DNA of 64,000 nt from Planctomycetota bacterium (lineage in GTDB: Bacteria > Planctomycetota > MHYJ01 > WSZJ01): positions 37,713 through 101,712 of the forward strand of contig JBBTCT010000005.1 in assembly GCA_038060895.1 (NCBI GenBank). The letters are read 5' to 3'. The stretch's first letter is position 1; every line of letters starts with the position of its first letter. Position numbers and translations under genes: made by a program. This document shows, piece after piece, positions 1-64,000 of this stretch. The notes under the pieces were generated by a model. The model did not search any database. It was not told the origin of the DNA and worked only from the letters and a program-made list of their open reading frames with translations.

Positions 1-257
1 ATCGCAAGGTTTCCACGAGACGATTGCTCAACGTAAAACAGCACGATGGGAAGTGCCAGGGCAAGGACGTGATGGCGCGGATTGAACCAACGCTTCGTCT
101 TGATCGCGGCCTGCCAGACTGGATTCAGCTCGTAGTGTTCTGAACGGAAGTGGCTTGCATACTCTCGCCCGGCCATGCGGGCGCCCAGGATGGTCAGCGC
201 GTAGTCCACGAGCATGATCGGCGCGAGCAGGAGAACTTCCCAGTGGTCCCAGTTCAT
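1..257 (-). CDS. Small membrane protein, DUF5658-like, partial (runs off left edge)
   Basis: Not in the ORF track. Manual translation from ATG at 257: MNWDHWEVLLLAPIMLVDYALTILGARMAG...HYELNPVWQ...VLALALPIVLFY. Hydrophobic segments with a D-x3-T...ELNP pattern. Confidence 0.55.
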   Translation of the reverse strand, partial: MNWDHWEVLLLAPIMLVDYALTILGARMAGREYASHFRSEHYELNPVWQAAIKTKRWFNPRHHVLALALPIVLFYVEQSSRGNLA

Positions 258-339
258 CAAGCCCTTCTTCCGCGTGTGTGGGTGATCGCTGCATTCTCCT
301 CCTCAATAATGGCCAACGTCCATCCGAAGCTCCTCGTCG

Positions 340-1470
340 TCAGAGCCACCTGTTTAGTTCTGCCAGGCACTCCGCAACCGGAACAACGTCCACTCCCCGG
401 TCGTGCCACCTCCGGCTCCCGAGATGCACCAGGCACGCTTTCGCGCCTGGATAGTCCTCCATAAACTTGCGCAAGCCCCGGAAATCCTCTGACCGGACCC
501 GCTCCGAGGCCTTCACCTCGAACGCGCGCAGGCCGCGCTCGCCGTAGAGCACGAAGTCCACTTCTTCTCCTGCCGCGGTACGCCAGTAATGAAGGCCGTA
601 ACCGAGGTTGCCGTAATCGTTGCCGGCGCGGAGATGATGAAGGAACAGCGTCTCAAGCGCGGGCCCACGAATTTCTTCCGGAGAGTCGAGCGGTCCTCGC
701 GGCCGGATCGCCTGAAAGACACCGGCGTCGAAGAAGTAGAACTTGGGGTGAAGCGCGACGCGCCGCTTGGCGCGACGCGTGAAGGCCGGCAGCCTGAAAC
801 CGATGAGGAGGTCTTCGAGGATGCTGAAGTAGTTTTCGACAACCATGCTGGAAATCGAGCAGTCCCGTGCGACCGAAGCATTGTTGAGTACGGCGCCCTG
901 GGAGAAGCTCGCCGCCTCGAGGAAGCGGCTGAACGCTTCGAGACTTCGCGCGAACCCCTCCTGCTGTACTTCCTCGCGCAGGTAGGAAACCACGTAGCTC
1001 TTCAGGTAGTCCATCGGGTCATCGCCCGTGAACGCCATCGGAAGCCCGCCGAACCGCAGCAGGCGCTTCAGGTCGAAGTCCTTCCCGAGTTCCGGAGCGA
1101 TCAGCGGATGCATGCGGCGGGTCACGGCGCGCCCGGCCAGGAGGTTGACGCCCCGCCGGCGCAGCTTCCGGGCGCTCGAGCCGGTCAAGGCGAATTTAAT
1201 CCGGCGGGATTCGATGAGGCGGTGGACTTCGTTCAGCAACTCGGGGACCCGCTGGACTTCGTCCACGACGACCCACTCCCGGTGGCCCGCGGGAATCCGC
1301 TCACCAAGCCGCTGGGGCGCTCCGAGGAGGTCCGAGTATGAAGCGGGGTCCAGGAGGTCGAAGACGAGCGCCCCGGGCAGCCTCTCCCGGAGCCAGGCGG
1401 TTTTTCCGACGCCGCGGGGCCCGAAAAGGAAGAAGCTCTTCGAGGGGACCTGTAACAATCTTGTATACAT
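340..1470 (-). CDS. AAA_14 ATP-binding protein with C-terminal DUF4143
   Basis: Walker A GPRGVGKT, Walker B VVVDEVQ, LTGSS, LAGRA, KFYFFDAG, C-terminal EVDF...FEVK PD-(D/E)xK-like tail. Confidence 0.9.
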   Translation of the reverse strand: MYTRLLQVPSKSFFLFGPRGVGKTAWLRERLPGALVFDLLDPASYSDLLGAPQRLGERIPAGHREWVVVDEVQRVPELLNEVHRLIESRRIKFALTGSSARKLRRRGVNLLAGRAVTRRMHPLIAPELGKDFDLKRLLRFGGLPMAFTGDDPMDYLKSYVVSYLREEVQQEGFARSLEAFSRFLEAASFSQGAVLNNASVARDCSISSMVVENYFSILEDLLIGFRLPAFTRRAKRRVALHPKFYFFDAGVFQAIRPRGPLDSPEEIRGPALETLFLHHLRAGNDYGNLGYGLHYWRTAAGEEVDFVLYGERGLRAFEVKASERVRSEDFRGLRKFMEDYPGAKACLVHLGSRRWHDRGVDVVPVAECLAELNRWL

Positions 1471-1579
1471 GGTTTAAGAATATCATACAAAAATCAAGTT
1501 GATATACAGTTTTGTAATGGGACTCCCTGCCCGGGACAGTTTGCCTCCCGCGGAAATAGAATCTGCTAATCTTCCCCCA

Positions 1580-3814
1580 ATGGCGCTGTTCGCGATCTCC
1601 CTCTTCATCAGTTCCACGCTCCTGTTCCTCATCCAGCCGATGGAGGCGAAGCGCCTGCTTCCGCTGCTCGGCGGGACTCCGGCGGTGTGGAACACGTGCA
1701 TGCTGTTCTTCCAGGCCCTGCTCCTCGCGGGCTACGCGTACTCGCATTTCCTCACGGAGAAAGGGACTCCGCGGCGGCAGGTGATGATTCACGCTGTCGT
1801 GCTGCTGCTTCCGTTTCTCAGCCTGGCGATGGGGCTGCCGGACTGGACTCCGCCTGTCGATGCGAACCCGGTTCCGTGGCTTCTGGCGATCCTCGCGGTC
1901 TCGGTGGGGCTGCCATTCTTCGCGGTCTCAACGACCGCGCCGCTGCTGCAGCGATGGTTTTCCGGAACGGCGCACGCCGCAGCGAAGGATCCCTACTTTC
2001 TCTTCGCGGCCAGCAACCTCGGGAGCATGGTCGCGCTTCTGGCCTACCCGGTCCTCGTCGAGCCGTGGCTGCGCCTGAACCAGCAGCGCTGGAGCTGGAT
2101 CGCCGGCTACGCGATCTTCGTCGCCCTGATGTTCGCCTGCATGACGAAGATCCGTCCTGCGAAAGAGGAAGCGCTGCCGGAGGAAGCGTCCCCGGGCTGG
2201 CCTCGCCGGCTGCGGTGGATCGCGCTCGCGTTCGTGCCCTCGAGCCTCATGCTCGGCATGACGACGTACGCGACGACCAACATCACGCCGTTCCCGCTGC
2301 TCTGGGTGATTCCGCTGGCGGCCTACCTGCTGTCGTTCATCGTCGTCTTCGCCCGGAAGCCGGTTCTCCGGCACACGTGGATGCTGGCGATCCAGCCCGT
2401 TGCGCTTATCCCGCTTGCCGCGCTCTTTCACTGGAAGCAGGGCGAGTTCAATTACGCGGTCATGTTTCCGCTTCATCTCGTCGCCTTCTTCCTCACCGCG
2501 ATGGTCTGCCACGGCGAGATGGCGGCGCTTCGGCCCGGGCCGCGGCGCCTCACGGAGTTCTACCTGTGCATGTCGCTCGGCGGCGTGCTCGGCGGGGCCT
2601 TCAACTCGATCATCGCCCCGCTGGCCTTCAAGACGCTCGCCGAGTATCCGCTGATACTCGTCGCGTCGTGTCTGCTGCGCCCTGGCGTTCCCGTGAAGCG
2701 GCCGGAGATCGCCGCGCTCATCGACCTTGGATGGCTGATGGGGTTGTGGTTCGTCGCCCTGGCGATCCTGGCGGCGTTCCTTCCCTCCAACCCGCTCCTT
2801 GTTCTCGTCCCGGCGGGCGTTGTCTGTTTCTTCATGACGCGCCGGCCTATCCGGTACGCGATGGGAATCATTTCGCTGCTGGCGGTGGGCGCGATGGCTC
2901 CCGGGCTCGAAGCGATGTTTCGCGGGCTACGGCATCCTGAGGACGCGGGGAGCTGGCAGGCTTCCTCTTCCGGCGCCGCGGCGGACGAGTCCAAAGTTGG
3001 TGTTCTCCGCTGGGAGCGCAACTTCTTCGGCGCCCTCCGCGTCGAAGCCAAGCCGGACGGCAGCCATTCCGAGATTCACGGCAGCGTCCTGCACGGCGTC
3101 CAGGACATGCGCAATCCCCGCGAGCCGCTGACGTACTTCCATCGCGGCAGCGCGATCGGGCTAGTCTTCGCGGCGTACGACGCGAAACTCGCCGGCGCGG
3201 ACATCTCGGTCGTCGGCCTGGGCATCGGCACAATGGCCGCGTACGGCAAGGCGGGCCAGACCTGGACCTTCTGGGAGATCAATCCCATCGTGAATGAGAT
3301 CGCCCGCGACCCCGCGTGCTTCACTTACCTCCGGGATTGCCTCGCCCACGTCGACGTCGTGCTCGGCGACGGCCGTCTCACTTTGCAGAACGCGCCCGAC
3401 GGCCGCTTCACTCTCATGGCCTTCGACGCCTTCACGTCCGAGTCCATCCCCATTCACCTCGTCACCCGCGAGGCAATTCAAACCTACCTGAAGAAGCTCG
3501 CGCCGGGCGGCCTGATGGCCTTCCACATCTCGGCGCGCTTCATCGACCTCCGGCCCGTCCTGCGCGAACTCGCGCGGGACGCCGGCCTCGCGTGTCGCGT
3601 CCGGAACGAAGCGGAGCTTCCGCCCGCGGAGCAACAGGCCCACAAGATCAACTCGACGTGGTTCCTGATGGCGCGGAGCGAGCAGGACTTCGAGCCGTTG
3701 AAAGGCATTCCCGATTTCAGGACGCCCGACTCGCTGCCGGCGGCGTCGGTGTGGACGGACGATTTCTCCAACATCCTTCAAGTCCTGCGCTTGGGCGGTT
3801 TGAGACGGCCGTAG
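1580..3814 (+). CDS. Fused multi-TM membrane protein / spermidine-synthase-like SAM-dependent domain
   Basis: QPM...LLPLLGGTPAVWNTCMLFFQ, DPYFLFAASNLGS, CHGE...LTEFYLCMSLGGVLGG, then VVGLGIGTMA, EINP, GDGR, DAF. Start taken at ATG 1580. Confidence 0.88.
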   Translation: MALFAISLFISSTLLFLIQPMEAKRLLPLLGGTPAVWNTCMLFFQALLLAGYAYSHFLTEKGTPRRQVMIHAVVLLLPFLSLAMGLPDWTPPVDANPVPWLLAILAVSVGLPFFAVSTTAPLLQRWFSGTAHAAAKDPYFLFAASNLGSMVALLAYPVLVEPWLRLNQQRWSWIAGYAIFVALMFACMTKIRPAKEEALPEEASPGWPRRLRWIALAFVPSSLMLGMTTYATTNITPFPLLWVIPLAAYLLSFIVVFARKPVLRHTWMLAIQPVALIPLAALFHWKQGEFNYAVMFPLHLVAFFLTAMVCHGEMAALRPGPRRLTEFYLCMSLGGVLGGAFNSIIAPLAFKTLAEYPLILVASCLLRPGVPVKRPEIAALIDLGWLMGLWFVALAILAAFLPSNPLLVLVPAGVVCFFMTRRPIRYAMGIISLLAVGAMAPGLEAMFRGLRHPEDAGSWQASSSGAAADESKVGVLRWERNFFGALRVEAKPDGSHSEIHGSVLHGVQDMRNPREPLTYFHRGSAIGLVFAAYDAKLAGADISVVGLGIGTMAAYGKAGQTWTFWEINPIVNEIARDPACFTYLRDCLAHVDVVLGDGRLTLQNAPDGRFTLMAFDAFTSESIPIHLVTREAIQTYLKKLAPGGLMAFHISARFIDLRPVLRELARDAGLACRVRNEAELPPAEQQAHKINSTWFLMARSEQDFEPLKGIPDFRTPDSLPAASVWTDDFSNILQVLRLGGLRRP

Positions 3815-3837
3815 CGTGGCCCCGCGTGCGTTGATCC

Positions 3838-4188
3838 CTACTTACCGGCGATCACGCTGAATCCGCCGTACAAGAGCCGCTTGCAGTCGAAGGGCGGCTC
3901 GCCGCAAGGCGTGTTTCCCATGGCCTTCATGACCTTCGCGTTCACGGCGTTCCTGTGCGCCTTCGAGCGGAAGACGATCCAGGCGAGCACCACCGTTTCG
4001 CCCGAGCGGACGCGCAGCCCCCTGGGAAACGGGATGCCGAACGCGGGCTTCCTCTCCTCGACGACGCACTCCTGGTAGTCGAGCGCGCCGTGCTTGAGCC
4101 AGAGGCGCTTCCCCATCCGCGCCATTTTCGTGTAGGCCTTCACATTTTTCGTCGGGATCGGGATCAGGAAGCCGTCGGCGTAGCGCAT
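3838..4188 (-). CDS. DUF1428 family protein
   Basis: MRYADGF...HGALDYQEC...ETVV..WI.F.SK.HR..VNAKVM...PFD.KR..YGGF family pattern. Confidence 0.88.
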   Translation of the reverse strand: MRYADGFLIPIPTKNVKAYTKMARMGKRLWLKHGALDYQECVVEERKPAFGIPFPRGLRVRSGETVVLAWIVFRSKAHRNAVNAKVMKAMGNTPCGEPPFDCKRLLYGGFSVIAGK

Positions 4189-4316
4189 GGGATCTCCTGA
4201 AGGGTTCGGGGCACGGGCGCTTGCGGGAGCCTACATCCGCGATGGATATTGTCCATGCAACGAAACCGGGTGTGACCCGATGCCTGCTGCGTTTTCGGGA
4301 ATGTTATGATCCGCTC

Positions 4317-4673
4317 ATGGTTCAGACGCTTCCCGCTCCGAAAGACGCCCGCGGTCACGTGATCGCACTGGAACCGATCTCGGGGCTGCTCGACCTCATC
4401 CAGTCGTCGCTTCACCCCACGGCCGTGTGGCTCTTCGGGAGCCGCGCCCGGGGCGAAGCGAAGCCGACGAGCGACTGGGATCTCCTTGTCGTCGTGCCTG
4501 ACGACGCTCCCGCGGCGAGCGATCCCATGGCAGGCTGGAACATTCATAAGAAGGTCAAAGTTCCTGCCGACGTGATCGTCTGCCCGGCGACCGAGTTTGC
4601 CGAAGGGCGGGAGACGGTGTGCACGCTGGCGTACGAAGCGGCACATTTCGGCGTGCCCATCTATGGGTGTTGA
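4317..4673 (+). CDS. Minimal nucleotidyltransferase (MNT), putative antitoxin
   Basis: LFGSRARG...SDWDLLVVV (GS-x10-DxD). Overlaps the downstream HEPN gene. Confidence 0.85.
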   Translation: MVQTLPAPKDARGHVIALEPISGLLDLIQSSLHPTAVWLFGSRARGEAKPTSDWDLLVVVPDDAPAASDPMAGWNIHKKVKVPADVIVCPATEFAEGRETVCTLAYEAAHFGVPIYGC

Positions 4674-5100
4674 TAAGGTCATCGCGAATCTCCTGCGGGT
4701 CGCCAAGGGAGACCTGGACGACGCCCGTCGCCTCGCCGAAGTCCCCAGCCGAAACGCCATCTACCTTTGCGAGCAGGCGGCTGAGAAGGTCATCCTTGCG
4801 GTCGTTGCGTCAGAAGGAAAACACGGGAACATCCAGCACATGCTGGACAAGTTGGTCGATCTCGTTCCGGACGAGAACCCGCTCAAGTCGCAGCTGAGAA
4901 AGCTCCAGGACCTGGGCTTCTTCGCAACGTCGTACCGCTATCCGTCGTCGAGCGGCAACGTGAAGCCGCAGCCGGATCGGGCGGAATTCGATCGGCACGC
5001 TGCGAACGTCCAATTTGCATTGAACGCTGCCGTCGCTGGATTCAAAGTAGACCTGTCTAGACCGAGTTCGCCCGCGGGCAGCGCGGCGCCGCTACGTTAA
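4663..5100 (+). CDS. HEPN domain protein (MNT-HEPN pair)
   Basis: A..DL..A...AIYLCEQAAEK..KA-like helix, H.L..L, RYP. Directly follows the MNT gene. Confidence 0.85.
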   Translation: MGVDKVIANLLRVAKGDLDDARRLAEVPSRNAIYLCEQAAEKVILAVVASEGKHGNIQHMLDKLVDLVPDENPLKSQLRKLQDLGFFATSYRYPSSSGNVKPQPDRAEFDRHAANVQFALNAAVAGFKVDLSRPSSPAGSAAPLR

Positions 5101-5173
5101 CGAACCAATCGCCGGAATTGCTCTGCCCCGCGCCCTTCCGGATTTAGCCCCGACTCAATCTCACCGGATCGAT

Positions 5174-6103
5174 ATGGAAAAGGACGTAAAGATTCAGCAG
5201 ACCGCGCGGGGCGAGTTCCTTTGCGACTGCGGGTGCGGTCGGCGGTGGCCAGCGATTCTTGGCTCGCTGGCACACAGCGGTGTTACGACCCGCTTCGTCG
5301 CGCTTCCGATGATGCACAACGGTATCGCGCACTCCTGGATGGCGCTCGATCCGAGCGCGTGGCCCGAGCCGAGACTTCCGGGATGGATTCTCTTGAGAAG
5401 CTGGGTGGACCAGAAAAATCTGATCGGAAGCGTGACGAGTCCCCCCGACTCGCCGATCCGACTTCTCCAACCCTTCACATCCGGGGCGTACGGCCCCCTT
5501 CTGACGCGCGACCAAGTCCAGAGCCAACCGCAGGCCAAGACCTTGATATTTGGAATCCACGATGCCATCGCCGCCCAGCAGCGGGACCTGCGCGTGCTTT
5601 GGACGCTGGACAGATCAAGCAGACCGAATCCTCCCGCTTCTGGAAAGGGACTCGACTTCACCTTTGGGATGCCGGATTGTGTGTTCGCACTTCCCGTCGA
5701 GCAAAGATCGAGGCAGAACCTACAGAATTTCGCGGAGTGCGAGGATCGTCGGTTCGTGCGTGCCTTGCTCCCCATTCGTATAGAAGACGGCGGAGAATTG
5801 CGCATCGGCATCTGGGTTGAGATTTCCCGGGATGACTTCCGCAGGCTCTACGAAGTCTTCTGGGACGATGAGAAGGCGTATGTCGCGATGTCCGTCTCGG
5901 GCCGCATCGAGAACACTTTTCGGATCATCGGAGAGAATCTGAACGGGATTCTCGTCCGAATGGCAGCGAGAACACCCGACGAATGCCTGTTTGTGCTTGA
6001 CTCTGAGAGTGCCTGGCTGGCTTCGCTCCTGGCCCGACCCATCCCGACGGAGTCGCTGCCTGACCTGAAGTTTGAGATATTCGCCAGCGCTAGACAGGGT
6101 TAG
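5174..6103 (+). CDS. Hypothetical protein with C-terminal DUF2199-like domain
   Basis: FTFGMPD...FVRALLPIRI...IGIWVEIS..DF resembles DUF2199. N-terminal CDCGC motif. Confidence 0.6.
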   Translation: MEKDVKIQQTARGEFLCDCGCGRRWPAILGSLAHSGVTTRFVALPMMHNGIAHSWMALDPSAWPEPRLPGWILLRSWVDQKNLIGSVTSPPDSPIRLLQPFTSGAYGPLLTRDQVQSQPQAKTLIFGIHDAIAAQQRDLRVLWTLDRSSRPNPPASGKGLDFTFGMPDCVFALPVEQRSRQNLQNFAECEDRRFVRALLPIRIEDGGELRIGIWVEISRDDFRRLYEVFWDDEKAYVAMSVSGRIENTFRIIGENLNGILVRMAARTPDECLFVLDSESAWLASLLARPIPTESLPDLKFEIFASARQG

Positions 6104-6158
6104 CCGGCGCCCCGGCATTCCGTCCCAACCGTTCCCCAGAGTTCGCAGGAGGGCTCCC

Positions 6159-7175
6159 TCACCCCCTCAAGCCCGACACAATCTCATACGACCTCAGCCG
6201 CGCGGCGTGGTCGAAAACCTGGCACGAGATCATCAACTCGTCCGCCGACGTCCTTTCGACAAACCTCTTCAGCCAGTCGCGCACGGTCACGGGCGAGCCG
6301 ACGGCCGAGCAGCCGAGCATGCTGTCGATGATGAGTCGGTCCTGCGGGGTCAGGGATTCGTCGAAGCCTTCCTCCGGCGCGGCGAGGCGGCGCGGACGGC
6401 CGGTGTGCAAGTCGAGGATGACCTTGGCGAGCGAGGACCATAGCCGGCGCCCTTCGCTGTCGGCGTCGCCCGCCTTCGCTCCTTCGGAGCTTCGGCGGGG
6501 TTCCGCGGCGAAGACGTTGATGCCGGGCATCACGTAGGGTTTTGCGAGTCGCTCCGACGGGCGGAACTCCCTTCGGTACACGTCCAGCGCGGGGAGAAGC
6601 TGGGCGGGCGCGAAGTGCGAAGCGAACGCGTACGGGAGGCCGAGGTGGGCGGCGAGGCGGGCGCCGAAGAGGCTGGAGCCGAGGATCCAGACGGGGACGT
6701 CCTGGCCAGCGCAGGGAACGGCCTTGATGTGCTGGCCGGGGTGCGGAGGCTTGAAATAGTCCATCAACTCCACGACGTCCTCGGGGAAAGTGTCGGCTGC
6801 GGAAGGGTCGCGCCGTAGCGCGCGCGCCGTCTTCTGGTCACTGCCGGGAGCTCTTCCGACCCCGAGGTCGATGCGGCCCGGGAAGAGCGCCGCGAGGGTG
6901 CCGAACTGCTCGGCGATGACGAGCGGGGCGTGGTTGGGGAGCATGATGCCGCCGGCGCCGACGCGGATCGTCTTCGTGCCGGCCGCCACGTGCCCGATCA
7001 GGACCGATGTCGCGGCGCTCGCGATCCCGGGCATGCCGTGGTGCTCGGCCATCCAGAAACGCCGGTAGCCCCACTTCTCCGCGTGCTGCGCGAGGTCAAG
7101 CGTCCGGCGGAAGGCTTCGGACGCGTTGCTCCCCTGGACGATGGGGGCGAGGTCCAGGATGGAGATGGGGGTCAT
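6159..7175 (-). CDS. LLM-class flavin-dependent oxidoreductase (luciferase-like monooxygenase)
   Basis: [68 protein letters not shown]. Start overlaps the upstream stop. Confidence 0.93.
6469..6499. repeat. Palindromic element inserted in-frame in the LLM gene
   Basis: Minus strand CCCGCC-GAA-GCTCC-GAA-GGAGC-GAA-GGCGGG forms a nested hairpin and encodes the extra peptide [11 protein letters not shown]. Confidence 0.7.
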
Positions 7176-10100
7176 GTCCGGGACAGCCGCCTCTCCCACC
7201 CGGCCGCGCCCGCCGCACGCGCCTGCTCCATCGCTTCGGCCCGCAGGCGATCGGCTTCGACTGTTTCGCCGAGAGCCCGAAGAGCGCGGATCTGCGATTC
7301 GCGGATGGTGCAGGTCCAGCGAAGCGAAATGCTGCCGGCGGGCCGGCGGCGTGAAACGGCGAGCGCTTCGCCCGCGGCTTCGGCTCGCCCGGCGCGGGCC
7401 TCGGCCGCCGCCAGCGCGGCCGCGGCGACGCCCTCGCTGTAGGCGTCCCCCGCCGTGCGGGCGTAGGCCAGCGCCGTGGCGGCGTGCGTGGCGGCATCGG
7501 CAGCCGGGCGGCGGGAAAGCATTATCTGCGCATCCCAGGCGTCGACGGAATTCCCGGCTTCGAGCAACTCCTTCAACAGCTCCCCCGCCTGCGCCGCGAC
7601 AGCCGCGTCGTCGCCCTCGTATTCCGACACCTCCGCAAGCCCAAGCCTCGCTTCCGTCGCCGGCGGACGCGCGTTGATCTTGCGCGAGTACAGAAGCGCC
7701 TCCTCGAACGCCGCGCGCGCCTTCGCCCAGTCGCCCGTGTCCATGTAGAGGTTTCCGCGCGCGAGCCCCGACTCGATCATCCCCGCGGGATGCCCGAGCT
7801 TCCGGATAATCCCTTCAGCCCGCTCGAGGTGCGCCCGGGCTTCCTCCAGCCGCCCCTGCACGTGCGCAATCGTCGCCGAGCGATGCGTTGCCATGACCGT
7901 CAGGTCGGGCGCGCCGATTCCCTCGAGCTGCTCCAGCGCCTCCTTCTGCGAAGCGGCCGCGCCGTCGAAGTCGCGCAGGTGCATGAGCGACGTGCCGATC
8001 ATGATGAGCGCTTTTGCCGTGGCCGGCCGGTCGCCCGTCTCCCGGCCGATCGCCAGCGACTTCCGGTAGAGCTCGAGGGCCGCGGGGAAGCGCTGGCGGT
8101 TGGCGTGGGTGACGGCCATGTTGTGGTACGTCGTCGCGATACCAGCGCGGTCGCCGATCTTCTGCAGGATTGCGAGGCACTCGTGCCACCCTGCGAACGC
8201 TTCATCGTCGTGGCCCCGCATCCCGTCGATGATCGCAAGGTTGCTGAGCGCCGAGGCGATTGTAGGAAGGGTCCCGAGCTCGCGGAACAGGTCGAGGACT
8301 TCGCGGAGAAGGACGCGCGCGCCGTCGAGGTCACCCTGGACGCGGGCCAGGCTCGACAGTCCCTGGAGCGCGTTGGCGCGGCCGTGGCGGTTCCCGATCG
8401 TCGCGAAGAGCGCAGCCGCTTCGCGGGTCCGCCCGCGCGCGTCTTCCATGCGGGCGAGCTCGCGCAGGAGATTCCCCTGCTCGAGGAGGGACGTCGCGAG
8501 GTCGCCGGGGCGGTTCGCGGCGCGGAGGAGATCGCCCTGCTTTTCGTGCGCAGCGAGCGATCCGGCGAAATCTCCGCGCGCGCGGCGGAGCTGTCCGAGG
8601 AGCCGCTGGCGCGACGCCTCGAGCACAGTTCCTTCGGCCGGAGCAAGTGCCGCGATCCGGGCGCCGGCGTCCTCGACGACGGCCAGCGCCTCGTCGTAGC
8701 GCGCGACTTCCACGAGTCGCTCCGCGAGGCAGAGCCGCGTGCCGACTCCGCCGCTCCCCTCGGCGTCCGCGGCGACCGCGGCCGCGAGCGATTCCTCCTG
8801 CCTCCCCAGCATCGCCAGAGCGCGCGACGCGACGAGGCGCGCTTCCGCGGACCCCGAGTCCGCCGCTTCCGCAGCCGCGGGCGCGAATTGTCCGAGCATG
8901 AGATGCGAGCGCGCCGCGAGAAGCGCCGCTTCCGCCCCGCCGCCGGCGCGGCGAGCCTCCGTGGCCCAGCCCAGCGCTTCGCCCGGCACGCCGGCATCAA
9001 GCGCCTGCCGCCCGACGTCGAGCCAGAGGCGGGCTGCGTCGAGGGGCTGGCCCGCAAGCTCGAGGTGCGTCGCCGCCAGGGCCGCGACGGACCGGCCGCC
9101 GCCGTGCGCGCGAAGGCTCGCGGCGACGCGGGCGTGGAGGGCGCCGCGCTCTTTTTTCGGGAGAAGCGCGTACGCCGCGTCGCGCAGCAGCGCCTGCCGG
9201 AAGGAGAGCTCTTCGTCCCCCGCCAGGGCGCCGGGGTCGCGACACTCGACAACGCCGGAGGCCAGCGACGTCTCGAGGCCCGGCCCGGGGTCGCGCCCCC
9301 ACGCCTCGCCGAGGAGCCGCCGCCAGAAGGAGCGGCCGATCACGCTGGCGGCCTTCAGCGACTCACGGGCGCCCTCGCCCAGCGCATCCAGCCGCGCGGT
9401 CAGGATTCCCGCGAGCCCCTCCGGAATGCGCTCCGCCGAGCCAACGATCCGGTACGGCGGGCCTTCGATCAGCTTTTCGGCGACAAGGAAGCGCCCCATT
9501 TCCTCGATGAACCCCGGATGCCCGGCGCATTTTGCGCGAACGAACTCCGCGAGCCGTTCGTCTGCCTTGCCGCCGATCGAAGTTTCCAGCAGCAGGCGCG
9601 CGTCGTCCGCTTCCAGCGCGCCCAGCGCGAGCCGCTCGAATCCCGCGGGAGGGTTTCCGCGCGTGCGTGTCGTCAACAGGATCGCGACGCCGCGGCCCGC
9701 GAGCCGCTCCGCGAGCGTTCCGAGCAGCTGCACCGATTCGTCGCCCGCCCAGTGAATGTCCTCGAGCGCAATCGCCGCCGGCCCCAGCGACGACAGCCAC
9801 CGCCCCCACGCCACGCGCGTTTCAGTCGCGCGGCGAAGCGGCTCAATCGCAGCGACGCGAGTGTTTTCCAGCGCGAACCCCAGCGACATCGCCACGAGGT
9901 GCGCCCCGTTCTCCGCCGCCGTCGCATCGTCGCCGAGCTGCGCGAGGTCGGCCGCCACGCGGGCGACGACCGCGCCAACGTCGGAAGATCCCGCCCTTGC
10001 CCGCGCAACATCCCCCAGCGCCGAGTACGGAAGTCGCGCGGATTCCGGGAACCGTCCCGTCGCTGTCCACGTCCCGGGCGGCAGCGCCGCCAGGCACTCC

Positions 10101-10783
10101 TCGACCAGCCGCGTCTTCCCTGTCCCCGCTTCCCCGACAACCTCGACGAGGCCGCCGGCCGCGGCCGCCTTCGCGAGCCGCCCGAGTTCTGTCGCGCGAC
10201 CGACGAGCGGCCTCCGCGCACCCTCCTCGCCCGCCAGCGCCGTCGCCTCCCACGCCTCCACCGGCTCGGCGCGCCCCTTCACCGCAATCGCCCCGCGCGC
10301 CGTGAACGACACGCGCCCGCGCGACAGGCGGCGTACGGAAGCGCCGGCCAGCACCGTCCCCGGCACCGCGGACGCTTCGAGCCTCTGGGCGACGTTGACG
10401 GCATCGCCCATCGCCGTCGGCCGGTCGCCGCCGACGCTTCCCCACAGGACTTCCCCCGCGTTCACGCCGACGCGCAACCGCAGCTCAAGCCCGCGCTCGC
10501 GGTTGAACTTCTTCAGCTCCTCCTGCATCCCCAGCCCCGCGCATACCGCGCGGTACGCCTCGTCCCCCCGCGCCACCGGCGCCCCGAACACCGCCATCAC
10601 CGCGTCGCCGATGAACTTGTCCACCGCGCCGCCCTGCTCTTCAATCCGGACGCGGAATACGCAAAACAGCGCGTCGACGATGTCGCGCACGTCCTCGGGG
10701 TCGAGAGTCTCGGAGAGCGAAGTGAAGCCCTTGAGGTCCGAGAAAAGGACGGTGACGAAACGGCGTTCTCCCGCGCTGCCCAT
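7172..10783 (-). CDS. Class III adenylate/guanylate cyclase - AAA/STAND ATPase - TPR protein
   Basis: [41 protein letters not shown]; Walker [22 protein letters not shown]-terminal TPRs. True start MGSAGERR at 10783 (the track's N-terminal extension is spurious). Confidence 0.9.
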
Positions 10784-10796
10784 CGGCGCATTGTAG

Positions 10797-11000
10797 GGGC
10801 GACCCCGCGATGGGCACCATGGCACGCTGAAGCGCAATAACGAGGTCAGCGAAGTCGAGCGCGGCACGCCTCTCGGCTTGATCCGCATGGGTTCGCAGGT
10901 GGACGTGTGGACGGTCCCCGGCGAGTTCAAGCCGCTCCGCTCGCCGGGCGAAAGGGTGCGCGCGGGAGACATGGTCCTGGGAACGCGCAGGACGAGCTGA
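10797..11000 (+). pseudogene. C-terminal fragment of a phosphatidylserine decarboxylase-like protein
   Basis: Not in the track. Open frame between TAG (10794) and TGA (10998) reads EVERGTPLGLIRMGSQVDVW...PGERVRAGDMVLG, matching the Psd GS cleavage-site region. The N-terminal part is absent. Confidence 0.65.
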
Positions 11001-11007
11001 CCCCCGT

Positions 11008-12129
11008 TCACGGGCTGCGGCGTTCGAACCTCGAAGGCGCGAACGGATACGCCGTGTGCACGAAGTAGTTCTCGGGGATCGGGTTCCCTGCGATCCCGTA
11101 GACGGAGGGCCACTCGTCGCCTTTCGGAAGCAGCAGCGTGCCGAAGACCCGGTCGAGAAGCGGCAGGTGCACGGCGAAATTCCTGTCGATGGCGCGTTCT
11201 TCGGCGGCGTGGTGCCAATGGTGAAAGCGCGGCGTGGCGATGACGTGATCGAGCCAGCCGAAGCGGAAGCGGACGTTGGCGTGGATGAAGACCGCATGGA
11301 AGGAGACGAAGAACAGGTAGGCGAAGACGGGCTTTTCGCCGAAACCGAGGACGTAGAGCGGCACGAACGTGAAGGCGCGCACGAGGACGATGTCCACGAG
11401 GTGCAGGCGGGACCCTGCGATCCAATCCATGCTTTCGCAGGAATGGTGGATGGCGTGAAAGCGCCAGAGGAACGGAAGCCGATGCTCGAAGCGATGGATC
11501 CAGTACTCGCAGAAATCGGCGACGAACAGGATCTCGATGAACTGGAGCCAGCCGGGCTGGGACGCGACGGCGTGCTGGAGGCCGGCGTTGACGGCCCACG
11601 CGAAGAAGACGCGCGCCGGGGCGAGGGTGAGAAAAACGCTCACCTGCACGAGCATGTGACTCACGAAGAAGTGGGCGAGATCTGTCCGCCAGCCCTTCCG
11701 GAACACGCCCTGCTCGCGGATCCGCGCGAAGAAGCGCTCCATCGGGACGAAAATGAAGGCCAGGAAGAAGAGGTTGAGGAGAAACCAGTCGAGCCCGAAG
11801 TAGGCGGTCTGCTGCACCGGGCGTTCGGGGATGGTCGATCCGCCCATCAGGACGGCGGCCGTGGCGAGCCCGATTCCAAGGCCGCCCAGGATTTTCCGTT
11901 TGCGCAGGACGATGCTGACGAGGCCGAAAACCAGCGCCCCCACGAGAACGAAGTGCAGCAGCGCTCTCAAAAAGTGAAGCGGAACCGCGTTCCGGACCTC
12001 CGGCGTCGTCAGCGCTTCGGGAAAGAGGAAGCACAGGACGCCTCCCATTCCCATCGCTCCGAGCACCGCGGACAGGACGCCGCTGATCCAGCCGGAGCCG
12101 AGGTGTTTCGGCGCCTCGGGCGCGATCAC
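11008..12129 (-). CDS. Sterol desaturase / fatty acid hydroxylase family membrane protein
   Basis: His boxes YWIHRFEH, FHAIHHS, FIHAN, FHHWHH; multi-TM. GTG start overlaps the carF-like stop (GTGA). Confidence 0.88.
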   Translation of the reverse strand: MIAPEAPKHLGSGWISGVLSAVLGAMGMGGVLCFLFPEALTTPEVRNAVPLHFLRALLHFVLVGALVFGLVSIVLRKRKILGGLGIGLATAAVLMGGSTIPERPVQQTAYFGLDWFLLNLFFLAFIFVPMERFFARIREQGVFRKGWRTDLAHFFVSHMLVQVSVFLTLAPARVFFAWAVNAGLQHAVASQPGWLQFIEILFVADFCEYWIHRFEHRLPFLWRFHAIHHSCESMDWIAGSRLHLVDIVLVRAFTFVPLYVLGFGEKPVFAYLFFVSFHAVFIHANVRFRFGWLDHVIATPRFHHWHHAAEERAIDRNFAVHLPLLDRVFGTLLLPKGDEWPSVYGIAGNPIPENYFVHTAYPFAPSRFERRSP

Positions 12130-12836
12130 GCTGCGAAGTCCGGCGAGGCCGCGGGCGCTTCTCCCTCGGCCGACTTCGGAACGCCGGCCGCGACGAGAAC
12201 TCGCTCGGCCGCTTCCCAGAACCGGATCTTCTCCATCAGCACGTTCGCCCAGCCGTTCGTGACGCAGTAGTGGCGCGCGTACGGCGGCGCATGGTGGACG
12301 GCGTGATGCGACGGCGTGAGAACGAGGCGGCACTTCTGGAGGAAGCGCGCCAGGGCGTTCGGCGACGGCTCGTGGGCCCAGCGGTGGAACTGGTTGGTGG
12401 CGACGGTGCCGAGGCACAAACTGACGAGGGTTGCGTAGACGAAGAGCCACGCATCGGACGCCGCAGGATCGATCGCGAGGAGAGAAGCGCCCACGGGGGC
12501 GACGGCGACGCAGTTGCTCCCGTTGAGCTCGAGGAAGTGGTGGCGCGTGATGCTGAGCGGGTCGCGGTGGTGTTCGCGGAACGACCGGATCAGAAGCGGG
12601 CCGAGGACCGGCGTGTCCTCCTCGAAGAACGTATCGCAGAACCAGTGGGCGAATCCCGTTGCGAAATCCGAGAGCACGTAGCCGAGAGGCACGGCAAGTG
12701 TGATCAGCGCCGTGCGCGACGCGGATGTGAACTCGTGGCCGAGGCGCTCGATCGCAACCGCGATGAAGAACGTCCAGGCCGCGACGCCGAATGCGTCGAG
12801 GAGCCATGCGTAGCGCGGAGGCGGGGCGGCGGACAT
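12126..12836 (-). CDS. carF: CarF/TMEM189 (plasmanylethanolamine desaturase-like) family protein
   Basis: DFATGFAHWFCDTF, FREHHRDP, TNQFHRWAH, HHAVHH.PYARHYCVTNGWAN are the His motifs of the TMEM189/CarF/FAD4 family. Confidence 0.85.
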   Translation of the reverse strand: MSAAPPPRYAWLLDAFGVAAWTFFIAVAIERLGHEFTSASRTALITLAVPLGYVLSDFATGFAHWFCDTFFEEDTPVLGPLLIRSFREHHRDPLSITRHHFLELNGSNCVAVAPVGASLLAIDPAASDAWLFVYATLVSLCLGTVATNQFHRWAHEPSPNALARFLQKCRLVLTPSHHAVHHAPPYARHYCVTNGWANVLMEKIRFWEAAERVLVAAGVPKSAEGEAPAASPDFAA

Positions 12837-12892
12837 GCCGGAATTCTAAACGCGGTCTTCCGGGCGAATCGCGCTAAACCGCGCGCCGCCGG

Positions 12893-13861
12893 TCAGGGGG
12901 CTTTCGAGAGAATCAGCTTCCCGTCTTTCATGGAACACCGGATACCTGCCTGGAATGAGAGCAGGTCCAGGATTCTGTCTGCCGTCAGGTCCTTTACGGG
13001 CAGCGACACCTTTGGATTCGGGCAGTCCTTCTCTTTCACGAATTCCACGAGCAGGAACTGAGCCAGGAAGCCCGTCGCCTCCTCGACAGAAATCGCCTCG
13101 AAGTCGAGCTTCGCCCAGGCGGAGTCGGCCGGAGCCCCTTCAGCACTCATGTCGACACGCGTTGTCCCGAATTTGTAGAACGCGAACACATCCGCTTCCG
13201 GTGCGCCCGCCGGAACCCGCATCACCGGGAACGCACGGAGGGCCTTTGCTCTTTCCGGCGTCACGAGCACCACGACGCCATACCGGTAGAACAGGCTCCC
13301 TCCAGCCGCCTCTCTGATCTTTTCGAGGGCGTCTTTCGAGGTCATTTCGCCGGTCAGCGACACGGGCCGACCCCCGAGCTCCGCGGATTGGATGTCGAGC
13401 ACCACGGGCTGCTTCGTCTCCCTGCGAAGCGCGGCGAGCGCCTTCGACACGGTGGAATCGTGGAGGTCCATTCGAACCATCTCCCTTTCCACCAGCCGGC
13501 GCGAATTTGAAGATTGCGAGCTTTCTTCCCCGCCGCTCAGATCCTCGATCTTCATGTAGATCTTGCCGACGACCGCAGGTTCCTCACGGTACTCCAGGAT
13601 CGCCTGCAGTAGTTCGATGGCCTCCTCTGCCTTACCGCTCTCCGCCACTCGCACCGCCAGCTCGTACTTCGCCTCCAGGACCAGCGCCCTGTCGCGTCTG
13701 CACCGGTCATGCAACTCCTCCAGGACCTTCTGAGAACCGGCCACGTCGCCCGAATCGGACATCTTGCGTGACCGCGCCATCGCTTCGGAGAACGGCTCCT
13801 CGGTACGCACGGAGGCGCCCGTCAGAGCCACGATGACGACCGCCTCGATGAATCTCTTCAT
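12893..13861 (-). CDS. Secreted hypothetical protein with TPR-like and STN/secretin-N-like repeats
   Basis: Signal peptide MKRFIEAVVIVAL, helical TPR-like stretch, two repeats of the type PVSL....T..DAL..I / VSLPVKDLTADRILDLL. Confidence 0.55.
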   Translation of the reverse strand: MKRFIEAVVIVALTGASVRTEEPFSEAMARSRKMSDSGDVAGSQKVLEELHDRCRRDRALVLEAKYELAVRVAESGKAEEAIELLQAILEYREEPAVVGKIYMKIEDLSGGEESSQSSNSRRLVEREMVRMDLHDSTVSKALAALRRETKQPVVLDIQSAELGGRPVSLTGEMTSKDALEKIREAAGGSLFYRYGVVVLVTPERAKALRAFPVMRVPAGAPEADVFAFYKFGTTRVDMSAEGAPADSAWAKLDFEAISVEEATGFLAQFLLVEFVKEKDCPNPKVSLPVKDLTADRILDLLSFQAGIRCSMKDGKLILSKAP

Positions 13862-13981
13862 CCTGGTCTCCCGTGAAATGAGCGTGGCTTCAGGAATCCT
13901 CGCTGTTGACCCGTCGCCCCTCGCCGGCGGCTTCGACTCGGCATTCGACAGCGCCCGGCCTCGCCCGTAGCATTCGATCCG

Positions 13982-14647
13982 GTGATCCGCTTCGACGACG
14001 TCCGCAAAGTCTACACGCAGGGCGCCCGCGAAGTCCGCGCTCTCGACGGGCTCACGCTGCACGTTCCACGCGGCGAGTTCCTGGCGGTGATGGGACCGTC
14101 GGGAAGCGGCAAGTCGACCTTCCTGCACCTGTCCGGCGGACTGGATCTCCCTTCCTCGGGAACCGTGACTCTCGACGGGCAGAATACCGCGACGCTCGGG
14201 GACGACGGGCTCACGATGCTCCGACGGCGGAAAATCGGGTTCGTCTTCCAGTTTTTTAACCTGATGCCGACGCTGCGCGTAGTCGAAAACGTGGCGCTCC
14301 CCCTGCTGCTGGACGGCAAGGGCACCGCGTCGGCCATGCCGAAGGCCGCGGCGCTCCTGGAACGCGTCGGGCTGACGTCCCGAATCGACCACTTTCCGGA
14401 CGAGCTCTCCGGCGGCGAAATGCAGCGGGTCGCGATCGCGCGCGCGCTGGTCATCGACCCGGCGCTGGTGCTGGCGGACGAGCCGACCGGGAACCTGGAC
14501 AGCGCGACCGGACGCGGGATCCTGGAATTGCTCAAGGAAGTCGCCGAGAAGGAAGGCCGCACGATCGTCATGGTGACGCACGACGAAGCGGCCGCAAAGT
14601 TCGCGCAGCGCACGGCGCGTCTCCGGGACGGGAAGCTGGACGCGTGA
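13982..14647 (+). CDS. ABC transporter ATP-binding protein (LolD/MacB-like)
   Basis: GPSGSGKST, IGFVFQFFNL, LSGGEMQRVAIARAL, LADEPTGNLD, VTHD. Confidence 0.95.
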   Translation: MIRFDDVRKVYTQGAREVRALDGLTLHVPRGEFLAVMGPSGSGKSTFLHLSGGLDLPSSGTVTLDGQNTATLGDDGLTMLRRRKIGFVFQFFNLMPTLRVVENVALPLLLDGKGTASAMPKAAALLERVGLTSRIDHFPDELSGGEMQRVAIARALVIDPALVLADEPTGNLDSATGRGILELLKEVAEKEGRTIVMVTHDEAAAKFAQRTARLRDGKLDA

Positions 14648-17217
14648 AGACTCTCCTTCGTTTCTTCTCGGCGCGTCACATCGCGAAGCACCCGATCCGG
14701 GCGCTCCTTGGCGCCGCTTCGGTCGCGCTGGGCGTCGCTCTGTATGTCTCGATCGACACTGCGAACACTTCCATCGCAGCCGCCTTCGAGAAATCGGTGA
14801 ACGACCTCGCCGGGAAGGCGGAGCTCCAGGTGACGACGGCGGAGGGCATCGGCGTCGATGACGGGGCCCTCGCAAAGATCAAATCGGTGCCCGGGACGAT
14901 CGCGGCGCCGGTCATCCACCGGGCCGTGACGTTTCCCGGGCTCGCGGATCCACAGATCCTGGCCATCGGCGTCGATTTCCAGTCGGACGCGCTTCTGCGC
15001 ATGTATTCCTTCGAAGGCGCGGCCTCGGACCCGAAGGAGTTCGTCGCGGCGGCCTTCGTGCCCAACGCGATCGTGCTGACGAAGCGGTACGCGGAGCGCA
15101 ACGGGATCGCGAAGAAGGCGAAGCTGAAGGCCTCCACCCCGCTCGGGCTCCGCACCCTCGTGGTGACGGGGCTGATGGAGGACGAGGGCCCGGCGAAGGC
15201 GATGGGCGGGAACGTCGGCGTGATGTCGATTGCGGCGGCGCAGGAGTTGTTCGGCATGAAGGGCCGCTTCGACCGGATCGAGGTGGCTCCGGACGGGATC
15301 GGCGTCGACGAGTTGACGCAGCGCGTCAAGAGCGCGCTCGGGCCCGGGTACGACGTCCGCCGCCTGTCGCGCAAGAGCACGGCCGTCGAGATCGCGCTCG
15401 CGCGCCTGCGCTCGATGATCGTCATCTCCGCCATCGCGCTCGTCGTCGGGCTCTTCATCATCTACAACTCCGTCTCCATCTCCGTCGTCGAGCGCGTCCG
15501 CGAGATCGGGATCCTGCGGTCGCTGGGGGCGAAGCGCGGCCAGATCCTTTCGACGGTGATCCTCGAGTGGGCGCTGATCGGAGCGCTGGGGAGCTGCGCC
15601 GGGCTGGCGGGTGGATTCCTGATGTCGAAGATCCTCGTTCCGCGCGCCTCGGGCGCCGTGAACATGTTTGCGTTCGCCGTCCGCGTCGAGGACATCGTCT
15701 TTTCCTGGAGCGGCGCCGCCGTGGCGGTGCTCGCAGGCACGCTGACCGCGGCGGCCGCGGCCTTCTTCCCCGGGATCGCCGCGATGTCCGTCACGCCGAT
15801 CGGGCTCCTGCGCCAGGGCACCTACCAGTACCGCCAGACCCCGAGATTCCGGGCCGCGTTCTTCGCCGGGATCCTCCTCCTGGCGGCCGGGGTCATCACG
15901 CTGGTCGCAGGGAACGACCGCCTCCACCCGTACGTCCTGCTCGCCATCACCACGATCGCCTTTTTCGCCATCGCGCTCTGCGGCCCCCAGTGCACCACCT
16001 GGCTTGCGCGCGCAACACGGCCGCTTCTCTGGCGCATCTTCCGCATCGAAGGCTCCCTCGCCGCCGACGACCTCGCCAAATTCCCGCAGCGCACGGGCCT
16101 CACCGTCGCCGCATTCGGCGGAGCGATCTCGATCCTCGTCGCGTCCGCTTCCCTCGTCGAGTCGTTCCGTGCTTCGACGGAGCGCTGGATGGAAGTTTCG
16201 TTCCCGTTCGACCTCTCGCTGAATTCCTCGGACCTCTCGACGTCGTTCTACAGCACGAGCGCGTTCGGGGAAGAGGTCCTGGAGGCGTCGCGGAAGGTCG
16301 AGGGCGTCGAGGCTGCCTACGGCGTCCGCTCGACCACGATCCCATGGGGCGACCTCGAGATCATGCTGATCGCCATCGACATGGACGAGTTCTTCACGAT
16401 GCACCGCGCCCACGGCACGAAGGGCGGCCCTCTCGACCTCGACCGCCCGGAGATCAGGAGAGCGCTCGCTTCAGGCGAAGGCATCCTCATCTCCGAGAAC
16501 CTGGCGGCGCTGGACCGTCTCGCGCCTGGGGACACACTCGAGCTCGCGACGCCGGCCGGGGGAAGGAGCTTCAAGGTCCTCGCGAGCATCGAGGACTACT
16601 CCTGGCCGCTCGGCACAGTCTGCGTGGACCGGGAGGCGTACAAGCGAATCTGGGGCGACGCGACGCTGAGCTACGTCGACGTCCGCCTCGCACCGGGCGC
16701 CGATCCGCAGAAAACCCGCGCTCGACTTGCCGATTCCGTGAAGAACCTCTCGACCATCTTCGTTTACTCCGTCCCCGAGCTCCAGGCGGTCGGAAGCGGT
16801 TTCTTCGACCAGGTGCTCGCCCTCACGCGCGTGCAGGTCTTCCTCGCGCTCATCATCGGCTTCCTCGGCATCGTGAACACCCTGCTCATCTCCGTCCTCC
16901 TCCGAACCCGCGAGATCGGCCTCCTCCGCGCCGTCGGCGCCACCCGCGCGCAGATCCGCCGGAGCGTTGTCGTCGAATCCGTCATGATCGCCCTCGCGGG
17001 AAGCGCGCTCGGCGTCGCCGCGGGTCTCGCCGGCGCCGCCTGGCCGATCCGCCTCTTCATTCTCCGCATGGCCGGCTTCTGGTTCCCGCTCGAAATCCCC
17101 TGGGGGGACATCGGCCTGGCGCTGCTTGCGGGAGCGGTCCTCGGCGTCGTCGCGAGCCTGGTGCCAGCGCGAAGGGCTTCGCGGATGAACGTGCTGGATG
17201 CGATCAGCTATGAGTGA
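14644..17217 (+). CDS. ABC transporter permease, duplicated FtsX/MacB type
   Basis: Two repeats of ER.REIGILRSLGA / RTREIGLLRAVGA with periplasmic domains, C-terminal PARRAS...AISYE. Coupled to the ATPase gene. Confidence 0.92.
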   Translation: MKTLLRFFSARHIAKHPIRALLGAASVALGVALYVSIDTANTSIAAAFEKSVNDLAGKAELQVTTAEGIGVDDGALAKIKSVPGTIAAPVIHRAVTFPGLADPQILAIGVDFQSDALLRMYSFEGAASDPKEFVAAAFVPNAIVLTKRYAERNGIAKKAKLKASTPLGLRTLVVTGLMEDEGPAKAMGGNVGVMSIAAAQELFGMKGRFDRIEVAPDGIGVDELTQRVKSALGPGYDVRRLSRKSTAVEIALARLRSMIVISAIALVVGLFIIYNSVSISVVERVREIGILRSLGAKRGQILSTVILEWALIGALGSCAGLAGGFLMSKILVPRASGAVNMFAFAVRVEDIVFSWSGAAVAVLAGTLTAAAAAFFPGIAAMSVTPIGLLRQGTYQYRQTPRFRAAFFAGILLLAAGVITLVAGNDRLHPYVLLAITTIAFFAIALCGPQCTTWLARATRPLLWRIFRIEGSLAADDLAKFPQRTGLTVAAFGGAISILVASASLVESFRASTERWMEVSFPFDLSLNSSDLSTSFYSTSAFGEEVLEASRKVEGVEAAYGVRSTTIPWGDLEIMLIAIDMDEFFTMHRAHGTKGGPLDLDRPEIRRALASGEGILISENLAALDRLAPGDTLELATPAGGRSFKVLASIEDYSWPLGTVCVDREAYKRIWGDATLSYVDVRLAPGADPQKTRARLADSVKNLSTIFVYSVPELQAVGSGFFDQVLALTRVQVFLALIIGFLGIVNTLLISVLLRTREIGLLRAVGATRAQIRRSVVVESVMIALAGSALGVAAGLAGAAWPIRLFILRMAGFWFPLEIPWGDIGLALLAGAVLGVVASLVPARRASRMNVLDAISYE

Positions 17218-17253
17218 AGAAGAAGCCAGATCCAATCCCCCAGGAAGGAATTC

Positions 17254-18186
17254 ATGAGGAATTACGGATCCGCTTTTCGCTTCGCTTTTGTTCTGCCGGT
17301 GCTTGCGGCCTGCGCCGTCGCACAGGAGAGCGGAGGACCGGAGACTCCCCCACCGACCTCCGGGGCGGGTTTCGCGACACCCCTCGCCGCCTTCAATGCT
17401 GCCGCGGAAGGCGAGCGCGCAAAGGACTGGGGCGCGGTCTTCGACAGCTATCTCCCCGATGACCGCTGCCTGGTTCTCGCCAGCGCAATGTTCCTGTGCC
17501 GGGTGTCCGCGCAAACGAGTGGCCGCAGCGACACCCAGCTCGCAGAGCTCAACGAATTGCTGAATGACGCCGGGGCAAAGCACGAGTCTCAAGGCACAAC
17601 CGCACTCGATGACGCCGCACTTGCCGCGGAGGCCTACTCCTCCGTCAACGATGCCCGAGCCCTATGGGTTTCGCTTCGAATCTGGTTTGAGAAAAACGAA
17701 GCGCTTCACGAACCCTCCCGATTTCTCGGAAAGATCGGTGAAATCAGCGAGGAGGACGGCGCTGCACACGGAGTCGTGTCCCTGGTCGGCGGTGGAGTGG
17801 CGGGGATCTGGTTCCAGAAATCCGGTGGGCGCTGGTTCATCAGCAAGAGCGCCAAGCTGGAAAGTGAAAGGCGAACTCGCGCTCGAAAAGACATTCATGA
17901 CATCTCCCTGCAGGTGAAACTATTCCGGCTTGAGCAAGCCCGGTGGCCTCAAAGTCTCGAGGAACTGGTGAAACGCCCCGCGGATCTGAAGGATTGGCCC
18001 GCGGATGGATATCTGCAGGATGTCCCCAGTGACCCATGGGGCGGGGCATATGTCCTCAAACTGCCAGGCAGGGACGGCAGGGATTTCGAAGTGATCGCCT
18101 ACGGCATGGACAAGAAGCCCGGAGGAGAAGGCCGGGACAAGGACCTGTCTGGCACCTACGAGCGAGAAGCTCCCGAAAAGAAATGA
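17254..18186 (+). CDS. Lipoprotein with NTF2-like N domain fused to a GspG (T2SS major pseudopilin)-like C domain
   Basis: Lipobox LAAC; C-terminal DI..I...VKLFRL...RWP..LEELV..P....W...GYL..VP.DPWG..Y....PG.....FEVIAYGMDKKPGGEG.DKD. Confidence 0.75.
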   Translation: MRNYGSAFRFAFVLPVLAACAVAQESGGPETPPPTSGAGFATPLAAFNAAAEGERAKDWGAVFDSYLPDDRCLVLASAMFLCRVSAQTSGRSDTQLAELNELLNDAGAKHESQGTTALDDAALAAEAYSSVNDARALWVSLRIWFEKNEALHEPSRFLGKIGEISEEDGAAHGVVSLVGGGVAGIWFQKSGGRWFISKSAKLESERRTRARKDIHDISLQVKLFRLEQARWPQSLEELVKRPADLKDWPADGYLQDVPSDPWGGAYVLKLPGRDGRDFEVIAYGMDKKPGGEGRDKDLSGTYEREAPEKK

Positions 18187-18247
18187 CCCTATCCGGAAAA
18201 TCGTCATACTTCCGGCTCGCCAAAACCCCTCTCAGGAGACCTCCGCG

Positions 18248-18895
18248 ATGAAGCACCTCCTCCTCGTCCTGTTGTCCATCGTCGTCCTCGCATCGTGCGG
18301 CAAGGGCGACTCTTCCAGCGGCGCCCCGGCCCCTTCCGGCGGCAAATCCAGCACCGGGACAGAAGGCAGCGGTTCGTCAGCATCGTCCGCAGGCGCAGCG
18401 ACTCCGCAGGAGGCCTTCGACAAGGCGAAAGCCGCGGGCGAGAAGAAGGACTACGGCGGGCTCTACGACATCGTCTGCCCGGATGAGACCGACATGCTCG
18501 TGTTCGCCGCGATGATGATCGGCGCGTTCTCGACCATGGGGGACGAGGCGAAGGCCAAGGAATTCGAAGCGATTTCGAAGAAGTACAACCTCCCGGATGC
18601 GAAGGACGGCCCGAAGGTCGACATGAACGACAAGGCGGCGATGAAGAGGGGGCTTGCCGAGATCTTCAAGGACGTAAAGGACAAGCGCGGGTTTTTCGTC
18701 GAAGTTTTCACCTGGGAAGCGAAGACCGCGAAACCCGGGAGCGAAGCGAAGTTGAACATCACCGGCACGCTCAAGGACATGAAGGAAACCGGCGACGCGG
18801 CGACGGCGACGATGGTCGAGGCGGACCAGAAGGAAAAGCCGATGGCGTTCAAGAAGTACCAGGGGCGCTGGTACATGAGCATGCCCGGACAGTAG
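18248..18895 (+). CDS. Lipoprotein, NTF2-like/DUF4878-like
   Basis: Lipobox LASC, Ser/Gly linker, ATPQEAF...GDAATA...FKKYQGRWYM. Paralogous to the N domain of 17254. Confidence 0.7.
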   Translation: MKHLLLVLLSIVVLASCGKGDSSSGAPAPSGGKSSTGTEGSGSSASSAGAATPQEAFDKAKAAGEKKDYGGLYDIVCPDETDMLVFAAMMIGAFSTMGDEAKAKEFEAISKKYNLPDAKDGPKVDMNDKAAMKRGLAEIFKDVKDKRGFFVEVFTWEAKTAKPGSEAKLNITGTLKDMKETGDAATATMVEADQKEKPMAFKKYQGRWYMSMPGQ

Positions 18896-18897
18896 GA

Positions 18898-19719
18898 CTA
18901 ACGGTCGGCGTTGTTCATCAATTCGCCGACGCCGCCGGCGCCCGGGACGATGTACTGCTTTCCGTTCAGCCCGCGCTCCCGGGCACCTTTTGAACCCGGG
19001 ACGCTCTTCAGCACGTCCGGCGCGGACATTCCCCTGTCGAGTCGCACTGCGTAAATCTCGACGGGGAGCCGGCTGGCCTTCACCGCCCGGATCGCTTCCG
19101 GCGTCACGATCAGGTGCATCGCGATGATCTTCGCCGGTTTTCCTTTCCGCAGGAGTTCGCGGACCGTTGCGAGCATCGAAGCGCCCGTGGCTCCCATCGG
19201 GTCGGGTATCAGGAAGATCGCTCCTTCGATCGGCCCCCCGATTTTCGAGCCGGAGAAATTAACTCCGACGACGCGCCCCTTCGCGTCGGTCTTCCGTTCC
19301 ATGAAGACGTGGTCCTGCCGGACGCAGGAAGGGTCCATCAGGAAATTGAGCGTCTCGTAGCAGACTTGCGAAGGCAGCGTGCCGGCCCGGGCAATGTTGA
19401 CGCACACGACGCGCGCCGCGGGGTCAACGGCTTCCCCGAGGAGGCGTGCTTCGGCGGGATGAAGCGCGGCCATGCGGGTCGGCTGATCGAGGGTGCGAAG
19501 CGGAAATTCGGCGGAGACGACGTGGGCGAGAAGGTCCTGGTAGAGGCGGCTGACGAGTTCGCCGAGAACAGGCTGGCCGGTTCCCGGGGAGCAGAGCCGG
19601 GCCAGGAGGGTCATCGCATACGGCGTGGAGACGATGTGAACGTGGGGTCCGTAGCGGTGGCGGAGTTCGGGGAGGGAGCGGGGGAGATTGCGGTGCGAGC
19701 GGTCAAAAGTGGGGGGCAT
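18898..19719 (-). CDS. upp: Uracil phosphoribosyltransferase-like protein (divergent)
   Basis: IARAG, PRPP loop IPDPMGATGASM, C-terminal LN.KQYIVPGAGGVGE. Confidence 0.75.
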   Translation of the reverse strand: MPPTFDRSHRNLPRSLPELRHRYGPHVHIVSTPYAMTLLARLCSPGTGQPVLGELVSRLYQDLLAHVVSAEFPLRTLDQPTRMAALHPAEARLLGEAVDPAARVVCVNIARAGTLPSQVCYETLNFLMDPSCVRQDHVFMERKTDAKGRVVGVNFSGSKIGGPIEGAIFLIPDPMGATGASMLATVRELLRKGKPAKIIAMHLIVTPEAIRAVKASRLPVEIYAVRLDRGMSAPDVLKSVPGSKGARERGLNGKQYIVPGAGGVGELMNNADR

Positions 19720-19736
19720 GGCGGAAGTCTAAGGGC

Positions 19737-19844
19737 AAATCCCAACTCCAACCCCAACTCCAACTCCAAATAACCGCTCTTCCATCCACTGGTCGTCGTA
19801 TCCGCTCGATCAGGACTTGTCCTTTGGGGTTGGAGTTGGGATTT
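19737..19844. repeat. Intergenic inverted repeat built from CCAACT/CCAACC hexamers
   Basis: Perfect 21-bp arms at 19737-19757 (AAATCCCAACTCCAACCCCAA) and 19824-19844. Confidence 0.8.
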
Positions 19845-19862
19845 ATCTTTCCCCTTCCTTCC

Positions 19863-22800
19863 CTAATACCCCCCCGCCTCCACCGGTCCCAGCCTCGTCC
19901 CCGCGGCCGGAAAAACCAGAATCATGGTCGTCCCCTTCCCCTCCACACTTTCAAACGTGATCCTCCCGTTCATATCCTCGATCACCCTGCGCACAATCCC
20001 CAGCCCGAGCCCGGTTCCTTCCGTCTTCGTCGAGAAATACGGCTCGAACATCCGGCCCTTCATGTCCTCGGGGATCCCGACCCCCGTGTCGCGGATCCGC
20101 AAGTGCACCTTGAGCCCTTCTGCGCGTGAGGTGACCGTCAGCATCCCGCCCCCCGGCATGGCCTGAAGAGCGTTCTTCACGAGATTCGTGAATGCGCGCG
20201 CGACCTCGTCGCGGTCCCCCCGGACGGGGGCCAGGGGGCTCTCGAGGTCTTCGACGAAAGTGACCTTCGGCGCGGTCGGCTTGAAGAGCCCGACGACATC
20301 CCGCAGAATTTCGTTCAGGTCGAGTTCGACGATGGCACGCGACGGCTTCCCCGCAAACTGTGAGAAGTTTGTCGCGATCCGGGCGAGCAGGTCGATCTGC
20401 CCGATCGTCATGTCCACGGATTCCTCGAGCTGCTTCGCGAAATCCGCGTCCTGCGCTTCCCAGGCGGCGCGGAGATTCTGAAGCGACAGCTTGAGCGGCG
20501 TGAGCGGGTTTTTTATTTCGTGAGCGACCTGTCGCGCCATTTCGCGCCACGCGCGCTCGCGCTCCTCGCGCGCGAGCGCCTCGCGCCCGCGCACGAGCCC
20601 CTCCGTCATCCGGTTGAACGCGGCGACCAGGTCCGCTACTTCCCCTTCGGCGCGGACGCGCACGCGCACGGTAAGATCGCCCGACTCGATCTTCCCTGCC
20701 GCCGCGGTCAGCGCGGCCACGGGACCCGAGATGCGCCGCGCGATGAAGGCGGAGAGCGGCCAGAGGAGAAGCGCGATGAGCGTCGCGCCGCCCAGGGCGA
20801 GCGTCGTCGCCCTTCCTGCGTCGCCGGCCCCCGTCTCGGGGTCCGCCGCCACGCCGATGATGGCCTTACGCGACCTCTCCGCCGCCGTCCAGGTCGTCCC
20901 TGCCGGCATGACGCCGGCGCCGGGGCGGCCGTGGCGGAAGCGGCCGCCCTGGAGCGCAATTTCGATCCACGTGTTGGCCGGCGTGTACCCGGGCGCAACT
21001 TCCAGCGTGCGCAGGGAGGGCTGACCGACGGCCTTCAGCTTACCGTTGTAGTAATAGTAGACGTCGCGTCCGACGAGGTCCTCCACGTCCGTCAGAATTG
21101 CGTCCGACACGGCGCTGTACTGCCCTCCCGACGCCTCCGCTGCGCGTTTCATTGCAATGGTCGCGGCTTCTTCTTCGCGCTTCTCTCCCGCCTGCTCGAG
21201 GGGGAGATTGCCGAGGGACTGCGCCAGGTATCCGAGACCGCCGACGGGCAGGATGCTGACAGTGAGAAGTGCGAGCGTGAGCCGGACTTCCAGGCGTCCC
21301 GACAGGTCGGGGGACAACGTGCGGGCCGCGCGTGCCGAGAGAAGGAGCAGCACTCCGAACGGCGCGCCGCAGAGGGCAAAGAGGAAAACGGTGCGCAACG
21401 CACGAATCACGGTCTCCACGAACGTCGCACGAGGGCGGCCGAACGCCCAGACCCGGCGGGCGCTGCCGTCCCCCTCCGTGACGCGAAAAAGGGCCTCGTA
21501 CGGCACCCCGGAGAGGTCGATGTTCTGCCAGCGAGGCTCGCCGGCCGGAACCTGGGGCAGCACGGCGGAGAGTCGCGGATCGGTCCAGACGCCTTCCTCC
21601 AGCACGGCGAGAATCCCGCGTGGAACCGGGGCCGAGACGAGCAGAAGAGGCGCACCGGGAAGATTCTCGTCCACGGGCCCCCGGACGGTGGCAAGCACGC
21701 GCCGGGGCCGGTCTTTGTCCGGAGCGATCACGACGGTGTAATCGAACAGGAGGGTCCCGCTGGACGATCGCGGCTGAAGATCACCGGCCTTGTCTTCCGC
21801 TTCGGACGGGATCCAGCCGGGAAGACCGACACTGAAGGATCGCCAGTCGTGTCCGTCGTACGACGCGACGCCGAGCGCGAAACCACGGGCGCTCGAGGCT
21901 TCTGAGTCCGCCCAGATGTCGAGGAGTTCGCGTTCCGTGGGAGGCCGGTTTGAGGGAAGCTCCACGAGCCTGGAGGCCGCCCTCCGGGCGAGGTAACGGA
22001 AGCTGGCATCGACGCCCCCCGCCACCTTTTCGGAGAGACCGGCGAGATCCGACCGCGACTTCGCTTCGGCATCGCTCGTCAGGGCCGCGCCGGAGAGGTA
22101 AGCGGCCGCGAGGGCCCCGCCGACGGCGACGATCGGGATTGCGGGACGGCGGAGCAACAGGAGCAGAAGCCACGGCAGGAACACGAGGGCCGGCGCGTCG
22201 TGAAATCCAGCCAGGGCCATGGCGGCCGTGAGCGCAACCGCCGCCGCTTTCGCCCATTTTCCACGGGATTCCCCGGCCCAGCCCTCGAACGCTTCTCCGG
22301 CCGCCCGGGCGGCCAGCCGCGCTCCCAGGAAACATGCGATTGACCCTGCTGCGATGGAAATCCAGAGCGCGGCGGAGGCGCCCGCGGGCACAACGCTCTC
22401 CGGATCGAGGAGATCGACCCGCGAGTCGCGGACGATCGACGCGAGGTGCTCTCGATAGATCCAGGCGACGCCCGCGAAAACTGCGGGAAGTGCCGTCGCG
22501 AGCCATTTCGGCAGCCCGGGTAGCCCCCGGGCGGAGATGAACGCGATGTGAATGGCGCCGAAGACCGAGGTGAGAGCGAGGTCGCCGGCGGTGCGGGCGA
22601 GGTGGAAGAAGCGGAGAGTGCCGTACTGCGACGTGTCGAACGCGGGCCCCTCGAAAAGGGCGCCCGGGACATCGAGGGCCAGGAGGACGAAGCGTGCGCC
22701 CCAGATCGCCGCGGCGAGGGCGCCGTGTCGCAGCACGGGATGCGATGTCGAGCGAAGAAAGAACAAGGTCGCGGCCAGGATGAGCAAGACCGCGGCAGCG

Positions 22801-23435
22801 CCCGAGATACCGCGAGCCGCGTCGGCCCTGCGTTGCGGCTCTGCCGGCGCTTCGAGGAAGGGCGAGATTCCCTCGCCCACGGCGACGGCTGCGCCGGTTC
22901 CCTCCCAGGCGATCGTGACTCCCGAGCGAAGGGCGATCTCGTCGGCCGGGAACGCGTTCCGCATGAGCAGTTTCGGCAGCGTGACGCGGGGCCGCAGGGT
23001 GCGCGTCGTGACGATGCGCCCGCCCGCCGCCTCGACCTGGCACCATAGATACCACCACGCGGAGTTTTCCCAGACGCCCTTCTCACCGTCGAGCGCCCAG
23101 CCTTCGATGCCGGCCGGTGGCACGCCGGCCCAGACTTCCACACGGCCTTCCTTGACGAAGACCACCGACCAGCTGCGGCGGTCGATCGCGGCGAGCCGGC
23201 TGAAGACTTCCACCGGTTCGCCGCCTTGCTGCACGGCCTGGGCGGCTCGTTTTGCAACGTCGGCGCCCGCGGCGCGTTCGGCCTCCAGGGCCGCGGTGAG
23301 TGCAGCTTTCGCTTCCGCAACACGCGCCGCCGGATCGGCGGGCTTGCCCGCCAGGGCCACGCCCCATGCGACGGCGGCGGCGAGGCCCGCGACGATCGCG
23401 GCGGCGGCGAAGAGGCGGTCGGCTTTCACCGGCAC
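19863..23435 (-). CDS. Large multi-TM HAMP sensor histidine kinase (NtrY-like C terminus)
   Basis: HAMP, AWREMARQVAHEIKNPLTP, NLVKNA, DTGVG, FEPYFSTK, GTGLGL. Confidence 0.9.
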   Translation of the reverse strand: MPVKADRLFAAAAIVAGLAAAVAWGVALAGKPADPAARVAEAKAALTAALEAERAAGADVAKRAAQAVQQGGEPVEVFSRLAAIDRRSWSVVFVKEGRVEVWAGVPPAGIEGWALDGEKGVWENSAWWYLWCQVEAAGGRIVTTRTLRPRVTLPKLLMRNAFPADEIALRSGVTIAWEGTGAAVAVGEGISPFLEAPAEPQRRADAARGISGAAAVLLILAATLFFLRSTSHPVLRHGALAAAIWGARFVLLALDVPGALFEGPAFDTSQYGTLRFFHLARTAGDLALTSVFGAIHIAFISARGLPGLPKWLATALPAVFAGVAWIYREHLASIVRDSRVDLLDPESVVPAGASAALWISIAAGSIACFLGARLAARAAGEAFEGWAGESRGKWAKAAAVALTAAMALAGFHDAPALVFLPWLLLLLLRRPAIPIVAVGGALAAAYLSGAALTSDAEAKSRSDLAGLSEKVAGGVDASFRYLARRAASRLVELPSNRPPTERELLDIWADSEASSARGFALGVASYDGHDWRSFSVGLPGWIPSEAEDKAGDLQPRSSSGTLLFDYTVVIAPDKDRPRRVLATVRGPVDENLPGAPLLLVSAPVPRGILAVLEEGVWTDPRLSAVLPQVPAGEPRWQNIDLSGVPYEALFRVTEGDGSARRVWAFGRPRATFVETVIRALRTVFLFALCGAPFGVLLLLSARAARTLSPDLSGRLEVRLTLALLTVSILPVGGLGYLAQSLGNLPLEQAGEKREEEAATIAMKRAAEASGGQYSAVSDAILTDVEDLVGRDVYYYYNGKLKAVGQPSLRTLEVAPGYTPANTWIEIALQGGRFRHGRPGAGVMPAGTTWTAAERSRKAIIGVAADPETGAGDAGRATTLALGGATLIALLLWPLSAFIARRISGPVAALTAAAGKIESGDLTVRVRVRAEGEVADLVAAFNRMTEGLVRGREALAREERERAWREMARQVAHEIKNPLTPLKLSLQNLRAAWEAQDADFAKQLEESVDMTIGQIDLLARIATNFSQFAGKPSRAIVELDLNEILRDVVGLFKPTAPKVTFVEDLESPLAPVRGDRDEVARAFTNLVKNALQAMPGGGMLTVTSRAEGLKVHLRIRDTGVGIPEDMKGRMFEPYFSTKTEGTGLGLGIVRRVIEDMNGRITFESVEGKGTTMILVFPAAGTRLGPVEAGGY

Positions 23436-23501
23436 ATCTTATGATGAAAGCGCGCGGAAGCGGGCCCGGAGCCCGACCTGCAGGGCTTTCGCGCAGGCTC
23501 G

Positions 23502-23912
23502 TCAGCTGACCTTCTGCCCGGGCGCACTCGCCTTGCGCGGATCAGGCGTCAGCACCGCGACCGAGTCCGCCGTCGTCGCGGCCAGCATCATCCCCTGGCT
23601 TTCGACTCCCCGCAGCATGGCGGGCGCGAGGTTTGCCACGATGACCACGTTCTGTCCGGTCAGCTCCTCCGGCTTGTAGAACGCCTTGACCCCGGCAACG
23701 ATCTGGCGCTTCTCGGTCCCGAGATCGACCTCCAGCACATAAAGCCGATCCGCCTTCGGGTGATCCTTAACCGAAAGAACCTTTCCCACGCGCAGCTCGA
23801 GCTTCCTGAAATCGTCGATCGTCACTTTCACCGGCGCAGCGGGCGCGGCGGTGACGGCGGGAACCGCGGCGGGCTGCGGCGGCGGAACGGGCTGCGGGAC
23901 CGGGTCGGCCAT
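23502..23912 (-). CDS. tRNA-binding OB-fold protein (MetRS C-terminal/Trbp111/CsaA-like)
   Basis: TIDDFRKLELRVGKV...HPKADRL...VDLG...RQIVAG...NLAPAMLRGVESQGMMLAA. Confidence 0.9.
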   Translation of the reverse strand: MADPVPQPVPPPQPAAVPAVTAAPAAPVKVTIDDFRKLELRVGKVLSVKDHPKADRLYVLEVDLGTEKRQIVAGVKAFYKPEELTGQNVVIVANLAPAMLRGVESQGMMLAATTADSVAVLTPDPRKASAPGQKVS

Positions 23913-23960
23913 GGAAGATCTCCTCAGTGCTGTTGGTGTAACGACGTGTTGTACCTCACT

Positions 23961-25685
23961 CTACTTCGCGCCCCTTTTCTCCCACGGAGCGCCCATCCAC
24001 GACGAGTAAATCGCCCGCTGGGCCGCGTTCGCCGCCGGAAGCTTCTCGATCGAGCATCCGCCCACTCTCCGCGATCCCACCACCACGCGGCACCGGCGAA
24101 GGCGGCTTCCACGGAAAAACGTCAACTCCACCCGTTCCCCCGCACGCCGCTCCTCAAGCCGCTTCTCCCACGACTCGTGATCCACCTTGTGCCCTCCCAG
24201 CGCGAGCAGCTCGTCGCCGGCATGAAGCCCCGCGCGCTGCGCAGGCGAGCCCGCCAGCATCCCGAGGACCAGCGTACGCCCCTCCTTCTTCTCCGTGCGG
24301 AAACCGAGCCAGGACTTCAGCGCCGGCTCGCCTTCCTTCCTCGCCTTCGGCACCAGCCGCAATCCGGCGGCGGCCAGGTACCGGTTGTAATTCAACTCCT
24401 CGGTCCCGCGGATGTACTTCTCGAAAAACCCGTGAAGGCTCGCGCCCGCCACCTCCGAGCACGCTTCCTCGTACCGCCCCTCGGGAAACCCGATCCCTTT
24501 CGCCGCGTACTCGCGCCAGAGCAGCCGCAGCACCGTGTCGAGCGACCGCCGCCCCTTCGTCCGCCGCCGGATCTCCAGGTCCAGCAGCAGAGCGACCAGC
24601 GAGCCTTTCTCGTAATAGCTCACCGTCGCGTTCGGCGTGTGCTCCCCCGGGTTGTAGAACTTGATCCACGCGTCAAACGACGAATCCGACAGCGACTGCT
24701 TCGCCCTCCCCGGCGTCTCCTGCACCCGGTCCACCGTCTCCGCAATCATCTTGAGGTACTTCGACGGCAGGATCAGCCCCGCCCGCCGCAAAAACAGGTC
24801 GTCGTAATACGCCGTCACCCCTTCCATCGCCCACAACAGCCGCGTGTAGTTCTCGCGCTCGTAGTCGAACGGCCCCAGCACCTGCGGCCGGAGACGCTTC
24901 ACGTTCCACAGGTGGAAAAACTCGTGCGAGACCAGCCCAAGGAAGCGCTCGTGTTTGTCGTCCGGGCGGAATCCCCAGCGCGAGAACGCCAGCGACGTCG
25001 AGTTCAGGTGTTCGAGGCCGCCGCCTTTGCCGTCGTCGGTGAAGTGCAGGATGAAGAGGTACCGCTCGTACGGCACGGCGCGCATCATGTCGATCTCGGC
25101 CTGGACGATCCTGGGGAGTTCCTTCTGGAAGCGCTTGATGTCGAGGTTGGAATCGCCGCGCCAGATGAAGCGGTGAGGTTTTCCACCGGCTTTGAAGGTG
25201 AACTCCTGGAAGTCGCCGCATTCGACCGGTGCGTCGACGAGGACGTCGTAGTTCGGCGCGGTGAACGCACCTGGTCCGGCCGTGTCGAGCGCGCAGGCGA
25301 TTTTCCAGCCGCGCGGGGCGCGGACTTCGAGGCGGCAGGGCTCGTCCTTGCGCCCGTCCAGGTACATGAGCATGTTGGACGTGACGAGGGCCGCGTGCTC
25401 GTCATCGACGTGCGATGTGCGCACTGTCAGCTCGTGGCAGTACGCCTGCCAGGTCGCGTGGAGTTTCCCGGCCCCCGCGTGGACGCGCCACGTGTTCTTG
25501 TCGATTTTCTCGAAGCGGTGCGTCGAGCGGAACCCGTGGATGTGCTGCGCGAAGTCGCGGATCTTGTACGAGCCCGGCGTCCAGGCCGGGAGCACGAGAT
25601 CCACTGCGCCGTCGACGTCGGCTTCAAGCGTGACGTCGACGAGGTGCGTGTGCGGGTCGGAGATGACGATGCGGTAATGGATCAT
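23961..25685 (-). CDS. M61 family (glycyl aminopeptidase) metallopeptidase with PDZ domain
   Basis: PAWTPGSY, GGGLEH.NS, HEFFHLWN, EGVTAYY, SYYEKG, PDZ GSPAQRAGL.AGDELLA. Confidence 0.93.
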   Translation of the reverse strand: MIHYRIVISDPHTHLVDVTLEADVDGAVDLVLPAWTPGSYKIRDFAQHIHGFRSTHRFEKIDKNTWRVHAGAGKLHATWQAYCHELTVRTSHVDDEHAALVTSNMLMYLDGRKDEPCRLEVRAPRGWKIACALDTAGPGAFTAPNYDVLVDAPVECGDFQEFTFKAGGKPHRFIWRGDSNLDIKRFQKELPRIVQAEIDMMRAVPYERYLFILHFTDDGKGGGLEHLNSTSLAFSRWGFRPDDKHERFLGLVSHEFFHLWNVKRLRPQVLGPFDYERENYTRLLWAMEGVTAYYDDLFLRRAGLILPSKYLKMIAETVDRVQETPGRAKQSLSDSSFDAWIKFYNPGEHTPNATVSYYEKGSLVALLLDLEIRRRTKGRRSLDTVLRLLWREYAAKGIGFPEGRYEEACSEVAGASLHGFFEKYIRGTEELNYNRYLAAAGLRLVPKARKEGEPALKSWLGFRTEKKEGRTLVLGMLAGSPAQRAGLHAGDELLALGGHKVDHESWEKRLEERRAGERVELTFFRGSRLRRCRVVVGSRRVGGCSIEKLPAANAAQRAIYSSWMGAPWEKRGAK

Positions 25686-25784
25686 CTGGTTTGGAGTTGG
25701 GAGTGCTGAGTACTGAGTAGTGAGCAGGGGGTAGTGGGTAGGAGGCAGGAAGGGCGGGGATTCTGGAGGGGTGCTGCTGATGCG

Positions 25785-26627
25785 TCACGCTTTCTCCGCT
25801 GCGACGGCGGGAACCGGATCCGCGGACGAACCTAGGGCCCCCAATTTCCGCTGCACCAGGTATCCGACGACGCCGGCGGGGAATAGAAGGAGCGCGATCC
25901 ACTGCGATGTCATCAGGGGCCCGTACTCGCCGCGCGGGTCGTCTCGCCAGAACTCGACCGTGAAGCGGGCGACCGCGTAGAGGGCGACGTACGACCACCA
26001 GACCTGGCCCCGGAACTTGCGTCTCGGCAGCAGCCACAGGAGAAAGGCGCCTATGAGAAGCGCGGAGGCGACCTCGTAGAGTTGCGTCGGATGACGCGGA
26101 ATCGGTGGAAACTCGTGCCGCTCCGGAATCGCAATCCCCCACGCGACCTCGTGCCCGTAACAGCAGCCGTTCATGAAACAGCCCAAACGCCCGATCGCGT
26201 AGCCGAACGAAATCGCGGGCGCGATGAAATCGCCGAGCTGCCACGGGTGAATTCGGCGCCGCCAGACCATCCAGAAGCAGACGAGGAAGGCGCCGATGAA
26301 ACCGCCGTACCAGACGAGGCCTCCTTCCCACACCTTGAGGAACTTCAGCGGGTCCGCCAGAAATTCGCGCCAGACGTTTTCAAACAGAACGTGGAAAACG
26401 CGCGCCCCGACCACGGCCCCGATCATCGCGCCGAACCCAAGGTCGTAGATCCATTCCAGGAACGCCTTCTTCTCTTCGTCGGTCGCGCCCGGCTTGAACG
26501 GCGGGTCACGCCGGTCGACCGCGATCAGCTTTCTCGTAAGCCAGAACGCCTGCATGAACGCGAGGCAGATGGCCAGGCCGAACGCGTAGATCGGAAGAGG
26601 GCCAATATGGAAGAGGACGCTTCGCAT
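25785..26627 (-). CDS. lgt: Prolipoprotein diacylglyceryl transferase
   Basis: GARVFHV, WEGGLVWYGG, AIGRLGCF.NGCCYG, RHPTQLYE, RF.VEFWR, SQW. Confidence 0.93.
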   Translation of the reverse strand: MRSVLFHIGPLPIYAFGLAICLAFMQAFWLTRKLIAVDRRDPPFKPGATDEEKKAFLEWIYDLGFGAMIGAVVGARVFHVLFENVWREFLADPLKFLKVWEGGLVWYGGFIGAFLVCFWMVWRRRIHPWQLGDFIAPAISFGYAIGRLGCFMNGCCYGHEVAWGIAIPERHEFPPIPRHPTQLYEVASALLIGAFLLWLLPRRKFRGQVWWSYVALYAVARFTVEFWRDDPRGEYGPLMTSQWIALLLFPAGVVGYLVQRKLGALGSSADPVPAVAAEKA

Positions 26628-26810
26628 CGGGGCCGAATTGTAGGGAGGCGGCGGCGATCCGACGATGAAGACTTTAGAATCAGGGGCGTCGGCGCGATTT
26701 TCCTTCTCCCGCCGCTGCATTTCCCTATCCTCCTCCGCCCATCCCGGCGCGGGGCAGCCCGGACCGTGCTAAGCTTCCCCCCGCTCCGCGATCAACGAAA
26801 GGCCCGCGCC

Positions 26811-29800
26811 ATGTCCGCCCAGCCCATCCGCTCCGTGCTGTTTGGCAAGCTCGCTGTCAGCACGCGCTTCATCACCGAAGAGCAGCTCCAGGAGTGCCTT
26901 GCGTACCAGCGCGAGCTGGAGTCGCAGGGAGAAGCGCCGCCACGCCTGGGCGAGGTCCTGGAGCGGAAGGGCTATCTCACCAAGAACCAGGTCCAGATCG
27001 TGCTCGACTCGATGGCGAAGACGCAGAAGCGGCGCTTCGGCGAAATCGCGATGTCGTTCCAGTTCGTGTCGGAACGGCAGGTGGCCGAGGGGCTCGAGCT
27101 GCAGGCGCTTCTCGAAAAGGCGCCGCCCCCGGAGGAGATCACACTTACGGCTCAGGCGCTGGTCGCTTACCGGAGGTTCTTCGCGCAGAAGAAGTCGCAC
27201 GCGGATCGTCCGAAGCTCGGGGAGGCGCTGACGGCGCTGGGGCACCTGCGGACGCACCAGGTGGACGCGGTGGTCGAAGAGCAGTCGAAGGTCATCGTGA
27301 GCTGCGGCGAATGCCAGGCGAGCCTGAACATCACGAATTTTGAACCGGGGCAGAAGCTGCGCTGCGCGCAGTGCGGCTCGGTGCTGACTGTGGAGAAGAA
27401 CGAGAACGGCGCGATGTTCCTGCAGCTGCCGCCGCGGACCGGGATGTTTACGTCGCCGGTCGCTCCGGCGGTGCCGACGCCGATGCCGGCGGAGGGCCAG
27501 CCGTCGGCGAGCCTCGAAGCGCCGCTTCGCGCGAGGGCGCAGGCCCCCGAAGAAGATCTGCCGGCATGGACGGGACTGCCCGTCGCGGACAGCGAAGTGA
27601 ATGCCCCGGGCGCGCGGGCGCCGGCCGCACCTGCGGCCCCGCCTGCGGCGGCGGCCGCGGCTTCGGCCACCGATGCGCTCAAGAAGCAGGCGTCCGGCGC
27701 CGATTCGCAGGGTCCCCTTCCCTCCCGCCTCGGAGACTTCAAGCTCCTGCAGCGCCTCGGCGAGGATTCGAGCAGCCGCGTCGCGAAAGCGCTCCAGGTG
27801 TCCCGCGATCGCGTCGTGGCGCTTCGGGTGATGCGGCGCAGCGTGATGCTGGACGACGCGTTCCGCGAGAAGTTCCTCGAAGACGCGCGCAAGGCGGCGA
27901 ACCTCGACCACCCGAACATCCGGAAAATCTTCAGCGTCACGAAGATCGACGAGCGGTACTGCGTCGCGATGGAGTTCCTGGAGGGCGAGAGCGTCTATTC
28001 CATCCTTCAGAAAGAGCCGGCGATCCCCTGGCGGGACGCGGTCCAGATCATGCGTCCGATCCTGCAGGCTCTTTCGGTGGCGCATAAGGCCGGCGTCGTT
28101 CACGGCGACGTGCGGCCGTCGAACATCATGATCACTGCCGACGGGACGGTGAAGCTGGCGAACCTCGGGGTTTCGGCGAAGGCGGACGACAGCGTTCTCA
28201 AGGTCAGCGAGAGCGGTCGGGTCGCGCCGTTCTACATCGCGCCCGAATGCGTCACCGGGGACCGCCCCACGGACCAGCGCATCGACATCTACTCGGTCGG
28301 CGCAACCCTCTTCCACATGATCAGCGGGAAGCCGCCCTTCCAGGGCAAGAGCCCCTTCGAAGTGCTGGTCAAGGTGTCCACCGAGACCATCCCGCCGCTC
28401 AAGTTCTTCGATCCCGGGGTGCCCGACTCGCTGAACTCCATCGTGCATCGCATGCTCGATCCCGAACCGGACACCCGCTACGGGACCTGCGCGCAGGTTC
28501 TCGAGGATCTCGAAGCCGCCGTGAGTTCGCGGCCGATTCCGTCGGCCCCCGCAACGGCGACTCCGCCGCCGCCGAAGGGCCCCCTCGTTCCCGTCCTCGT
28601 CGTCGTGGGCATCCTCATCGCCGCCGGCATCGGCTGGCGCTTCTACCAGGCCACCGAACGCTCCGCCGCCTTCGAGGCCGCCCGCGCCCGCGCGACCAGC
28701 GCCCGCCAGTCCCGCGTCGAATTCAACACTGCCCGGGCGGAACTGAAGCGCTTCACGGACGCCTGGCCCGGCACATCCGAGGCCGAGGAGGCCGAGCGTC
28801 TCGTGTCCGAACTGCGGAGCCGGGAAGACGCGCTCGCGAGCAAGGAACTCGACGACGCCAGGACGGACGTCGCGTCCCTGATTTCGGCGGGCAAGTTCGG
28901 AACTGCTGCCACGCGCGTCAACACTCTCGTGTTCTGGACGGATCCCTCGCCGAAACTCGATGAACTCCGGAAGCAGATCGAAACGGAAGCGTCGAAGGCC
29001 TGGGAAACCGTGGTGGCGGACGCGCTCAAACTGGCTGAGGACGGCAAGGTCGCCGAAGCCGACGCCATTGTGTCTGCGGCCATCTCGTTGCGCGCGCTTC
29101 AGTCCGATGAACGCCGCGCCGCGGAACTGAACAAGCAGCTGGGCGCCATCAAGGCGAAGATCGAGGAGCAGGCGAAGGCGGACAAGGCCGAGCGCGAGCG
29201 CAAGGAAGCGGCCGAGCGGCTGCTGCGAGAGACGGAGGCGGCGCGGAAGCGATGGGACCGGCTCTCGGGCGACTTCGACCGGGCGCTGGCGAAATGGGAC
29301 CTGGCGATCGCGGCGAAAGTTGTCGAGACGCCGGAGGCCCAGCAGGCCGGGACGCAGGCCGATCGCGACCGGCTTGTGCGAATTTCGAAGTGGCTCCACG
29401 AGACGAAGCAGGCGGCGATGACGTCGCTGATCACGACTCACGCATCGTGGGACGGAAAGCCCGAGAACGACCGCCGTCTTCGCGCCCGGATCAACGGCGT
29501 GGAGTGCCGGGCGACGAGCGCCGACGAAATGGCCGTCACGTTCATGCCGGCCGGGGGAATTGGCCAGGCGGTTCTCTGGATCAACATCGAGCCCGCCGTT
29601 GTCGCCGAGGCGCTTCGCCGCGGCGCGGAAGCGACCAAGAAGCCGGAGCACGAGCTCGCGGCCGCGGCCTGGTGTGCGGCTCGCGCCCCGGGCACGGAAC
29701 CGGAAGTCGAGCGGGGACTCCTTGAGTCCGCGGAACGCCATCTCGCAAGAACCGCGGAGATCAAGGACGACGCGACTCCGCTCGGCTTCCGCCTGGCGCT

Positions 29801-30485
29801 CTGGGCGGAACGCCTGCAGAGTGAAGGGCTCGAGCGCCTCCGCGACCTCGTCGCGCAATCGAAGTTCGCTGAGGCCGCGCAGCACGATCGCGCCTTCCGG
29901 AACGGGTTCGGCCGGCGCCCCTGGTCGCTCGAGCACGCGGCCGACCTCGACGGGCTCCAGAAGTCGGCGCTCCTCGCCGGCTCGCCTGCAGAGAGAAGCG
30001 ATTGGTCCGATTTCAATTCCGGCCCGGACCCCTTCAAGGTTTCCGAGGGGTGGAAAGCTGCGAATGGCGTCCTTGCCGGCAACGGCAAGGAGGAGACCCT
30101 CACGTTCAACGCTTCCGGGATCGAGGAAATCGCGTTTCTGTTCCGCTTCCCCAAGCCCGATTTCCGTCTCGTGCTCACGGCTGGAGACGCCGACCTGCGG
30201 CTCGAGCCGTCCCGCCCGCGCTTTGACCTGCTCGTGAAGCGCGAGGGCTCCACGCCTCTTCAGAAGGCCCTGAAGGAAAAGGGAGACGAGTTGCGCGCGC
30301 GCGATTGGCACCTGCTCCGCGCGCGGTTCGACGGCACCAACGTCACGGTCTGGCTGGATGGCGAAGAGTCGGGCTCGATGGCGATGGCATCGCGCCCGGA
30401 CGGATTCACGCTGACGCTGGCGGGGGTGAGCCAGACGCAGACGGGGGTGGCTGATCTGGACTGCGTGCTCGTGAAGCGGAAGTAA
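26811..30485 (+). CDS. Membrane-anchored Hanks-type (pseudo)kinase with N-terminal LGE-type repeats and Zn ribbon
   Basis: FGKLAV/RLGEVL/RFGEIA/KLGEAL repeats, CxxC-x15-CxxC, kinase fold (LDHPNI, AMEFLEG, YIAPE, DIYSVG), TM, extracytoplasmic helical and beta-sandwich region. Confidence 0.85.
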   Translation: MSAQPIRSVLFGKLAVSTRFITEEQLQECLAYQRELESQGEAPPRLGEVLERKGYLTKNQVQIVLDSMAKTQKRRFGEIAMSFQFVSERQVAEGLELQALLEKAPPPEEITLTAQALVAYRRFFAQKKSHADRPKLGEALTALGHLRTHQVDAVVEEQSKVIVSCGECQASLNITNFEPGQKLRCAQCGSVLTVEKNENGAMFLQLPPRTGMFTSPVAPAVPTPMPAEGQPSASLEAPLRARAQAPEEDLPAWTGLPVADSEVNAPGARAPAAPAAPPAAAAAASATDALKKQASGADSQGPLPSRLGDFKLLQRLGEDSSSRVAKALQVSRDRVVALRVMRRSVMLDDAFREKFLEDARKAANLDHPNIRKIFSVTKIDERYCVAMEFLEGESVYSILQKEPAIPWRDAVQIMRPILQALSVAHKAGVVHGDVRPSNIMITADGTVKLANLGVSAKADDSVLKVSESGRVAPFYIAPECVTGDRPTDQRIDIYSVGATLFHMISGKPPFQGKSPFEVLVKVSTETIPPLKFFDPGVPDSLNSIVHRMLDPEPDTRYGTCAQVLEDLEAAVSSRPIPSAPATATPPPPKGPLVPVLVVVGILIAAGIGWRFYQATERSAAFEAARARATSARQSRVEFNTARAELKRFTDAWPGTSEAEEAERLVSELRSREDALASKELDDARTDVASLISAGKFGTAATRVNTLVFWTDPSPKLDELRKQIETEASKAWETVVADALKLAEDGKVAEADAIVSAAISLRALQSDERRAAELNKQLGAIKAKIEEQAKADKAERERKEAAERLLRETEAARKRWDRLSGDFDRALAKWDLAIAAKVVETPEAQQAGTQADRDRLVRISKWLHETKQAAMTSLITTHASWDGKPENDRRLRARINGVECRATSADEMAVTFMPAGGIGQAVLWINIEPAVVAEALRRGAEATKKPEHELAAAAWCAARAPGTEPEVERGLLESAERHLARTAEIKDDATPLGFRLALWAERLQSEGLERLRDLVAQSKFAEAAQHDRAFRNGFGRRPWSLEHAADLDGLQKSALLAGSPAERSDWSDFNSGPDPFKVSEGWKAANGVLAGNGKEETLTFNASGIEEIAFLFRFPKPDFRLVLTAGDADLRLEPSRPRFDLLVKREGSTPLQKALKEKGDELRARDWHLLRARFDGTNVTVWLDGEESGSMAMASRPDGFTLTLAGVSQTQTGVADLDCVLVKRK

Positions 30486-30545
30486 GGCGCGGGCAGCCGC
30501 TTCCGGTCTGGTGGTCCGGCGGTTCGGGGACTAAACTGGTCCCAA

Positions 30546-32300
30546 ATGCGCGTCTACCTCGTGGAATCCGCCGGTTTCTGCTGGGGCGTGAAGGAAGCCC
30601 TGGATCGCGCGCTCGAGATCGCCAAGAGCGACGGGCCGGTCTATTCATACGGGCCGCTGGTGCACAACAAGCAGGTGATGGCGGAGATGGAGAAAGAGCG
30701 CGTGTTCGGCGTCGAGGCCGATGACGCGGGAATCGGGGCGGCCGGAACGGCGACGATCGTGGTGCGCGCGCACGGCGTGCGCCCGGAAGTGATCCAGTCG
30801 CTCGAGCAGCGCGCGAGGGACACGGGCGCGAAATTTCACGACCTCACCTGCCCTCTCGTCCGCATGGTGCACAACGTCATCGGCGGGAACGCGAAGCGCG
30901 GCTGGGACACGGTCATCGTCGGCGACGCGGACCACGCGGAAGTGATCGGGCTCGTGGGGTACGGCACGCCGGGGCGGACGCACGTCGTGGCGAACGCGAA
31001 GGAGGCCGAGAAGCTGCCCGCATTTGAGCGCGTCTGCGTCGTGAGCCAGACGACGCAGGACCGCGAGAATTTCGAGACGACTGCGGAAGAAGTGAAGAAA
31101 AAGGCGCGCACCTACCGCCAGGTCAACACCATCTGCCGCCCGACGCAGGAACGCCAGGAGGAAACGGAAAAGCTCGCGCACGAGGTCAAGCTCGTCGTCG
31201 TCGTGGGCGGCAAGCACAGCGCGAACACCGTGCGCCTCGTGGACCTGCTCAAGCAGTGGGGCTGCGCGGCGCTTCACGTCGAGACGGAGACGGAACTTCG
31301 CGAAGAGGATTTCAAGGGCCACGACACGGTCGGGGTTACGGCAGGTCTTTCCACGCCGCAGTGGATGATCGACCGCGTCGTCGAGCGCCTCGAGAACATC
31401 GGCGGCCGCGCCCGCACGACGCTCGGCGACGTCGCTCGCGGCGCCGGATCCTTCCTCGTAAACACAAACCTCTACGTCGCGGCAGGAGCCGCCGGCCTCG
31501 CCGCCGCGGCGTGCACGCTGCAGAACATCCCCATCCAGTGGCCCTTCCTCGCCGTCCCGGCGCTGTTCGTGCAGTCCATGCACACGCTCAACCGCTTCAT
31601 CGACCGCACCCGCCTCGATTTCTCCGACCGCGTCGCCACGATCCTCTACAAGCGCCGCCCAGTCCCTCTCCTCGTCCTCGGCGCCGCCGCAGGCCTCGCT
31701 TCCGTCGGCATCGCCGCCCTCGCCGGCTGGCTGCCGTTCGCCCTGGCCTGCCTCGGCCTCGTCTGCGGCGGCGTGTACGGGTTCCGGGTTCTTCCGGAAG
31801 CGATCACGTTCCGCCTCGGGATCCGGCGCCTGAAGGACATCCCGGCATCCCGCGACCTTTCGACCGCGATCGGGTGGACGATGATGACGACCGTGTTCCC
31901 CTTCCTCTCCCTCGGGAAACTCCCCGGCGCGACGAACTTCCTCGTCTTCCTCGCAGTGTTCTGCATGGTTTTCCTCCGCACCACCGCTCTCGGCATTCGC
32001 GACGTCGCCGGCGACAAGATCGTCGGCCAGGAGACCGTCTTCAAGGCACTCGGCCGCGCCGCCGCGCGCAACCTCGCCATCTTCATCGGCTTCGCCCTCG
32101 CAGCATCGCTCGGCGCCCTGGCTTTCCCGCTTCACGTGCCGTCCGCCCTCTGGCTCATGCCCGTCGTCGCCTACGTCGCGCTCTACGCGGTCGCGTTTTT
32201 CCGCTGGGGCGCGCCGAAAGGATTCCTCGCGGAGATGGTGACGGACGGCCAGAACCTGCTCGTCGGGGCGATCGTCGCATTGATGCTGTGGCGGGGTTGA
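30546..32300 (+). CDS. ispH: IspH (HMBPP reductase) fused to a UbiA-like prenyltransferase domain
   Basis: GFCWGV, HN, RAHG, TCPLV, HAEV, QTT, NTIC, GGKHSANT, TAG.STP; C-terminal multi-TM with NRFID, LKDIP, IRDVAGDK..G.ET. Confidence 0.9.
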   Translation: MRVYLVESAGFCWGVKEALDRALEIAKSDGPVYSYGPLVHNKQVMAEMEKERVFGVEADDAGIGAAGTATIVVRAHGVRPEVIQSLEQRARDTGAKFHDLTCPLVRMVHNVIGGNAKRGWDTVIVGDADHAEVIGLVGYGTPGRTHVVANAKEAEKLPAFERVCVVSQTTQDRENFETTAEEVKKKARTYRQVNTICRPTQERQEETEKLAHEVKLVVVVGGKHSANTVRLVDLLKQWGCAALHVETETELREEDFKGHDTVGVTAGLSTPQWMIDRVVERLENIGGRARTTLGDVARGAGSFLVNTNLYVAAGAAGLAAAACTLQNIPIQWPFLAVPALFVQSMHTLNRFIDRTRLDFSDRVATILYKRRPVPLLVLGAAAGLASVGIAALAGWLPFALACLGLVCGGVYGFRVLPEAITFRLGIRRLKDIPASRDLSTAIGWTMMTTVFPFLSLGKLPGATNFLVFLAVFCMVFLRTTALGIRDVAGDKIVGQETVFKALGRAAARNLAIFIGFALAASLGALAFPLHVPSALWLMPVVAYVALYAVAFFRWGAPKGFLAEMVTDGQNLLVGAIVALMLWRG

Positions 32301-32302
32301 CC

Positions 32303-33262
32303 ATGCCGGATCCTCAGTTCGCCCCCGTGGGGCGAGGGCACCTGTCGCCGCTCCCGCGGAAAAAAGGCTTCGGCTATTACGTTTCCCTCTTCGCCGCGGC
32401 CCTCGGCGTGTGCGTCGTTGCGGGCCTGTGGACCACGCTTCGGGGCGCGACCGGCCCCTCGCGCGACCGCCGCCGCGCGGGCGAACTCAACGACCAGGCC
32501 GTGGCCGAATTGAAGGGCGGAGACGTCAAACGCGCCCTCCATTCCCTGAACGAGGCCGCCCGACTCGACCCGAAAAACCCGCGGGTGCTCGCCAATCGCG
32601 CGTTCGCGAGGACAAAGGCCGGGGACATCGACGGCGCGCTGGCGGATTGCGAAGCGGCGCTTCGGCTGAATCCGAGCGAAGCGCTCGCGTTCGGGAATCG
32701 CGGGGTCGCGCGCGCCGCGCGGCACGAGTGGCCCGCGGCCAAGGCGGACCTCGACCGCGCGATCGCGCTGGACGCCAGCAACGCATGGGCCTGGGCCAAC
32801 CGCGGCGCCGTCCGCCTCGTGACCGGCGACCTGGACGGCGCCCTGGCGGACTTCAATGAGGCGCTTCGCCGCGACGACGGAATCAGCGAGGCGTACGCGG
32901 GGAGAGCGATGGTGCGCGTGCAGAAGGGCGAATTCGAACCCGCGCTCAAGGATGCGGAGGACGCCCTGCGACGGAACGCAAAAAGCGCCGACGCTCTCGG
33001 CGCGCGCGCGCTGGCCCATCTCGCGCTGGGGAATCCGAAGGAAGCGGAGGCCGACGTGACGGCCGCGATCGAGATCGACGACCAGCAGGGCATGTACCAC
33101 CTGCTGCGCGCCCGCGTCCGCGTGTTCGCCGGCGACCTTCAGGGCGCGAACGAAGACATCGCCGCGGCCCGCAAGGCCGCGGGCGAGGGTACGCCCGGGC
33201 GGAAAGTCGTCGAGGAGGTCGCGAAGGAACTCCTGGGAACCCAGGAGCCCGCCGAGAAGTAG
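32303..33262 (+). CDS. Membrane-anchored TPR protein
   Basis: N-terminal TM, repeated NRG/A...GD.DGALAD...AL.L 34-aa units. Confidence 0.88.
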   Translation: MPDPQFAPVGRGHLSPLPRKKGFGYYVSLFAAALGVCVVAGLWTTLRGATGPSRDRRRAGELNDQAVAELKGGDVKRALHSLNEAARLDPKNPRVLANRAFARTKAGDIDGALADCEAALRLNPSEALAFGNRGVARAARHEWPAAKADLDRAIALDASNAWAWANRGAVRLVTGDLDGALADFNEALRRDDGISEAYAGRAMVRVQKGEFEPALKDAEDALRRNAKSADALGARALAHLALGNPKEAEADVTAAIEIDDQQGMYHLLRARVRVFAGDLQGANEDIAAARKAAGEGTPGRKVVEEVAKELLGTQEPAEK

Positions 33263-33273
33263 CGAAGTCCGGC

Positions 33274-34800
33274 CTACCCGCCCATCACCCGCTTCAGCAC
33301 CACCCGCAGCACGTCCACCGTGAACGGCTTCTTCACGAACGCGTCCACGGCGCCGCCGTCGAAGTCGCGGACGGCGTCCTGTTCGTTGAAGCCGCTGATG
33401 AGAATCACTTTCGCGGCGGGGTTGAGCCGGCGCAGTTCGGGAAGCGCTTTGGAACCGCTCATGCGGGGCATCGTCAGGTCGAGCAGCACCGCCGAAACGG
33501 AACCCCCCATTTCGCGCATCCGTTCGATCGCTTCAAGGCCATCCCCCGCCGTGGCGGTCTTGAAGCCGAGGATCTGAAGGGCGTTCTGGGCAAACTCGCG
33601 GACCTTGGGCTCGTCGTCGACGACGAGGACGGTGCCGGCGCCACGCCAGGGGTCCTCGATGCGGGCGGATTCACCGCGGACGCGCGGGGCGAGCGAGGAA
33701 CCGGCCGGGAACGCGACGGTAAAGGTGGTGCCCTTGCCCGGCTCCGAGTCGACGCGGATGGCGCCCTTGTGGCCGCGGACGATCCCGAGGACCGCCGAGA
33801 GGCCGAGGCCTCTTCCCGTCGATTTCGTCGTGAAGAACGGGTCGAAGATTCGGGCCTTCGTGGCGGCGTCCATGCCGCATCCGGAGTCGCCGATCGAGAG
33901 AAAAACAAAGTCGCCTTCCGGGAGGTCTGCGGCGTGGGCGCAGCCGGCGAGCCAGTCACGGTCGGCGCGGGCGAGACGGGTGCCGACGGTGATCGTGCCG
34001 GGTTTGCCGCCGATCGCCTGGGCGGCGTTGATCACGAGGTTCATGACGACCTGTCGCAGCTGAGTCAGGTCCGCTTCGACCTTCGGCAGCATCGCGGCGA
34101 GGTCGTACTTGAGGGTGACGTCCTTCGACATCGACACGCGGAGCAGTTCGGCCATTTCCTGCGCGAGCCCGTTGAGATCGACGCGCTGCAGCACGAACAT
34201 CCCGCGGCCCGAGTACGCCAGCATCTGGCCGGCGAGGTCCGCCGCCCTCTCGGCGGCCGTCTCGATGTCGTCGCACATGTCCCACTCGCGCGATCCGTGG
34301 GGGACGAGCGCCTTCAGCGTCGAAGCGTTTCCCATCACGACCGTCAGCAGGTTGTTGAAGTCGTGCGCGATGCCGCCCGCCAGCAGCCCGAGGCTCTCCA
34401 GCACTTGCCCGTCCCGCAACTTCTTCTCCAGCGCCCGCCGGTCCGACATGTCACGAAGGATGGCAGACGCGCCGGTCGGCTGCCCGCCGTGGGTCACGGG
34501 CGAGAGCGTGAGCGAGACGTCAAGCTCCCCTCCCCCGGGCTTGCGGAGAGCGAGTTCCCGGCGCACGCGCTCCCCGCGCCGCACGGATTCGAGCAACGCC
34601 GCAGGCTCGGCCGCCCGCGCCGCGGGCCAGAGCCACGACAGCGGCCGGCCGACCGCCTCGAGACGCGGCTTTCCGAACAGCCGCTCCGCCGCCGGGTTCC
34701 AGGAAACGATCGTCCCGTCGAGAGCCATGCCGACGATCGCGTCGTCGGAGGAGTCGACGATCATGGAAGACAGGTGGGCCAGGAGGCGGGAGTCGGACAT
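33274..34800 (-). CDS. Hybrid PAS histidine kinase / receiver (CckA-like)
   Basis: PAS SSDDAI...WNPAAE, AGGIAHDFNNLL, NLVINA, FDPFFTTK, GRGLGL, receiver VVDDE/LDLTMP. Confidence 0.93.
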   Translation of the reverse strand: MSDSRLLAHLSSMIVDSSDDAIVGMALDGTIVSWNPAAERLFGKPRLEAVGRPLSWLWPAARAAEPAALLESVRRGERVRRELALRKPGGGELDVSLTLSPVTHGGQPTGASAILRDMSDRRALEKKLRDGQVLESLGLLAGGIAHDFNNLLTVVMGNASTLKALVPHGSREWDMCDDIETAAERAADLAGQMLAYSGRGMFVLQRVDLNGLAQEMAELLRVSMSKDVTLKYDLAAMLPKVEADLTQLRQVVMNLVINAAQAIGGKPGTITVGTRLARADRDWLAGCAHAADLPEGDFVFLSIGDSGCGMDAATKARIFDPFFTTKSTGRGLGLSAVLGIVRGHKGAIRVDSEPGKGTTFTVAFPAGSSLAPRVRGESARIEDPWRGAGTVLVVDDEPKVREFAQNALQILGFKTATAGDGLEAIERMREMGGSVSAVLLDLTMPRMSGSKALPELRRLNPAAKVILISGFNEQDAVRDFDGGAVDAFVKKPFTVDVLRVVLKRVMGG

Positions 34801-34882
34801 CTACGCGTGAATGATCAATTTTCCAATTTCAATACTCAATGATCAATTGACGGCAGGTCAACGGCTGCAGCCGGAACAGCCG

Positions 34883-36313
34883 TTACTTCAGGTTCTTGAA
34901 ATAGTCCTGGTACTCGCGGTCCAGCGCGTCCAGGTCGCCGAAACACCGCTCCGCCGCCTCCCGGCCGCCCTCCCCCTGCACTTCCAGGGTGAAGTACCCG
35001 AAGAATGCCTGCCTGTATCTCTTGTCCTCGTGTTTCAGCAGGAAATAGACGAGGGCCCAGGACTGCGCCGCTGTGTCCTGAATATAAGTTCGTTTCCTGG
35101 GATCGGCCCGTTCGCGCGCGTACTGCAGGAAGGACACGTCCATGAAGTCCCGGAGCTTTTTCTGCTTGCCGCTCGAAATCATCCTTCTCACGTACGGCAT
35201 GTACTCCGCGGATCTCTCTCCAAGCACAAAGCCGCCCTTCACGTCGCGCTTGAAGCATTCGAAGTACGCCGAAAGTCCCTCGGAAAACCAGGCCATCTCG
35301 GAGTCGATCAGTTTTCTGCGGTCATCCAGCCGCGATCCCGAAATCGCGTGGACGACGGCGTGGGTGCACAGGTGAAAAAGTGTCTCATACAGCTGGATCG
35401 TGTCCTTGTAGAGGTGAATTTCGCCCGTCCGGTTGTCGAAGTGGCCCCCGGCCCATGGCGTCGGGTTCGAAATTGAGTGATACCTCTCGCTGGACTCAAA
35501 AATGTAGACGAGGGTCGCGTCGTCCGCGGCATGTGCGGAGGCATCGAACAGCGAGCCGTATTCACCGCAGAAGATCCCGTAAAACGTGTTCACCACGTCC
35601 TTGAAGTCCCGCAACATCAGTTCTGCGCTGTACGCGTCGGACTTCTCCATGCAGAGGAGAAACGGCGAATTCGGGGAACAGTCGAGCCAGACGCGGGAAT
35701 CTTCGGGCCGATTGCCCAGGATCGAACACTCCCAGGTCAACACCGCTACTTTTCGTTCCCGCGCCGAGAGGGCAGACTCTTCAAGCCGTTTTGACTTCAG
35801 CCAGTCCGCCCAGGGTAGCCGGCCCGTGGCCCTGGCTTCAGCATCCCTCTCCTTTTCGACGACTTCGCGCGCAACCGCGTCATCCGGCCGGAGCTTCAGG
35901 ATCTCCTGAGCGAGCGCAAGCGCTTCCTCGTGAAGCGCCGCCTTTTCCAGCCAGCGGACCACGAGCTGGAGGTTCTCCGGGTCCACGCCGGCAGCAGGAA
36001 GTTTGGTGTCGCGATAGATCACGCGCAGCCTGGCACGGGCTCGTGAGTGGTTTCGGTCGAGTTTCACGGTTTTGACGTAGTACTGCTCCGCCGCTTCCAG
36101 GTCGCCCAGCTTCTCGCAGATTTCGGCGTACTCGAAGGCCGCGGACGGGCTGTCGTCCGCGTATCGCCGGAGTCTTTCCCTGAGCGCGGCGGTGTCGTCC
36201 AGGGGCGCGGGCGCCTGCGGAGGAGGGCGATCGGGAACGAAAAGCACGATCCCGACGATCACAAGCCCGGGAAGGGCGAGACAGAGAATCAGTGTCCGAA
36301 GGCGGCGATTCAT
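34883..36313 (-). CDS. TM-TPR-DUF1570-like metallopeptidase homolog lacking the catalytic Glu
   Basis: Close paralog of 38468-40444; HExxH reads HLCTH, WFSEGL retained. Confidence 0.75.
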   Translation of the reverse strand: MNRRLRTLILCLALPGLVIVGIVLFVPDRPPPQAPAPLDDTAALRERLRRYADDSPSAAFEYAEICEKLGDLEAAEQYYVKTVKLDRNHSRARARLRVIYRDTKLPAAGVDPENLQLVVRWLEKAALHEEALALAQEILKLRPDDAVAREVVEKERDAEARATGRLPWADWLKSKRLEESALSARERKVAVLTWECSILGNRPEDSRVWLDCSPNSPFLLCMEKSDAYSAELMLRDFKDVVNTFYGIFCGEYGSLFDASAHAADDATLVYIFESSERYHSISNPTPWAGGHFDNRTGEIHLYKDTIQLYETLFHLCTHAVVHAISGSRLDDRRKLIDSEMAWFSEGLSAYFECFKRDVKGGFVLGERSAEYMPYVRRMISSGKQKKLRDFMDVSFLQYARERADPRKRTYIQDTAAQSWALVYFLLKHEDKRYRQAFFGYFTLEVQGEGGREAAERCFGDLDALDREYQDYFKNLK

Positions 36314-36387
36314 GCGGAAGCCATGATATCGCACGTGGTCGCCGCTCCTCATCCGGAGCCGTTTCGCCCATAATTGCGCTTCTCCCC

Positions 36388-37212
36388 ATGCGAATCCTCT
36401 TCGCCTCCGACTTCCACGGCACGATCCCCTACTTCGATGCGTTCGCGAAGCTCGCGCGGCGCCTGAAGCCGGACGCGCTGCTTCTCGGCGGGGACCTCTT
36501 CGACAATTCCTCGCCGGTCGAAATCGCGCCGGTCGCGCAGCGGCAGACGGCGGAAGGGTGGTTCAAGGAGTGGTGCGACGGGGCGCCGGCGCCGGTGTAC
36601 TGGATCGCCGGGAACCACGAGTGGAGGACGGTGACGGATCCGCCGGCGCGGGCGGGAACGTACGTCGGGGAGCGGATGGTCGCGCTCGGCGACTGGGACC
36701 TGGTCGGCTTCTCCTTCTGTTCGCCGACGCCGTACTGGCTGATCGATCACGAGCGGCCGGAGGAAGCGCCGAACCGCCACGAGCCGAGATTCCGGTGCTA
36801 TGCCTCGACCGGCGACAAGGCGGAACTGGTGGAGAAACCGGAAGAGTGGCTCGCGAAGCGCCCGACGCTGGCGTCGATGCTGCGCGAGCTGCCGAGACCC
36901 CGGTCGTGGCGCAAGACGATCTTCATGGCGCACAATCCACCGTTCGACTCCGGCCTGGACCTCCGTTACGGAAACCTGCCGGTCGGCAGCTCGGACATCC
37001 GCAATTTCATTCTCGCGACAAAGCCGGCCATCTCGCTTCATGGTCACATTCACGAAGCGCCGATTCTCACCGGCAAGCCGATGCACAAGGTCGGACGCAC
37101 CTGGGGGTTCAATGCCGGCCGCGACCGCGACCACCAGGGGCTGCGCGCGCTCTGGATCGATCCTGACAAGCCTGAGGAACACGTGCTGCACGGCGGGAAG
37201 CCTATTGCTTAA
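36388..37212 (+). CDS. Metallophosphoesterase (Icc-like)
   Basis: SDFHG, GGDL, GNHE, HNPP, HGHIHE. Confidence 0.9.
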   Translation: MRILFASDFHGTIPYFDAFAKLARRLKPDALLLGGDLFDNSSPVEIAPVAQRQTAEGWFKEWCDGAPAPVYWIAGNHEWRTVTDPPARAGTYVGERMVALGDWDLVGFSFCSPTPYWLIDHERPEEAPNRHEPRFRCYASTGDKAELVEKPEEWLAKRPTLASMLRELPRPRSWRKTIFMAHNPPFDSGLDLRYGNLPVGSSDIRNFILATKPAISLHGHIHEAPILTGKPMHKVGRTWGFNAGRDRDHQGLRALWIDPDKPEEHVLHGGKPIA

Positions 37213-38365
37213 GCTGCTTCACGAACTCCCGGTACTCACGGTCCAGCACCTCCAGATCTCCGAAGCACGCCTTCGCGGCCTCCAGGCCACCTTTCCCGCT
37301 GAGTTCGCTTTCCGCGTAACGGTCGAGCTCGCCGCGGCGTTTCCCGTCGCCGGACATCTCGAGGAAGGCGACGAAAGCCCAGCTCTGCGAGGCAACTGCA
37401 AACGCTTCACGGGGATCGGGGGAAGCGTCCAGGTCGGCGAACGTCGGTGCAAGCAGGGCGGGAAGGGGCTTCATTTTTTTCTCGCGGACCGCGGCGCGGA
37501 CGTCGGTGAGATTCCGGGAGACGCCCTTGCCCGGGTGCAGGTGTGCCTGTCCGTCCGGGCGCGCGGCCGAGAGAAACTCTGCCGTGCCGTTCCAGAACCA
37601 TGCGGCGAGCGAGGCCGTGGGAATCCCCTCGCGTGGCGCGCGAGCGCGGGCGAGCGCGATCCAGCACTGCCAGGTCGCTTCATGAAGCGCGCTCTCCTTC
37701 AGCTCGCGGCGGCCGCGGGACAGAAACGCCCAACCGGAGTGGAGATTCGTGTGGCTGATCGCAAACGCAGGCGGTTTCGCCCGCCGGAGGTATTCGTCCC
37801 GCGACGCCAGGACAACGACTGGCGCGATCCAGCCCGGATCGGGGGGACGGGATTCAAAGAGGGACTTGAAGCGCGCCCGGAAGTCGGCGTGGAATTCACC
37901 CAGGGCAGCGGCGAGATCGGCTGCGATGACGGGAGCGGAAGCGTCGGGCGTTTCCTCGACGGCCACGATCCATGGCGCCCGGACGACGGGCAATTCGACG
38001 GCCTTCTTCGTCCCCCAGAGCAGATCCATCTCCCGCTTCGCCAGAGCCGCCCCGCGCAACAGTCCGGAGAGAACCGCAACCTCCCTGGAGGATTCATACA
38101 GGGCCAGCGCCGCCGAGATTTCCTTTCTCCCCTCGACGCCCACGCGCGCACCGCGCCATTCGTCGTCCGGGCCGGGGTTCGGTTCCACTCCCAGCAGGCT
38201 GACCGGCGGCTTCGGCGGTTCGTCGTTGGGTTTCGGCACTTCGACGATTCCGGGCTGCGTCGGCGCCGGCGGTTTCTTCCCGGCCGGCCGCCCGCCCCAG
38301 AAAGCGGCTACGAGGATTCCGGTGAAGGCCGTGAGTGAGACGATGGAGAGGAGAGCACGGCGCAT
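37202..38365 (-). CDS. DUF1570-like peptidase homolog, degenerate
   Basis: LHEATWQ...WFWNGTAEF, SQSWAFV.FL, tail CFGDLEVLDREYREF shared with the two paralogs. Confidence 0.65.
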   Translation of the reverse strand: MRRALLSIVSLTAFTGILVAAFWGGRPAGKKPPAPTQPGIVEVPKPNDEPPKPPVSLLGVEPNPGPDDEWRGARVGVEGRKEISAALALYESSREVAVLSGLLRGAALAKREMDLLWGTKKAVELPVVRAPWIVAVEETPDASAPVIAADLAAALGEFHADFRARFKSLFESRPPDPGWIAPVVVLASRDEYLRRAKPPAFAISHTNLHSGWAFLSRGRRELKESALHEATWQCWIALARARAPREGIPTASLAAWFWNGTAEFLSAARPDGQAHLHPGKGVSRNLTDVRAAVREKKMKPLPALLAPTFADLDASPDPREAFAVASQSWAFVAFLEMSGDGKRRGELDRYAESELSGKGGLEAAKACFGDLEVLDREYREFVKQLKQ

Positions 38366-38415
38366 GGACTCGCATGATAACGACCCGGGAACCGTGAGGA
38401 CGCGGCCCCATCCAT

Positions 38416-38446
38416 AAAAAAAACCGGCCCCGCTGGGGGGCCGGTT
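38416..38446 (-). terminator. Rho-independent terminator
   Basis: CCGGCCCC/GGGGCCGG stem followed by T8 on the minus strand, just after the stop at 38468. Confidence 0.85.
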
Positions 38447-38467
38447 TCGAAGGTCGTCCCGGAACTC

Positions 38468-40444
38468 TTACTTCATCGCCTTGTAGAAATCCTCGTACTC
38501 CTTGTTCAGTTTCTCGAGGTCCCCGAAGCACTCCTTCGCCCCGTCGAAACTCCCGCCCTTGTCCACCTCGATCTTGAAGTACTTGTTGAACGCGTCCTTG
38601 TACTTGCCGTTCTCGTAGGTGTACAGGAAGTACACGACGGACCACGATTGCGCGTACATGTCCTGTACGTAAGTTCGTTTCGCCGGGTTCCTCGACTCCA
38701 TGGCGAACTGCATGTAGTTGATGTTCATCAGGTCCTTCAGCTTCTTGTGCTTTCCGTCCGCGATCATCTTTTTCATGTACGGCTTGTAGTTGCTGGAGAC
38801 CTCGCCCAGCAGGAAGCCGCCCTGCGCGTCGCGCTTGAAGCTCTCGAAGAACGTCGCGATCCCTTCCGTGAACCAGAACATGTTCACGCTGCGCCGCTCG
38901 CTCAGCTTCTCGACCTTCATCTGCGAGACGGTGTGGACGAGCTGGTGAATGCCCTCGTGGAAGAGGGTCTCGTAGAGCTGGCTCGTGTCCTTGTAGATGA
39001 AAATCCTGCCGGTGCCGGGCTCGAAGTGACCGCCGGCCCACGGCGTCGGGTTGGCGATCTCGTGGTAACGCTGGCTCGATTCAAAGATGTAGATGAAGCA
39101 GACTTCGTTGGCGCCGAACGACTTGACGTCGAATAGTGCGCTGTACTTGTCGAAGAACAGCTTGTAGAGGTGGACCATGATGTCCCGGAAGTCCTTGAGC
39201 ATCAGCTCGGCGCTGTAGCTCGAGGACTTCTCCATGCACAGGACGTGCGGAGAGTCCGGAGCGCAGTCCAGGTAGACACGGTCGTCCGGGCCCTTGTTGC
39301 CGTAGGCCTTGAAGTCCTCCTTCATCGAGAAGACCTTCTTCTCGCGAGGCCCCAGCTTGTCGTAATCGGCGTTTTTGGCCGTGGCTGCCGTCGCCGTCTG
39401 GGCAAGGTCCGCTTCCATCTTGTCGTACCACTTGCCGTTCACCTTCACGTCGCCGATCAGCAGGTGCGCCTTCTCGGAGTCCGGGGCGTGAATCTTGACC
39501 ATGGACGTTGCGAGTGCGAACGCCTCGTCGTCCAGCGCCGCCTTCTGGAGCCAGTCCAGGAGGCCGTCGAGCTTCGCAGGATCGCTTCCCGCTTCCTGCT
39601 TCTTCTGGTTCGTGTAGACCCAGCGCAGCTTGTCCTGCGCCTTCGTGTACTTCCGGTCGAGCTTGACGGCCTTCATGTAATACTGGACCGCCGTCTCGCG
39701 ATCGCCCTTCTTCTCGCAAGCCTCGCCGAACTCATAAGCCGCGCTCGGGCTGTCGTCGGCGTACTTCCGCATCTTCTCGAACGCCTCGTCCTGTTTCGCG
39801 GACGAAGAGCCCTTTTCTCCCTTGCCGTCCTCGTCCTTCTTGCCGGCCATGACGAAACCGACGATGGCAATGACGACGACAAGGGCGCCTCCGCCGATGC
39901 CTGCGAACAACATCGTGTTGTTTTTCTTCGGGGCAACGGGCATTCCCGACCCGCTACGGCCACCGGCAGGAACTCCCGCGCGGCCACGACCCGGCGATGA
40001 GTGCGCGACCGGGGCGCTTCGGCCACGCGCGCCCGCCGAACGGCTCAGGCGCATCGGCTGCGATTCAGGTTCCGGCTCGGGTTCAGGCTCGGGCTCCGGC
40101 TCCGGCTCGGGCTCCGGCCGCCGCGCCGCCGAACGACGCATGGTCGGCGCCGTCGAAGAGGGTGCCGGGGGCCGCGGCCCGGAGCGCTGCGCGGCGGGCC
40201 GGGCTGCGGGGCGACCTGCGCTCGAAGGGCTCTCCGATACCTCCGAGCCCCGCTTGCGGAATACGTTCGTCGTCTGCGGGGAATCCTCGGGGAAGAAGTC
40301 GGCAGGCATCTCCTCGGTCGGCGCAGCGTCTTCGCCGGGGACCGTGAAGACCGACTTGCATTTGCCACATTTGAGCTGTTTGCCGGGAGTAAATGACGAA
40401 ATGTCGAACCGGGCGCCGCATTCCTCGCACTCGTATAGCTTCAT
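38468..40444 (-). CDS. Zn-ribbon - disordered linker - TM - TPR - DUF1570 gluzincin-type metallopeptidase
   Basis: CEECG...CGKC, (PE)n linker, TM, TPR, intact LFHEGIHQL plus WFTEGIATFFE, YAQSWSVVYFL. Confidence 0.85.
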   Translation of the reverse strand: MKLYECEECGARFDISSFTPGKQLKCGKCKSVFTVPGEDAAPTEEMPADFFPEDSPQTTNVFRKRGSEVSESPSSAGRPAARPAAQRSGPRPPAPSSTAPTMRRSAARRPEPEPEPEPEPEPEPEPESQPMRLSRSAGARGRSAPVAHSSPGRGRAGVPAGGRSGSGMPVAPKKNNTMLFAGIGGGALVVVIAIVGFVMAGKKDEDGKGEKGSSSAKQDEAFEKMRKYADDSPSAAYEFGEACEKKGDRETAVQYYMKAVKLDRKYTKAQDKLRWVYTNQKKQEAGSDPAKLDGLLDWLQKAALDDEAFALATSMVKIHAPDSEKAHLLIGDVKVNGKWYDKMEADLAQTATAATAKNADYDKLGPREKKVFSMKEDFKAYGNKGPDDRVYLDCAPDSPHVLCMEKSSSYSAELMLKDFRDIMVHLYKLFFDKYSALFDVKSFGANEVCFIYIFESSQRYHEIANPTPWAGGHFEPGTGRIFIYKDTSQLYETLFHEGIHQLVHTVSQMKVEKLSERRSVNMFWFTEGIATFFESFKRDAQGGFLLGEVSSNYKPYMKKMIADGKHKKLKDLMNINYMQFAMESRNPAKRTYVQDMYAQSWSVVYFLYTYENGKYKDAFNKYFKIEVDKGGSFDGAKECFGDLEKLNKEYEDFYKAMK

Positions 40445-40540
40445 CGGGCAGCTCCGTGCTGGGCCTGAAGAAACTCGGGGATGCCGGGATACTCCGGCAC
40501 CATTAGAACGCCGCCGGAGACACACCCGTTCCCTGCATTC

Positions 40541-40942
40541 TCATATTCTACGAAAATCCCAGGCCGGGCGTGGGCCGGGATTCCGGAATTCGAGCAGGAA
40601 TTTTCCGGCGAGAAGCGCGCCCGAGAGCTCAAGGATAATCCGGGTCTCTCCCCAGTCCGCGATGCAGGTCCCCGTGTCCAGCCGCTTCACCCTCCCGCGG
40701 CCTCCCGAAATCTCCCCCTCGTAGTCGAGGTAAGCGAGCCGGTGGTCGAAATGCTGAAGCGCTTCGATCGAAAACGCGCCAGGCACGGGCGGCGAAGCGA
40801 GCGACCACGTTTTCAGGGTGCCTTGACGCTCGATGAAGAGGTCCCAGTGAAGGGGCGTCGTGGAGTGTTCCGAAACCGTGAACCTCCCGCTCTGGATCCG
40901 CGCCACATCCACCCGCCTTTCGTCAGTGCCTTTCCTACTCAC
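40541..40942 (-). CDS. Stand-alone LigD 3'-phosphoesterase (LigD_N)-like protein
   Basis: F...EH....LHWDL..E..G.LKTW...DHR..YLDYEGEI...G.V...D.GT. Start uncertain. Confidence 0.8.
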   Translation of the reverse strand: MSRKGTDERRVDVARIQSGRFTVSEHSTTPLHWDLFIERQGTLKTWSLASPPVPGAFSIEALQHFDHRLAYLDYEGEISGGRGRVKRLDTGTCIADWGETRIILELSGALLAGKFLLEFRNPGPRPAWDFRRI

Positions 40943-40948
40943 TACCCC

Positions 40949-42349
40949 CTACCCACTACTCCCTGCGTCCTTCCCGATGTCCCCCAGCTTGTACTCCTTG
41001 ATCTTCCTGTAAAGCGTGCGCTCGCCAATCCCCAGAATCCTCGAAGCTTCCTCCCGGTTTCCCTTGGTCATTTCAAGCGTCGAGCGGATCAGCTCCGTCT
41101 CGGCGCGCTCGAGGCTCATCCCGGCGAACACGGCGGACGTGCCGGGCGCCGCCGTTTCGCGCCGCTGGGCAATCTCCTCCGGGATGTCCTTGACGTCCAG
41201 CACGGGCTCCCGCGCCAGCACCACCATGGCTTCGAGCGTGTTCCGCAGTTCCCGCACGTTCCCCGGCCAGCGGTACGCGAGAAGCGCGGCTCGCGCGGCC
41301 GGCGAGATCCCGTCGATGCGGCGGTTGTGCTGCTGGGAGAAATCGCGGATGAAGTGATCGATGAGGAGCGCGATGTCGGACTGGCGGGCGCGGAGAGGCG
41401 GGAGATTGATCATGACGACGCGCAGGCGGTAGTAGAGGTCCTCGCGGAACTTCCCTTCGCGCACCATCTCTTCCAGGTGCCTGTTCGTGCTCGCGATCAG
41501 GCGGACGTCCACGGGAATGGGCAGATTCGAACCGACCCGGTAAACGCACCGTTCCTCAAGGACGCGCAGGAGTTTCGCCTGCGTGGAAAGCGGCATGTCG
41601 CCGATCTCGTCGAGCAGGAGCGTCCCGTGGTTGGCGAATTCGAAGCGCCCCTTGCGCGCCCCGATGGCGCCGGTGAACGAGCCCTTCTCGTGCCCGAACA
41701 GCTCGGACTCGATCAGCCCTTCAGGCATCGCCGTGCAGTTGATGGGGATGAAATGGTGGTTGCGCCGCGGCGAATTCCGGTGGATCGCCTTCGCGACCAG
41801 TTCCTTTCCGGTTCCGCTTTCGCCGGTAATGAGGACGGTCGCCGAGGTCGGTGCAACCTGTTGAAGCGTGTTGAAGACCTTCTGCATTGCCTCGGAGTTT
41901 CCGATGATCCCGCCGAACCCGAACTTGCGGTCGAGTTCCTGGTGGAGAAACAGGTTTGAGCGCGAGAGATCCTGCTTCTCGACGACCTTCTCGATGACCG
42001 CGCGCAACTCGGCGATGTTGAGCGGCTTCTTCATGTAGGTCGAAGCGCCCTTTTTCATCGCCTCGACGGCGCTCTCGACGGAAGCGAAGCCGGTCATGAC
42101 GACGACCTCGATGTCCGGGTGAAGGCGCCGGGCGGTCGTGAGGATTTCCATCCCGTCGATGTCGCGCATGACCAGGTCGGTCAGCACGACATCCACGTGC
42201 TCGGACTCCAGAAGTTCGAGCGCGGCCTTCCCGCCGCCGGCGACGAGCGTGCGGTAGCCGGTCCGGCGGAGGGATTCCGCCATGGTTTCGGCGTGTTCGG
42301 GGTCGTCATCGACCACGAGGATCGTGACGTCGGTGGAAGTGGGGGTCAT
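40949..42349 (-). CDS. Sigma54-dependent response regulator (NtrC/AtoC family)
   Basis: Receiver, GESGTGKE, ESELFGHEKGSFTGA, LLLDEIG, FREDLYYRL, WPGNVREL, Fis HTH. Confidence 0.95.
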   Translation of the reverse strand: MTPTSTDVTILVVDDDPEHAETMAESLRRTGYRTLVAGGGKAALELLESEHVDVVLTDLVMRDIDGMEILTTARRLHPDIEVVVMTGFASVESAVEAMKKGASTYMKKPLNIAELRAVIEKVVEKQDLSRSNLFLHQELDRKFGFGGIIGNSEAMQKVFNTLQQVAPTSATVLITGESGTGKELVAKAIHRNSPRRNHHFIPINCTAMPEGLIESELFGHEKGSFTGAIGARKGRFEFANHGTLLLDEIGDMPLSTQAKLLRVLEERCVYRVGSNLPIPVDVRLIASTNRHLEEMVREGKFREDLYYRLRVVMINLPPLRARQSDIALLIDHFIRDFSQQHNRRIDGISPAARAALLAYRWPGNVRELRNTLEAMVVLAREPVLDVKDIPEEIAQRRETAAPGTSAVFAGMSLERAETELIRSTLEMTKGNREEASRILGIGERTLYRKIKEYKLGDIGKDAGSSG

Positions 42350-42379
42350 AGGCGGGGGGTTGGAAGGAGGGAAAGATTT

Positions 42380-42502
42380 AACCCCAACCCCAACTCCAAC
42401 TCCAAATTCCAACCTTCGATGAAAGGACCCGGTCCGTCAATGGCCACCCACTCAAGGAGTCGACCTCCCGATCGCCGAAATTGGGGTTGGGATCCGGAAT
42501 TG
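42380..42502. repeat. Intergenic CCAACC/CCAACT hexamer repeat with short inverted copy
   Basis: AACCCCAACCCCAACTCCAACTCCAAATTCC at 42380 and TTGGGGTTGGG at 42481; same unit as at 19737. Confidence 0.65.
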
Positions 42503-42506
42503 TCTT

Positions 42507-43235
42507 TCAAAGCGGTATGGCCCCTCCCGCCCTGGGCGCCAACTCGCCTTCAACCGGAAGCCGTATCGTAAAGCAACTCCCCTTCCCCTCCTCGCTCGTC
42601 ACTGTCAGCGTCCCGTCATGCTCGTGCACGATCCTCCTCGCCGTCGGCAACCCGAGCCCCGTCCCCGTCTTCTTCGTCGAGTAGTACACGTCGAAACACC
42701 TCGCCGCCGCCTCCGCCGACATCCCCGTCCCCGTATCGATCACGTCCAGCTGGGCGAAATCACGCCACCTGGCCGTCTTCAGGATCAGTTCCCCCCCGTT
42801 CGGCATCGCCTGGATCGCGTTCATGACGAGGTTGAGCAGGGCCTGCTTGAAGAGGTTTGCATCGACAGAAACCTTCGGAAGTTCGCCGAGCGACCTCAGG
42901 ACGCGGACTTTCTTCTGCGTCGCCTCCGGCGTGACGAAATCCAGCACTTCCCCGATCACCCGGTTCAGGTCGGTCGGGCGGTTGTCCAGTTTGTGGCCGG
43001 CGGCGAACCGGAGGAAGTCGTTGAGGATTTCCTCGAGACGGGCTGTTTCCTTGAGAAGGAGAGTGAGGCGCTGAAGCGCACGCCGCTCGCGTTCGTCGCG
43101 GGGCTCCTCGAAATCCTCCTGCAGCAGCTGCAGATTGGCCTGCAGAGTCGAGAGGGGGGTCCGGATCTCGTGCGCCAGCCCGGCGGCCAGCTGGCCGAGA
43201 AACGCGAGACGATCGCCTTCCTTGTTCTGAGACAC
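42507..43235 (-). CDS. Histidine kinase without sensor domain (HisKA + HATPase)
   Basis: LGQLAAGLAHEIRTPL starts at about residue 13; NLVMNA, DTGTG, GTGLGL; no TM. Confidence 0.88.
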   Translation of the reverse strand: MSQNKEGDRLAFLGQLAAGLAHEIRTPLSTLQANLQLLQEDFEEPRDERERRALQRLTLLLKETARLEEILNDFLRFAAGHKLDNRPTDLNRVIGEVLDFVTPEATQKKVRVLRSLGELPKVSVDANLFKQALLNLVMNAIQAMPNGGELILKTARWRDFAQLDVIDTGTGMSAEAAARCFDVYYSTKKTGTGLGLPTARRIVHEHDGTLTVTSEEGKGSCFTIRLPVEGELAPRAGGAIPL

Positions 43236-43317
43236 CGGGACATTCTGTTAAAGGTCGGCCCGCGCGTCTACCGCATGAACCTGCCGGCCGGCGCCCGCCG
43301 GTCGCATTCAGGTCAGA

Positions 43318-43346
43318 TTGAACATCGCCGATCAGGGGCATATACT
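43318..43346 (+). promoter_or_regulatory. Putative sigma70 promoter for the ESCRT-like locus
   Basis: TTGAAC-N17-TATACT, followed by GAGG and ATG at 43386. Confidence 0.6.
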
Positions 43347-43385
43347 CCGATGCCGACATCGATTCCCGACCAAACCTCGAGGCCC

Positions 43386-45227
43386 ATGGCCGCCGACATC
43401 CAGGACTGGCTTTCCAATCGCGACATGTTCGCGCGCCGCGTCTCCTCGCACGAGGTGCTCGGCCTGCTGAAGCGGTCCTTCACGGTCCCCGCGCACACCA
43501 TCGCGGCGGTCGTGGAGAACGGCTCGCGGCGCGTGGCCAAGGGCGGTGAACAACTCAGCGGCCGCTTCGACGCCGTCCTCATCAAAACCCAGGAAATGCC
43601 GGTCGCCTTCCAGATGGCCGGGCTGCGCTCCAAGGACGGGTTCGGCATGAACGCCGGGGTCCGCCTCACGCTTCAGCTCGAATCCTACGAGCCCGATCGC
43701 GTCGAGGACTTCTGCCGGAACTTCACCGCGGCCAACGCGACCACGTCGTCGGAGGACCTGCGGTCGTACCTGGCGGTGGACGTGAAGCGCGCGCTGTCCG
43801 AGTACATTTCTTCGCACGAGGCGGCCGACCTCCAGAATTCCCAGGCGTCGTCCGACGTCGAAGGGGGGCTGCGAAGAGCGCTGGAAGGCCCGCTCTTCGG
43901 CAAGGGTCTCAACTTCCGGAAGCTCATGGAGCTCGAATTCCACAGCGACTCCTTTGAGAAGTCGCGCGACGAAGCGCGGAAGCAGAACGAGAAGATCCGT
44001 GAGCACGAGGGAGTTCTTCTCGACCAGCAGCGGCGCGAGGAGAAGCTGAAGAATCTCGCGGCGCTGATGAAGAGCGCGGACGCGCAGGAGGTCTTCAAGG
44101 AGATCCGCGACGAGCGCGTCAAGTCGCTGCTGTACGCGAAGCTCATGGAGAACGACCTGAAGGACCTCTCGAGCGAGGACCTGCGCGCGAAGCTGAACCA
44201 GTGGGGAGACGACCTGATCGGCGTCGTGCTCAAGGCTTACGCGGCGCTGGCGGAGGCGCCGGATGCGCCGGTGGAGCCCGGGAAGACCGGGAAGCTGGCG
44301 CGCGTCGTGGTCACGGCGGGATCGCGGGTGTTGCTGTTCAATCCCGTCGATTTCACCGGCTCGTGCCGGCTGATCGACGCGGGATTCAACCTGCGCAGCG
44401 CGAGAATTCATCCCTGGAAAGGGCGCGGTCTGATTTTCGCGGGTGGAAAGCGGCAGATTTCGGCGATCGACCCGGAGACCACGCAGTCCGTCGCCGCGTA
44501 CCCGCTTCCCCAGGAGAAAAAACCCAAGGGCGGCGTGAATGCTTCGGCGGTCTGGAAGCACCGGATGTTCGCGACGCACAGCGAGCTGGGGCTGATCGAG
44601 TGGGACCTGAACAGGCCGGGCGTTCCGGGAGTGACGATCAACGCCGACCTGACGGCACTTTCCGCGACGGTGCGGGCCGCGGTGACGACCGCGGACGGAT
44701 GGCTGTATTTCGCGAGCGGACGGACGGTGTACGGGATGGACCTGGAAAAGGGAACGCCTCCGGTCGCGTTCGGGCCGCAGACGCCGAGCGGCGTGACGGC
44801 GCTGGCGGTCGGCGAGCGGCTGATCGTGGCGGGGTGCGGAAGCGGGAACGAGGGCGCGTTGTCGATATGGGACCGGCGCGATCCGTCGCGCGCCGTCGGC
44901 GTGATCCGCAGGAATGCGCCGATCGGGAGCGTGCGCCTGACGTCGATCGGAGGCGTGCCGCACATGCTGTTCACGTGCCGCGACCACGGCGTCACGGCGC
45001 GCGTGATCGGGCAGACTCTTGAGACCCACTACGATGCGGGCGAGCACTCCGTGATCCTCGCCGAGGGCGGCTCCGATCATGTCGTCGCCATCGACCACAA
45101 CGGGCGCTTCCTCATCGCCTGGGACGCCGCGCGCCCTGCGAAGCCGCGGAAGATCCTGGACCTGAACGCGTACACGGACCAGGCGGTGTACGACCTGGCG
45201 CCTGTTTTCGGGGAGGGCGGCGCGTGA
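43386..45227 (+). CDS. SPFH/band-7-like domain + coiled coil + WD40-like beta-propeller
   Basis: TVPAHTIAAVVENG, LRSKDGF....V.LTLQL, L..KGLNF (band-7 pattern); charged helix; beta repeats e.g. VTALAVGERLIVAG...LSIWD. Confidence 0.65.
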   Translation: MAADIQDWLSNRDMFARRVSSHEVLGLLKRSFTVPAHTIAAVVENGSRRVAKGGEQLSGRFDAVLIKTQEMPVAFQMAGLRSKDGFGMNAGVRLTLQLESYEPDRVEDFCRNFTAANATTSSEDLRSYLAVDVKRALSEYISSHEAADLQNSQASSDVEGGLRRALEGPLFGKGLNFRKLMELEFHSDSFEKSRDEARKQNEKIREHEGVLLDQQRREEKLKNLAALMKSADAQEVFKEIRDERVKSLLYAKLMENDLKDLSSEDLRAKLNQWGDDLIGVVLKAYAALAEAPDAPVEPGKTGKLARVVVTAGSRVLLFNPVDFTGSCRLIDAGFNLRSARIHPWKGRGLIFAGGKRQISAIDPETTQSVAAYPLPQEKKPKGGVNASAVWKHRMFATHSELGLIEWDLNRPGVPGVTINADLTALSATVRAAVTTADGWLYFASGRTVYGMDLEKGTPPVAFGPQTPSGVTALAVGERLIVAGCGSGNEGALSIWDRRDPSRAVGVIRRNAPIGSVRLTSIGGVPHMLFTCRDHGVTARVIGQTLETHYDAGEHSVILAEGGSDHVVAIDHNGRFLIAWDAARPAKPRKILDLNAYTDQAVYDLAPVFGEGGA

Positions 45228-46249
45228 GCGACGGCGCGGGGACGTGCGCGGCCTGCGGGCGGACGTATCTGTCGCGAGTCGGGATTTTTCGCGATGACGC
45301 GGCGTGCGCGACGTGCGGCAAGCCGATCTGCGCGGCGTGCTGGAGCGACAAGACCACGTTCTGCCAGGAGCACGAGGACGTACCGGTGGCGACGCTGGCC
45401 GACGCGCCGAAACCCGGGGACATCCCCACGGGGCAGGTGCCGGCAGGGTCGATCAGCCGCCAGTCGGCTCGCGAAATGGAAGAGGGATTCCTTTCGCGGG
45501 TGAGGAAGAACTTCCGCCAGCTCGCGGGGATTTACAACCCGCTGGATGGCCGCTGGTACGACGTCATCGAGCGAAATACGGGCGAGTACGTCGTCGACCT
45601 GGGGGCCGAGGCCGCGAAAAACGCGGTTCGCGATCGCGCGAAATCGGGCTTCAACGAAATCCTCGCTTCGATGCCCACCAACCGCGCCGCCGTCTGCGAC
45701 GTCTTCGCGCGGGACTTTCTCGGCGCGAAAGTGAAGAAGATCTGCCTCGCCGGGGTGTCGCTCTCCCCGCTCGACGAACTCGTAAAGCCGGGCTGGTCGA
45801 GCCAGCCGCTCGGGTACGCGGCGGTTGCCCAGGCCCAGCGGCGCATCGTCACGGATCCGGGCGTCTTCTATTACCTCTGCTATTTCGCGACGACGGGCTG
45901 GTCCGGAGAAGCGCGCGACATCCTCGCGAACGGGCCGAATTTCGTCTCGTGCCTCGTCGAAAAGCAGGCGGATTCGTGGCGCATCACCGCGAAGGACGAC
46001 GGCCGATGGGGCGATGCGCTGGCGGTGTACGACCTGGAGACGTACTCGGAGAAGCGCGACCGGGTGCAAATTTTCGTGAAGCGGCACACGTACGAGCTGC
46101 TGATGGACCGTTTGAGCGACCGGTATGTGTGCGAGAAGACGGGGCTGCCGCTGGACGTCGTGAGGGCGTCATTCCGGGATCTTTCGCAGGATCCGTTTGT
46201 GCACCTGACGGCGGATGAGGAGCAGTTCCGGATATCGCGGGTTTACTGA
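45224..46249 (+). CDS. Zn-finger protein with probable C-terminal winged helix
   Basis: CAACG...CATCGKPICAACW...FCQEH; alpha/beta middle (FATTGWS); tail LSDRYVCEKTGLPLDVVRASFRDL followed by a beta hairpin. GTGA coupling to the upstream gene. Confidence 0.6.
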   Translation: MSDGAGTCAACGRTYLSRVGIFRDDAACATCGKPICAACWSDKTTFCQEHEDVPVATLADAPKPGDIPTGQVPAGSISRQSAREMEEGFLSRVRKNFRQLAGIYNPLDGRWYDVIERNTGEYVVDLGAEAAKNAVRDRAKSGFNEILASMPTNRAAVCDVFARDFLGAKVKKICLAGVSLSPLDELVKPGWSSQPLGYAAVAQAQRRIVTDPGVFYYLCYFATTGWSGEARDILANGPNFVSCLVEKQADSWRITAKDDGRWGDALAVYDLETYSEKRDRVQIFVKRHTYELLMDRLSDRYVCEKTGLPLDVVRASFRDLSQDPFVHLTADEEQFRISRVY

Positions 46250-46269
46250 AGACGGAGGCGAGCCAGGAC

Positions 46270-46373
46270 AATTCTGAATATCGAATATCTAATATCGAAT
46301 TCTGAATGAACGGCACCCTTCAAACGATGTCGTTCATTCATGATTCAATATTAGATATTCGATATTCAAAATT
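46270..46373. repeat. AT-rich imperfect 46-bp inverted repeat of AATATCG-like heptamers
   Basis: Arms 46270-46315 and 46328-46373 with about 5 differences. Confidence 0.8.
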
Positions 46374-46468
46374 ACTCCTTCCCCCTGATTCACGCGAAAG
46401 CCCTTTCTACGTAAGCACCATATAGGCGCAGGGGTTAGAATGCTCCTCGGCCTGCACCCGGAGACCGC

Positions 46469-47170
46469 ATGATCCTCGACAAGATCAAGAAGCTGATGGG
46501 CCTCGGCTCGATCCCCGACGAGGTCGCCCCGATCTACAAGGGCGCCAAGTCGGAACGCGAGGCTCTCGAACTCCTCCGCGACGCCCGCCGCCGCGACGAG
46601 GACCGCCGTAACCGCGCCCTCGAGGACGTCGAAATCCTCCAGGGCAAGGAAGGCGAGCTCATGGAGGAGGGCAAGCGCGAAACCGACCAGAACCGCCGGC
46701 TCTCCCTCGCCCGCAAGATCAAGGACGTCCGCTGGAAGGTCGAGGAGATCGAAACCAAGGTCGAAAACATCTTCAACAAGCGCATCCGCATCTACAAAGA
46801 ACACGTCGCGTCGCTCGAAACCCTCGTCGCGCTCGCGGAAGAGCCGCTTCCGTCGTCCAAGCAGCTGGAAGACGCGGCGATCAAGGCGAAAGAGAAGCGC
46901 GAGGACCTGGACAAGACCGTCGCGATGGCGGAGGGAATGTCGCTCGACAAGAACGCGGAGCCGGTGCTGGACGAAGAAGAGAAGTCGATTCTGGCGGAGT
47001 TCGAGAAGCACGATGACTCCAAGCTGGAGCAGGACGAGCTGGCCGCGCTGACGAAGCAGAGGCCGGAAGACGAGTTCGCGAAGCTGGAGAAGACGGCGCG
47101 CAAGAAGGAGCGGCCGTCGAAAGAAGCGCCGAAGAAGCAGGCTGAGTCAGAAGAGGAGGAGCTCGAATGA
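46469..47170 (+). CDS. ESCRT-III/Snf7-like coiled-coil protein 1
   Basis: 233 aa all-helical, amphipathic N helix MILDKIKKLMG, basic hairpin, DEEEKSILAEFEK helix, acidic tail. Confidence 0.65.
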   Translation: MILDKIKKLMGLGSIPDEVAPIYKGAKSEREALELLRDARRRDEDRRNRALEDVEILQGKEGELMEEGKRETDQNRRLSLARKIKDVRWKVEEIETKVENIFNKRIRIYKEHVASLETLVALAEEPLPSSKQLEDAAIKAKEKREDLDKTVAMAEGMSLDKNAEPVLDEEEKSILAEFEKHDDSKLEQDELAALTKQRPEDEFAKLEKTARKKERPSKEAPKKQAESEEEELE

Positions 47171-47832
47171 GCGCGGCCAGCGACATGATGGACTGGCTGT
47201 TCAAGCGGCGCCGCCGCATCACGGACTTCAAGCCGGAGGAGTTGCGGCGCGAGGAAAAGCGGCTGGAGATCCGTGAAAACCAGCTCGTGGCGCAGCAGGA
47301 AAAACTCGACCGCGAGAAGGAAGACATCTTCCAGCAGGGCGTGAAGAACAAATCGGTCGTGCGCCGGCGGATGTACGCGCGGCGCTTCAATGATCTGATG
47401 AGCCGCCTGCGGCTGATGGACCGCGAGCTGTCGCGGGTTTCGAAAGAGGTGATGACGCTGTCGCGGATCCGCGCGCTGGTGGAACGCACGAAGAGCCCGA
47501 AGTCTGTCACCGGAATCCTGAACAAACTGACGGATTCCAATCTCGACGAACTGCAGGCGCTGCTGGAAGACGACAAGATCGGCGAAGAGTTCTACCTGCA
47601 GAAGCTGGACATGCTTCTGGGCGTGGCCAACGACCCCGCGTACGACGCGACCGAGATCGGATCCGAGGGGATGGAAGTCCTCAAGACGTGGGAGGCGATG
47701 GACGAGGGGGAGATGGAGTTCGACGAAGGCCTGAAACAGGCTGAAACGGGGATCAAGGAACGCGGAGAGGGACGCAAAGAAAAGCCGCAGCACGAGAAGG
47801 AGAAGGACGAGGAGCAGGAGGAGGCCACCTAG
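47167..47832 (+). CDS. ESCRT-III/Snf7-like coiled-coil protein 2
   Basis: 221 aa, MMDWLFKRRRR, basic N half and acidic C half; paralog of the next gene; ATGA coupling. Confidence 0.65.
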   Translation: MSAASDMMDWLFKRRRRITDFKPEELRREEKRLEIRENQLVAQQEKLDREKEDIFQQGVKNKSVVRRRMYARRFNDLMSRLRLMDRELSRVSKEVMTLSRIRALVERTKSPKSVTGILNKLTDSNLDELQALLEDDKIGEEFYLQKLDMLLGVANDPAYDATEIGSEGMEVLKTWEAMDEGEMEFDEGLKQAETGIKERGEGRKEKPQHEKEKDEEQEEAT

Positions 47833-48441
47833 ATGAGCCTGATCGACCTTTTCAAGCGGCCGAAGCGGATGGCCGACCTGAAGCTGGAGGAAGTGAGACG
47901 GGAAGAAGCCCGCCTTTCGCTGCGCGAGACGCAGGCGATTGCGCGGCTCGAGCAGATGGAGCGCGACAAGGAGGAGATTTTCCGCAAGGGGACGAAGATA
48001 AAGTCCGGCATCAGGCGGAAACAGCTCGCCCGCCAGTTCGAGCAGAAGAAGAACGAGATCGCGATTTCAGAGCGCGAGCTGAACCGGCTCGGCAAGGAAG
48101 CGGTGACGATCGCGGCGATCCGGACGGCCATCCAGCGCAAGACGGACATGAAGAAGAGCGTGCTGTCGATCCTGAACCTGGCCGAGGAAGGAGAGCTGCA
48201 GCGACTCCTCGAGGACGACAAGATTTCGTACGACCTCTACATGGAGCGCCTCGGCGAAATCGCCGACACCGCCAACGATCCTTCGAGGGACATCATCAGC
48301 GAGGTCGGCAAGGAAGGGGCCGAGCTCCTCGACATCTGGCAGAAGATGGACGACGGCGAGATCGAGTCGTTCGACACGGGGTTGAAACTCGCGGAAGAAA
48401 AAGCCAGGGAGAAGCCGCTGCCTGAAGAAGAAACAGAGTGA
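47833..48441 (+). CDS. ESCRT-III/Snf7-like coiled-coil protein 3
   Basis: 202 aa, MSLIDLFKR, shares RREE.RL..RE.Q, KE.IF..G, LLEDDKI, ANDP, W..MD.GE..FD.GLK with protein 2. Confidence 0.65.
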   Translation: MSLIDLFKRPKRMADLKLEEVRREEARLSLRETQAIARLEQMERDKEEIFRKGTKIKSGIRRKQLARQFEQKKNEIAISERELNRLGKEAVTIAAIRTAIQRKTDMKKSVLSILNLAEEGELQRLLEDDKISYDLYMERLGEIADTANDPSRDIISEVGKEGAELLDIWQKMDDGEIESFDTGLKLAEEKAREKPLPEEETE

Positions 48442-48448
48442 TCCTGCG

Positions 48449-48940
48449 ATGAGAGTGGCGACGAGCGGCGACCCGACCGTGGCGATGTGGGCGGCGCAGC
48501 GTTACGACCCCGCGTCGGCGCTTCGAACGGCCTGGGGGAAACTGTTCCGCATCGTGGCGTGGTGCACGGCGGCGCCCTCATTCGGGCTGCTCGCATGGAG
48601 CACCATCGCATACGCGCGCCTCGACGGGCCTTCGGGTCTCCAGACGCTCGGCTACTTCCTGAACGACTACGTCGCCGCGTGCGGCGTCGGGCTCGCCGCG
48701 CTTTTCGCGTCGATCGCACTCCCCCGCCTCCGGCGCCGCGACGTGCCGATGCTCTTCGGCGGGTGCGCGGCCGCCATCCTGCTCCTTTACCTGCCGAGTC
48801 TCTTCAACGCCTGGCCCGTGCTGCGCGAGAAGAAAATGCCCGCCACTGCCGTCGTCCCGCTGGCTTTCCCGTTCGCGCTCCTCTCGATCGCGGCTGCGGC
48901 CGCGGTGCTGGCGAAGCGCCCCAGGCCAAGGGCGGCGTAA
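48449..48940 (+). CDS. Small integral membrane protein (about 4 TM)
   Basis: Four hydrophobic segments; 7 nt after the previous gene and 3 nt before the ATPase. Confidence 0.65.
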   Translation: MRVATSGDPTVAMWAAQRYDPASALRTAWGKLFRIVAWCTAAPSFGLLAWSTIAYARLDGPSGLQTLGYFLNDYVAACGVGLAALFASIALPRLRRRDVPMLFGGCAAAILLLYLPSLFNAWPVLREKKMPATAVVPLAFPFALLSIAAAAAVLAKRPRPRAA

Positions 48941-48943
48941 ACC

Positions 48944-50167
48944 ATGGACCTCTACACGCCCATCAAGCAGGCGCTGACGAAAGCCAAGGAACTCTACGAG
49001 GCGCGCGAGCACGACAAGGCCGCCGCTTCCTACGACAAGGCCGCTTCCCTCATGTCGATCTACGCCGAGCAGGCGATCGGGCGCGACGCGGAGATGAGGC
49101 GGCGCAAGAAGGCGGTGGAGTACCGCGAGATCGCCAAGAAGCTGCGCAGCGGCGAGATTGAAGCGCCCGGCGCGAAAGACGACCGCGATGACAATGGAAG
49201 CGCCGCACCGGCGGCGGCCGCCGCGGAAGGCAAGCAGGCAAAAGCCGCCGGCGAGGTCAAGGCGGCCGTGCTCTCGCTGATCAAGACCTCTTCGATCGGC
49301 TGGGGAGACATCGGCGGACTGGAGCCGACAAAGGAAGAAATCAAGTTTGCGCTCGGGATCACTCTGGCGAAGCAGCCGGCGAACGTGCAGCTCTCGGCCT
49401 GGACGAACATCCTGTTCTACGGACCGCCCGGGACCGGGAAGACGCTTCTCGCCGCCGCGACGTCGCACGCGATCCGGAACTCGGACGACATCCAGGCGGT
49501 GTTTTTCAACGTGAAGGTGTCGTCGATCCTCTCGAAGTACTTCGGCGAGTCGTCGAAGATCATCAGCGAGCTCTACGGCACGGCCCGTGACACGTCGCCG
49601 GCCGTCATCTTCCTCGACGAATTTGAGTCGGTCGCTGGGAAGCGCGACGACCAGGACTCGGGGCCGGAGCGGCGGATCATGTCGACGCTGCTTTCCGAGC
49701 TGGACGGGATGGAGGCGAAGGGGCGCCGGGACATCTACGTGCTGACGATTGCGGCGACGAACCGGCCGTGGGATCTCGACCCCGCGGTGCTGAGCCGGTT
49801 TGAGAAGAAGATCCTGATTCCGCTTCCGGACATGGTCGCGCGGCGTGAAATCCTGAGGATCCACCTCGACAAGCGCGGCTTCCAGGTGAACGCGGACGCC
49901 GCGCAACTGGCCACCGCGACGGAGGGGTACAGCGGGCGCGAGATCGAGCGGCTGTGCAAGGAGGTCACCACGCGGATGGTGGCGGAGATGAACCGGGAGA
50001 TTCCGGGGCTGATCGACAAGGGGCTGGACACGGTGAGGACCTACCAGCTCAAAGTGAGGCCGCTGGGAATGGGGGATTTCCAGAAAGCGATCGCGAAGCT
50101 CCATCCGCAGACGACGGCGGCCGACGTGAAGAAGTACAACGAGTGGAGAGAGGCGCAAGTGGAGTAA
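48944..50167 (+). CDS. MIT-domain AAA+ ATPase, Vps4/CdvC-like
   Basis: Three-helix N domain (A..YDKAA...KKAVEYREIAKKL), WGDIGGLE..K, GPPGTGKT, pore loop SKYFGES, IFLDE, ATNRPWDLD.AVLSRFEKKILIPLPD, GYSG, C-terminal helix TAADVKKYNEW. Confidence 0.85.
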   Translation: MDLYTPIKQALTKAKELYEAREHDKAAASYDKAASLMSIYAEQAIGRDAEMRRRKKAVEYREIAKKLRSGEIEAPGAKDDRDDNGSAAPAAAAAEGKQAKAAGEVKAAVLSLIKTSSIGWGDIGGLEPTKEEIKFALGITLAKQPANVQLSAWTNILFYGPPGTGKTLLAAATSHAIRNSDDIQAVFFNVKVSSILSKYFGESSKIISELYGTARDTSPAVIFLDEFESVAGKRDDQDSGPERRIMSTLLSELDGMEAKGRRDIYVLTIAATNRPWDLDPAVLSRFEKKILIPLPDMVARREILRIHLDKRGFQVNADAAQLATATEGYSGREIERLCKEVTTRMVAEMNREIPGLIDKGLDTVRTYQLKVRPLGMGDFQKAIAKLHPQTTAADVKKYNEWREAQVE

Positions 50168-50178
50168 CAACGCTTTCG

Positions 50179-50258
50179 CCCTTGCCCTTGCCCGTGCCCT
50201 TGCCCACATCACGATCGATGACTCGTGCGGTGGGCAAGGGCATGGGCAAGGGCAAGGG
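50179..50258. repeat. 29-bp inverted repeat of CCCTTG hexamers
   Basis: Arms 50179-50207 and 50230-50258, one G-T difference, directly after the ATPase stop. Confidence 0.85.
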
Positions 50259-50315
50259 AAACGACCTGGACGCACCTGGCCGAGGTAGAATTACTACCCT
50301 TCCCCGGAGAAAACC

Positions 50316-50912
50316 ATGGGCATCTTCAAGTCCCGCGAAGAAAAACGCATCGAACGCGACCTCGAGGTCCGCAAGGGCATCGCTTCCATCAAGCGCAACC
50401 TCAAGGACATGGATAAGCACACGAAGGAATACATCGACAAGGCCAAGAAGGCCAAGCGCATCGGCGACAACGACCAGCTCAAATTCATCAAGAGCGCTCT
50501 CAAGAAAACCGCTCTCGGCAAGAAGATGCGCGAGCGCCAGCTCCTCTCGCTCGAGACCGCCATGCAGATCAAAAACCAGGCGGAGTCCGACGGCGAATTC
50601 GCCCGGGCGATGATGGAAGTCTCCAAGTCGATCTCCGAGGTCTACGGCTCCACCGACCTGGCCAAGACCCAGAAGAATTTCGAACGCGCCATGATGCAGG
50701 CCGAAACGCTGCAGGACCGCATGCAGATCGTCGTCGAGTCCATGTCCGACACGCTCTCGACCTCCGACGAGGACGCCGAGAAGATCCTCAGCGACAAGGA
50801 CATAGACAAGATGATCGACGACGAAGCGGTACACGAGGAGAAGGGCGAGCTGGACAAGGAGATCGAGAAGGGGCTGAAGGAGATCGAAGAGGAGATGGGG
50901 AAGGAGTCCTGA
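50316..50912 (+). CDS. ESCRT-III protein, Vps2/Vps24/Did2 (CHMP1-3)/CdvB-like
   Basis: MGIFK..., KAKKAKRIGD.DQLK, ARAMMEVSKSI, KNFERAM, SMSDTL, DIDKMIDDE, C-terminal DKEIEKGLKEI (MIM1-like). Confidence 0.75.
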   Translation: MGIFKSREEKRIERDLEVRKGIASIKRNLKDMDKHTKEYIDKAKKAKRIGDNDQLKFIKSALKKTALGKKMRERQLLSLETAMQIKNQAESDGEFARAMMEVSKSISEVYGSTDLAKTQKNFERAMMQAETLQDRMQIVVESMSDTLSTSDEDAEKILSDKDIDKMIDDEAVHEEKGELDKEIEKGLKEIEEEMGKES

Positions 50913-50984
50913 AGTATGTAGGAAGTGGCCTTTTTGGACGGGGATGAGGGATTTTCGAAGCTCAGAGCGAGCGCGAGAGTGACT

Positions 50985-52325
50985 ATGCCAGAACCATGGG
51001 AAGCAAAATGGCGGCTGATCCGTTCAATCGGAGAGGGTGGCCAAGGGGTTACCCACCTCGTTTCCGACAGGGCAGAGCCCTGCCGCATGGGCGCACTCAA
51101 ATTGCTGAAAAACAACAAAAGCAGCGAAGCACGAACGCGGATGCTTCAAGAAGTGACGAATCTTCAAGTCGTCCACACTCAGAAGGGGCGAGTTCCGGAC
51201 GTGCTCGATTCCAATGTTCAGTTCCACGCCGAGAACGTTCCTCTCTACTTTGTCATGGAGTACGTCGACGGCGTAACCCTGACCAAGCGAGTGAGGGAGT
51301 GCGGCGCCCTATCTGTTCAGGACTCGTTGAGCCTGTGTCTCTCGATCTGCAGAACGCTAGAGATCGCGCACCGGTTCAGCATTCAGCACCGCGATTTGAA
51401 ACCGGACAATGTACTGATTCCGACCTCGCGTCCCGCGGAACCCATCCTTGTTGACTTCGGGCTCTCCTTCAATGAAGAAGACCACGACTCGGTCACGAGA
51501 ACCAACGAGACGATTCAGAATCGGTTTCTAGCTCTCCCAGAACTTCGGGTACCTGGCGCGTCAAAACGCGACACCCGCTCCGATGTGACTGCAGTGTGCG
51601 GAATGCTCTACTTTTGCCTGACCGGATTCGAGCCCGTTGACTTGAGTGACGGGTCTGGCAGAGCCCCTCACCGCAGACCTGTTCCTCACGGCTTCCCGGT
51701 CGAATTGCAGAAGTCTCAACTGGCTGCGCTGTTCGACCGAGGATTTCAGATTGATATTGGAAACAGATTTCAGTCGATCGAAGAACTCATTCAGAGGGTT
51801 CTGCACGTTCAGAGTGATGCGCCCGACAAATCGGTCGACCTGGTTGAGAAGGCAAGGGTGGCGAGTTCAGAGCTTCGCCGAAGAAGTAGCAAGCGCCGAG
51901 CCGCAGTCTTTCAGACTTGCGTTGGAGTCTTTGGGGCAAAGCTAGCCGACTTTGTCCAACGACTGAACGGCACCATCGCCGACTTCTCAGTAAGCCACGG
52001 ATCAAAGACACCCGGAATGCCACTGCCAGCTGGAAGTGTTCAGATTCTCGACGTGAGCCACTCAGTAACGTTGAGCTTGAAGGGTCATCAAAACTCCTGT
52101 TCCTTTATCTACAACTGCGCGCTCGAGGAAAACCAGATGGTCCTACTTCGAAGTCGGCTTAGATACGGAATTCCTGATCCTTGGAATCCCCCTTCTGAGA
52201 ATTGGGAACGGGTCGCATATTTCCCCACGCCAGAAGAACTTGATTTCGCTCCGATCGAAGCGGATCTCAGATCGACACTTGCGTTTGGGATGGAACTCAT
52301 GGTCGACAAGCTCGGAGATGCCTAG
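50985..52325 (+). CDS. Ser/Thr protein kinase (soluble, atypical codon usage)
   Basis: IGEGGQG, ALK, VMEYVDG, HRDLKPDN, DFG, LPE, SDV. Confidence 0.9.
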   Translation: MPEPWEAKWRLIRSIGEGGQGVTHLVSDRAEPCRMGALKLLKNNKSSEARTRMLQEVTNLQVVHTQKGRVPDVLDSNVQFHAENVPLYFVMEYVDGVTLTKRVRECGALSVQDSLSLCLSICRTLEIAHRFSIQHRDLKPDNVLIPTSRPAEPILVDFGLSFNEEDHDSVTRTNETIQNRFLALPELRVPGASKRDTRSDVTAVCGMLYFCLTGFEPVDLSDGSGRAPHRRPVPHGFPVELQKSQLAALFDRGFQIDIGNRFQSIEELIQRVLHVQSDAPDKSVDLVEKARVASSELRRRSSKRRAAVFQTCVGVFGAKLADFVQRLNGTIADFSVSHGSKTPGMPLPAGSVQILDVSHSVTLSLKGHQNSCSFIYNCALEENQMVLLRSRLRYGIPDPWNPPSENWERVAYFPTPEELDFAPIEADLRSTLAFGMELMVDKLGDA

Positions 52326-52465
52326 TAACCAGTTTGCGATTAGCGCGGAGATTGAGGATCTTCGCAGGTAGATTCGGCAGCTGGCAGTAGCTTGTCGAAG
52401 TCGCCGAGTCAGTTGATGATTCCGGTCTACCGGCGCCAAAGCCAACACTTGGAGACAACTAAATC

Positions 52466-54451
52466 ATGAATTCCCTAGGCATGATCATGCTGCCCGTCCT
52501 CGCTCTGGCCGCAGTCTCCGGATGCTCCGACGGCCCCGAGCCCTCCACGGTCTCCGCGCTGGGTGTCGGCGGTGCGCAGGAGGACGCGGAAGAGGCGGCG
52601 GCTGCGGACTTCGCGGCCGTGAAAGCGGGGGTGGAGAAGGCGGGACTTTTCGACGAGAAGGACCTCTTCATGTCGATCGACCCGGTGGAACCGCCAAAAG
52701 GCCGTGCGGGAGCGTGGCCGCGGGTGGCGCGGTTTGAAATCCTGCGCAAGCCTGAGCTAAAGGTGATCGTCGGGACGTTCGACCTCGAGAAGGCAGCGGT
52801 GCTTGAATCGCGCGAGGTGAAGGACGTGGAGCCATGGCTCACGGACAGCGAACTGCTGGAGGACATCCAGCGGATCGTTCTGGCGGACGCCGGTGTGCAG
52901 GAAGAGCTGGCGCACCGGGGAATCCCTGTCGTGGATCAGCAGCGGCGCGTGCGGGTCGACCCTTGGGCGACGGGCGCACGGTCTGCGCCGTCGGGGCACG
53001 GGCAGCGGCTGGCGCGGTGTCTGTTCTTCGAGAGGTCGTCCGAGGGAACGTACTACACGCACCCGATCGAAGGCGTGACGGCGCTGGTGGACCTGGCATC
53101 CGAGAAAGTGCTCTCGGTCGAAAAGGACCCGGACCTCTTCCCTGTCTCGTCGCGTTCGCGGCTGCTCACCAGCGAACTCAAGGGCCTCCAGCGCCTGGAA
53201 TCCAGCATGCCCGACGGCGTGTCGTTCGTGGCAGACGGGAACAACGTGGCCTGGTGGAAGTGGAAGCTCCGCTGGTCGTTCAATGCGCGCGAGGGGCTGG
53301 TGATCCACGGGGCGACGTTCGACGACGCCGAGGGGAAGGCGCACGACGTGCTGGCGCGCGGGTCGATTTCGGAAATCGCAGTGCCTTACGCGCCTTCGTC
53401 GCCGACATGGGGGTGGAGGTGCGCGATGGATGAGGGGGAATACGGGCTGGGGCGGTGCAGCACGCCGCTGACGCCGGGGAAGGTGACCCCCGCGTTCGCG
53501 AAATCGTTCCACTGCGCCATCGCCGACGAGTTCGGAGACGTGTCGCTCAAGGAGCACGCGGTCGCGATCTACGAGCGGTCGCGTGGGCCGCTGTGGATGC
53601 ATAACGAGGAATGGCCCGCGGACTCGGGATACGCCGTGACGCCGTTCGAGGAAGACCGTGAGCTGGTGATCTGCACGCTGGCAACCGTCGGCAACTACGA
53701 CTACCTCTTCGAGTGGTCGTTCACGCTCTCCGGCGCCGTGCGCCTGCGCGTTTCGCTTCACGGAATCCTGCTCTCGTCCGGAACCCAGGACAAGACCTGC
53801 GCCGAGTGCCGCGCGGTGGTGGACGCGGACGACACGCTCCTGTCCCGGCACCTCGTCGAGGCCAACACAGGGGCGCCGCTTCACCAGCACCTCATCAGTG
53901 TCCGCCTCGACCTCGATGTGGACGGTGAGAAGAACAGCGTGACGGAAGAGGACGCCGGGGGTGCGGACAAGGGGAAGGCGTACTACACGTGGAAGCGGCG
54001 GACGCTGAAAACGGAGAAGGACTCGGTGCGCGAGGCGGGCGCGTCGCCGGCGTTCGGGTGGAGAGTGGAGAATCCGGGCAAGACGACGTCGCTTGGGCAC
54101 CATCCGTCGTACCGGGTGCTGCCTCATTCCCACGGCAAGCCCGTGATCGTGGCGGACGACCCTTTCGTGAAGAAGGCGTGGTTTGCGCGCCATGAACTCG
54201 CGGTGACGCGGTACGACGCTTCGCAGCTGTTCGCCTGCGGCGACTACGTGCTGAGCGAATCGCCGGGCGGGACGCTGGAGACCTGGGTTGCGGACGACCA
54301 GCCGGTGGCCGGCGAAGACGTCGTCTGCTGGGTGACGCTGTCGGCGGTGCACCTGCCGTGTGCGGAGCAGTGGCCGATCATGCCGCCGGTGACCGTGGGC
54401 GTGGACCTGATGCCGGACGACTTTCTTTCCGAAAGCCCCACGGTCCGGTGA
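52466..54451 (+). CDS. Copper amine oxidase (TPQ), predicted lipoprotein
   Basis: TVGNYDY cofactor motif, DEGEYG, HQH Cu ligands, HLP..EQWPIMP; lipobox VSGC. Confidence 0.9.
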   Translation: MNSLGMIMLPVLALAAVSGCSDGPEPSTVSALGVGGAQEDAEEAAAADFAAVKAGVEKAGLFDEKDLFMSIDPVEPPKGRAGAWPRVARFEILRKPELKVIVGTFDLEKAAVLESREVKDVEPWLTDSELLEDIQRIVLADAGVQEELAHRGIPVVDQQRRVRVDPWATGARSAPSGHGQRLARCLFFERSSEGTYYTHPIEGVTALVDLASEKVLSVEKDPDLFPVSSRSRLLTSELKGLQRLESSMPDGVSFVADGNNVAWWKWKLRWSFNAREGLVIHGATFDDAEGKAHDVLARGSISEIAVPYAPSSPTWGWRCAMDEGEYGLGRCSTPLTPGKVTPAFAKSFHCAIADEFGDVSLKEHAVAIYERSRGPLWMHNEEWPADSGYAVTPFEEDRELVICTLATVGNYDYLFEWSFTLSGAVRLRVSLHGILLSSGTQDKTCAECRAVVDADDTLLSRHLVEANTGAPLHQHLISVRLDLDVDGEKNSVTEEDAGGADKGKAYYTWKRRTLKTEKDSVREAGASPAFGWRVENPGKTTSLGHHPSYRVLPHSHGKPVIVADDPFVKKAWFARHELAVTRYDASQLFACGDYVLSESPGGTLETWVADDQPVAGEDVVCWVTLSAVHLPCAEQWPIMPPVTVGVDLMPDDFLSESPTVR

Positions 54452-54676
54452 CTTCGATGTGGAGTTTGAATTGAACCTGGCGACAGGATCAAGCAAGGCA
54501 GGAGGCAGGGGGTAGGAATGGCCACTCGATCGATGGTCGTTCCTGCCTCCTACCAGTTACCCGCTACCCACTCGTTCTGCAATCGGCCCCTTGCGAAACC
54601 GTTTCCTTGATATACTTCGCCCCACGTTATGCCGGGCCTGAGACCTCTTCCCTGCCCCGCTCCCGGAAAGGTGCCG

Positions 54677-56332
54677 ATGACTCGCGCTCTGCTGGTGCAC
54701 CCGGAGTTCAAGGTCGCTTCGTTCTGGAACTACCGCGACACCTGCGAACTCGTGGACGCGAAGTACCCGGCGGCGCCGCTCGGGCTCTGCACCGTGGCCG
54801 CGATGCTCCCCCAGGACTGGGAGATGCGGCTGGTGGACCGGAACGTCGAGAAGTGGGACGACTCGATGCTCGACTGGGCGGACGTGGTGCTGACAGGCGG
54901 GATGCTGCCGCAGCAGCTGGACTGCCTCGAAGTCGTCCGCGCCGCGAAGAAGAAGGGCAAGATCGTCCTCTGCGGCGGGCCGGACGTGACGTCTTCGCCG
55001 CACATCTACAAGGAAGCCACCCACCTGGTGCTCGGAGAAGCGGAAGTCACGCTCCCGAGGTTCCTGGCGGACTTCAAGCTGGGCGTTGCTCAGCCGGTCT
55101 ACGTGGACCCGAAGATGGCCAACATGGCCGAGTCGCCGACGCCGCGCTTCGACCTCCTGAAATTCGACGCGTACAACCACGTCGGCATCCAGTGGTGCCG
55201 CGGCTGTCCCTTCCTCTGCGAATTCTGCGACATTATCGAGCTGTACGGGCGGGTACCGCGGACGAAGACTCACGAGCAGCTGATCGCCGAGCTCCAGAAG
55301 CTGTACGACCTCGGCTATCGCGGACACGTCGATCTCGTCGACGACAACTTCATCGGCAACAAGAAGCTCGCGAAGGAATTCCTGCCGAAGCTCAAGGTGT
55401 GGCTCGAGGAGCGCAACTGGCCCTTCGAATTCACGACGGAAGCGTCGATCAACCTGGCGGACGACGAAGAGCTGATGCAGAAGATGCAGGACGTCGGGTT
55501 CTTCGCGATCTTCGTCGGAATCGAGAGCCCGGACGAGGCGACGCTGATTGCGATGAAGAAGAAGCAGAACACGGGGCGCTCGATCGCGGAAAGCGTCCAC
55601 ACGATCATGCGGCACGGGATGTGGGTGAACGCCGGGTTCATTCTCGGCTGCGACGGCGAGACGGGCAGCGTCGCGAAGGGCATCATCGACTGCATCGAGG
55701 ACACGGGAATCCCGGTGAACATGGCAGGGCTCATGTTCGCGCTGCCGAACACGCAGCTCACGCGCCGCCTTAAGAAAGAGGGGCGCCTGCACGAGAATTT
55801 CGACGTCGCGGTGCCGACGGACGGCGACCAGTGCACGGCGGGGCTGAATTTCGACCCGAAGCGGTCGCGGCTGGACATTCTTCGCGACTACCTGACCGTG
55901 ATCGAGACGACGTACGCGGCGAAGTCGTATTACGCACGCGTGCGCAAGACGGCGAGCATGATGAACTCGAAGAAGCGCCGGTTCAAGCCGACGCTGCACC
56001 AGATGTGGAAGGAGACGAAGGGGTTCTTCCGGATGGCGTGGAAGCTCGGGTGCAAGCCGGAGACGGCGTGGCACCACTGGCGCACGTTCATCGGGACGCT
56101 GTTCACGAACCCGAAGTCGATCCGCTACATCGGCTCGCTCTGCGCGCTTTACGTCCATTTCGGCCCGTTCTCGAAGTACGTGGCCGCAAGGATCCGCAAG
56201 GGAATCGAGATGATCGAGCGCGAAGAGGCGAACAAGCCGGTCGCTCCTCCGACGCCGGTCCAGGTGCAGGAAACCTCGACGGCCTCGGCGTCCCCTGCAC
56301 CGGCAGGCGCGACGGCTTCGCCGGACGCGTAG
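54677..56332 (+). CDS. B12-binding radical SAM protein with DUF4070 (HpnP-like architecture)
   Basis: PLGL.TVAAMLP, GGPD, RGCPFLCEFC, VDDNFIGN, FVGIESP, ALPNT.L..RL..EGRL. Confidence 0.9.
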   Translation: MTRALLVHPEFKVASFWNYRDTCELVDAKYPAAPLGLCTVAAMLPQDWEMRLVDRNVEKWDDSMLDWADVVLTGGMLPQQLDCLEVVRAAKKKGKIVLCGGPDVTSSPHIYKEATHLVLGEAEVTLPRFLADFKLGVAQPVYVDPKMANMAESPTPRFDLLKFDAYNHVGIQWCRGCPFLCEFCDIIELYGRVPRTKTHEQLIAELQKLYDLGYRGHVDLVDDNFIGNKKLAKEFLPKLKVWLEERNWPFEFTTEASINLADDEELMQKMQDVGFFAIFVGIESPDEATLIAMKKKQNTGRSIAESVHTIMRHGMWVNAGFILGCDGETGSVAKGIIDCIEDTGIPVNMAGLMFALPNTQLTRRLKKEGRLHENFDVAVPTDGDQCTAGLNFDPKRSRLDILRDYLTVIETTYAAKSYYARVRKTASMMNSKKRRFKPTLHQMWKETKGFFRMAWKLGCKPETAWHHWRTFIGTLFTNPKSIRYIGSLCALYVHFGPFSKYVAARIRKGIEMIEREEANKPVAPPTPVQVQETSTASASPAPAGATASPDA

Positions 56333-56361
56333 CGGTTCCGATGGATTTGTGAGGCGAGCAG

Positions 56362-57045
56362 TTGCGGGGAACACTCCCCTTGCCCGCCGCGTTACACTTC
56401 CACCTTCCCACGTTCCCGGAAACAGCCATTCACCACGCCCGCCTGGTTCCCGCGCTCGCCGCCATCTTCGCCATCTCCCTCTTCGCCTTCGCCGAGGATC
56501 CGCCGAAAGACGACGGCAAGGCGCGCCAGGAATCCGAGGCCCGCTTCAATGAGTTCTGCCGTGCCTGGCGCCGGAGCGCGGCTCCCATGGAAGAAGGACT
56601 GACGAGAACCTTCACCTTCGAGGCGAAAGGCGGCGAGGTGCCGCTCACGGGAACGGTGGAGATTCTCACCCGGGTTCCGGACCCGGAATCCGTGGTCTTC
56701 GAGAAGAAGGTGAAGCTGGACAACGAAGAAGAACTGAAGGGCAAGCGAGTCGAGCTTCCTCCGCTGATCGCGGCGCGCGTCTGGGCGGAGCCGCCGCCCC
56801 TGATGTTCCCGGAAAAAGTGGTCGTGACGCTGGAGAAGGACGTGGAAGTAAAGGTCGGAGAGAAGACCCTGAAGTGCCTGAAGCTGACGCTCACGACGGG
56901 CGAAGATGCGCCGGTTCCGAACCTGAACATGTCGTACTGGATCTGCGAAGAGGAGCACCTCGGACTCGTGCGCGCAACGCAGTCCTCGGGGACCGGGAAA
57001 TCCATGACTCTTCAACTGGCCGGCTGGAAGTCTGCCGAAAAATAG
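56362..57045 (+). CDS. Secreted hypothetical protein (start uncertain)
   Basis: Signal-like LVPALAAIFAISLFAFA; beta-rich tail VKVG.KTLKC...YWI...LGLVR; host-like codon usage. Confidence 0.6.
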   Translation: MRGTLPLPAALHFHLPTFPETAIHHARLVPALAAIFAISLFAFAEDPPKDDGKARQESEARFNEFCRAWRRSAAPMEEGLTRTFTFEAKGGEVPLTGTVEILTRVPDPESVVFEKKVKLDNEEELKGKRVELPPLIAARVWAEPPPLMFPEKVVVTLEKDVEVKVGEKTLKCLKLTLTTGEDAPVPNLNMSYWICEEEHLGLVRATQSSGTGKSMTLQLAGWKSAEK

Positions 57046-57057
57046 CAGGGACCCAGG

Positions 57058-57531
57058 ATGACAACGATCAAGCGACTTGCGCCGGTCCGGGGAATCGTCG
57101 TCCAGTCGGTGACGCGCATTCACGCCCCCCCGGCGAGGGTGTGGCGGGCGCTTACGCAGGAAACCCGGAAGTGGTGGCCGAAGGGGATGACGGTCAACCC
57201 GAAGGCCAGGGGAGTCACGATCGAATCGCGGCTCGGGGGGCGCTTCTTTGAGGACTGGGGCGGCGGTAACGGGCTGACGTGGTGGACGGTGATCGGCCTG
57301 CGAAAAGGCGGCTGGCTCGAGCTCTCGGGGGCCCTGGAAGCCGAGATGGGAGGGCCGGGGGTGACGCTTGCGCGAATTCTGCTGCGGGCGAACGGGAAGG
57401 ACACCGACCTGCACCTCGTGGACAACCTGTGGGGCCCGATCCCTCGCGGGGAAGAAAAGAACATCGCGCGCGGATGGGATGCCCTGGCGCGGGAGCTCAA
57501 GGCGTACGTGGAGAAGCGCGGAAAGCGATGA
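57058..57531 (+). CDS. SRPBCC/AHSA1 domain protein
   Basis: IHAPPARVWRALT...WW...GGRF...GW..L..ELKAYVE. Confidence 0.85.
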   Translation: MTTIKRLAPVRGIVVQSVTRIHAPPARVWRALTQETRKWWPKGMTVNPKARGVTIESRLGGRFFEDWGGGNGLTWWTVIGLRKGGWLELSGALEAEMGGPGVTLARILLRANGKDTDLHLVDNLWGPIPRGEEKNIARGWDALARELKAYVEKRGKR

Positions 57532-58406
57532 TCCGGAACTCGCTCGTCCTGGTGCTTGTCCTTCCGTTTGCGTCCGCATGCGGCCGGTCGGAAAACGGCG
57601 GGCCGGCCTCCCCGGCAACGCCGGGAACTCCGGGGGCGACGACCGCCTCGAATCCAGTGCCGGCGAAAGAACCGCCCGTCAAGCGCCCGCCCCTGGTCCG
57701 CCAGCAGGGCCGCTACTTCGCGTGGGCCATGCCGCAGGGCTGGAGATTCAACGAGACGGCCAACGGCGTAGACGTCTACGCGCCGGATGAAAAGGCGGGA
57801 GCGGGCGTCTCGGTCGTCTTCAATTATCCGGGGCAGACGACGCCGGAGCGCGTCATCGACCGGGTGGATGAGCTTCTCGGGATCACCGACGCGAATGTCG
57901 TGAAAGAGAAACCGCTTCCCGACGTGATGGGCTACGGCGGGCTCCCGTGGAAGCTGCTCGAGCGCGATTACAAGTACACGTTTAAAGGGCTGAAGGCGCG
58001 GCGCAAGTCGACGGCAGGAGTTCAGTCGTACGGAAACGGGTTCCACGCGGCGCTGGGATACTACTCGTGCGAAGCGAAGAAGTGGGATGAGCTTTCGACG
58101 TGGCTGGTCGCTATCGTGAATTCGATCGTGGTCACGAACCCACGGCAGCTGGCGAATCTCGACAAGGTGAGTCTTCCGAAGAACAACCCGATGGATCACG
58201 ATGCGCTGCGGGGGTACTGGAAGGAGAAGGGTCTATCGGAGGACCGGATCGCGCAGGGGCAGCGCGAGGGAATGATGGGGTACGAGGAGATGGAGTCGCG
58301 CGATACCGGGAAGACCTTCCAGATGCCGCTGGAGACGTACGACGCGACGAAGGGCGGGTACCACAATCCGGACAACTTTGACGAGATCCTGCAGAAGCCG
58401 GACTAG
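57528..58406 (+). CDS. Hypothetical lipoprotein
   Basis: Lipobox-like ASAC, Pro-rich linker, MPQGW (PsbP/DcrB-like start). Confidence 0.65.
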   Translation: MIRNSLVLVLVLPFASACGRSENGGPASPATPGTPGATTASNPVPAKEPPVKRPPLVRQQGRYFAWAMPQGWRFNETANGVDVYAPDEKAGAGVSVVFNYPGQTTPERVIDRVDELLGITDANVVKEKPLPDVMGYGGLPWKLLERDYKYTFKGLKARRKSTAGVQSYGNGFHAALGYYSCEAKKWDELSTWLVAIVNSIVVTNPRQLANLDKVSLPKNNPMDHDALRGYWKEKGLSEDRIAQGQREGMMGYEEMESRDTGKTFQMPLETYDATKGGYHNPDNFDEILQKPD

Positions 58407-59578
58407 AAACCGTCCGTCGTGTAGGGGATCGGACCGGCGAACAGAGCCCGGAGGAGCGGCAACTTCGCTTCCGGAGCGTCGAGGAGCCCGGCGAGGTGAA
58501 GTTCGTCGGGACTCATGAAGCCCGCGTAGAGAGGCGCGAGGCCTCGAATTGGCAGGCGGATGCCGCCTGATCCTCCCCGCTCGACCCGTCCCCGGCCGTC
58601 CTTCACTCGCAGCCGCCACTTCCCTGCGTTGGACGGCAGAACGGAATCCTCAAGGTCGAAATCTATGGTGGCCTCGAATCCCGCGGGCCATCCGCGCTGC
58701 TCGAACGCCCGCTTCACGTCCACGATGCGCATCATCCAGCGCTTGGCGCGCTCCACTTCGAGGTGCTGTTCGTCGGCGAGCAGGTGGATGAGGTCCGCGG
58801 GTGAGCCGGTCCCCAGGATGGCGTCGCACACGGACCGCTGGTCGGAGAGATGGGTGAGGAGCCGGCGCGCGGCCGCAGGGGTCGTCGCGACGAAATCCCG
58901 GACGGCCAGGTCAAAGAAGCGGCCCGCCTTGGATTCGCGGAGCGCACAGACAACGTACCCTTCCGGCCGGCCGCCACGCAACGCGAGCGTCGTCTCGCGC
59001 GGCTCGTCCTTCGTGGACAGGACCCGCTTCCAGAACCACTCCGTTCGCCGCAGCAGGCCTGATGTCCTCTTCGCCGCTTCGTCGTGAAGCCGCCGGAGGA
59101 TTGCGCCGTCGCGCTTCGTCGCAAGCCGGACTTCGAGTGCGCGGTCGCGGAAGACGAAGTCGCGGGCGCGGACGCGCCAGGCCAGGTGGAGCCCCGCCTG
59201 TTCCCAGCCGGCGCCGCGGTAGAGGGGCTGCGTCGAGGGGAAGAGCGTCGAGACTGCGGCGCCGCGGCGGGCCATTTCGCGGAGGCATTCGGCCATGAGG
59301 GCGGGAGCGAGGCCGTGGCCGCGCGCTTCGGAAGCGGTCGCGACGCAGGCAATCCCGATGTTTGAAACGGAGCGCCCCCCGAACCAGATGCCGCAAGGAA
59401 GCATCACCAACCCGCCAACGGTCGTCCCGCCGTGGCGTACGGCAAGGACCTGCCGCGCCCCGGCACCCCGGAGGTATCGCGCGAATCCGTCCGGTTTCCC
59501 GTTGTACGAGCGCGCCATGACGACCGCCGCAGCGCGGAGGCCGGAAGAGTTCCGGACGGGCGAAATGGCGGGTTTCAT
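58403..59578 (-). CDS. Eis-like GNAT acetyltransferase with SCP2-like C domain
   Basis: VAT..EARGHGLA..LM, STLFP...LYR..GWE, MRIVDV..A, D..LP.N.G.W, LAPLY.G, terminal DGF. Confidence 0.88.
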   Translation of the reverse strand: MKPAISPVRNSSGLRAAAVVMARSYNGKPDGFARYLRGAGARQVLAVRHGGTTVGGLVMLPCGIWFGGRSVSNIGIACVATASEARGHGLAPALMAECLREMARRGAAVSTLFPSTQPLYRGAGWEQAGLHLAWRVRARDFVFRDRALEVRLATKRDGAILRRLHDEAAKRTSGLLRRTEWFWKRVLSTKDEPRETTLALRGGRPEGYVVCALRESKAGRFFDLAVRDFVATTPAAARRLLTHLSDQRSVCDAILGTGSPADLIHLLADEQHLEVERAKRWMMRIVDVKRAFEQRGWPAGFEATIDFDLEDSVLPSNAGKWRLRVKDGRGRVERGGSGGIRLPIRGLAPLYAGFMSPDELHLAGLLDAPEAKLPLLRALFAGPIPYTTDGF

Positions 59579-59702
59579 GGCCGGTGGATTCTACAAACCG
59601 AATCGAGGGAATACGGTTCCCTCTTCCGGCGTATTCATTCTGTCGCTAGAATTCCCCTTCCCGTCCATGAGGCCGGGACATACCACAACCAGGAGATTTT
59701 CA

Positions 59703-60335
59703 ATGACGATGAGTTCCACGTGGGCCGCCCGGTTCGGCGCGGCTGTGTTCGGCGCCGTGCTGTCCTTCGCGATTCCCGCCTATGCCGGCGACGGCTGTTG
59801 CGGCGAAGCCAAGGAAGAGAAAGTTGTCTCGGCCGCCACGCCGCAGGAATGCTTCAAGGAAGCGGCCTGCGCGATCCAGAAGGGCGACACGAAGGCGCTT
59901 GCTTCGCAGCTGAGCGTGAAGTCGAACGAGCTCGCGGCGAAGAAGGGCGAGGAGATGAAGGAAGGCGTGAGCAAGTGCGAGGCGACGCAGAAGAAGCTGA
60001 ACGTGACGGCGGAGAAGGTGAAGGAGATGTCCGGCAAGGACCTCATGCTGACCATGATGATCTGCAAGGTGAAGGAAGCGATTGCGGCGGCGAAGAAGGG
60101 CGAGGCGGAGAAGGAAGCCGGCTGCGATGATGGCGGATGCTGCGGCGAAGAGAAGAAGGACGAGTGCTGCGACATCAAGGACGTGAAGATCGACGGCGAC
60201 AAGGCTACGGCGCTGTGCCCGCTCGGCCAGCCGCTGGCGTTCGTGAAGGAAGAAGGCGCCTGGAAGATGGACATCACCGGGATGCTCGAGAAGGGTTGCG
60301 ACGGCGGCAAGTGCGAGGAAAAGGCGAGCGAGTAG
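59703..60335 (+). CDS. Secreted Cys-rich protein on an NTF2-like scaffold
   Basis: Signal peptide ending AYA, 14 Cys, ATPQECF...IDGDKATA...FVKEEGAWKMD. Confidence 0.7.
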   Translation: MTMSSTWAARFGAAVFGAVLSFAIPAYAGDGCCGEAKEEKVVSAATPQECFKEAACAIQKGDTKALASQLSVKSNELAAKKGEEMKEGVSKCEATQKKLNVTAEKVKEMSGKDLMLTMMICKVKEAIAAAKKGEAEKEAGCDDGGCCGEEKKDECCDIKDVKIDGDKATALCPLGQPLAFVKEEGAWKMDITGMLEKGCDGGKCEEKASE

Positions 60336-60357
60336 TCGCCCGAGGACAAGGAAGCAG

Positions 60358-60393
60358 AACGCCGGGCAGCGATGGCTGCCCGGCGTTTTTTTT
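60358..60393 (+). terminator. Rho-independent terminator
   Basis: AACGCCGGGCAGC-GATG-GCTGCCCGGCGTT stem followed by a T run. Confidence 0.9.
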
Positions 60394-60654
60394 GCCCGTC
60401 CTGCCCGCGGAAGCCCCCGCGCGCTCGCTTCCAGGGGAATTCGCGTGACCGGGGAGCGACTGCAGGTCCTCGAAGGGCACAGCGGCACGGTCATCGGCAC
60501 GGCGTTCGCCAGGGACAGATCCCGCTGCCTGCCGACGGCCGCCGACGTGACCAGCCGCTGAGGGATACGACGACCGGGAATAGGGTTTCGGTCCTCGCCT
60601 GGCCTCGCATCCCGATGGCCGGAGGCGGCAGCGGCCAGGCCAAAGAAGCAGGGC

Positions 60655-61416
60655 CTATCGCGGTTTTGTCGCGACCGCGACCAGCCGTGCCGCGTTCACG
60701 CCGTACTCGCCGCCGTCGAGGCTGCCGAAGAGCCGAACGCCGGTGAACCCGGCCGCTTCGAGCAGGTCCCGGAGCTCCTGGCCCGAATAAATGGTGTGGT
60801 GGAAGCGGAACGTGCGCGACTTCCCCTTGCGGATCACGACCCACTCGTTCCGGATGCGTGTCCAATCGTCGAAGATTTCGTGCCGCTCGACGAGCCAGCC
60901 GCCGCCGGGGAGGCGCTGGGACGTGGTCGGCTGGAAAATTTTCGCAAGGCGCTCCTTGCCGTTCAGTTCAATGACGAAAACCCCGCCGGGCTTGAGCGAT
61001 GCAAACACGTTTCCGAGCACGCGACGGTCCTCTTCCTTCCTGTCGAAGTAACCGAAGGACGTGAAGAGGCTGATCGCGAGGTCGAACGTGTCCGGACGCA
61101 CGAAGTCGCGCATGTCGGAGAACACCCATTCGATTTTCACCCGCGCGGACTTCGCCAGCGTTTTCGCCTTGTCCATCAGGAAGCGCGTCCGATCGACGCC
61201 CGTGACTCGATACCCGCGCTTCGCCAGTTCCACCGAGCACCGCCCGGGCCCGCTGCAGAGGTCGAGAACAGCCTTCCCGCGCGGCTTCGCGAGACGGAGA
61301 AGCGAGGTCATTTCCGCAGGCGTCGCTTCGAGTCGTGAAGTCGGGAACATGAACGGGTACGTCACGCGCCAGAACGACTCGTCGTCGAACCACTCGCGGG
61401 TGCGGGCTGAGGGCAT
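60655..61416 (-). CDS. Class I SAM-dependent methyltransferase
   Basis: VLDLCSGPGR, VTGVD, DMRDF, FTSFGYF, LKPGGVFVI. Confidence 0.92.
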   Translation of the reverse strand: MPSARTREWFDDESFWRVTYPFMFPTSRLEATPAEMTSLLRLAKPRGKAVLDLCSGPGRCSVELAKRGYRVTGVDRTRFLMDKAKTLAKSARVKIEWVFSDMRDFVRPDTFDLAISLFTSFGYFDRKEEDRRVLGNVFASLKPGGVFVIELNGKERLAKIFQPTTSQRLPGGGWLVERHEIFDDWTRIRNEWVVIRKGKSRTFRFHHTIYSGQELRDLLEAAGFTGVRLFGSLDGGEYGVNAARLVAVATKPR

Positions 61417-61557
61417 GAAGTTGATCTCCCGGGGGAAGCGGCCAATCTACCCCATGTCGCGGCGGGGAGTGCGACCGGCGCGGAATTCCGATTATTCGGG
61501 GGCATTGCCCGTACTCGTTCGTATCAGGATGAAATTCCATCCCCACGGGAGGGCCCG

Positions 61558-62427
61558 ATGAAGGCATTGATGGCGATCACGTCCGTTCTCTCGCTCGCGC
61601 TGGTCTGCAGGGCTGAGGACGATCCCGTGGAGGTCCTGCGGGAAGCACTGAAGGCGACGGAGTCCGCGGGCGGGTTCCGCTGCGAGGGCGGCGTGAAGCG
61701 GGATGGCGGCAACGCGATGGTCCAGATCGGCGGGATGGGCGGTGGCGGCCGCGCCGTGACGGGGACGATGGAGTGCCGGGTGGATGCGGACGGCGACACC
61801 GAGTTCCGGCTGTCGAGCGGCGATGACGAGATTCTCGTCGTGCGCGCCGGCGGCAAGACGGTCAAGCAGGCGACCTGGACCGGACAGGCGCCCGACGTTG
61901 ACGCATTCGCCGCGACGGCTTCGAAGCTGCTGTCCTGGAAATCGCTTCGCTCCGGGCTCAAGAAATCGAAGAAGGCGAAGCTGGTGCGCGATGGCGCGGT
62001 GGACGTCGTCACCCTGCGCCTCCCGAACACCTTCCTCGACCAGGAAAGGGACGCCTCGGGCGGCCCGCAAATGAGCGCCCTGGTCGAGGGATCGTTCATC
62101 GAGACGCGCGGGATCGATGCACGCTTTGAGATCGACCACGAGAGCGGCCTGTTGCGCGCGATGAAGTTCGAGGTCCGTCGTGGCTACGGCGACGCGATCC
62201 TCTCGGCGGTGGAGGAGCACGGCGGAAAGAAGCGCGGGTACGGGGAGTGGGGCGATGAGGACCCGGGGAAGGACGAGGAAGAGGACGACGAAACTGGCGA
62301 GGCCGAAGTGAAGAAAGCGGACGCGGCGGGCGCGCTGAAGATGTCGGACACGAAGACAACCTGGGAGTTCCGGGGGATCGATCTCGACGCGGACATCGAC
62401 GTGAAACTTTCCAAGGCACGGAAATAG
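61558..62427 (+). CDS. Secreted hypothetical protein
   Basis: Signal peptide, beta-rich, acidic insert; 8 nt upstream of the next gene. Confidence 0.65.
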   Translation: MKALMAITSVLSLALVCRAEDDPVEVLREALKATESAGGFRCEGGVKRDGGNAMVQIGGMGGGGRAVTGTMECRVDADGDTEFRLSSGDDEILVVRAGGKTVKQATWTGQAPDVDAFAATASKLLSWKSLRSGLKKSKKAKLVRDGAVDVVTLRLPNTFLDQERDASGGPQMSALVEGSFIETRGIDARFEIDHESGLLRAMKFEVRRGYGDAILSAVEEHGGKKRGYGEWGDEDPGKDEEEDDETGEAEVKKADAAGALKMSDTKTTWEFRGIDLDADIDVKLSKARK

Positions 62428-62435
62428 GAGCCCCC

Positions 62436-63830
62436 ATGCTGACATCGCTGACCCTGCTGGCCGCCGCCACCGTGACGCTTGGCCTCCGCGCCGATGGAGA
62501 CACCTGGGATGCCGCCAAGGCCGCGCGCGCCGTCCCCGGCGTCGAGAACACGCAGTCCGGCGAAGGCGAGCTGCGCTTCGACGTCAACAAACCGGTCTCC
62601 ATGGCCGCCCTGCGCGAGTCGCTCGGCCTCGCCGGCTGGAAACTGGACGAGAAGCGCACGACGCTGCGCGCGCCTCTGTCGATCCGCGTGGACGGCCGCG
62701 GCGCGGACGCGACGGCGATTCTCGACACGAATCTCTGGCTCCTTCCCGCGCTGCGCGCTCTCGGCGGCGAAGCGAAAATCGAGGACCTCGATCCGCGGAT
62801 GTGCCTGCGCATCCGCTTCTCCCCGCAGGACGGCGTGACGTTTCGCCAGATCCGCGACGTCGTCGAAAAATCGAAAGCCTTCGCGCTGAGGGAGGGGCGC
62901 GCGTACGACCTCGTGGACGTTTCCGTGCTCCCAGAGGGAGGGCCGGATTCGTTGCGGTGGGAGAGGCTGCTTGAGCTGACGGGCGGGGTGAAGTGGGAAA
63001 CGGATCCTGAGGCGGCGATCGCGCGCGCCGAGAAGGAGAATCGCCCGATCTTCCTCATGATCACGAGCGACTGCTGAGCGGGAGAGACCGCCTTGAGAGC
63101 CGTGCCGCTCTCCGAAAACGACCTGATCGACCTGCTTAACCTGCGCTTCGTCGCGATCTCTTTCGACCTCAAGAGCGTGCAGACGAACCCGGGAGCGCTT
63201 CGCCGCATTGAGAAGCTCGACAAGTGCTTCAGCGCCCCGCAGATTTTCGTCGCGAAGCCCTCGGGAAAGCTCCTCTACCACACGCTGATGGCCGGCGCAC
63301 CGTCGCTGATCAAGACTCTCAGGTGCGTTCTTTCGAAAAACCCTGAATTGAACCATCCGTCCGCCGAGGAAGAGAAGGCACCGGCCGCGCTCGACCGTCT
63401 CGAGCTGGCCCTGCGCGCGATGGACCGCAAGCTCGCGGAGACGATCATCGCCGGCATCCAGGAAAAGTCCGCGCGGCTCCAGATTCTCCGCGCCCGTCTC
63501 GCCCGCCGCCTCGGGAACACCGAAGAGGCGCTTCAGCACCTCGACGGACTCGATGGCGTCGACGCCGGCCTCGAGCGCGTCGCGGTCCAGATGGGCGGGC
63601 GGAATTGGACGGACGCAGAAGCTGCGCTTGTGAAGCTCGAAGCGACCCCGCAGGTCCGCTATCTCCGGGGGCTGATTGCTTACCTCCAACGCGACGACGA
63701 CCGCGCCGTAGACCTCTGGTCGAAAGCGATCGCGGCCGCGCCGGATGACCCGTGGAGCCTGCGCGCTTCGTGGAAGATGTTCGCGCTTGGGATGATCGGC
63801 GACAGCCACGTCACGGAAAGCCTGCGGTGA
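62436..63830 (+). CDS. Probable secreted selenoprotein: thioredoxin-like (SelN-like CU motif) + TPR; UGA at 63075-63077 read as Sec
   Basis: Track ORFs 62436-63077 and 63093-63830 are in the same frame. Joined they read WETDPEAAIARAEKENRPIFLMITSDC-U-AGETALRAVPLSENDLIDLLNLRFVAISFD, a continuous Trx-like fold. Confidence 0.75.
63095..63112 (+). promoter_or_regulatory. Candidate bacterial SECIS hairpin
   Basis: GAGAGC-CGTGCC-GCTCTC; G in loop position 2, 25 nt after the UGA. Confidence 0.55.
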
Positions 63831-63842
63831 CCGGTCCCCGCC

Positions 63843-64000
63843 ATGGAGATCGCCTTGCTGACGAAGGGTCCTCCCCAGGTCGCACCGGATCGCACGGACG
63901 AGGACCTCGTCCGCGACCTGGCCACCGGTTCGACGGCGGCGCTCGACGCGCTCATGGCCCGGCACGGGCGCGCGGTCGCGACGCTTCTCGACCGGACGCT
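63843..64000 (+). CDS. ECF sigma factor, partial (runs off right edge)
   Basis: Manual translation MEIALL...TDEDLVRDLATGSTAALDALMARHGRAV, typical ECF region 1.2/2 start. Confidence 0.7.
   Translation, partial: MEIALLTKGPPQVAPDRTDEDLVRDLATGSTAALDALMARHGRAVATLLDRT

Follow-up and report, generated by a model that had tools for sequence, protein, structure and literature searches.

A gene pair encoding an SPFH-like/WD40-like propeller protein and a zinc-finger/winged-helix protein, linked to ESCRT-III-like and Vps4-like genes in Planctomycetota

SPFH and winged-helix partners of ESCRT-III-type polymers

Archaeal Meth_adaptin ESCRT loci are reported to encode a protein combining SPFH, coiled-coil and zinc-ribbon parts (Makarova et al. 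2024, PMC11188069/PMC10936438), and arCOG09748, from the archaeal ‘Main’-clade ESCRT, is described there as a globular middle of no known fold with a winged helix at its C-terminus; its gene accompanies those of Vps4 and ESCRT-III and often lies near Ser/Thr kinases (PMC11188069). According to that source, the winged helix of ESCRT-II (Vps22, Vps25) and CdvB mediates the partner contact by which ESCRT-III polymer is recruited, and contacts between SPFH proteins and ESCRT-0 are reported for eukaryotes. In bacteria, Band-7/PspA operons are known and the flotillin-like YdjI of Bacillus subtilis reportedly brings PspA to the membrane (PMC11188069 and PMC11237479); the latter also describes bacterial Vps4-like transfers in which a TPR/6TM gene takes the place of snf7 (Ravi et al. 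2024), and PspA operons with tandem AAA genes, in which a two-ring AAA is used. Homologues of ESCRT components are said to be ‘not identifiable’ in bacteria in the abstract of the 2024 survey (PMC11188069), and a Vps4-like ATPase appears absent from them according to a 2025 review (PMC7619361).

The present locus lies in a stretch of 64,000 nucleotides from a Planctomycetota bacterium (the window), and its genes are the following:

g1, 43386-45227, + strand: ATG start, 613 aa; soluble SPFH-like/coiled-coil/seven-bladed WD40-like propeller protein
g2, 45224-46249, + strand: GTG start, 341 aa; zinc finger/novel alpha-beta core/winged helix
E3a, 46469-47170, + strand: putative ESCRT-III-like helical gene
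E3b, 47167-47832, + strand: putative ESCRT-III-like helical gene
E3c, 47833-48441, + strand: putative ESCRT-III-like helical gene
Vps4-like AAA ATPase, 48944-50167, + strand: Pfam AAA and Vps4_C
E3d, 50316-50912, + strand: Snf7-family ESCRT-III protein

On the best reading, g1 and g2 find their closest parallels in the SPFH and winged-helix partners encoded in archaeal ESCRT loci. Like the Meth_adaptin protein, g1 has an SPFH part followed by a coiled coil and is encoded beside Vps4 and ESCRT-III genes, although, compared by description, it is bacterial, has a seven-bladed WD40-like propeller instead of the zinc ribbon, and bears an SPFH part too divergent for Pfam. Compared in the same way, arCOG09748 and g2 share one plan, a central globular domain and a C-terminal winged helix. 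YdjI is likewise an SPFH protein genetically coupled to a polymer of the ESCRT-III superfamily, and its reported way of placing PspA is the mechanism that we propose for g1; however, SPFH proteins of its type have a membrane anchor and act with PspA where no Vps4-type ATPase takes part, whereas g1 has no transmembrane (TM) segment and its locus partners are a Vps4-like ATPase and proteins of Snf7 type. The transfers and PspA operons of PMC11237479 also pair polymer or Vps4-like genes with accessory proteins, but they have neither an SPFH-propeller nor a finger-core-winged-helix protein, and the present locus has Snf7-family genes. We found no description of the g1-g2 pair or of this ESCRT-like operon in the literature outside subscription journals; g1 and g2 are real genes, previously undescribed. 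The reading towards which we lean is that they are dedicated, co-inherited accessory subunits, analogues and not homologues of upstream ESCRT factors, in a membrane-remodelling system of Snf7/Vps4 type held by a minority of Planctomycetota.

Domain composition of g1 and g2

The two genes had been described in an earlier note as coupled, and indeed both are real reading frames on the same strand, overlapping by 4 nt (GTGA start/stop). The start of g1 at 43386 is backed by the lengths of its homologues (587-623 aa, with a query coverage of 98-100% in 16 of 17). Its product is divided as follows:

g1 residues 1-186, 43386-43943, + strand: divergent SPFH (Band 7)-like alpha/beta domain, on transitive sequence evidence
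g1 residues 188-290, 43947-44255, + strand: long charged helices, a coiled-coil-like linker in a low-confidence part of the model
g1 residues 300-611, 44283-45218, + strand: seven-bladed beta-propeller, 28 strands

The WD40-like repeats claimed in that note correspond to a propeller of seven four-stranded blades, for which WD40 propellers were matched both by structure and by profile, and which holds an invariant T-H-S-E-x-G...W motif (residues 397-406). Its coiled coil is also recovered as helices, even if with low model confidence (pLDDT 36-59 between roughly residues 210 and 300); the stretch 188-295 includes 24 acidic and 20 basic side chains. The band-7-like part is recognised in the family and its relatives rather than directly in the window's own g1, which has no Pfam match (for Band_7, none at E<=1). 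Band_7 (PF01145) was matched in 11 of 18 aligned family members (best E 1.9e-5), its cut-off (23.6 bits) was exceeded by eight of the 11 distant relatives retrieved with the g1 profile, an orthologue from the family f63 reaches 25.7 bits, and hhalign aligned residues 63-179 of g1 with 29 planctomycete SPFH domains (Prob 70%, E 4e-5). On this sequence evidence, SPFH membership is likely by transitive homology; the matches in full-length fold searches with g1 all came from the propeller.

Members of the SPFH/Band 7 family usually bear an N-terminal membrane anchor, either a TM segment or a hairpin. Such an anchor was not seen in g1 on the Kyte-Doolittle scale, which agrees with the earlier claim that it lacks a TM segment: by this measure neither g1 nor g2 has one, the maximum 19-residue values being 1.11 and 1.12 (no 19-residue segment of g1 exceeds 1.6), while the TM protein encoded nearby reaches 2.25. 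We propose that the SPFH and coiled-coil parts would let g1 assemble into oligomers and form a scaffold close to the membrane, in the manner of other SPFH proteins. The conserved face of the propeller would serve as a docking site by which the polymer is localised or organised, and, because g1 has no membrane anchor, it would reach the membrane via a partner or an amphipathic element.

The product of g2 comprises three parts:

g2 residues 1-51, 45224-45376, + strand: eight-ligand Cys/His finger, CxxC...CxxC-x4-CxxC-x7-CxxH
g2 residues 79-270, 45458-46033, + strand: alpha/beta core without a Pfam family
g2 residues 272-341, 46037-46246, + strand: C-terminal winged helix

This bears out the multi-Cys/His finger, the alpha/beta core and the C-terminal helix-turn-helix module that had been read from the sequence, the last two in a model with a pLDDT of 91.4. 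The finger ligands (C8, C11, C28, C31, C36, C39, C47 and H50) are conserved in the clade of the source DNA and invariant in 24 relatives fused to a helix-turn-helix (HTH) domain, and the finger is absent from most of the distant planctomycete orthologues. The core is a new domain family without a Pfam model, with 195 representatives at E<=0.001 and many fusion partners; E86, P106 and P151 are invariant across 43 relatives, and G225, in a TTGW motif, nearly so. Foldseek found nothing for g2 in the PDB at E<=0.001, the VIA rows for g2 are filled by its winged helix, with core and finger barely probed there, and an ESM Atlas feature search with the core reached 0.87 at best, in Bathyarchaeota clusters, which serves as a lead only; the Atlas contains no structure of g2 or E3b.

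Are g1 and g2 then true, highly diverged homologues of ESCRT-0/I/II, with a FYVE domain from Vps27/Hrs and a winged helix from Vps22/25/36? The basic motif by which FYVE domains bind PI3P is R(R/K)HHCR, and it was not seen in residues 1-51 of g2 when the sequence was read by eye. A weak match of g2 to FYVE (PF01363, E 0.0059) and the eukaryotic contacts between SPFH proteins and ESCRT-0, as reported in PMC11188069, would be in favour of this homology, but the FYVE score stays under the Pfam cut-off (17.1 against 27.8 bits), and the finger gave only weak C1/IBR/ribbon matches among PDB profiles (E 0.008 or worse). Nor do the winged helices of ESCRT-II (Vps25, Vps22, Vps36) stand above generic ones: their rows rank 29 and 50 for g2, below many unrelated winged helices, and g2 has a single winged helix, not the tandem of the ESCRT-II core. 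At E<=0.1, Pfam gave no VHS, UIM, UEV, Vps28 or Vps37 domain in g1 or g2, the EAP30 and Vps25 families were equally missing from its matches, and PDB sequence-profile searches with either protein matched no chain of an ESCRT component. The sub-cut-off FYVE, the low-ranked single winged helix and the lack of ESCRT families disfavour true homology, which we hold to be very improbable.

As an analogue, g2 would couple to the first ESCRT-III-like subunit via its core/winged-helix module and would thereby control where or when polymerisation starts; we infer for both proteins a role as adaptors or recruiters.

Linkage to the ESCRT-like genes and vertical appearance of the system

Pfam and PDB sequence searches gave no match for E3a, E3b or E3c, which by profile resemble neither Snf7 nor PspA in sequence. 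When the profiles of E3a, E3b/c and E3d were aligned by hhalign with 11 planctomycete PspA sequences and with one another, Prob stayed at 12.7% or less, and the Atlas lead for E3a-c is a look-alike cluster (score 0.93) with Snf7 in 16% of its members. For E3d, 11 of 15 orthologues match Snf7 (PF03357) at E<=1; three of these exceed the 27.3-bit cut-off (30.8, 28.5 and 27.7), and the window's copy has E 0.15. The ATPase matches AAA (E 1.5e-34) and Vps4_C (28.7 bits against a cut-off of 21.3), as well as the CdvC model (3.8e-49, below that model's cut-off), with no Pfam match to an MIT domain. In the genome of the window (86.5% complete) there was no PspA at E<=1e-10 and no match to FtsZ/tubulin, and a 1284-aa gene beside the genome's own AAA2 bears no relation to the STK-TPR gene found in the locus L010. 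The host organisms have complex inner membranes.

The linkage is tight and broad. Among loci from Planctomycetota metagenome-assembled genomes (MAGs) with room for the comparison, g2 follows g1 in 23/23 and E3a follows g2 in 21/21, and the co-occurrence with the Vps4-like gene that the earlier note had proposed to check is seen in 15 of the 16 that reach far enough; L010 has g1, g2, E3a and E3b with no Vps4-like gene within 8.7 kb downstream. In a sample of 401 Planctomycetota genomes, g1 was found in 80, g2 in 73 and E3d in 74, all three in 67 (union 84). Homologues living mostly apart from ESCRT-like genes would have spoken against the proposal, and the contrary was observed, E3d accompanying g1 in 72 of 80 genomes and g2 in 68 of 73. 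A second order (g2, E3, E3, Vps4, E3d, second AAA, g1) occurs in 8 of 12 regions from other families, so that the linkage survives rearrangement with the g2-to-E3 adjacency kept, g2 standing directly before an ESCRT-III-like gene in both planctomycete orders. The idea that the pair heads the locus holds in the clade of the source DNA only; in other Planctomycetota families the cluster ends with g1. In the family f63 the g1-like genes lie some 730 kb from the g2-like/E3d cluster, and in one genome (G027) they are on different contigs. Each genome has a single copy, and some families have the complete system in all their members (g1 and g2 present in 3/3 genomes of f1 and 6/6 of f37), so that the distribution looks vertical and not patchy.

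The linkage of g2 to ESCRT-like genes extends to its distant HTH-fused relatives, found in metagenome loci whose source may be bacterial or archaeal. Of the 31 loci with room, 18 have the start of an ESCRT-III-like gene no more than 500 nt downstream, at least one of the E3-like, Vps4-like and SPFH-like genes is present in 23 of 31, and none of the ESCRT-like genes in the other 8 of these 31 informative loci. Vps4-like and SPFH/zinc-ribbon genes are often carried as well, the relatives retrieved there with the g1 profile being double zinc-ribbon, Band_7 and coiled-coil proteins, an architecture described for the Meth_adaptin loci.

A different view of the cluster is that of an anti-phage conflict system, in which g2 would detect foreign nucleic acid by means of the finger, the winged helix and a core like that of restriction endonucleases, and the ESCRT-III-like/Vps4 part would repair or sacrifice the membrane. 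The g2 module also occurs joined to subtilase, CHAT and Ser/Thr kinase domains, all of them frequent in conflict systems, Ser/Thr kinases adjoin many of the loci, and a PD-T4-6-type kinase (E 1.6e-99) lies directly 3' of E3d. Nevertheless, that kinase is a recent insertion: its GC3 (0.60) deviates from that of its neighbours (0.85-0.89) and a 96%-identical relative lacks it. Furthermore, no PADLOC model matches g1, g2, E3a-d or the TM protein (the ATPase meets only generic AAA models), and in a PD-(D/E)XK comparison the putative nuclease-site residues of the core are not conserved across the 43 relatives, where E86, P106 and P151 alone are invariant. A viral fold library gave only two matches for g2, without names and at TM 0.23-0.31, the locus neighbours are genes of housekeeping type, and the single copy and within-family completeness fit a vertical inheritance. 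We consider a conflict system distinctly unlikely.

Control region, the regulatory alternative and implications

Around the pair, the following elements were found:

promoter-like site TTGAAC-17-TATACT, 43318-43346, + strand: weak (9/12 match), 40 nt before the g1 start
inverted repeat, 46270-46373, + strand: 51-nt arms of short tandem units, 86% complementary
divergent cytoplasmic histidine kinase, 42507-43235, - strand: from Pfam
sigma54-type response regulator, 40949-42412, - strand: from Pfam

The near-consensus sigma70 promoter once ascribed to the locus does not hold, since only nine of 12 positions match and such sites number 2 in 10.2 kb, little above the 1.3 +/- 1.1 expected from shuffles. 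Sigma54-type sites (<=2 mismatches) are absent near g1 and E3a, the window containing 16 against 17.5 expected. Pfam recognises the histidine kinase and the sigma54-type regulator in the window and in L010; genes of matching size and place, judged by these two features, are present in L004, L008 and L009. The inverted repeat sits in the 219-nt gap between g2 and E3a and folds into a hairpin (MFE -60.7 kcal/mol, z -9.6), a candidate attenuator, stabiliser or operator, for which Rfam returned only a plant miRNA match below threshold (39 bits against 100) on this AT-rich element.

These elements bear on a serious rival, serious because relatives carry HTH, kinase or protease fusions: that g2 is mainly a regulator or sensor, whose finger and winged helix bind DNA or whose core senses the state of the polymer, tuning operon expression or activity in a PspF/PspA-like feedback, while g1 could still be a scaffold. 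The module occurs with HTH, MerR, subtilase, CHAT and Ser/Thr kinase domains, and the coupling of one module to outputs as different as HTH, kinase and protease is typical of a sensor domain; most of the distant relatives have an N-terminal excisionase-type HTH_17 or a MerR HTH before the same finger-core-winged-helix module, and a long palindromic element stands directly after g2. On the other hand, the window's g2 has no HTH_17, the finger is missing from most of the distant planctomycete orthologues, and the locus already has the kinase/sigma54-regulator pair upstream. The intergenic hairpins of close relatives occupy the same place with unrelated sequence in L002, L004 and L008 and are missing in two of five (L005 and L007), therefore fitting a conserved operator poorly, and winged helices also make protein contacts in ESCRT-II and CdvB, as described in PMC11188069. 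All in all, a mainly regulatory g2 seems to us rather doubtful, and the accessory-subunit reading stays the preferred one.

What would such subunits mean for their hosts? A tentative, wider reading, which we regard as possible but well short of probable, is that FtsZ-less Planctomycetota have a complete, vertically inherited ESCRT-like pathway with its own upstream layer, in which a soluble SPFH-WD40 protein would form cages and a finger/winged-helix protein would act as nucleator. This layer would share ancestry with the archaeal SPFH and winged-helix partners, and the pathway would carry out the scission of membranes, for instance when cells divide by budding, when vesicles form or when intracytoplasmic membranes are remodelled. 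If this were true, the early-acting logic of ESCRT, and not just the polymer, would be present in bacteria. In this conserved planctomycete operon, a gene of the Snf7 family and an ATPase with a Vps4_C domain stand together with two partners of their own, and, if g1 and g2 position or trigger the polymer, they would give a handle on how ESCRT-III-type polymers are targeted outside eukaryotes.

Linkage of g1 and g2 to a Snf7/Vps4-type gene set

The comparison across genomes shows that the SPFH-like/coiled-coil/propeller gene (g1) and the finger/core/winged-helix gene (g2) consistently accompany a Snf7/Vps4-type gene set. As the earlier note had it, the two are coupled, lying on one strand with the g2 start overlapping the g1 stop (GTGA).

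Features of the window
40949-43235, - strand: histidine kinase and sigma54-activator response regulator pair, divergent from g1
43318-43346: promoter-like site, TTGAAC-17-TATACT, 9/12 consensus match
43386-45227, + strand: g1, ATG start, 613 aa
45224-46249, + strand: g2, GTG start, 341 aa
46270-46373: inverted repeat in the gap between g2 and E3a, the first ESCRT-III-like gene
48449-48940, + strand: multi-TM protein, 163 aa, between E3c and the ATPase
50925-52325, + strand: Ser/Thr kinase, PD-T4-6 (PADLOC E 1.6e-99), directly after E3d

The 613-aa form of g1 was taken because its 17 homologues are 587-623 aa long and 16 of them span 98-100% of it; the longer in-frame ORF from 42618, which runs over the opposite-strand histidine-kinase gene, was rejected. 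To call the sigma70 promoter near-consensus was an overstatement, because the site matches at 9 of 12 positions and 10.2 kb contained two sites of that kind where chance alone would give 1.3. A search for sigma54-type promoters turned up nothing close to g1 or E3a. The upstream histidine kinase is cytoplasmic (HisKA and HATPase_c, no sensor domain seen); the kinase/sigma54-regulator pair is Pfam-confirmed in the related locus L010, and L004, L008 and L009 have similarly sized genes in that position.

A pattern scan with one genome per species gave 25 loci, 24 labelled as Planctomycetota-type and one labelled Polarisedimenticolaceae (Acidobacteriota). By tblastn, g1 is followed by g2 in 23/23 loci with room for it (two contigs stop short), g2 by E3a in 21/21 with room, and 15 of the 16 loci long enough to show it have a Vps4-like gene, L010 being the exception; the arrangement holds down to 29-39% g1 identity. 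Across 401 evenly sampled Planctomycetota genomes, many of them incomplete and with counts inflated by relatedness, profiles matched g1 in 80, g2 in 73 and E3d, the fourth ESCRT-III-like gene, in 74 (84 in union, all three in 67). Far from occurring mostly apart from ESCRT-like genes, g1 accompanies E3d in 72 of its 80 genomes and g2 in 68 of its 73.

That the pair heads the locus is true of the window's clade only, because other families place g1 last or far off: the order g2, E3, E3, Vps4, E3d, second Vps4_C-bearing AAA, g1 was seen in 8 of 12 regions, g1 lies on a separate contig in one genome (G027), and in family f63 g1-like genes are distant from the g2-like/E3d cluster (~730 kb in G131). 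The g2-to-E3 adjacency is retained in every locus where it is visible.

L010 has g1, g2, E3a and E3b, and the Vps4-like gene and E3d are absent downstream. Large genes of the kinase-TPR type were also found in L008, next to the cluster, and in L018, within it. A second AAA ATPase with Vps4_C, shorter than the first and ~32-35% identical to it, is present in most other clades.

Features in other loci
L010 13111-19874: pair of unnamed genes and TPR-repeat Ser/Thr kinase of 1292 aa, in place of Vps4-like and E3d
L015 17541-18692; L016 12452-13738; L021 9517-10638: second Vps4_C AAA
L023 17485-18612; L024 6722-7849; L090 9387-10541: second Vps4_C AAA
G000:C15:137782-138933 (window's genome, other contig): best match to the second AAA, 48% identical to the L090 copy
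L002 6108-6263; L004 12884-12988; L008 12894-12977: inverted repeat between g2 and E3a

The window's genome (86.5% complete) gave no match to the FtsZ/tubulin family (PF00091) and none to PspA at E<=1e-10; PspA was found in 10 of 41 sampled Planctomycetota.

Domain composition of the two proteins

Domains in the models
g1 1-186: alpha/beta domain
g1 188-290: helices, low confidence from ~210
g1 304-608: 28 propeller strands
g2 1-51: finger
g2 52-66: disordered linker
g2 79-270: alpha/beta core
g2 272-341: winged helix

Pfam, NCBIfam and PADLOC leave g1 unnamed. In its AlphaFold model (18-sequence alignment, mean pLDDT 82.5) the 28 strands make seven blades, and the propeller identity of the WD40-like repeats is solid, with PDB sequence-profile matches to Ika8 (3.5e-19) and FBXW proteins (~1e-6) and a Foldseek E of 4e-12 (7bid, TMt 0.81, rmsd 3.2). 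The motif T-H-S-E-x-G...W is invariant at residues 397-406, on the conserved propeller face. No hydrophobic segment was found in g1, in agreement with the stated lack of a TM. The band-7-like domain and coiled coil held in part: helices are modelled, and the window's own copy has no Band_7 match. Through its relatives the N-terminal domain appears SPFH-like, on transitive evidence: Band_7 matches 11 of 18 aligned family members (best E 1.9e-5), an hhalign comparison of residues 1-300 with 29 planctomycete SPFH domains reaches Prob 70% and E 4e-5 over residues 63-179, and 8 of 11 more distant relatives recovered by the g1 profile, together with the f63 orthologue, score above the Pfam Band_7 cut-off.

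The multi-Cys/His finger of g2 is confirmed by eight ligands (C8, C11, C28, C31, C36, C39, C47, H50) conserved in the window's clade and all invariant in 24 distant relatives. A FYVE identity is not upheld (17.1 bits, cut-off 27.8), and PDB-profile matches are to C1, IBR and ribbon fingers at E 0.008 or worse. The core and C-terminal helix-turn-helix with hairpin described from sequence are recovered in the model (43 sequences, pLDDT 91.4, pTM 0.75). No convincing fold match to the core was obtained, Foldseek giving MspJI/AspBHI at E 0.02-0.05; MspJI and AF1548 we take to share the restriction-endonuclease-like fold. Across 43 relatives, only E86, P106 and P151 of the core are invariant.

Downstream genes and the wider g2 family

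Three helical genes of ~200 aa each (E3a, E3b, E3c) follow g2, then the TM protein, an AAA ATPase with Vps4_C above the Pfam cut-off, and the helical E3d. PF03357 matches 11 of 15 E3d orthologues at E<=1, with three passing the gathering score and the window copy at E 0.15; judged by sequence, E3d is Snf7-family. Sequence comparison does not connect E3a-c with Snf7 or PspA, and the only hints are two weak Snf7 matches among 21 scanned relatives and one Atlas lead; their ESCRT-III fold is putative.

By tblastn, the TM protein is limited to the window's close clade (L002, L004, L005, L007, L008) and was not seen in more distant loci. The window and three of five close relatives have the inverted repeat, with arms of 41-66 nt and short tandem units; its letters differ in each genome, so position and shape are kept and sequence is not. 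The window copy folds with an MFE of -60.7 kcal/mol (z -9.6), and Rfam gave it only a below-threshold match to a plant miRNA family.

The PD-T4-6 kinase has a GC3 of 0.60 against 0.85-0.89 in its neighbours, is missing at the same spot in the 96%-identical relative L002, and appears to have been inserted recently between E3d and an amine oxidase gene. A defence role for the cluster is improbable, because g1, g2 and the E3 proteins draw no PADLOC match, the distribution within families is complete, and this kinase seems to be a recent insert.

The wider g2 family numbered 195 representatives at E<=0.001 in a full HMMER pass, and in none of 83 scanned does any Pfam family cover the core; the finger/core/winged-helix proteins are a new family. 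Many carry HTH_17, MerR, subtilase, CHAT or Ser/Thr kinase domains ahead of the same module. Fusion to HTH, kinase and protease domains would suit a module with either of two functions, binding of the polymer or sensing of the same signal, and this makes g2 as a regulator or sensor the main rival reading, rather unlikely in itself and still ahead of defence. For the HTH_17-fused form, 55 metagenome loci were obtained and 47 scanned, 42 of which have the fused gene, and in 31 of those at least 600 nt of sequence follow it. Of these 31, 18 have the start of an ESCRT-III-like gene no more than 500 nt beyond the fused gene, and 23 have at least one ESCRT-III-like, Vps4-like or g1-N-terminal-type gene; the other eight have none of the three, a kinase coming next instead in several. 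Vps4-like genes (40-47% identity) occur in 13/42 loci and g1 N-terminal profile matches in 9/42.

A putative adaptor pair

The earlier note took g1 and g2 for stand-ins for ESCRT-0/I/II. As a putative adaptor system, g1 would form an SPFH/coiled-coil oligomer close to the membrane, its conserved propeller face may dock a partner, and the g2 core/winged-helix module would engage the ESCRT-III-like subunit of the adjacent gene, thereby setting the place or time at which assembly starts.

Among known systems, the closest parallels come from archaeal ESCRT loci, with their SPFH and winged-helix partners (PMC11188069), and from the flotillin-PspA link in Bacillus (PMC11188069, PMC11237479). Makarova et al. 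(PMC11188069) describe archaeal Meth_adaptin ESCRT loci with a zinc-ribbon, SPFH and coiled-coil protein, by that description the same architecture as the SPFH-type proteins of the metagenome loci (double zinc-ribbon, Band_7, coiled coil). Points of difference here are the bacterial host, the fusion of the g1 propeller to an anchor-less SPFH-like domain, and the new family to which g2 belongs. A literature search found no published description of the operon, and papers outside its coverage may exist; ESCRT component homologues are reported as not identifiable in bacteria (PMC11188069) and a Vps4-like ATPase is reportedly absent from them (PMC7619361). The g1/g2 finding matters mostly through the ESCRT-like system to which the two genes belong.

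Follow-up and report, generated by a model that had tools for sequence, protein, structure and literature searches.

A Vps4-like AAA ATPase paired with a Snf7 homologue in a planctomycete locus: a candidate bacterial ESCRT-III/Vps4-like module

Whether a bacterium may possess a Vps4-type ATPase together with an ESCRT-III partner is the question raised by a locus located in the window analysed here, a stretch of 64,000 nucleotides of planctomycete DNA. According to a passage of a 2025 review, a Vps4-like ATPase 'appears absent in bacteria' (PMC7619361), and the main comparative study states in the part concerned that homologues of ESCRT proteins can be recognised in archaea 'but not in bacteria' (PMC10936438). 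The locus pairs a Snf7 homologue with an ATPase composed of an MIT-like domain, an AAA cassette and a Vps4_C region in a bacterium. Based on domain composition, homology and gene linkage, the locus probably encodes a bacterial ESCRT-III/Vps4-like membrane-remodelling module, whose binding and activity are predicted. Coordinates of the ATPase gene, its domains and the neighbouring genes, including those for four helical proteins (H1 to H4), are compiled in Table 1.

Table 1. Features of the planctomycete locus, with positions counted from the first nucleotide of the window.
Feature	Position	Strand	Basis
Vps4-like (meiotic-clade-like) AAA ATPase, 407 aa	48944..50167	+	ORF list, Pfam, AF2, VIA-align, tree, SRH deletion
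ATPase domain order: MIT-like domain, linker, AAA cassette, lid, C-terminal helix	48944..50167	+	
N-terminal three-helix bundle, MIT-like, residues 1-69	48944..49150	+	AF2, profile search, hhalign
Disordered Ala/acid-rich linker, residues 70-90	49151..49213	+	pLDDT <50 at residues 75-89 (AF2)
AAA cassette, residues 156-294	49409..49825	+	Pfam AAA, E 1.5e-34
Vps4_C-type C-terminal region with terminal helix, residues 357-406	50012..50161	+	Pfam, PDB matches, AF2
H4: Snf7/ESCRT-III family protein, 198 aa, conserved acidic amphipathic C-terminal helix	50316..50912	+	hhalign, Pfam, AF2, linkage
H1: helical protein, 233 aa, distant relative of H2/H3	46469..47170	+	hhalign, charge profile
H2: helical protein, 221 aa, H3 paralogue	47167..47832	+	45% identity to H3
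H3: helical protein, 202 aa, H2 paralogue	47833..48441	+	45% identity to H2
Small membrane protein, 163 aa, 3-4 hydrophobic segments	48449..48940	+	close relatives only
Conserved accessory protein, 341 aa, Cys-rich N terminus, no known family	45224..46249	+	
Second conserved accessory protein (about 610 aa; start codon approximate), with a helical N half followed by a beta-propeller at the C terminus	43395..45227	+	

The original prediction had described a protein with one AAA cassette, a flexible linker behind the N-terminal domain, a terminal helix like that of Vps4_C and neither a TM segment nor a protease domain, and each of these features was recovered. A single Pfam AAA match was obtained, and in the AlphaFold2 model (AF2; mean pLDDT 90.3) confidence dropped within the linker, as given in Table 1. 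The Pfam Vps4_C model matched residues 357-402 with 28.7 bits (cut-off 21.3), and the terminal helix was modelled at residues 392-406. Neither TM segments nor protease domains were found in the ATPase by Pfam. Within the cassette, Walker A (G160-T167), Walker B (D225/E226), the pore loop (K198-S203) and sensor-1 (N273) were located. Moreover, at the place where eukaryote-type Vps4 has its beta domain, sequences of the bacterial clade have 48-55 aa. The corresponding lengths are 45-47 aa for archaeal-type Vps4 and, for 12 Vps4-type sequences with full Vps4_C, 75-110 aa. Because of this difference in length the beta-domain insert is considered absent from the ATPase, as in archaeal CdvC, and a Vta1-type site is therefore absent as well.

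For the first approximately 70 residues an MIT domain of three helices had been proposed. The three-helix bundle is clearly visible in the AlphaFold2 model, with helices at residues 4-19, 23-42 and 47-69 and pLDDT values around 90, and its assignment as MIT-like is supported by profile comparisons with moderate significance, although the Pfam MIT model matched neither the ATPase protein nor any position in a six-frame scan of the genome. When the N-domain profile was compared with PDB sequences, the MIT domain of SKD1/VPS4B was the top match (E 0.0095, full domain covered), and nine Vps4A/B MIT sequences were included among the 41 matches. Alignment by means of hhalign to 11 Pfam-verified MIT domains yielded 77.9% (E 1.8e-5) over 68 columns from end to end, compared with 0.95%, 0.11% and 0.26% for three helical controls. 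Across N domains of the family, one of 20 was positive for Pfam MIT, at E 0.0011. The nearest named Atlas clusters were MIT/KATNA1_MIT with scores of 0.83-0.87, which represents a lead only, and structure searches with the whole ATPase model were dominated by AAA matches.

Regarding the cassette, signatures of Vps4 and the meiotic clade rather than of FtsH or Cdc48 had been claimed, and this assignment was borne out by several features. Motifs of the types ATN.PW.LD and RFEKRIYIPLP are present and conserved within the family, as in an alignment of 68 members W276 was found in 66 and R285 in all 68. The K-Y-F-G-E-S pore loop, which had also been cited as a Vps4 sign, is likewise conserved but not diagnostic, since Cdc48-like D1 and D2 rows contain the near-identical S-K-Y-x-G-E-S-E. 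A two-residue deletion in the SRH, compared with proteins such as Cdc48 and FtsH, counts among the defining features of the meiotic clade. This deletion, situated between the arginine fingers, was observed in all 41 rows of the bacterial clade and in all 31 rows of the Vps4/katanin/FIGL1 type, whereas it was found in none of 28 others (nine D1, nine D2, eight ATP2, one FtsH-like and one other row). Furthermore, all six PDB matches of the last 78 aa of the ATPase were katanin, KATNAL1, ATAD1 or Msp1.

Comparisons of the whole fold point in the same direction with differing resolution. All of the 13 best-scoring VIA-align entries are meiotic-clade proteins (spastin, katanin, FIGL-1 or Vps4; Z 28.5-29.7, rmsd 1.9-2.6, 264-284 residues), with a Z gap of about 1.5, and thus below 2, between meiotic-clade entries and Cdc48. 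Foldseek E-values placed p97, FIGNL1, katanin and Vps4 level at about 1e-19 and did not separate p97 from Vps4; the best target-normalised TM-score was obtained for M. sedula Vps4 (4d82_B, 0.86, rmsd 3.0). In terms of PDB sequence scores, katanin p60 was the best single-domain match with 170.5 bits, compared with 136 bits per domain for Cdc48. Among NCBIfam models the ATPase scored 179.8 bits for CDC48, 176.3 for PAN and 167.6 for cell_div_CdvC (NF041006), the last against a cut-off of 650. Archaeal-type metagenome Vps4 proteins bearing an MIT domain also remained below the CdvC cut-off with 245-325 bits, indicating that NF041006 is a narrow model; the tie between CDC48, PAN and CdvC says little, because true MIT-bearing Vps4 proteins tie likewise.

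A maximum-likelihood tree, which had been suggested as a check, was calculated with IQ-TREE from 100 rows and 291 columns, leaving out ATP2_L050, META_L086 and META_L132 as short or partial. Metagenomes served as the source of the reference rows, which were selected with a pore-loop pattern and assigned by comparison with Pfam and PDB; consequently, the sampling leans to Trp-type pore loops, and PAN/Rpt, NSF, Pex and Bcs1 are absent. With an unsettled bootstrap and a narrow outgroup sampling, support amounted to 100/100 for the bacterial clade (41 rows), 99/98 for the meiotic set and 100/95 for their union, outside of which the Cdc48-like D1/D2 domains and the ATP2 paralogue were placed. Hence, the unconstrained tree joins the ATPase to the meiotic set, but not inside Vps4: the bacterial sequences form a clade of their own that is sister to the whole sampled meiotic set. 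Closest to the family in the tree are bacterial AAA proteins that differ from it in their N-terminal regions, one of them fused to a diadenylate cyclase domain. Together with the SRH deletion, the C-terminal matches and the VIA-align results, the union supports that the ATPase belongs with the meiotic clade rather than with Cdc48 or FtsH. The ATP2 paralogue is encoded elsewhere in the genome, next to a cyclase-STAND-TPR protein and a kinase, and no Snf7 gene was found nearby by Pfam.

One deviation from the canonical active site was observed. R285 is the single SRH arginine of the ATPase and is directly preceded by S284; the first SRH arginine position is occupied by Ser in 63 of the 68 family members, so that one canonical arginine finger is missing. 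While Ser284 replaces the first trans-acting SRH arginine, the family features Arg332 in the G-x-S-G-[A/S]-D motif of the lid, and the Ser284/Arg332 swap may be compensatory. Ser at the first SRH position was also found in two of the 31 meiotic rows, both representing archaeal Vps4 (L119 and L121), which have the same pair of Ser finger and lid Arg and are encoded in the neighbourhood of Snf7 and ESCRT-II genes. In view of these neighbours, the swap is compatible with Vps4 function.

These two archaeal proteins also bear on the explanation that the locus was recently transferred from, or represents contamination by, an archaeon or eukaryote. Constraining the bacterial clade to group with L119 and L121, a grouping chosen post hoc, was not rejected by the AU test (delta lnL 21.65, p-AU 0.111), and an ancient archaeal origin is therefore still conceivable; moreover, Vps4-like transfers from archaea to bacteria are reported in a portion of the work of Ravi et al. 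(10.1101/2020.09.24.301986). As to a recent event, the GC content of the locus (0.57-0.67) is within the range of the window (0.57-0.73), surrounding genes such as those for an NtrC-type regulator and a histidine kinase are bacterial, the gene order is conserved in Planctomycetota MAGs, the ATPase family extends over 39 genera, and the bacterial clade is long, deep and supported with 100/100. Owing to these observations, recent transfer or contamination can be set aside as extremely improbable.

The gene following the ATPase encodes H4, which is a Snf7/ESCRT-III homologue. The H4 family was aligned by hhalign to two Pfam-verified archaeal Snf7 proteins adjoining Vps4 with 94.6% (E 6.8e-8, 138 columns), and Pfam Snf7 (PF03357) was detected in 18 of 27 family members at E<=0.01, the best value being 6.5e-8. 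The H4 of the window itself reached 12.1-15.2 bits and thus remained below the Pfam cut-off of 27.3; many homologues of 60% identity have precomputed PF03357 assignments, and NCBI lists one under the name 'Snf7 family protein'. The AlphaFold2 model (pLDDT 69) features helices at residues 7-49, 52-110, 115-143 and 160-195 in a hairpin layout, and nine of the ten top Foldseek matches were CdvB, CdvB2 or CHMP2A-CHMP3, albeit weak at E 0.2-0.5.

The association of both genes is conserved across Planctomycetota. H4 was located within 1.5 kb of the ATPase gene in 27 of 30 loci and was present in 18 of 20 wider loci; the ATPase-Snf7 pairing holds across sequences down to 44% identity, and the gene order is kept in all seven close relatives as far as contigs extend. 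In the window, successive genes between H1 and the ATPase, both included, either overlap or leave gaps of at most 7 bases. A scan for promoters and terminators was uninformative, as no promoter-like site and 7 terminator-like sites, compared with 7.0 expected, were returned. Contigs from RNA libraries of one aquifer sample matched parts of H1, H3, the membrane protein, the ATPase and H4 with 99-100%, and one contig bridges the ATPase-H4 gap, DNA carry-over being possible for all of them.

All four helical neighbours pointed out in the original prediction exist as ORFs, but ESCRT-III homology is demonstrable in H4 alone. H1-H3 resemble ESCRT-III in length, helicity and the asymmetry of a basic N-terminal and an acidic C-terminal part, to which an Atlas lead (for H2, a cluster with 16% Snf7) is added. 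H1 is weakly linked to H2/H3 by hhalign (33%, E 4.5e-4), whereas H2/H3 and H1 showed no link to the H4 family (0.2% and 0.1%) and no detectable homology to archaeal Snf7 (0.2% each); Pfam Snf7 was obtained for none of 18 H2/H3 members at E<=10. H1-like weaker matches occur in many distant loci. Among 20 distant loci, homologues of the Cys-rich accessory protein were found in 13 and of the propeller accessory protein in 11, while the small membrane protein was detected in none. For the Cys-rich protein no PDB relative was found; a FYVE-like Pfam match to it is weak and below the cut-off. The propeller protein has propeller matches at E 3e-11. H1-H4, the small membrane protein and both accessory proteins remained without a match above cut-off in Pfam, NCBIfam and PADLOC, and neither an ESCRT-II/Vps25-like nor a CdvA gene was identified in the locus by Pfam.

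Further downstream, directly behind H4, a Ser/Thr kinase is encoded that matches the PADLOC model PD-T4-6 at E 1.6e-99. Accordingly, the ATPase could be regarded as a general unfoldase or signalling part of a defence or kinase-linked island, in which the Snf7 neighbourhood would have no ESCRT-like meaning. Kinase genes close to the module in several distant loci, matches of the ATPase to PADLOC IetA models (E 2e-36) and the clade member fused to a diadenylate cyclase domain are in line with this explanation. However, the PD-T4-6-like kinase is missing beside the module in six of the seven close relatives, the sole match in the remaining one is 26% identical and lies on the opposite strand about 2 kb off, and the kinases of distant loci are just 24-33% identical. 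Likewise, the IetA score reflects ordinary AAA-cassette similarity and ranks under the CDC48, PAN and CdvC scores, and the ATPase-Snf7 pairing persists over the divergence described above. The explanation as an unfoldase or signalling part of such an island is thus considered improbable.

For the preferred reading as an ESCRT-III/Vps4-like module, the following course of action is proposed. H4 would polymerise on the cytoplasmic membrane with its basic N-terminal half towards the lipid and its acidic C-terminal tail exposed. The ATPase would assemble into a hexamer in which C-terminal helices pack between subunits as they do in Vps4, katanin and spastin, and its MIT-like domain may bind the C-terminal helix that H4 leaves exposed, perhaps along with the tails of H1-H3. 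A complex prediction for the N domain and the H4 tail (residues 150-198) gave an ipSAE of 0.00 in both runs, which were performed without controls, and has no bearing on binding in either direction. Subsequently, an H4 subunit would be threaded through the K-Y-F-G pore loops, and ATP-powered extraction would remodel or dismantle the polymer, with shaping, scission or repair of the membrane as the putative outcome.

Concerning the cellular process served, two specific proposals were weighed. No canonical FtsZ was found in any of 401 Planctomycetota genomes searched, and neither PspA_IM30 nor FtsZ was found in the host genome, which is 86.5% complete. In the farther-reaching proposal, FtsZ-less Planctomycetota would carry an ancient, vertically maintained ESCRT-III/Vps4 machine, with an ATPase lineage beside rather than inside the archaeal-eukaryotic meiotic clade, that drives ATP-dependent scission in budding, division, vesicle formation or invagination; this is put forward tentatively and is rather unlikely in its full extent. 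Among the sampled FtsZ-less genomes, the ATPase family was identified in 57 of 401 (39 of 288 genera), and for this reason the module is not the general division machine of the phylum. The same distribution is in line with a membrane stress and repair system that acts as a functional substitute for PspA, in which H4 would coat and seal damaged sites and be recycled by the ATPase with no role in scission, division or trafficking. PspA_IM30 was found in nine of 14 control genomes and is missing from the host genome, where it may, given the completeness stated above, merely be unassembled. In the part of PMC7619361 concerned, repair is argued to be the ancestral role of ESCRT-III, and according to a section of PMC10936438 SPFH proteins are found along with PspA and with archaeal ESCRT loci; the propeller protein contains a prohibitin-like stretch (prohibitin-2), the match being weak and not significant at E 0.09. 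The present data do not tell repair from scission, and an exclusive repair function is likewise rated as rather unlikely.

If the pair works like ESCRT-III and Vps4, it represents a testable candidate for membrane remodelling in planctomycetes, whose vesicles and membrane invaginations arise by unknown mechanisms according to a passage of a 2018 review (PMC6524685). Moreover, it would bear on the time of origin of the Vps4-ESCRT-III partnership and provide a natural variant for studies of the AAA mechanism, having lost one trans arginine finger and gained a lid arginine. Should the ancient-machine proposal hold, the partnership would not be an archaeal invention but would predate the split between bacteria and archaea or have crossed domains very early, and a molecular handle on planctomycete membrane biology would become available. 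The idea has partial precedents, as bacterial Snf7-AAA+ operons and Vps4-like transfers are mentioned in passing by Ravi et al., and homologues are publicly labelled as 'Snf7 family protein', 'katanin p60' (several, JGI) or 'Vps4 family'. A search of the openly accessible literature, supplements excepted, returned no paper describing the planctomycete ATPase-Snf7 module.

Among known systems, the beta-domain-less archaeal Vps4/CdvC with ESCRT-III shares with the planctomycete module the MIT-like N domain, the linker, the single AAA cassette, the terminal helix, the missing beta insert, the Snf7-family neighbour gene and the SRH deletion. The planctomycete module differs in being bacterial, in forming a separate clade in the free tree and in scoring far below the CdvC equivalog cut-off; its accessory genes, which are those for H1-H3 as a separate family of helical proteins and for the Cys-rich and propeller proteins, differ from those of archaeal ESCRT loci. 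Furthermore, the pore loop contains Tyr instead of the Trp of the sampled Vps4 sequences, a sample chosen by a Trp-containing motif. Eukaryotic Vps4, katanin p60, spastin and fidgetin-like 1 are alike in fold and C-terminal helix according to VIA-align, with 28-34% identity between PDB chains and the ATPase, whereas the latter has no beta domain, is sister to rather than nested within this group and has one arginine finger replaced. Cdc48/p97/VAT and FtsH share the classic AAA cassette, but the planctomycete ATPase has a single cassette and no double-psi barrel, protease or TM segment; the 18 Cdc48-like domains and the FtsH-like row retain the two SRH residues it has lost and fall outside its group in the tree.

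Finally, PspA/Vipp1 with PspF or other AAA+ proteins likewise represents a pair of a bacterial ESCRT-III-superfamily protein and an AAA+ ATPase. In contrast to PspA/Vipp1, H4 matches Snf7 and not PspA_IM30, and the ATPase is a classic-clade, meiotic-type unfoldase with an MIT-like domain, whereas PspF is a sigma-54 activator. A part of the study of Ravi et al. (10.1101/2020.09.24.301986) describes AAA+ ATPases encoded in bacterial operons of Snf7 and PspA, as well as Vps4-like bacterial genes; in the Vps4-like examples given there, snf7 is reported to be displaced by a TPR/6TM gene, whereas the planctomycete locus retains its Snf7.

Screening of the Vps4-like ATPase against Pfam revealed a single AAA cassette (residues 156–294, E 1.5e-34) and a Vps4_C match (residues 357–402; 28.7 bits, gathering score 21.3), with AAA_lid_3 slightly under its cut-off (26.7 vs 27.2); neither a protease nor a transmembrane domain was found by Pfam. 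In the AlphaFold2 model computed from 68 relatives (pLDDT 90.3), three N-terminal helices (4–19, 23–42 and 47–69) are followed by a linker (75–89, pLDDT under 50), the AAA fold and a terminal helix (392–406). Thus, the original prediction described the protein correctly as one cassette preceded by three helices and a linker, ending in a helix and devoid of transmembrane and protease domains.

Features of the ATPase locus and its surroundings (window positions)
Feature	Position	Strand	Remark
ORF	38468-40525	-	685 aa
NtrC-type regulator	40949-42412		typical bacterial gene
Histidine kinase	42507-43235		typical bacterial gene
Accessory protein	43395-45227	+
H1 (helical protein)	46469-47170
H2 (helical protein)	47167-47832
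H3 (helical protein)	47833-48441
Small membrane protein	48449-48940
ATPase	48944-50167	+	407 aa
ATPase codon 284	49793-49795		swap residue
ATPase codon 332	49937-49939		swap residue
H4	50316-50912		148 bases after ATPase
Ser/Thr kinase	50925-52325	+	directly 3' of H4

In order to assign the ATPase to an AAA group, sequence and structure scores were compared. NCBIfam scores were 179.8 bits for CDC48, 176.3 for PAN and 167.6 for CdvC, all far under the cut-offs; MIT-bearing Vps4 proteins from metagenomes show the identical CDC48/CdvC tie, and the tie is therefore uninformative. Two-domain Cdc48/p97 proteins headed the PDB sequence ranking only because two domains of approximately 136 bits each are summed, and katanin p60 was the best single-domain entry (170.5 bits). 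Foldseek placed p97, FIGNL1, katanin and Vps4 in a tie (E around 1e-19), with M. sedula Vps4 reaching the top target-normalised TM-score (0.86). Such plain score comparisons leave the group undecided, and discrete characters say more. In VIA-align, places 1–13 were taken by spastin, KATNAL1, FIGL-1, M. sedula Vps4, yeast Vps4 and katanin (Z 28.5–29.7, rmsd 1.9–2.6, 264–284 residues), the first Cdc48 entry being a near-tie at Z 28.1.

Among these characters is a two-residue deletion in the SRH, the region bearing the trans-acting arginine fingers. In an alignment of 100 rows it was present in 41/41 rows of the clade containing the ATPase family and in all 31 Vps4/katanin/FIGL1-type rows (the meiotic set); both residues between the SRH arginines are kept in the D1 (9/9) and D2 (9/9) domains of Cdc48-like proteins, in the second AAA paralogue ATP2 (8/8), in the FtsH-like row and in one other AAA row. 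Moreover, the last 78 residues of the ATPase matched katanin p60, KATNAL1, ATAD1 and Msp1 only (6/6 PDB sequence hits, E<=1). The pore loop, also put forward as a Vps4/meiotic signature, was rejected as a group marker, as Cdc48-like domains have a near-identical S-K-Y-x-G-E-S-E.

A maximum-likelihood tree was computed with reference AAA genes drawn from metagenomes by their pore-loop pattern. Eleven of these bear Pfam MIT and AAA domains, 10/11 also Vps4_C; L064 was labelled katanin-type (387 bits to KATNA1), L070 fidgetin-like-1-type (385 bits), and L112 had yeast Vps4, MIT domain included, as best single-domain PDB match. An archaeal arrangement, in which an MIT-bearing Vps4 gene adjoins an ESCRT-II (Vps25-like) gene, was found by the same pattern at L112, L130, L119 and L121, the latter two also having Snf7 neighbours. 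Family members, bacterial relatives, ATP2 and the separated D1 and D2 domains of two-domain Cdc48-like proteins were added, PAN/Rpt, NSF, Pex and Bcs1 being absent from the sampling, and the FtsH-like gene of this genome served as root. After three short rows had been left out, 100 rows and 291 columns were analyzed in IQ-TREE (LG+C20+F+G4 PMSF).

The family and its bacterial relatives formed a 41-row clade (support 100/100) and the meiotic set a 31-row clade (99/98), the bootstrap being unsettled (correlation 0.975). With these motif-selected references, both clades were united at 100/95, and together with ATP2 at 100/96; Cdc48-like D1 and D2 fell outside. A quick tree gave the identical topology. 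Joining the bacterial clade with the archaeal Vps4 rows L119 and L121, a grouping picked after inspection of the tree, was not rejected by the AU test (delta lnL 21.65, p 0.111). Two placements fit these results: the family as sister group of the entire meiotic clade, or as an old branch of archaeal Vps4; it does not belong with Cdc48 or FtsH. Thus, the proposed Vps4/meiotic rather than FtsH/Cdc48 character is supported by the SRH deletion, the C-terminal 78 residues and the tree, and not by the pore loop. A further member of the bacterial clade, P0177 (599 aa), carries a C-terminal diadenylate cyclase fusion (DAC/DisA_N, Pfam E 1e-16), a hint that c-di-AMP signalling may be involved in some lineages.

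The family conserves Walker A, Walker B (D225 in 68/68 members, E226 in 64/68), sensor-1 N273 and R285. The first SRH arginine is replaced by Ser in 63/68 members, and Arg332 is present in 66/68 within the lid motif G-x-S-G-x-D, at a position occupied by Ala or Ser in other classic AAA proteins. The Ser284/Arg332 pair occurs in 37–40 of the 41 bacterial-clade rows; within the meiotic set, only L119 and L121 have this Ser, and they alone have the Arg. As these two are MIT-bearing archaeal Vps4 proteins with Snf7 and ESCRT-II neighbours, the swap is compatible with Vps4 function. The cis lid arginine may substitute for the trans finger in a compensatory swap.

The N-terminal domain had also been proposed to be an MIT domain. 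Pfam MIT did not match the ATPase protein, and across the six translated frames of the genome its 17 weak partial hits were all elsewhere; only one of 20 family N domains reached E 0.0011. A profile of these 20 domains retrieved the SKD1/VPS4B MIT domain as top PDB hit (E 0.0095, positions 4–73 on 9–78). Vps4A/B MIT sequences accounted for 9/41 hits, each covering the full domain; the others were partial TPR, bS20 and p85 matches. Furthermore, hhalign against 11 Pfam-verified MIT domains gave 77.9% (E 1.8e-5, 68 columns), compared with 0.95%, 0.11% and 0.26% for three helical controls. The closest named Atlas clusters to residues 1–75 were MIT/KATNA1_MIT families (scores 0.83–0.87), a lead only. 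Homology to MIT is therefore likely but not settled: the hhalign and VPS4B profile matches and the three modelled helices favour it, and Pfam MIT is silent.

Regarding the neighbouring genes, those from H1 to the ATPase overlap or are separated by <=7 bases. The H4 copy in the window stays below the Pfam Snf7 threshold (12–15 bits), and 18/27 members of its family match at E<=0.01 (best 6.5e-8). PF03357 is a precomputed annotation of many homologues at 60% identity, one being named 'Snf7 family protein' at NCBI. The H4 family profile aligned with two archaeal Snf7 proteins adjoining Vps4 at 94.6% (hhalign, E 6.8e-8, 138 columns). Its model (pLDDT 69) shows a long hairpin and shorter helices, and CdvB, CdvB2 or CHMP2A-CHMP3 accounted for nine of its ten best Foldseek hits at weak E-values (0.2–0.5). 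On this sequence evidence H4 is a Snf7 homologue, and its conserved, acidic, amphipathic final helix represents a putative MIM. H2 and H3 are paralogous (45% identity) and distantly related to H1 (hhalign, 33%, E 4.5e-4). No Snf7 homology was found for H1–H3 by Pfam Snf7 on H2/H3 members or by hhalign against the H4 family and archaeal Snf7; their resemblance to ESCRT-III is limited to size, helicity, a basic N half and an acidic C half, plus one Atlas lead.

In seven close relatives, gene order is unchanged to the contig limits. An H4 homologue lies <=1.5 kb from the ATPase in 27/30 loci and in the wider flanks of 18/20 loci, the genomes of both counts overlapping. Two larger upstream genes are frequently conserved with the module. 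One encodes the accessory protein, whose C-terminal part is a beta-propeller (E 3e-11 against designed propellers) and whose helical N half contains a weak prohibitin-2-like stretch (E 0.09); a passage in PMC10936438 describes SPFH proteins accompanying PspA and archaeal ESCRT loci. The other had no relative in the PDB. In many distant loci H4 is followed by ATP2, a Vps4_C-bearing single-cassette paralogue; the copy in this genome is on a separate contig (C15, L059:8780-9955, minus strand), adjoining an adenylate/guanylate cyclase-STAND-TPR protein and a large Ser/Thr kinase. The Ser/Thr kinase in the window matches the PADLOC anti-phage model PD-T4-6 (E 1.6e-99); it is missing next to the module in close relatives, lies outside the conserved gene set and thus looks like an independent insertion. 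Window GC ranges from 0.57 to 0.73. Within the 685-aa ORF, an N-terminal Cys-pair motif is accompanied by a long repeat of the dipeptide Pro-Glu, one hydrophobic segment and, close to the C terminus, H-E-x-x-H.

The ATPase family (E<=1e-60) occurs in 57/401 Planctomycetota genomes, 39/288 genera and 20/243 high-quality genomes, a distribution too restricted for a general division machine of the phylum. None of the 401 genomes, this one included, gave an FtsZ hit over the TIGR00065 cut-off, with weaker FtsZ-like hits in 24; PspA_IM30 was not found in this genome (86.5% complete). RNA libraries of a single aquifer sample contain contigs matching pieces of the operon, for which DNA carry-over is possible.

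A literature search, with supplements and subscription journals outside its scope, yielded no published account of this planctomycete module. Passages of two sources state that bacteria seem to lack a Vps4-like ATPase (PMC7619361) and that ESCRT homologues are not identifiable there (PMC10936438). Parts of Ravi et al. (10.1101/2020.09.24.301986) describe Vps4-like transfers to bacteria with snf7 displaced and note bacterial PspA/Snf7 operons that include AAA+ ATPases. The observation itself was confirmed, its Vps4/meiotic-clade interpretation being supported, and the most fitting reading of the locus is a putative bacterial ESCRT-III/Vps4-like module.
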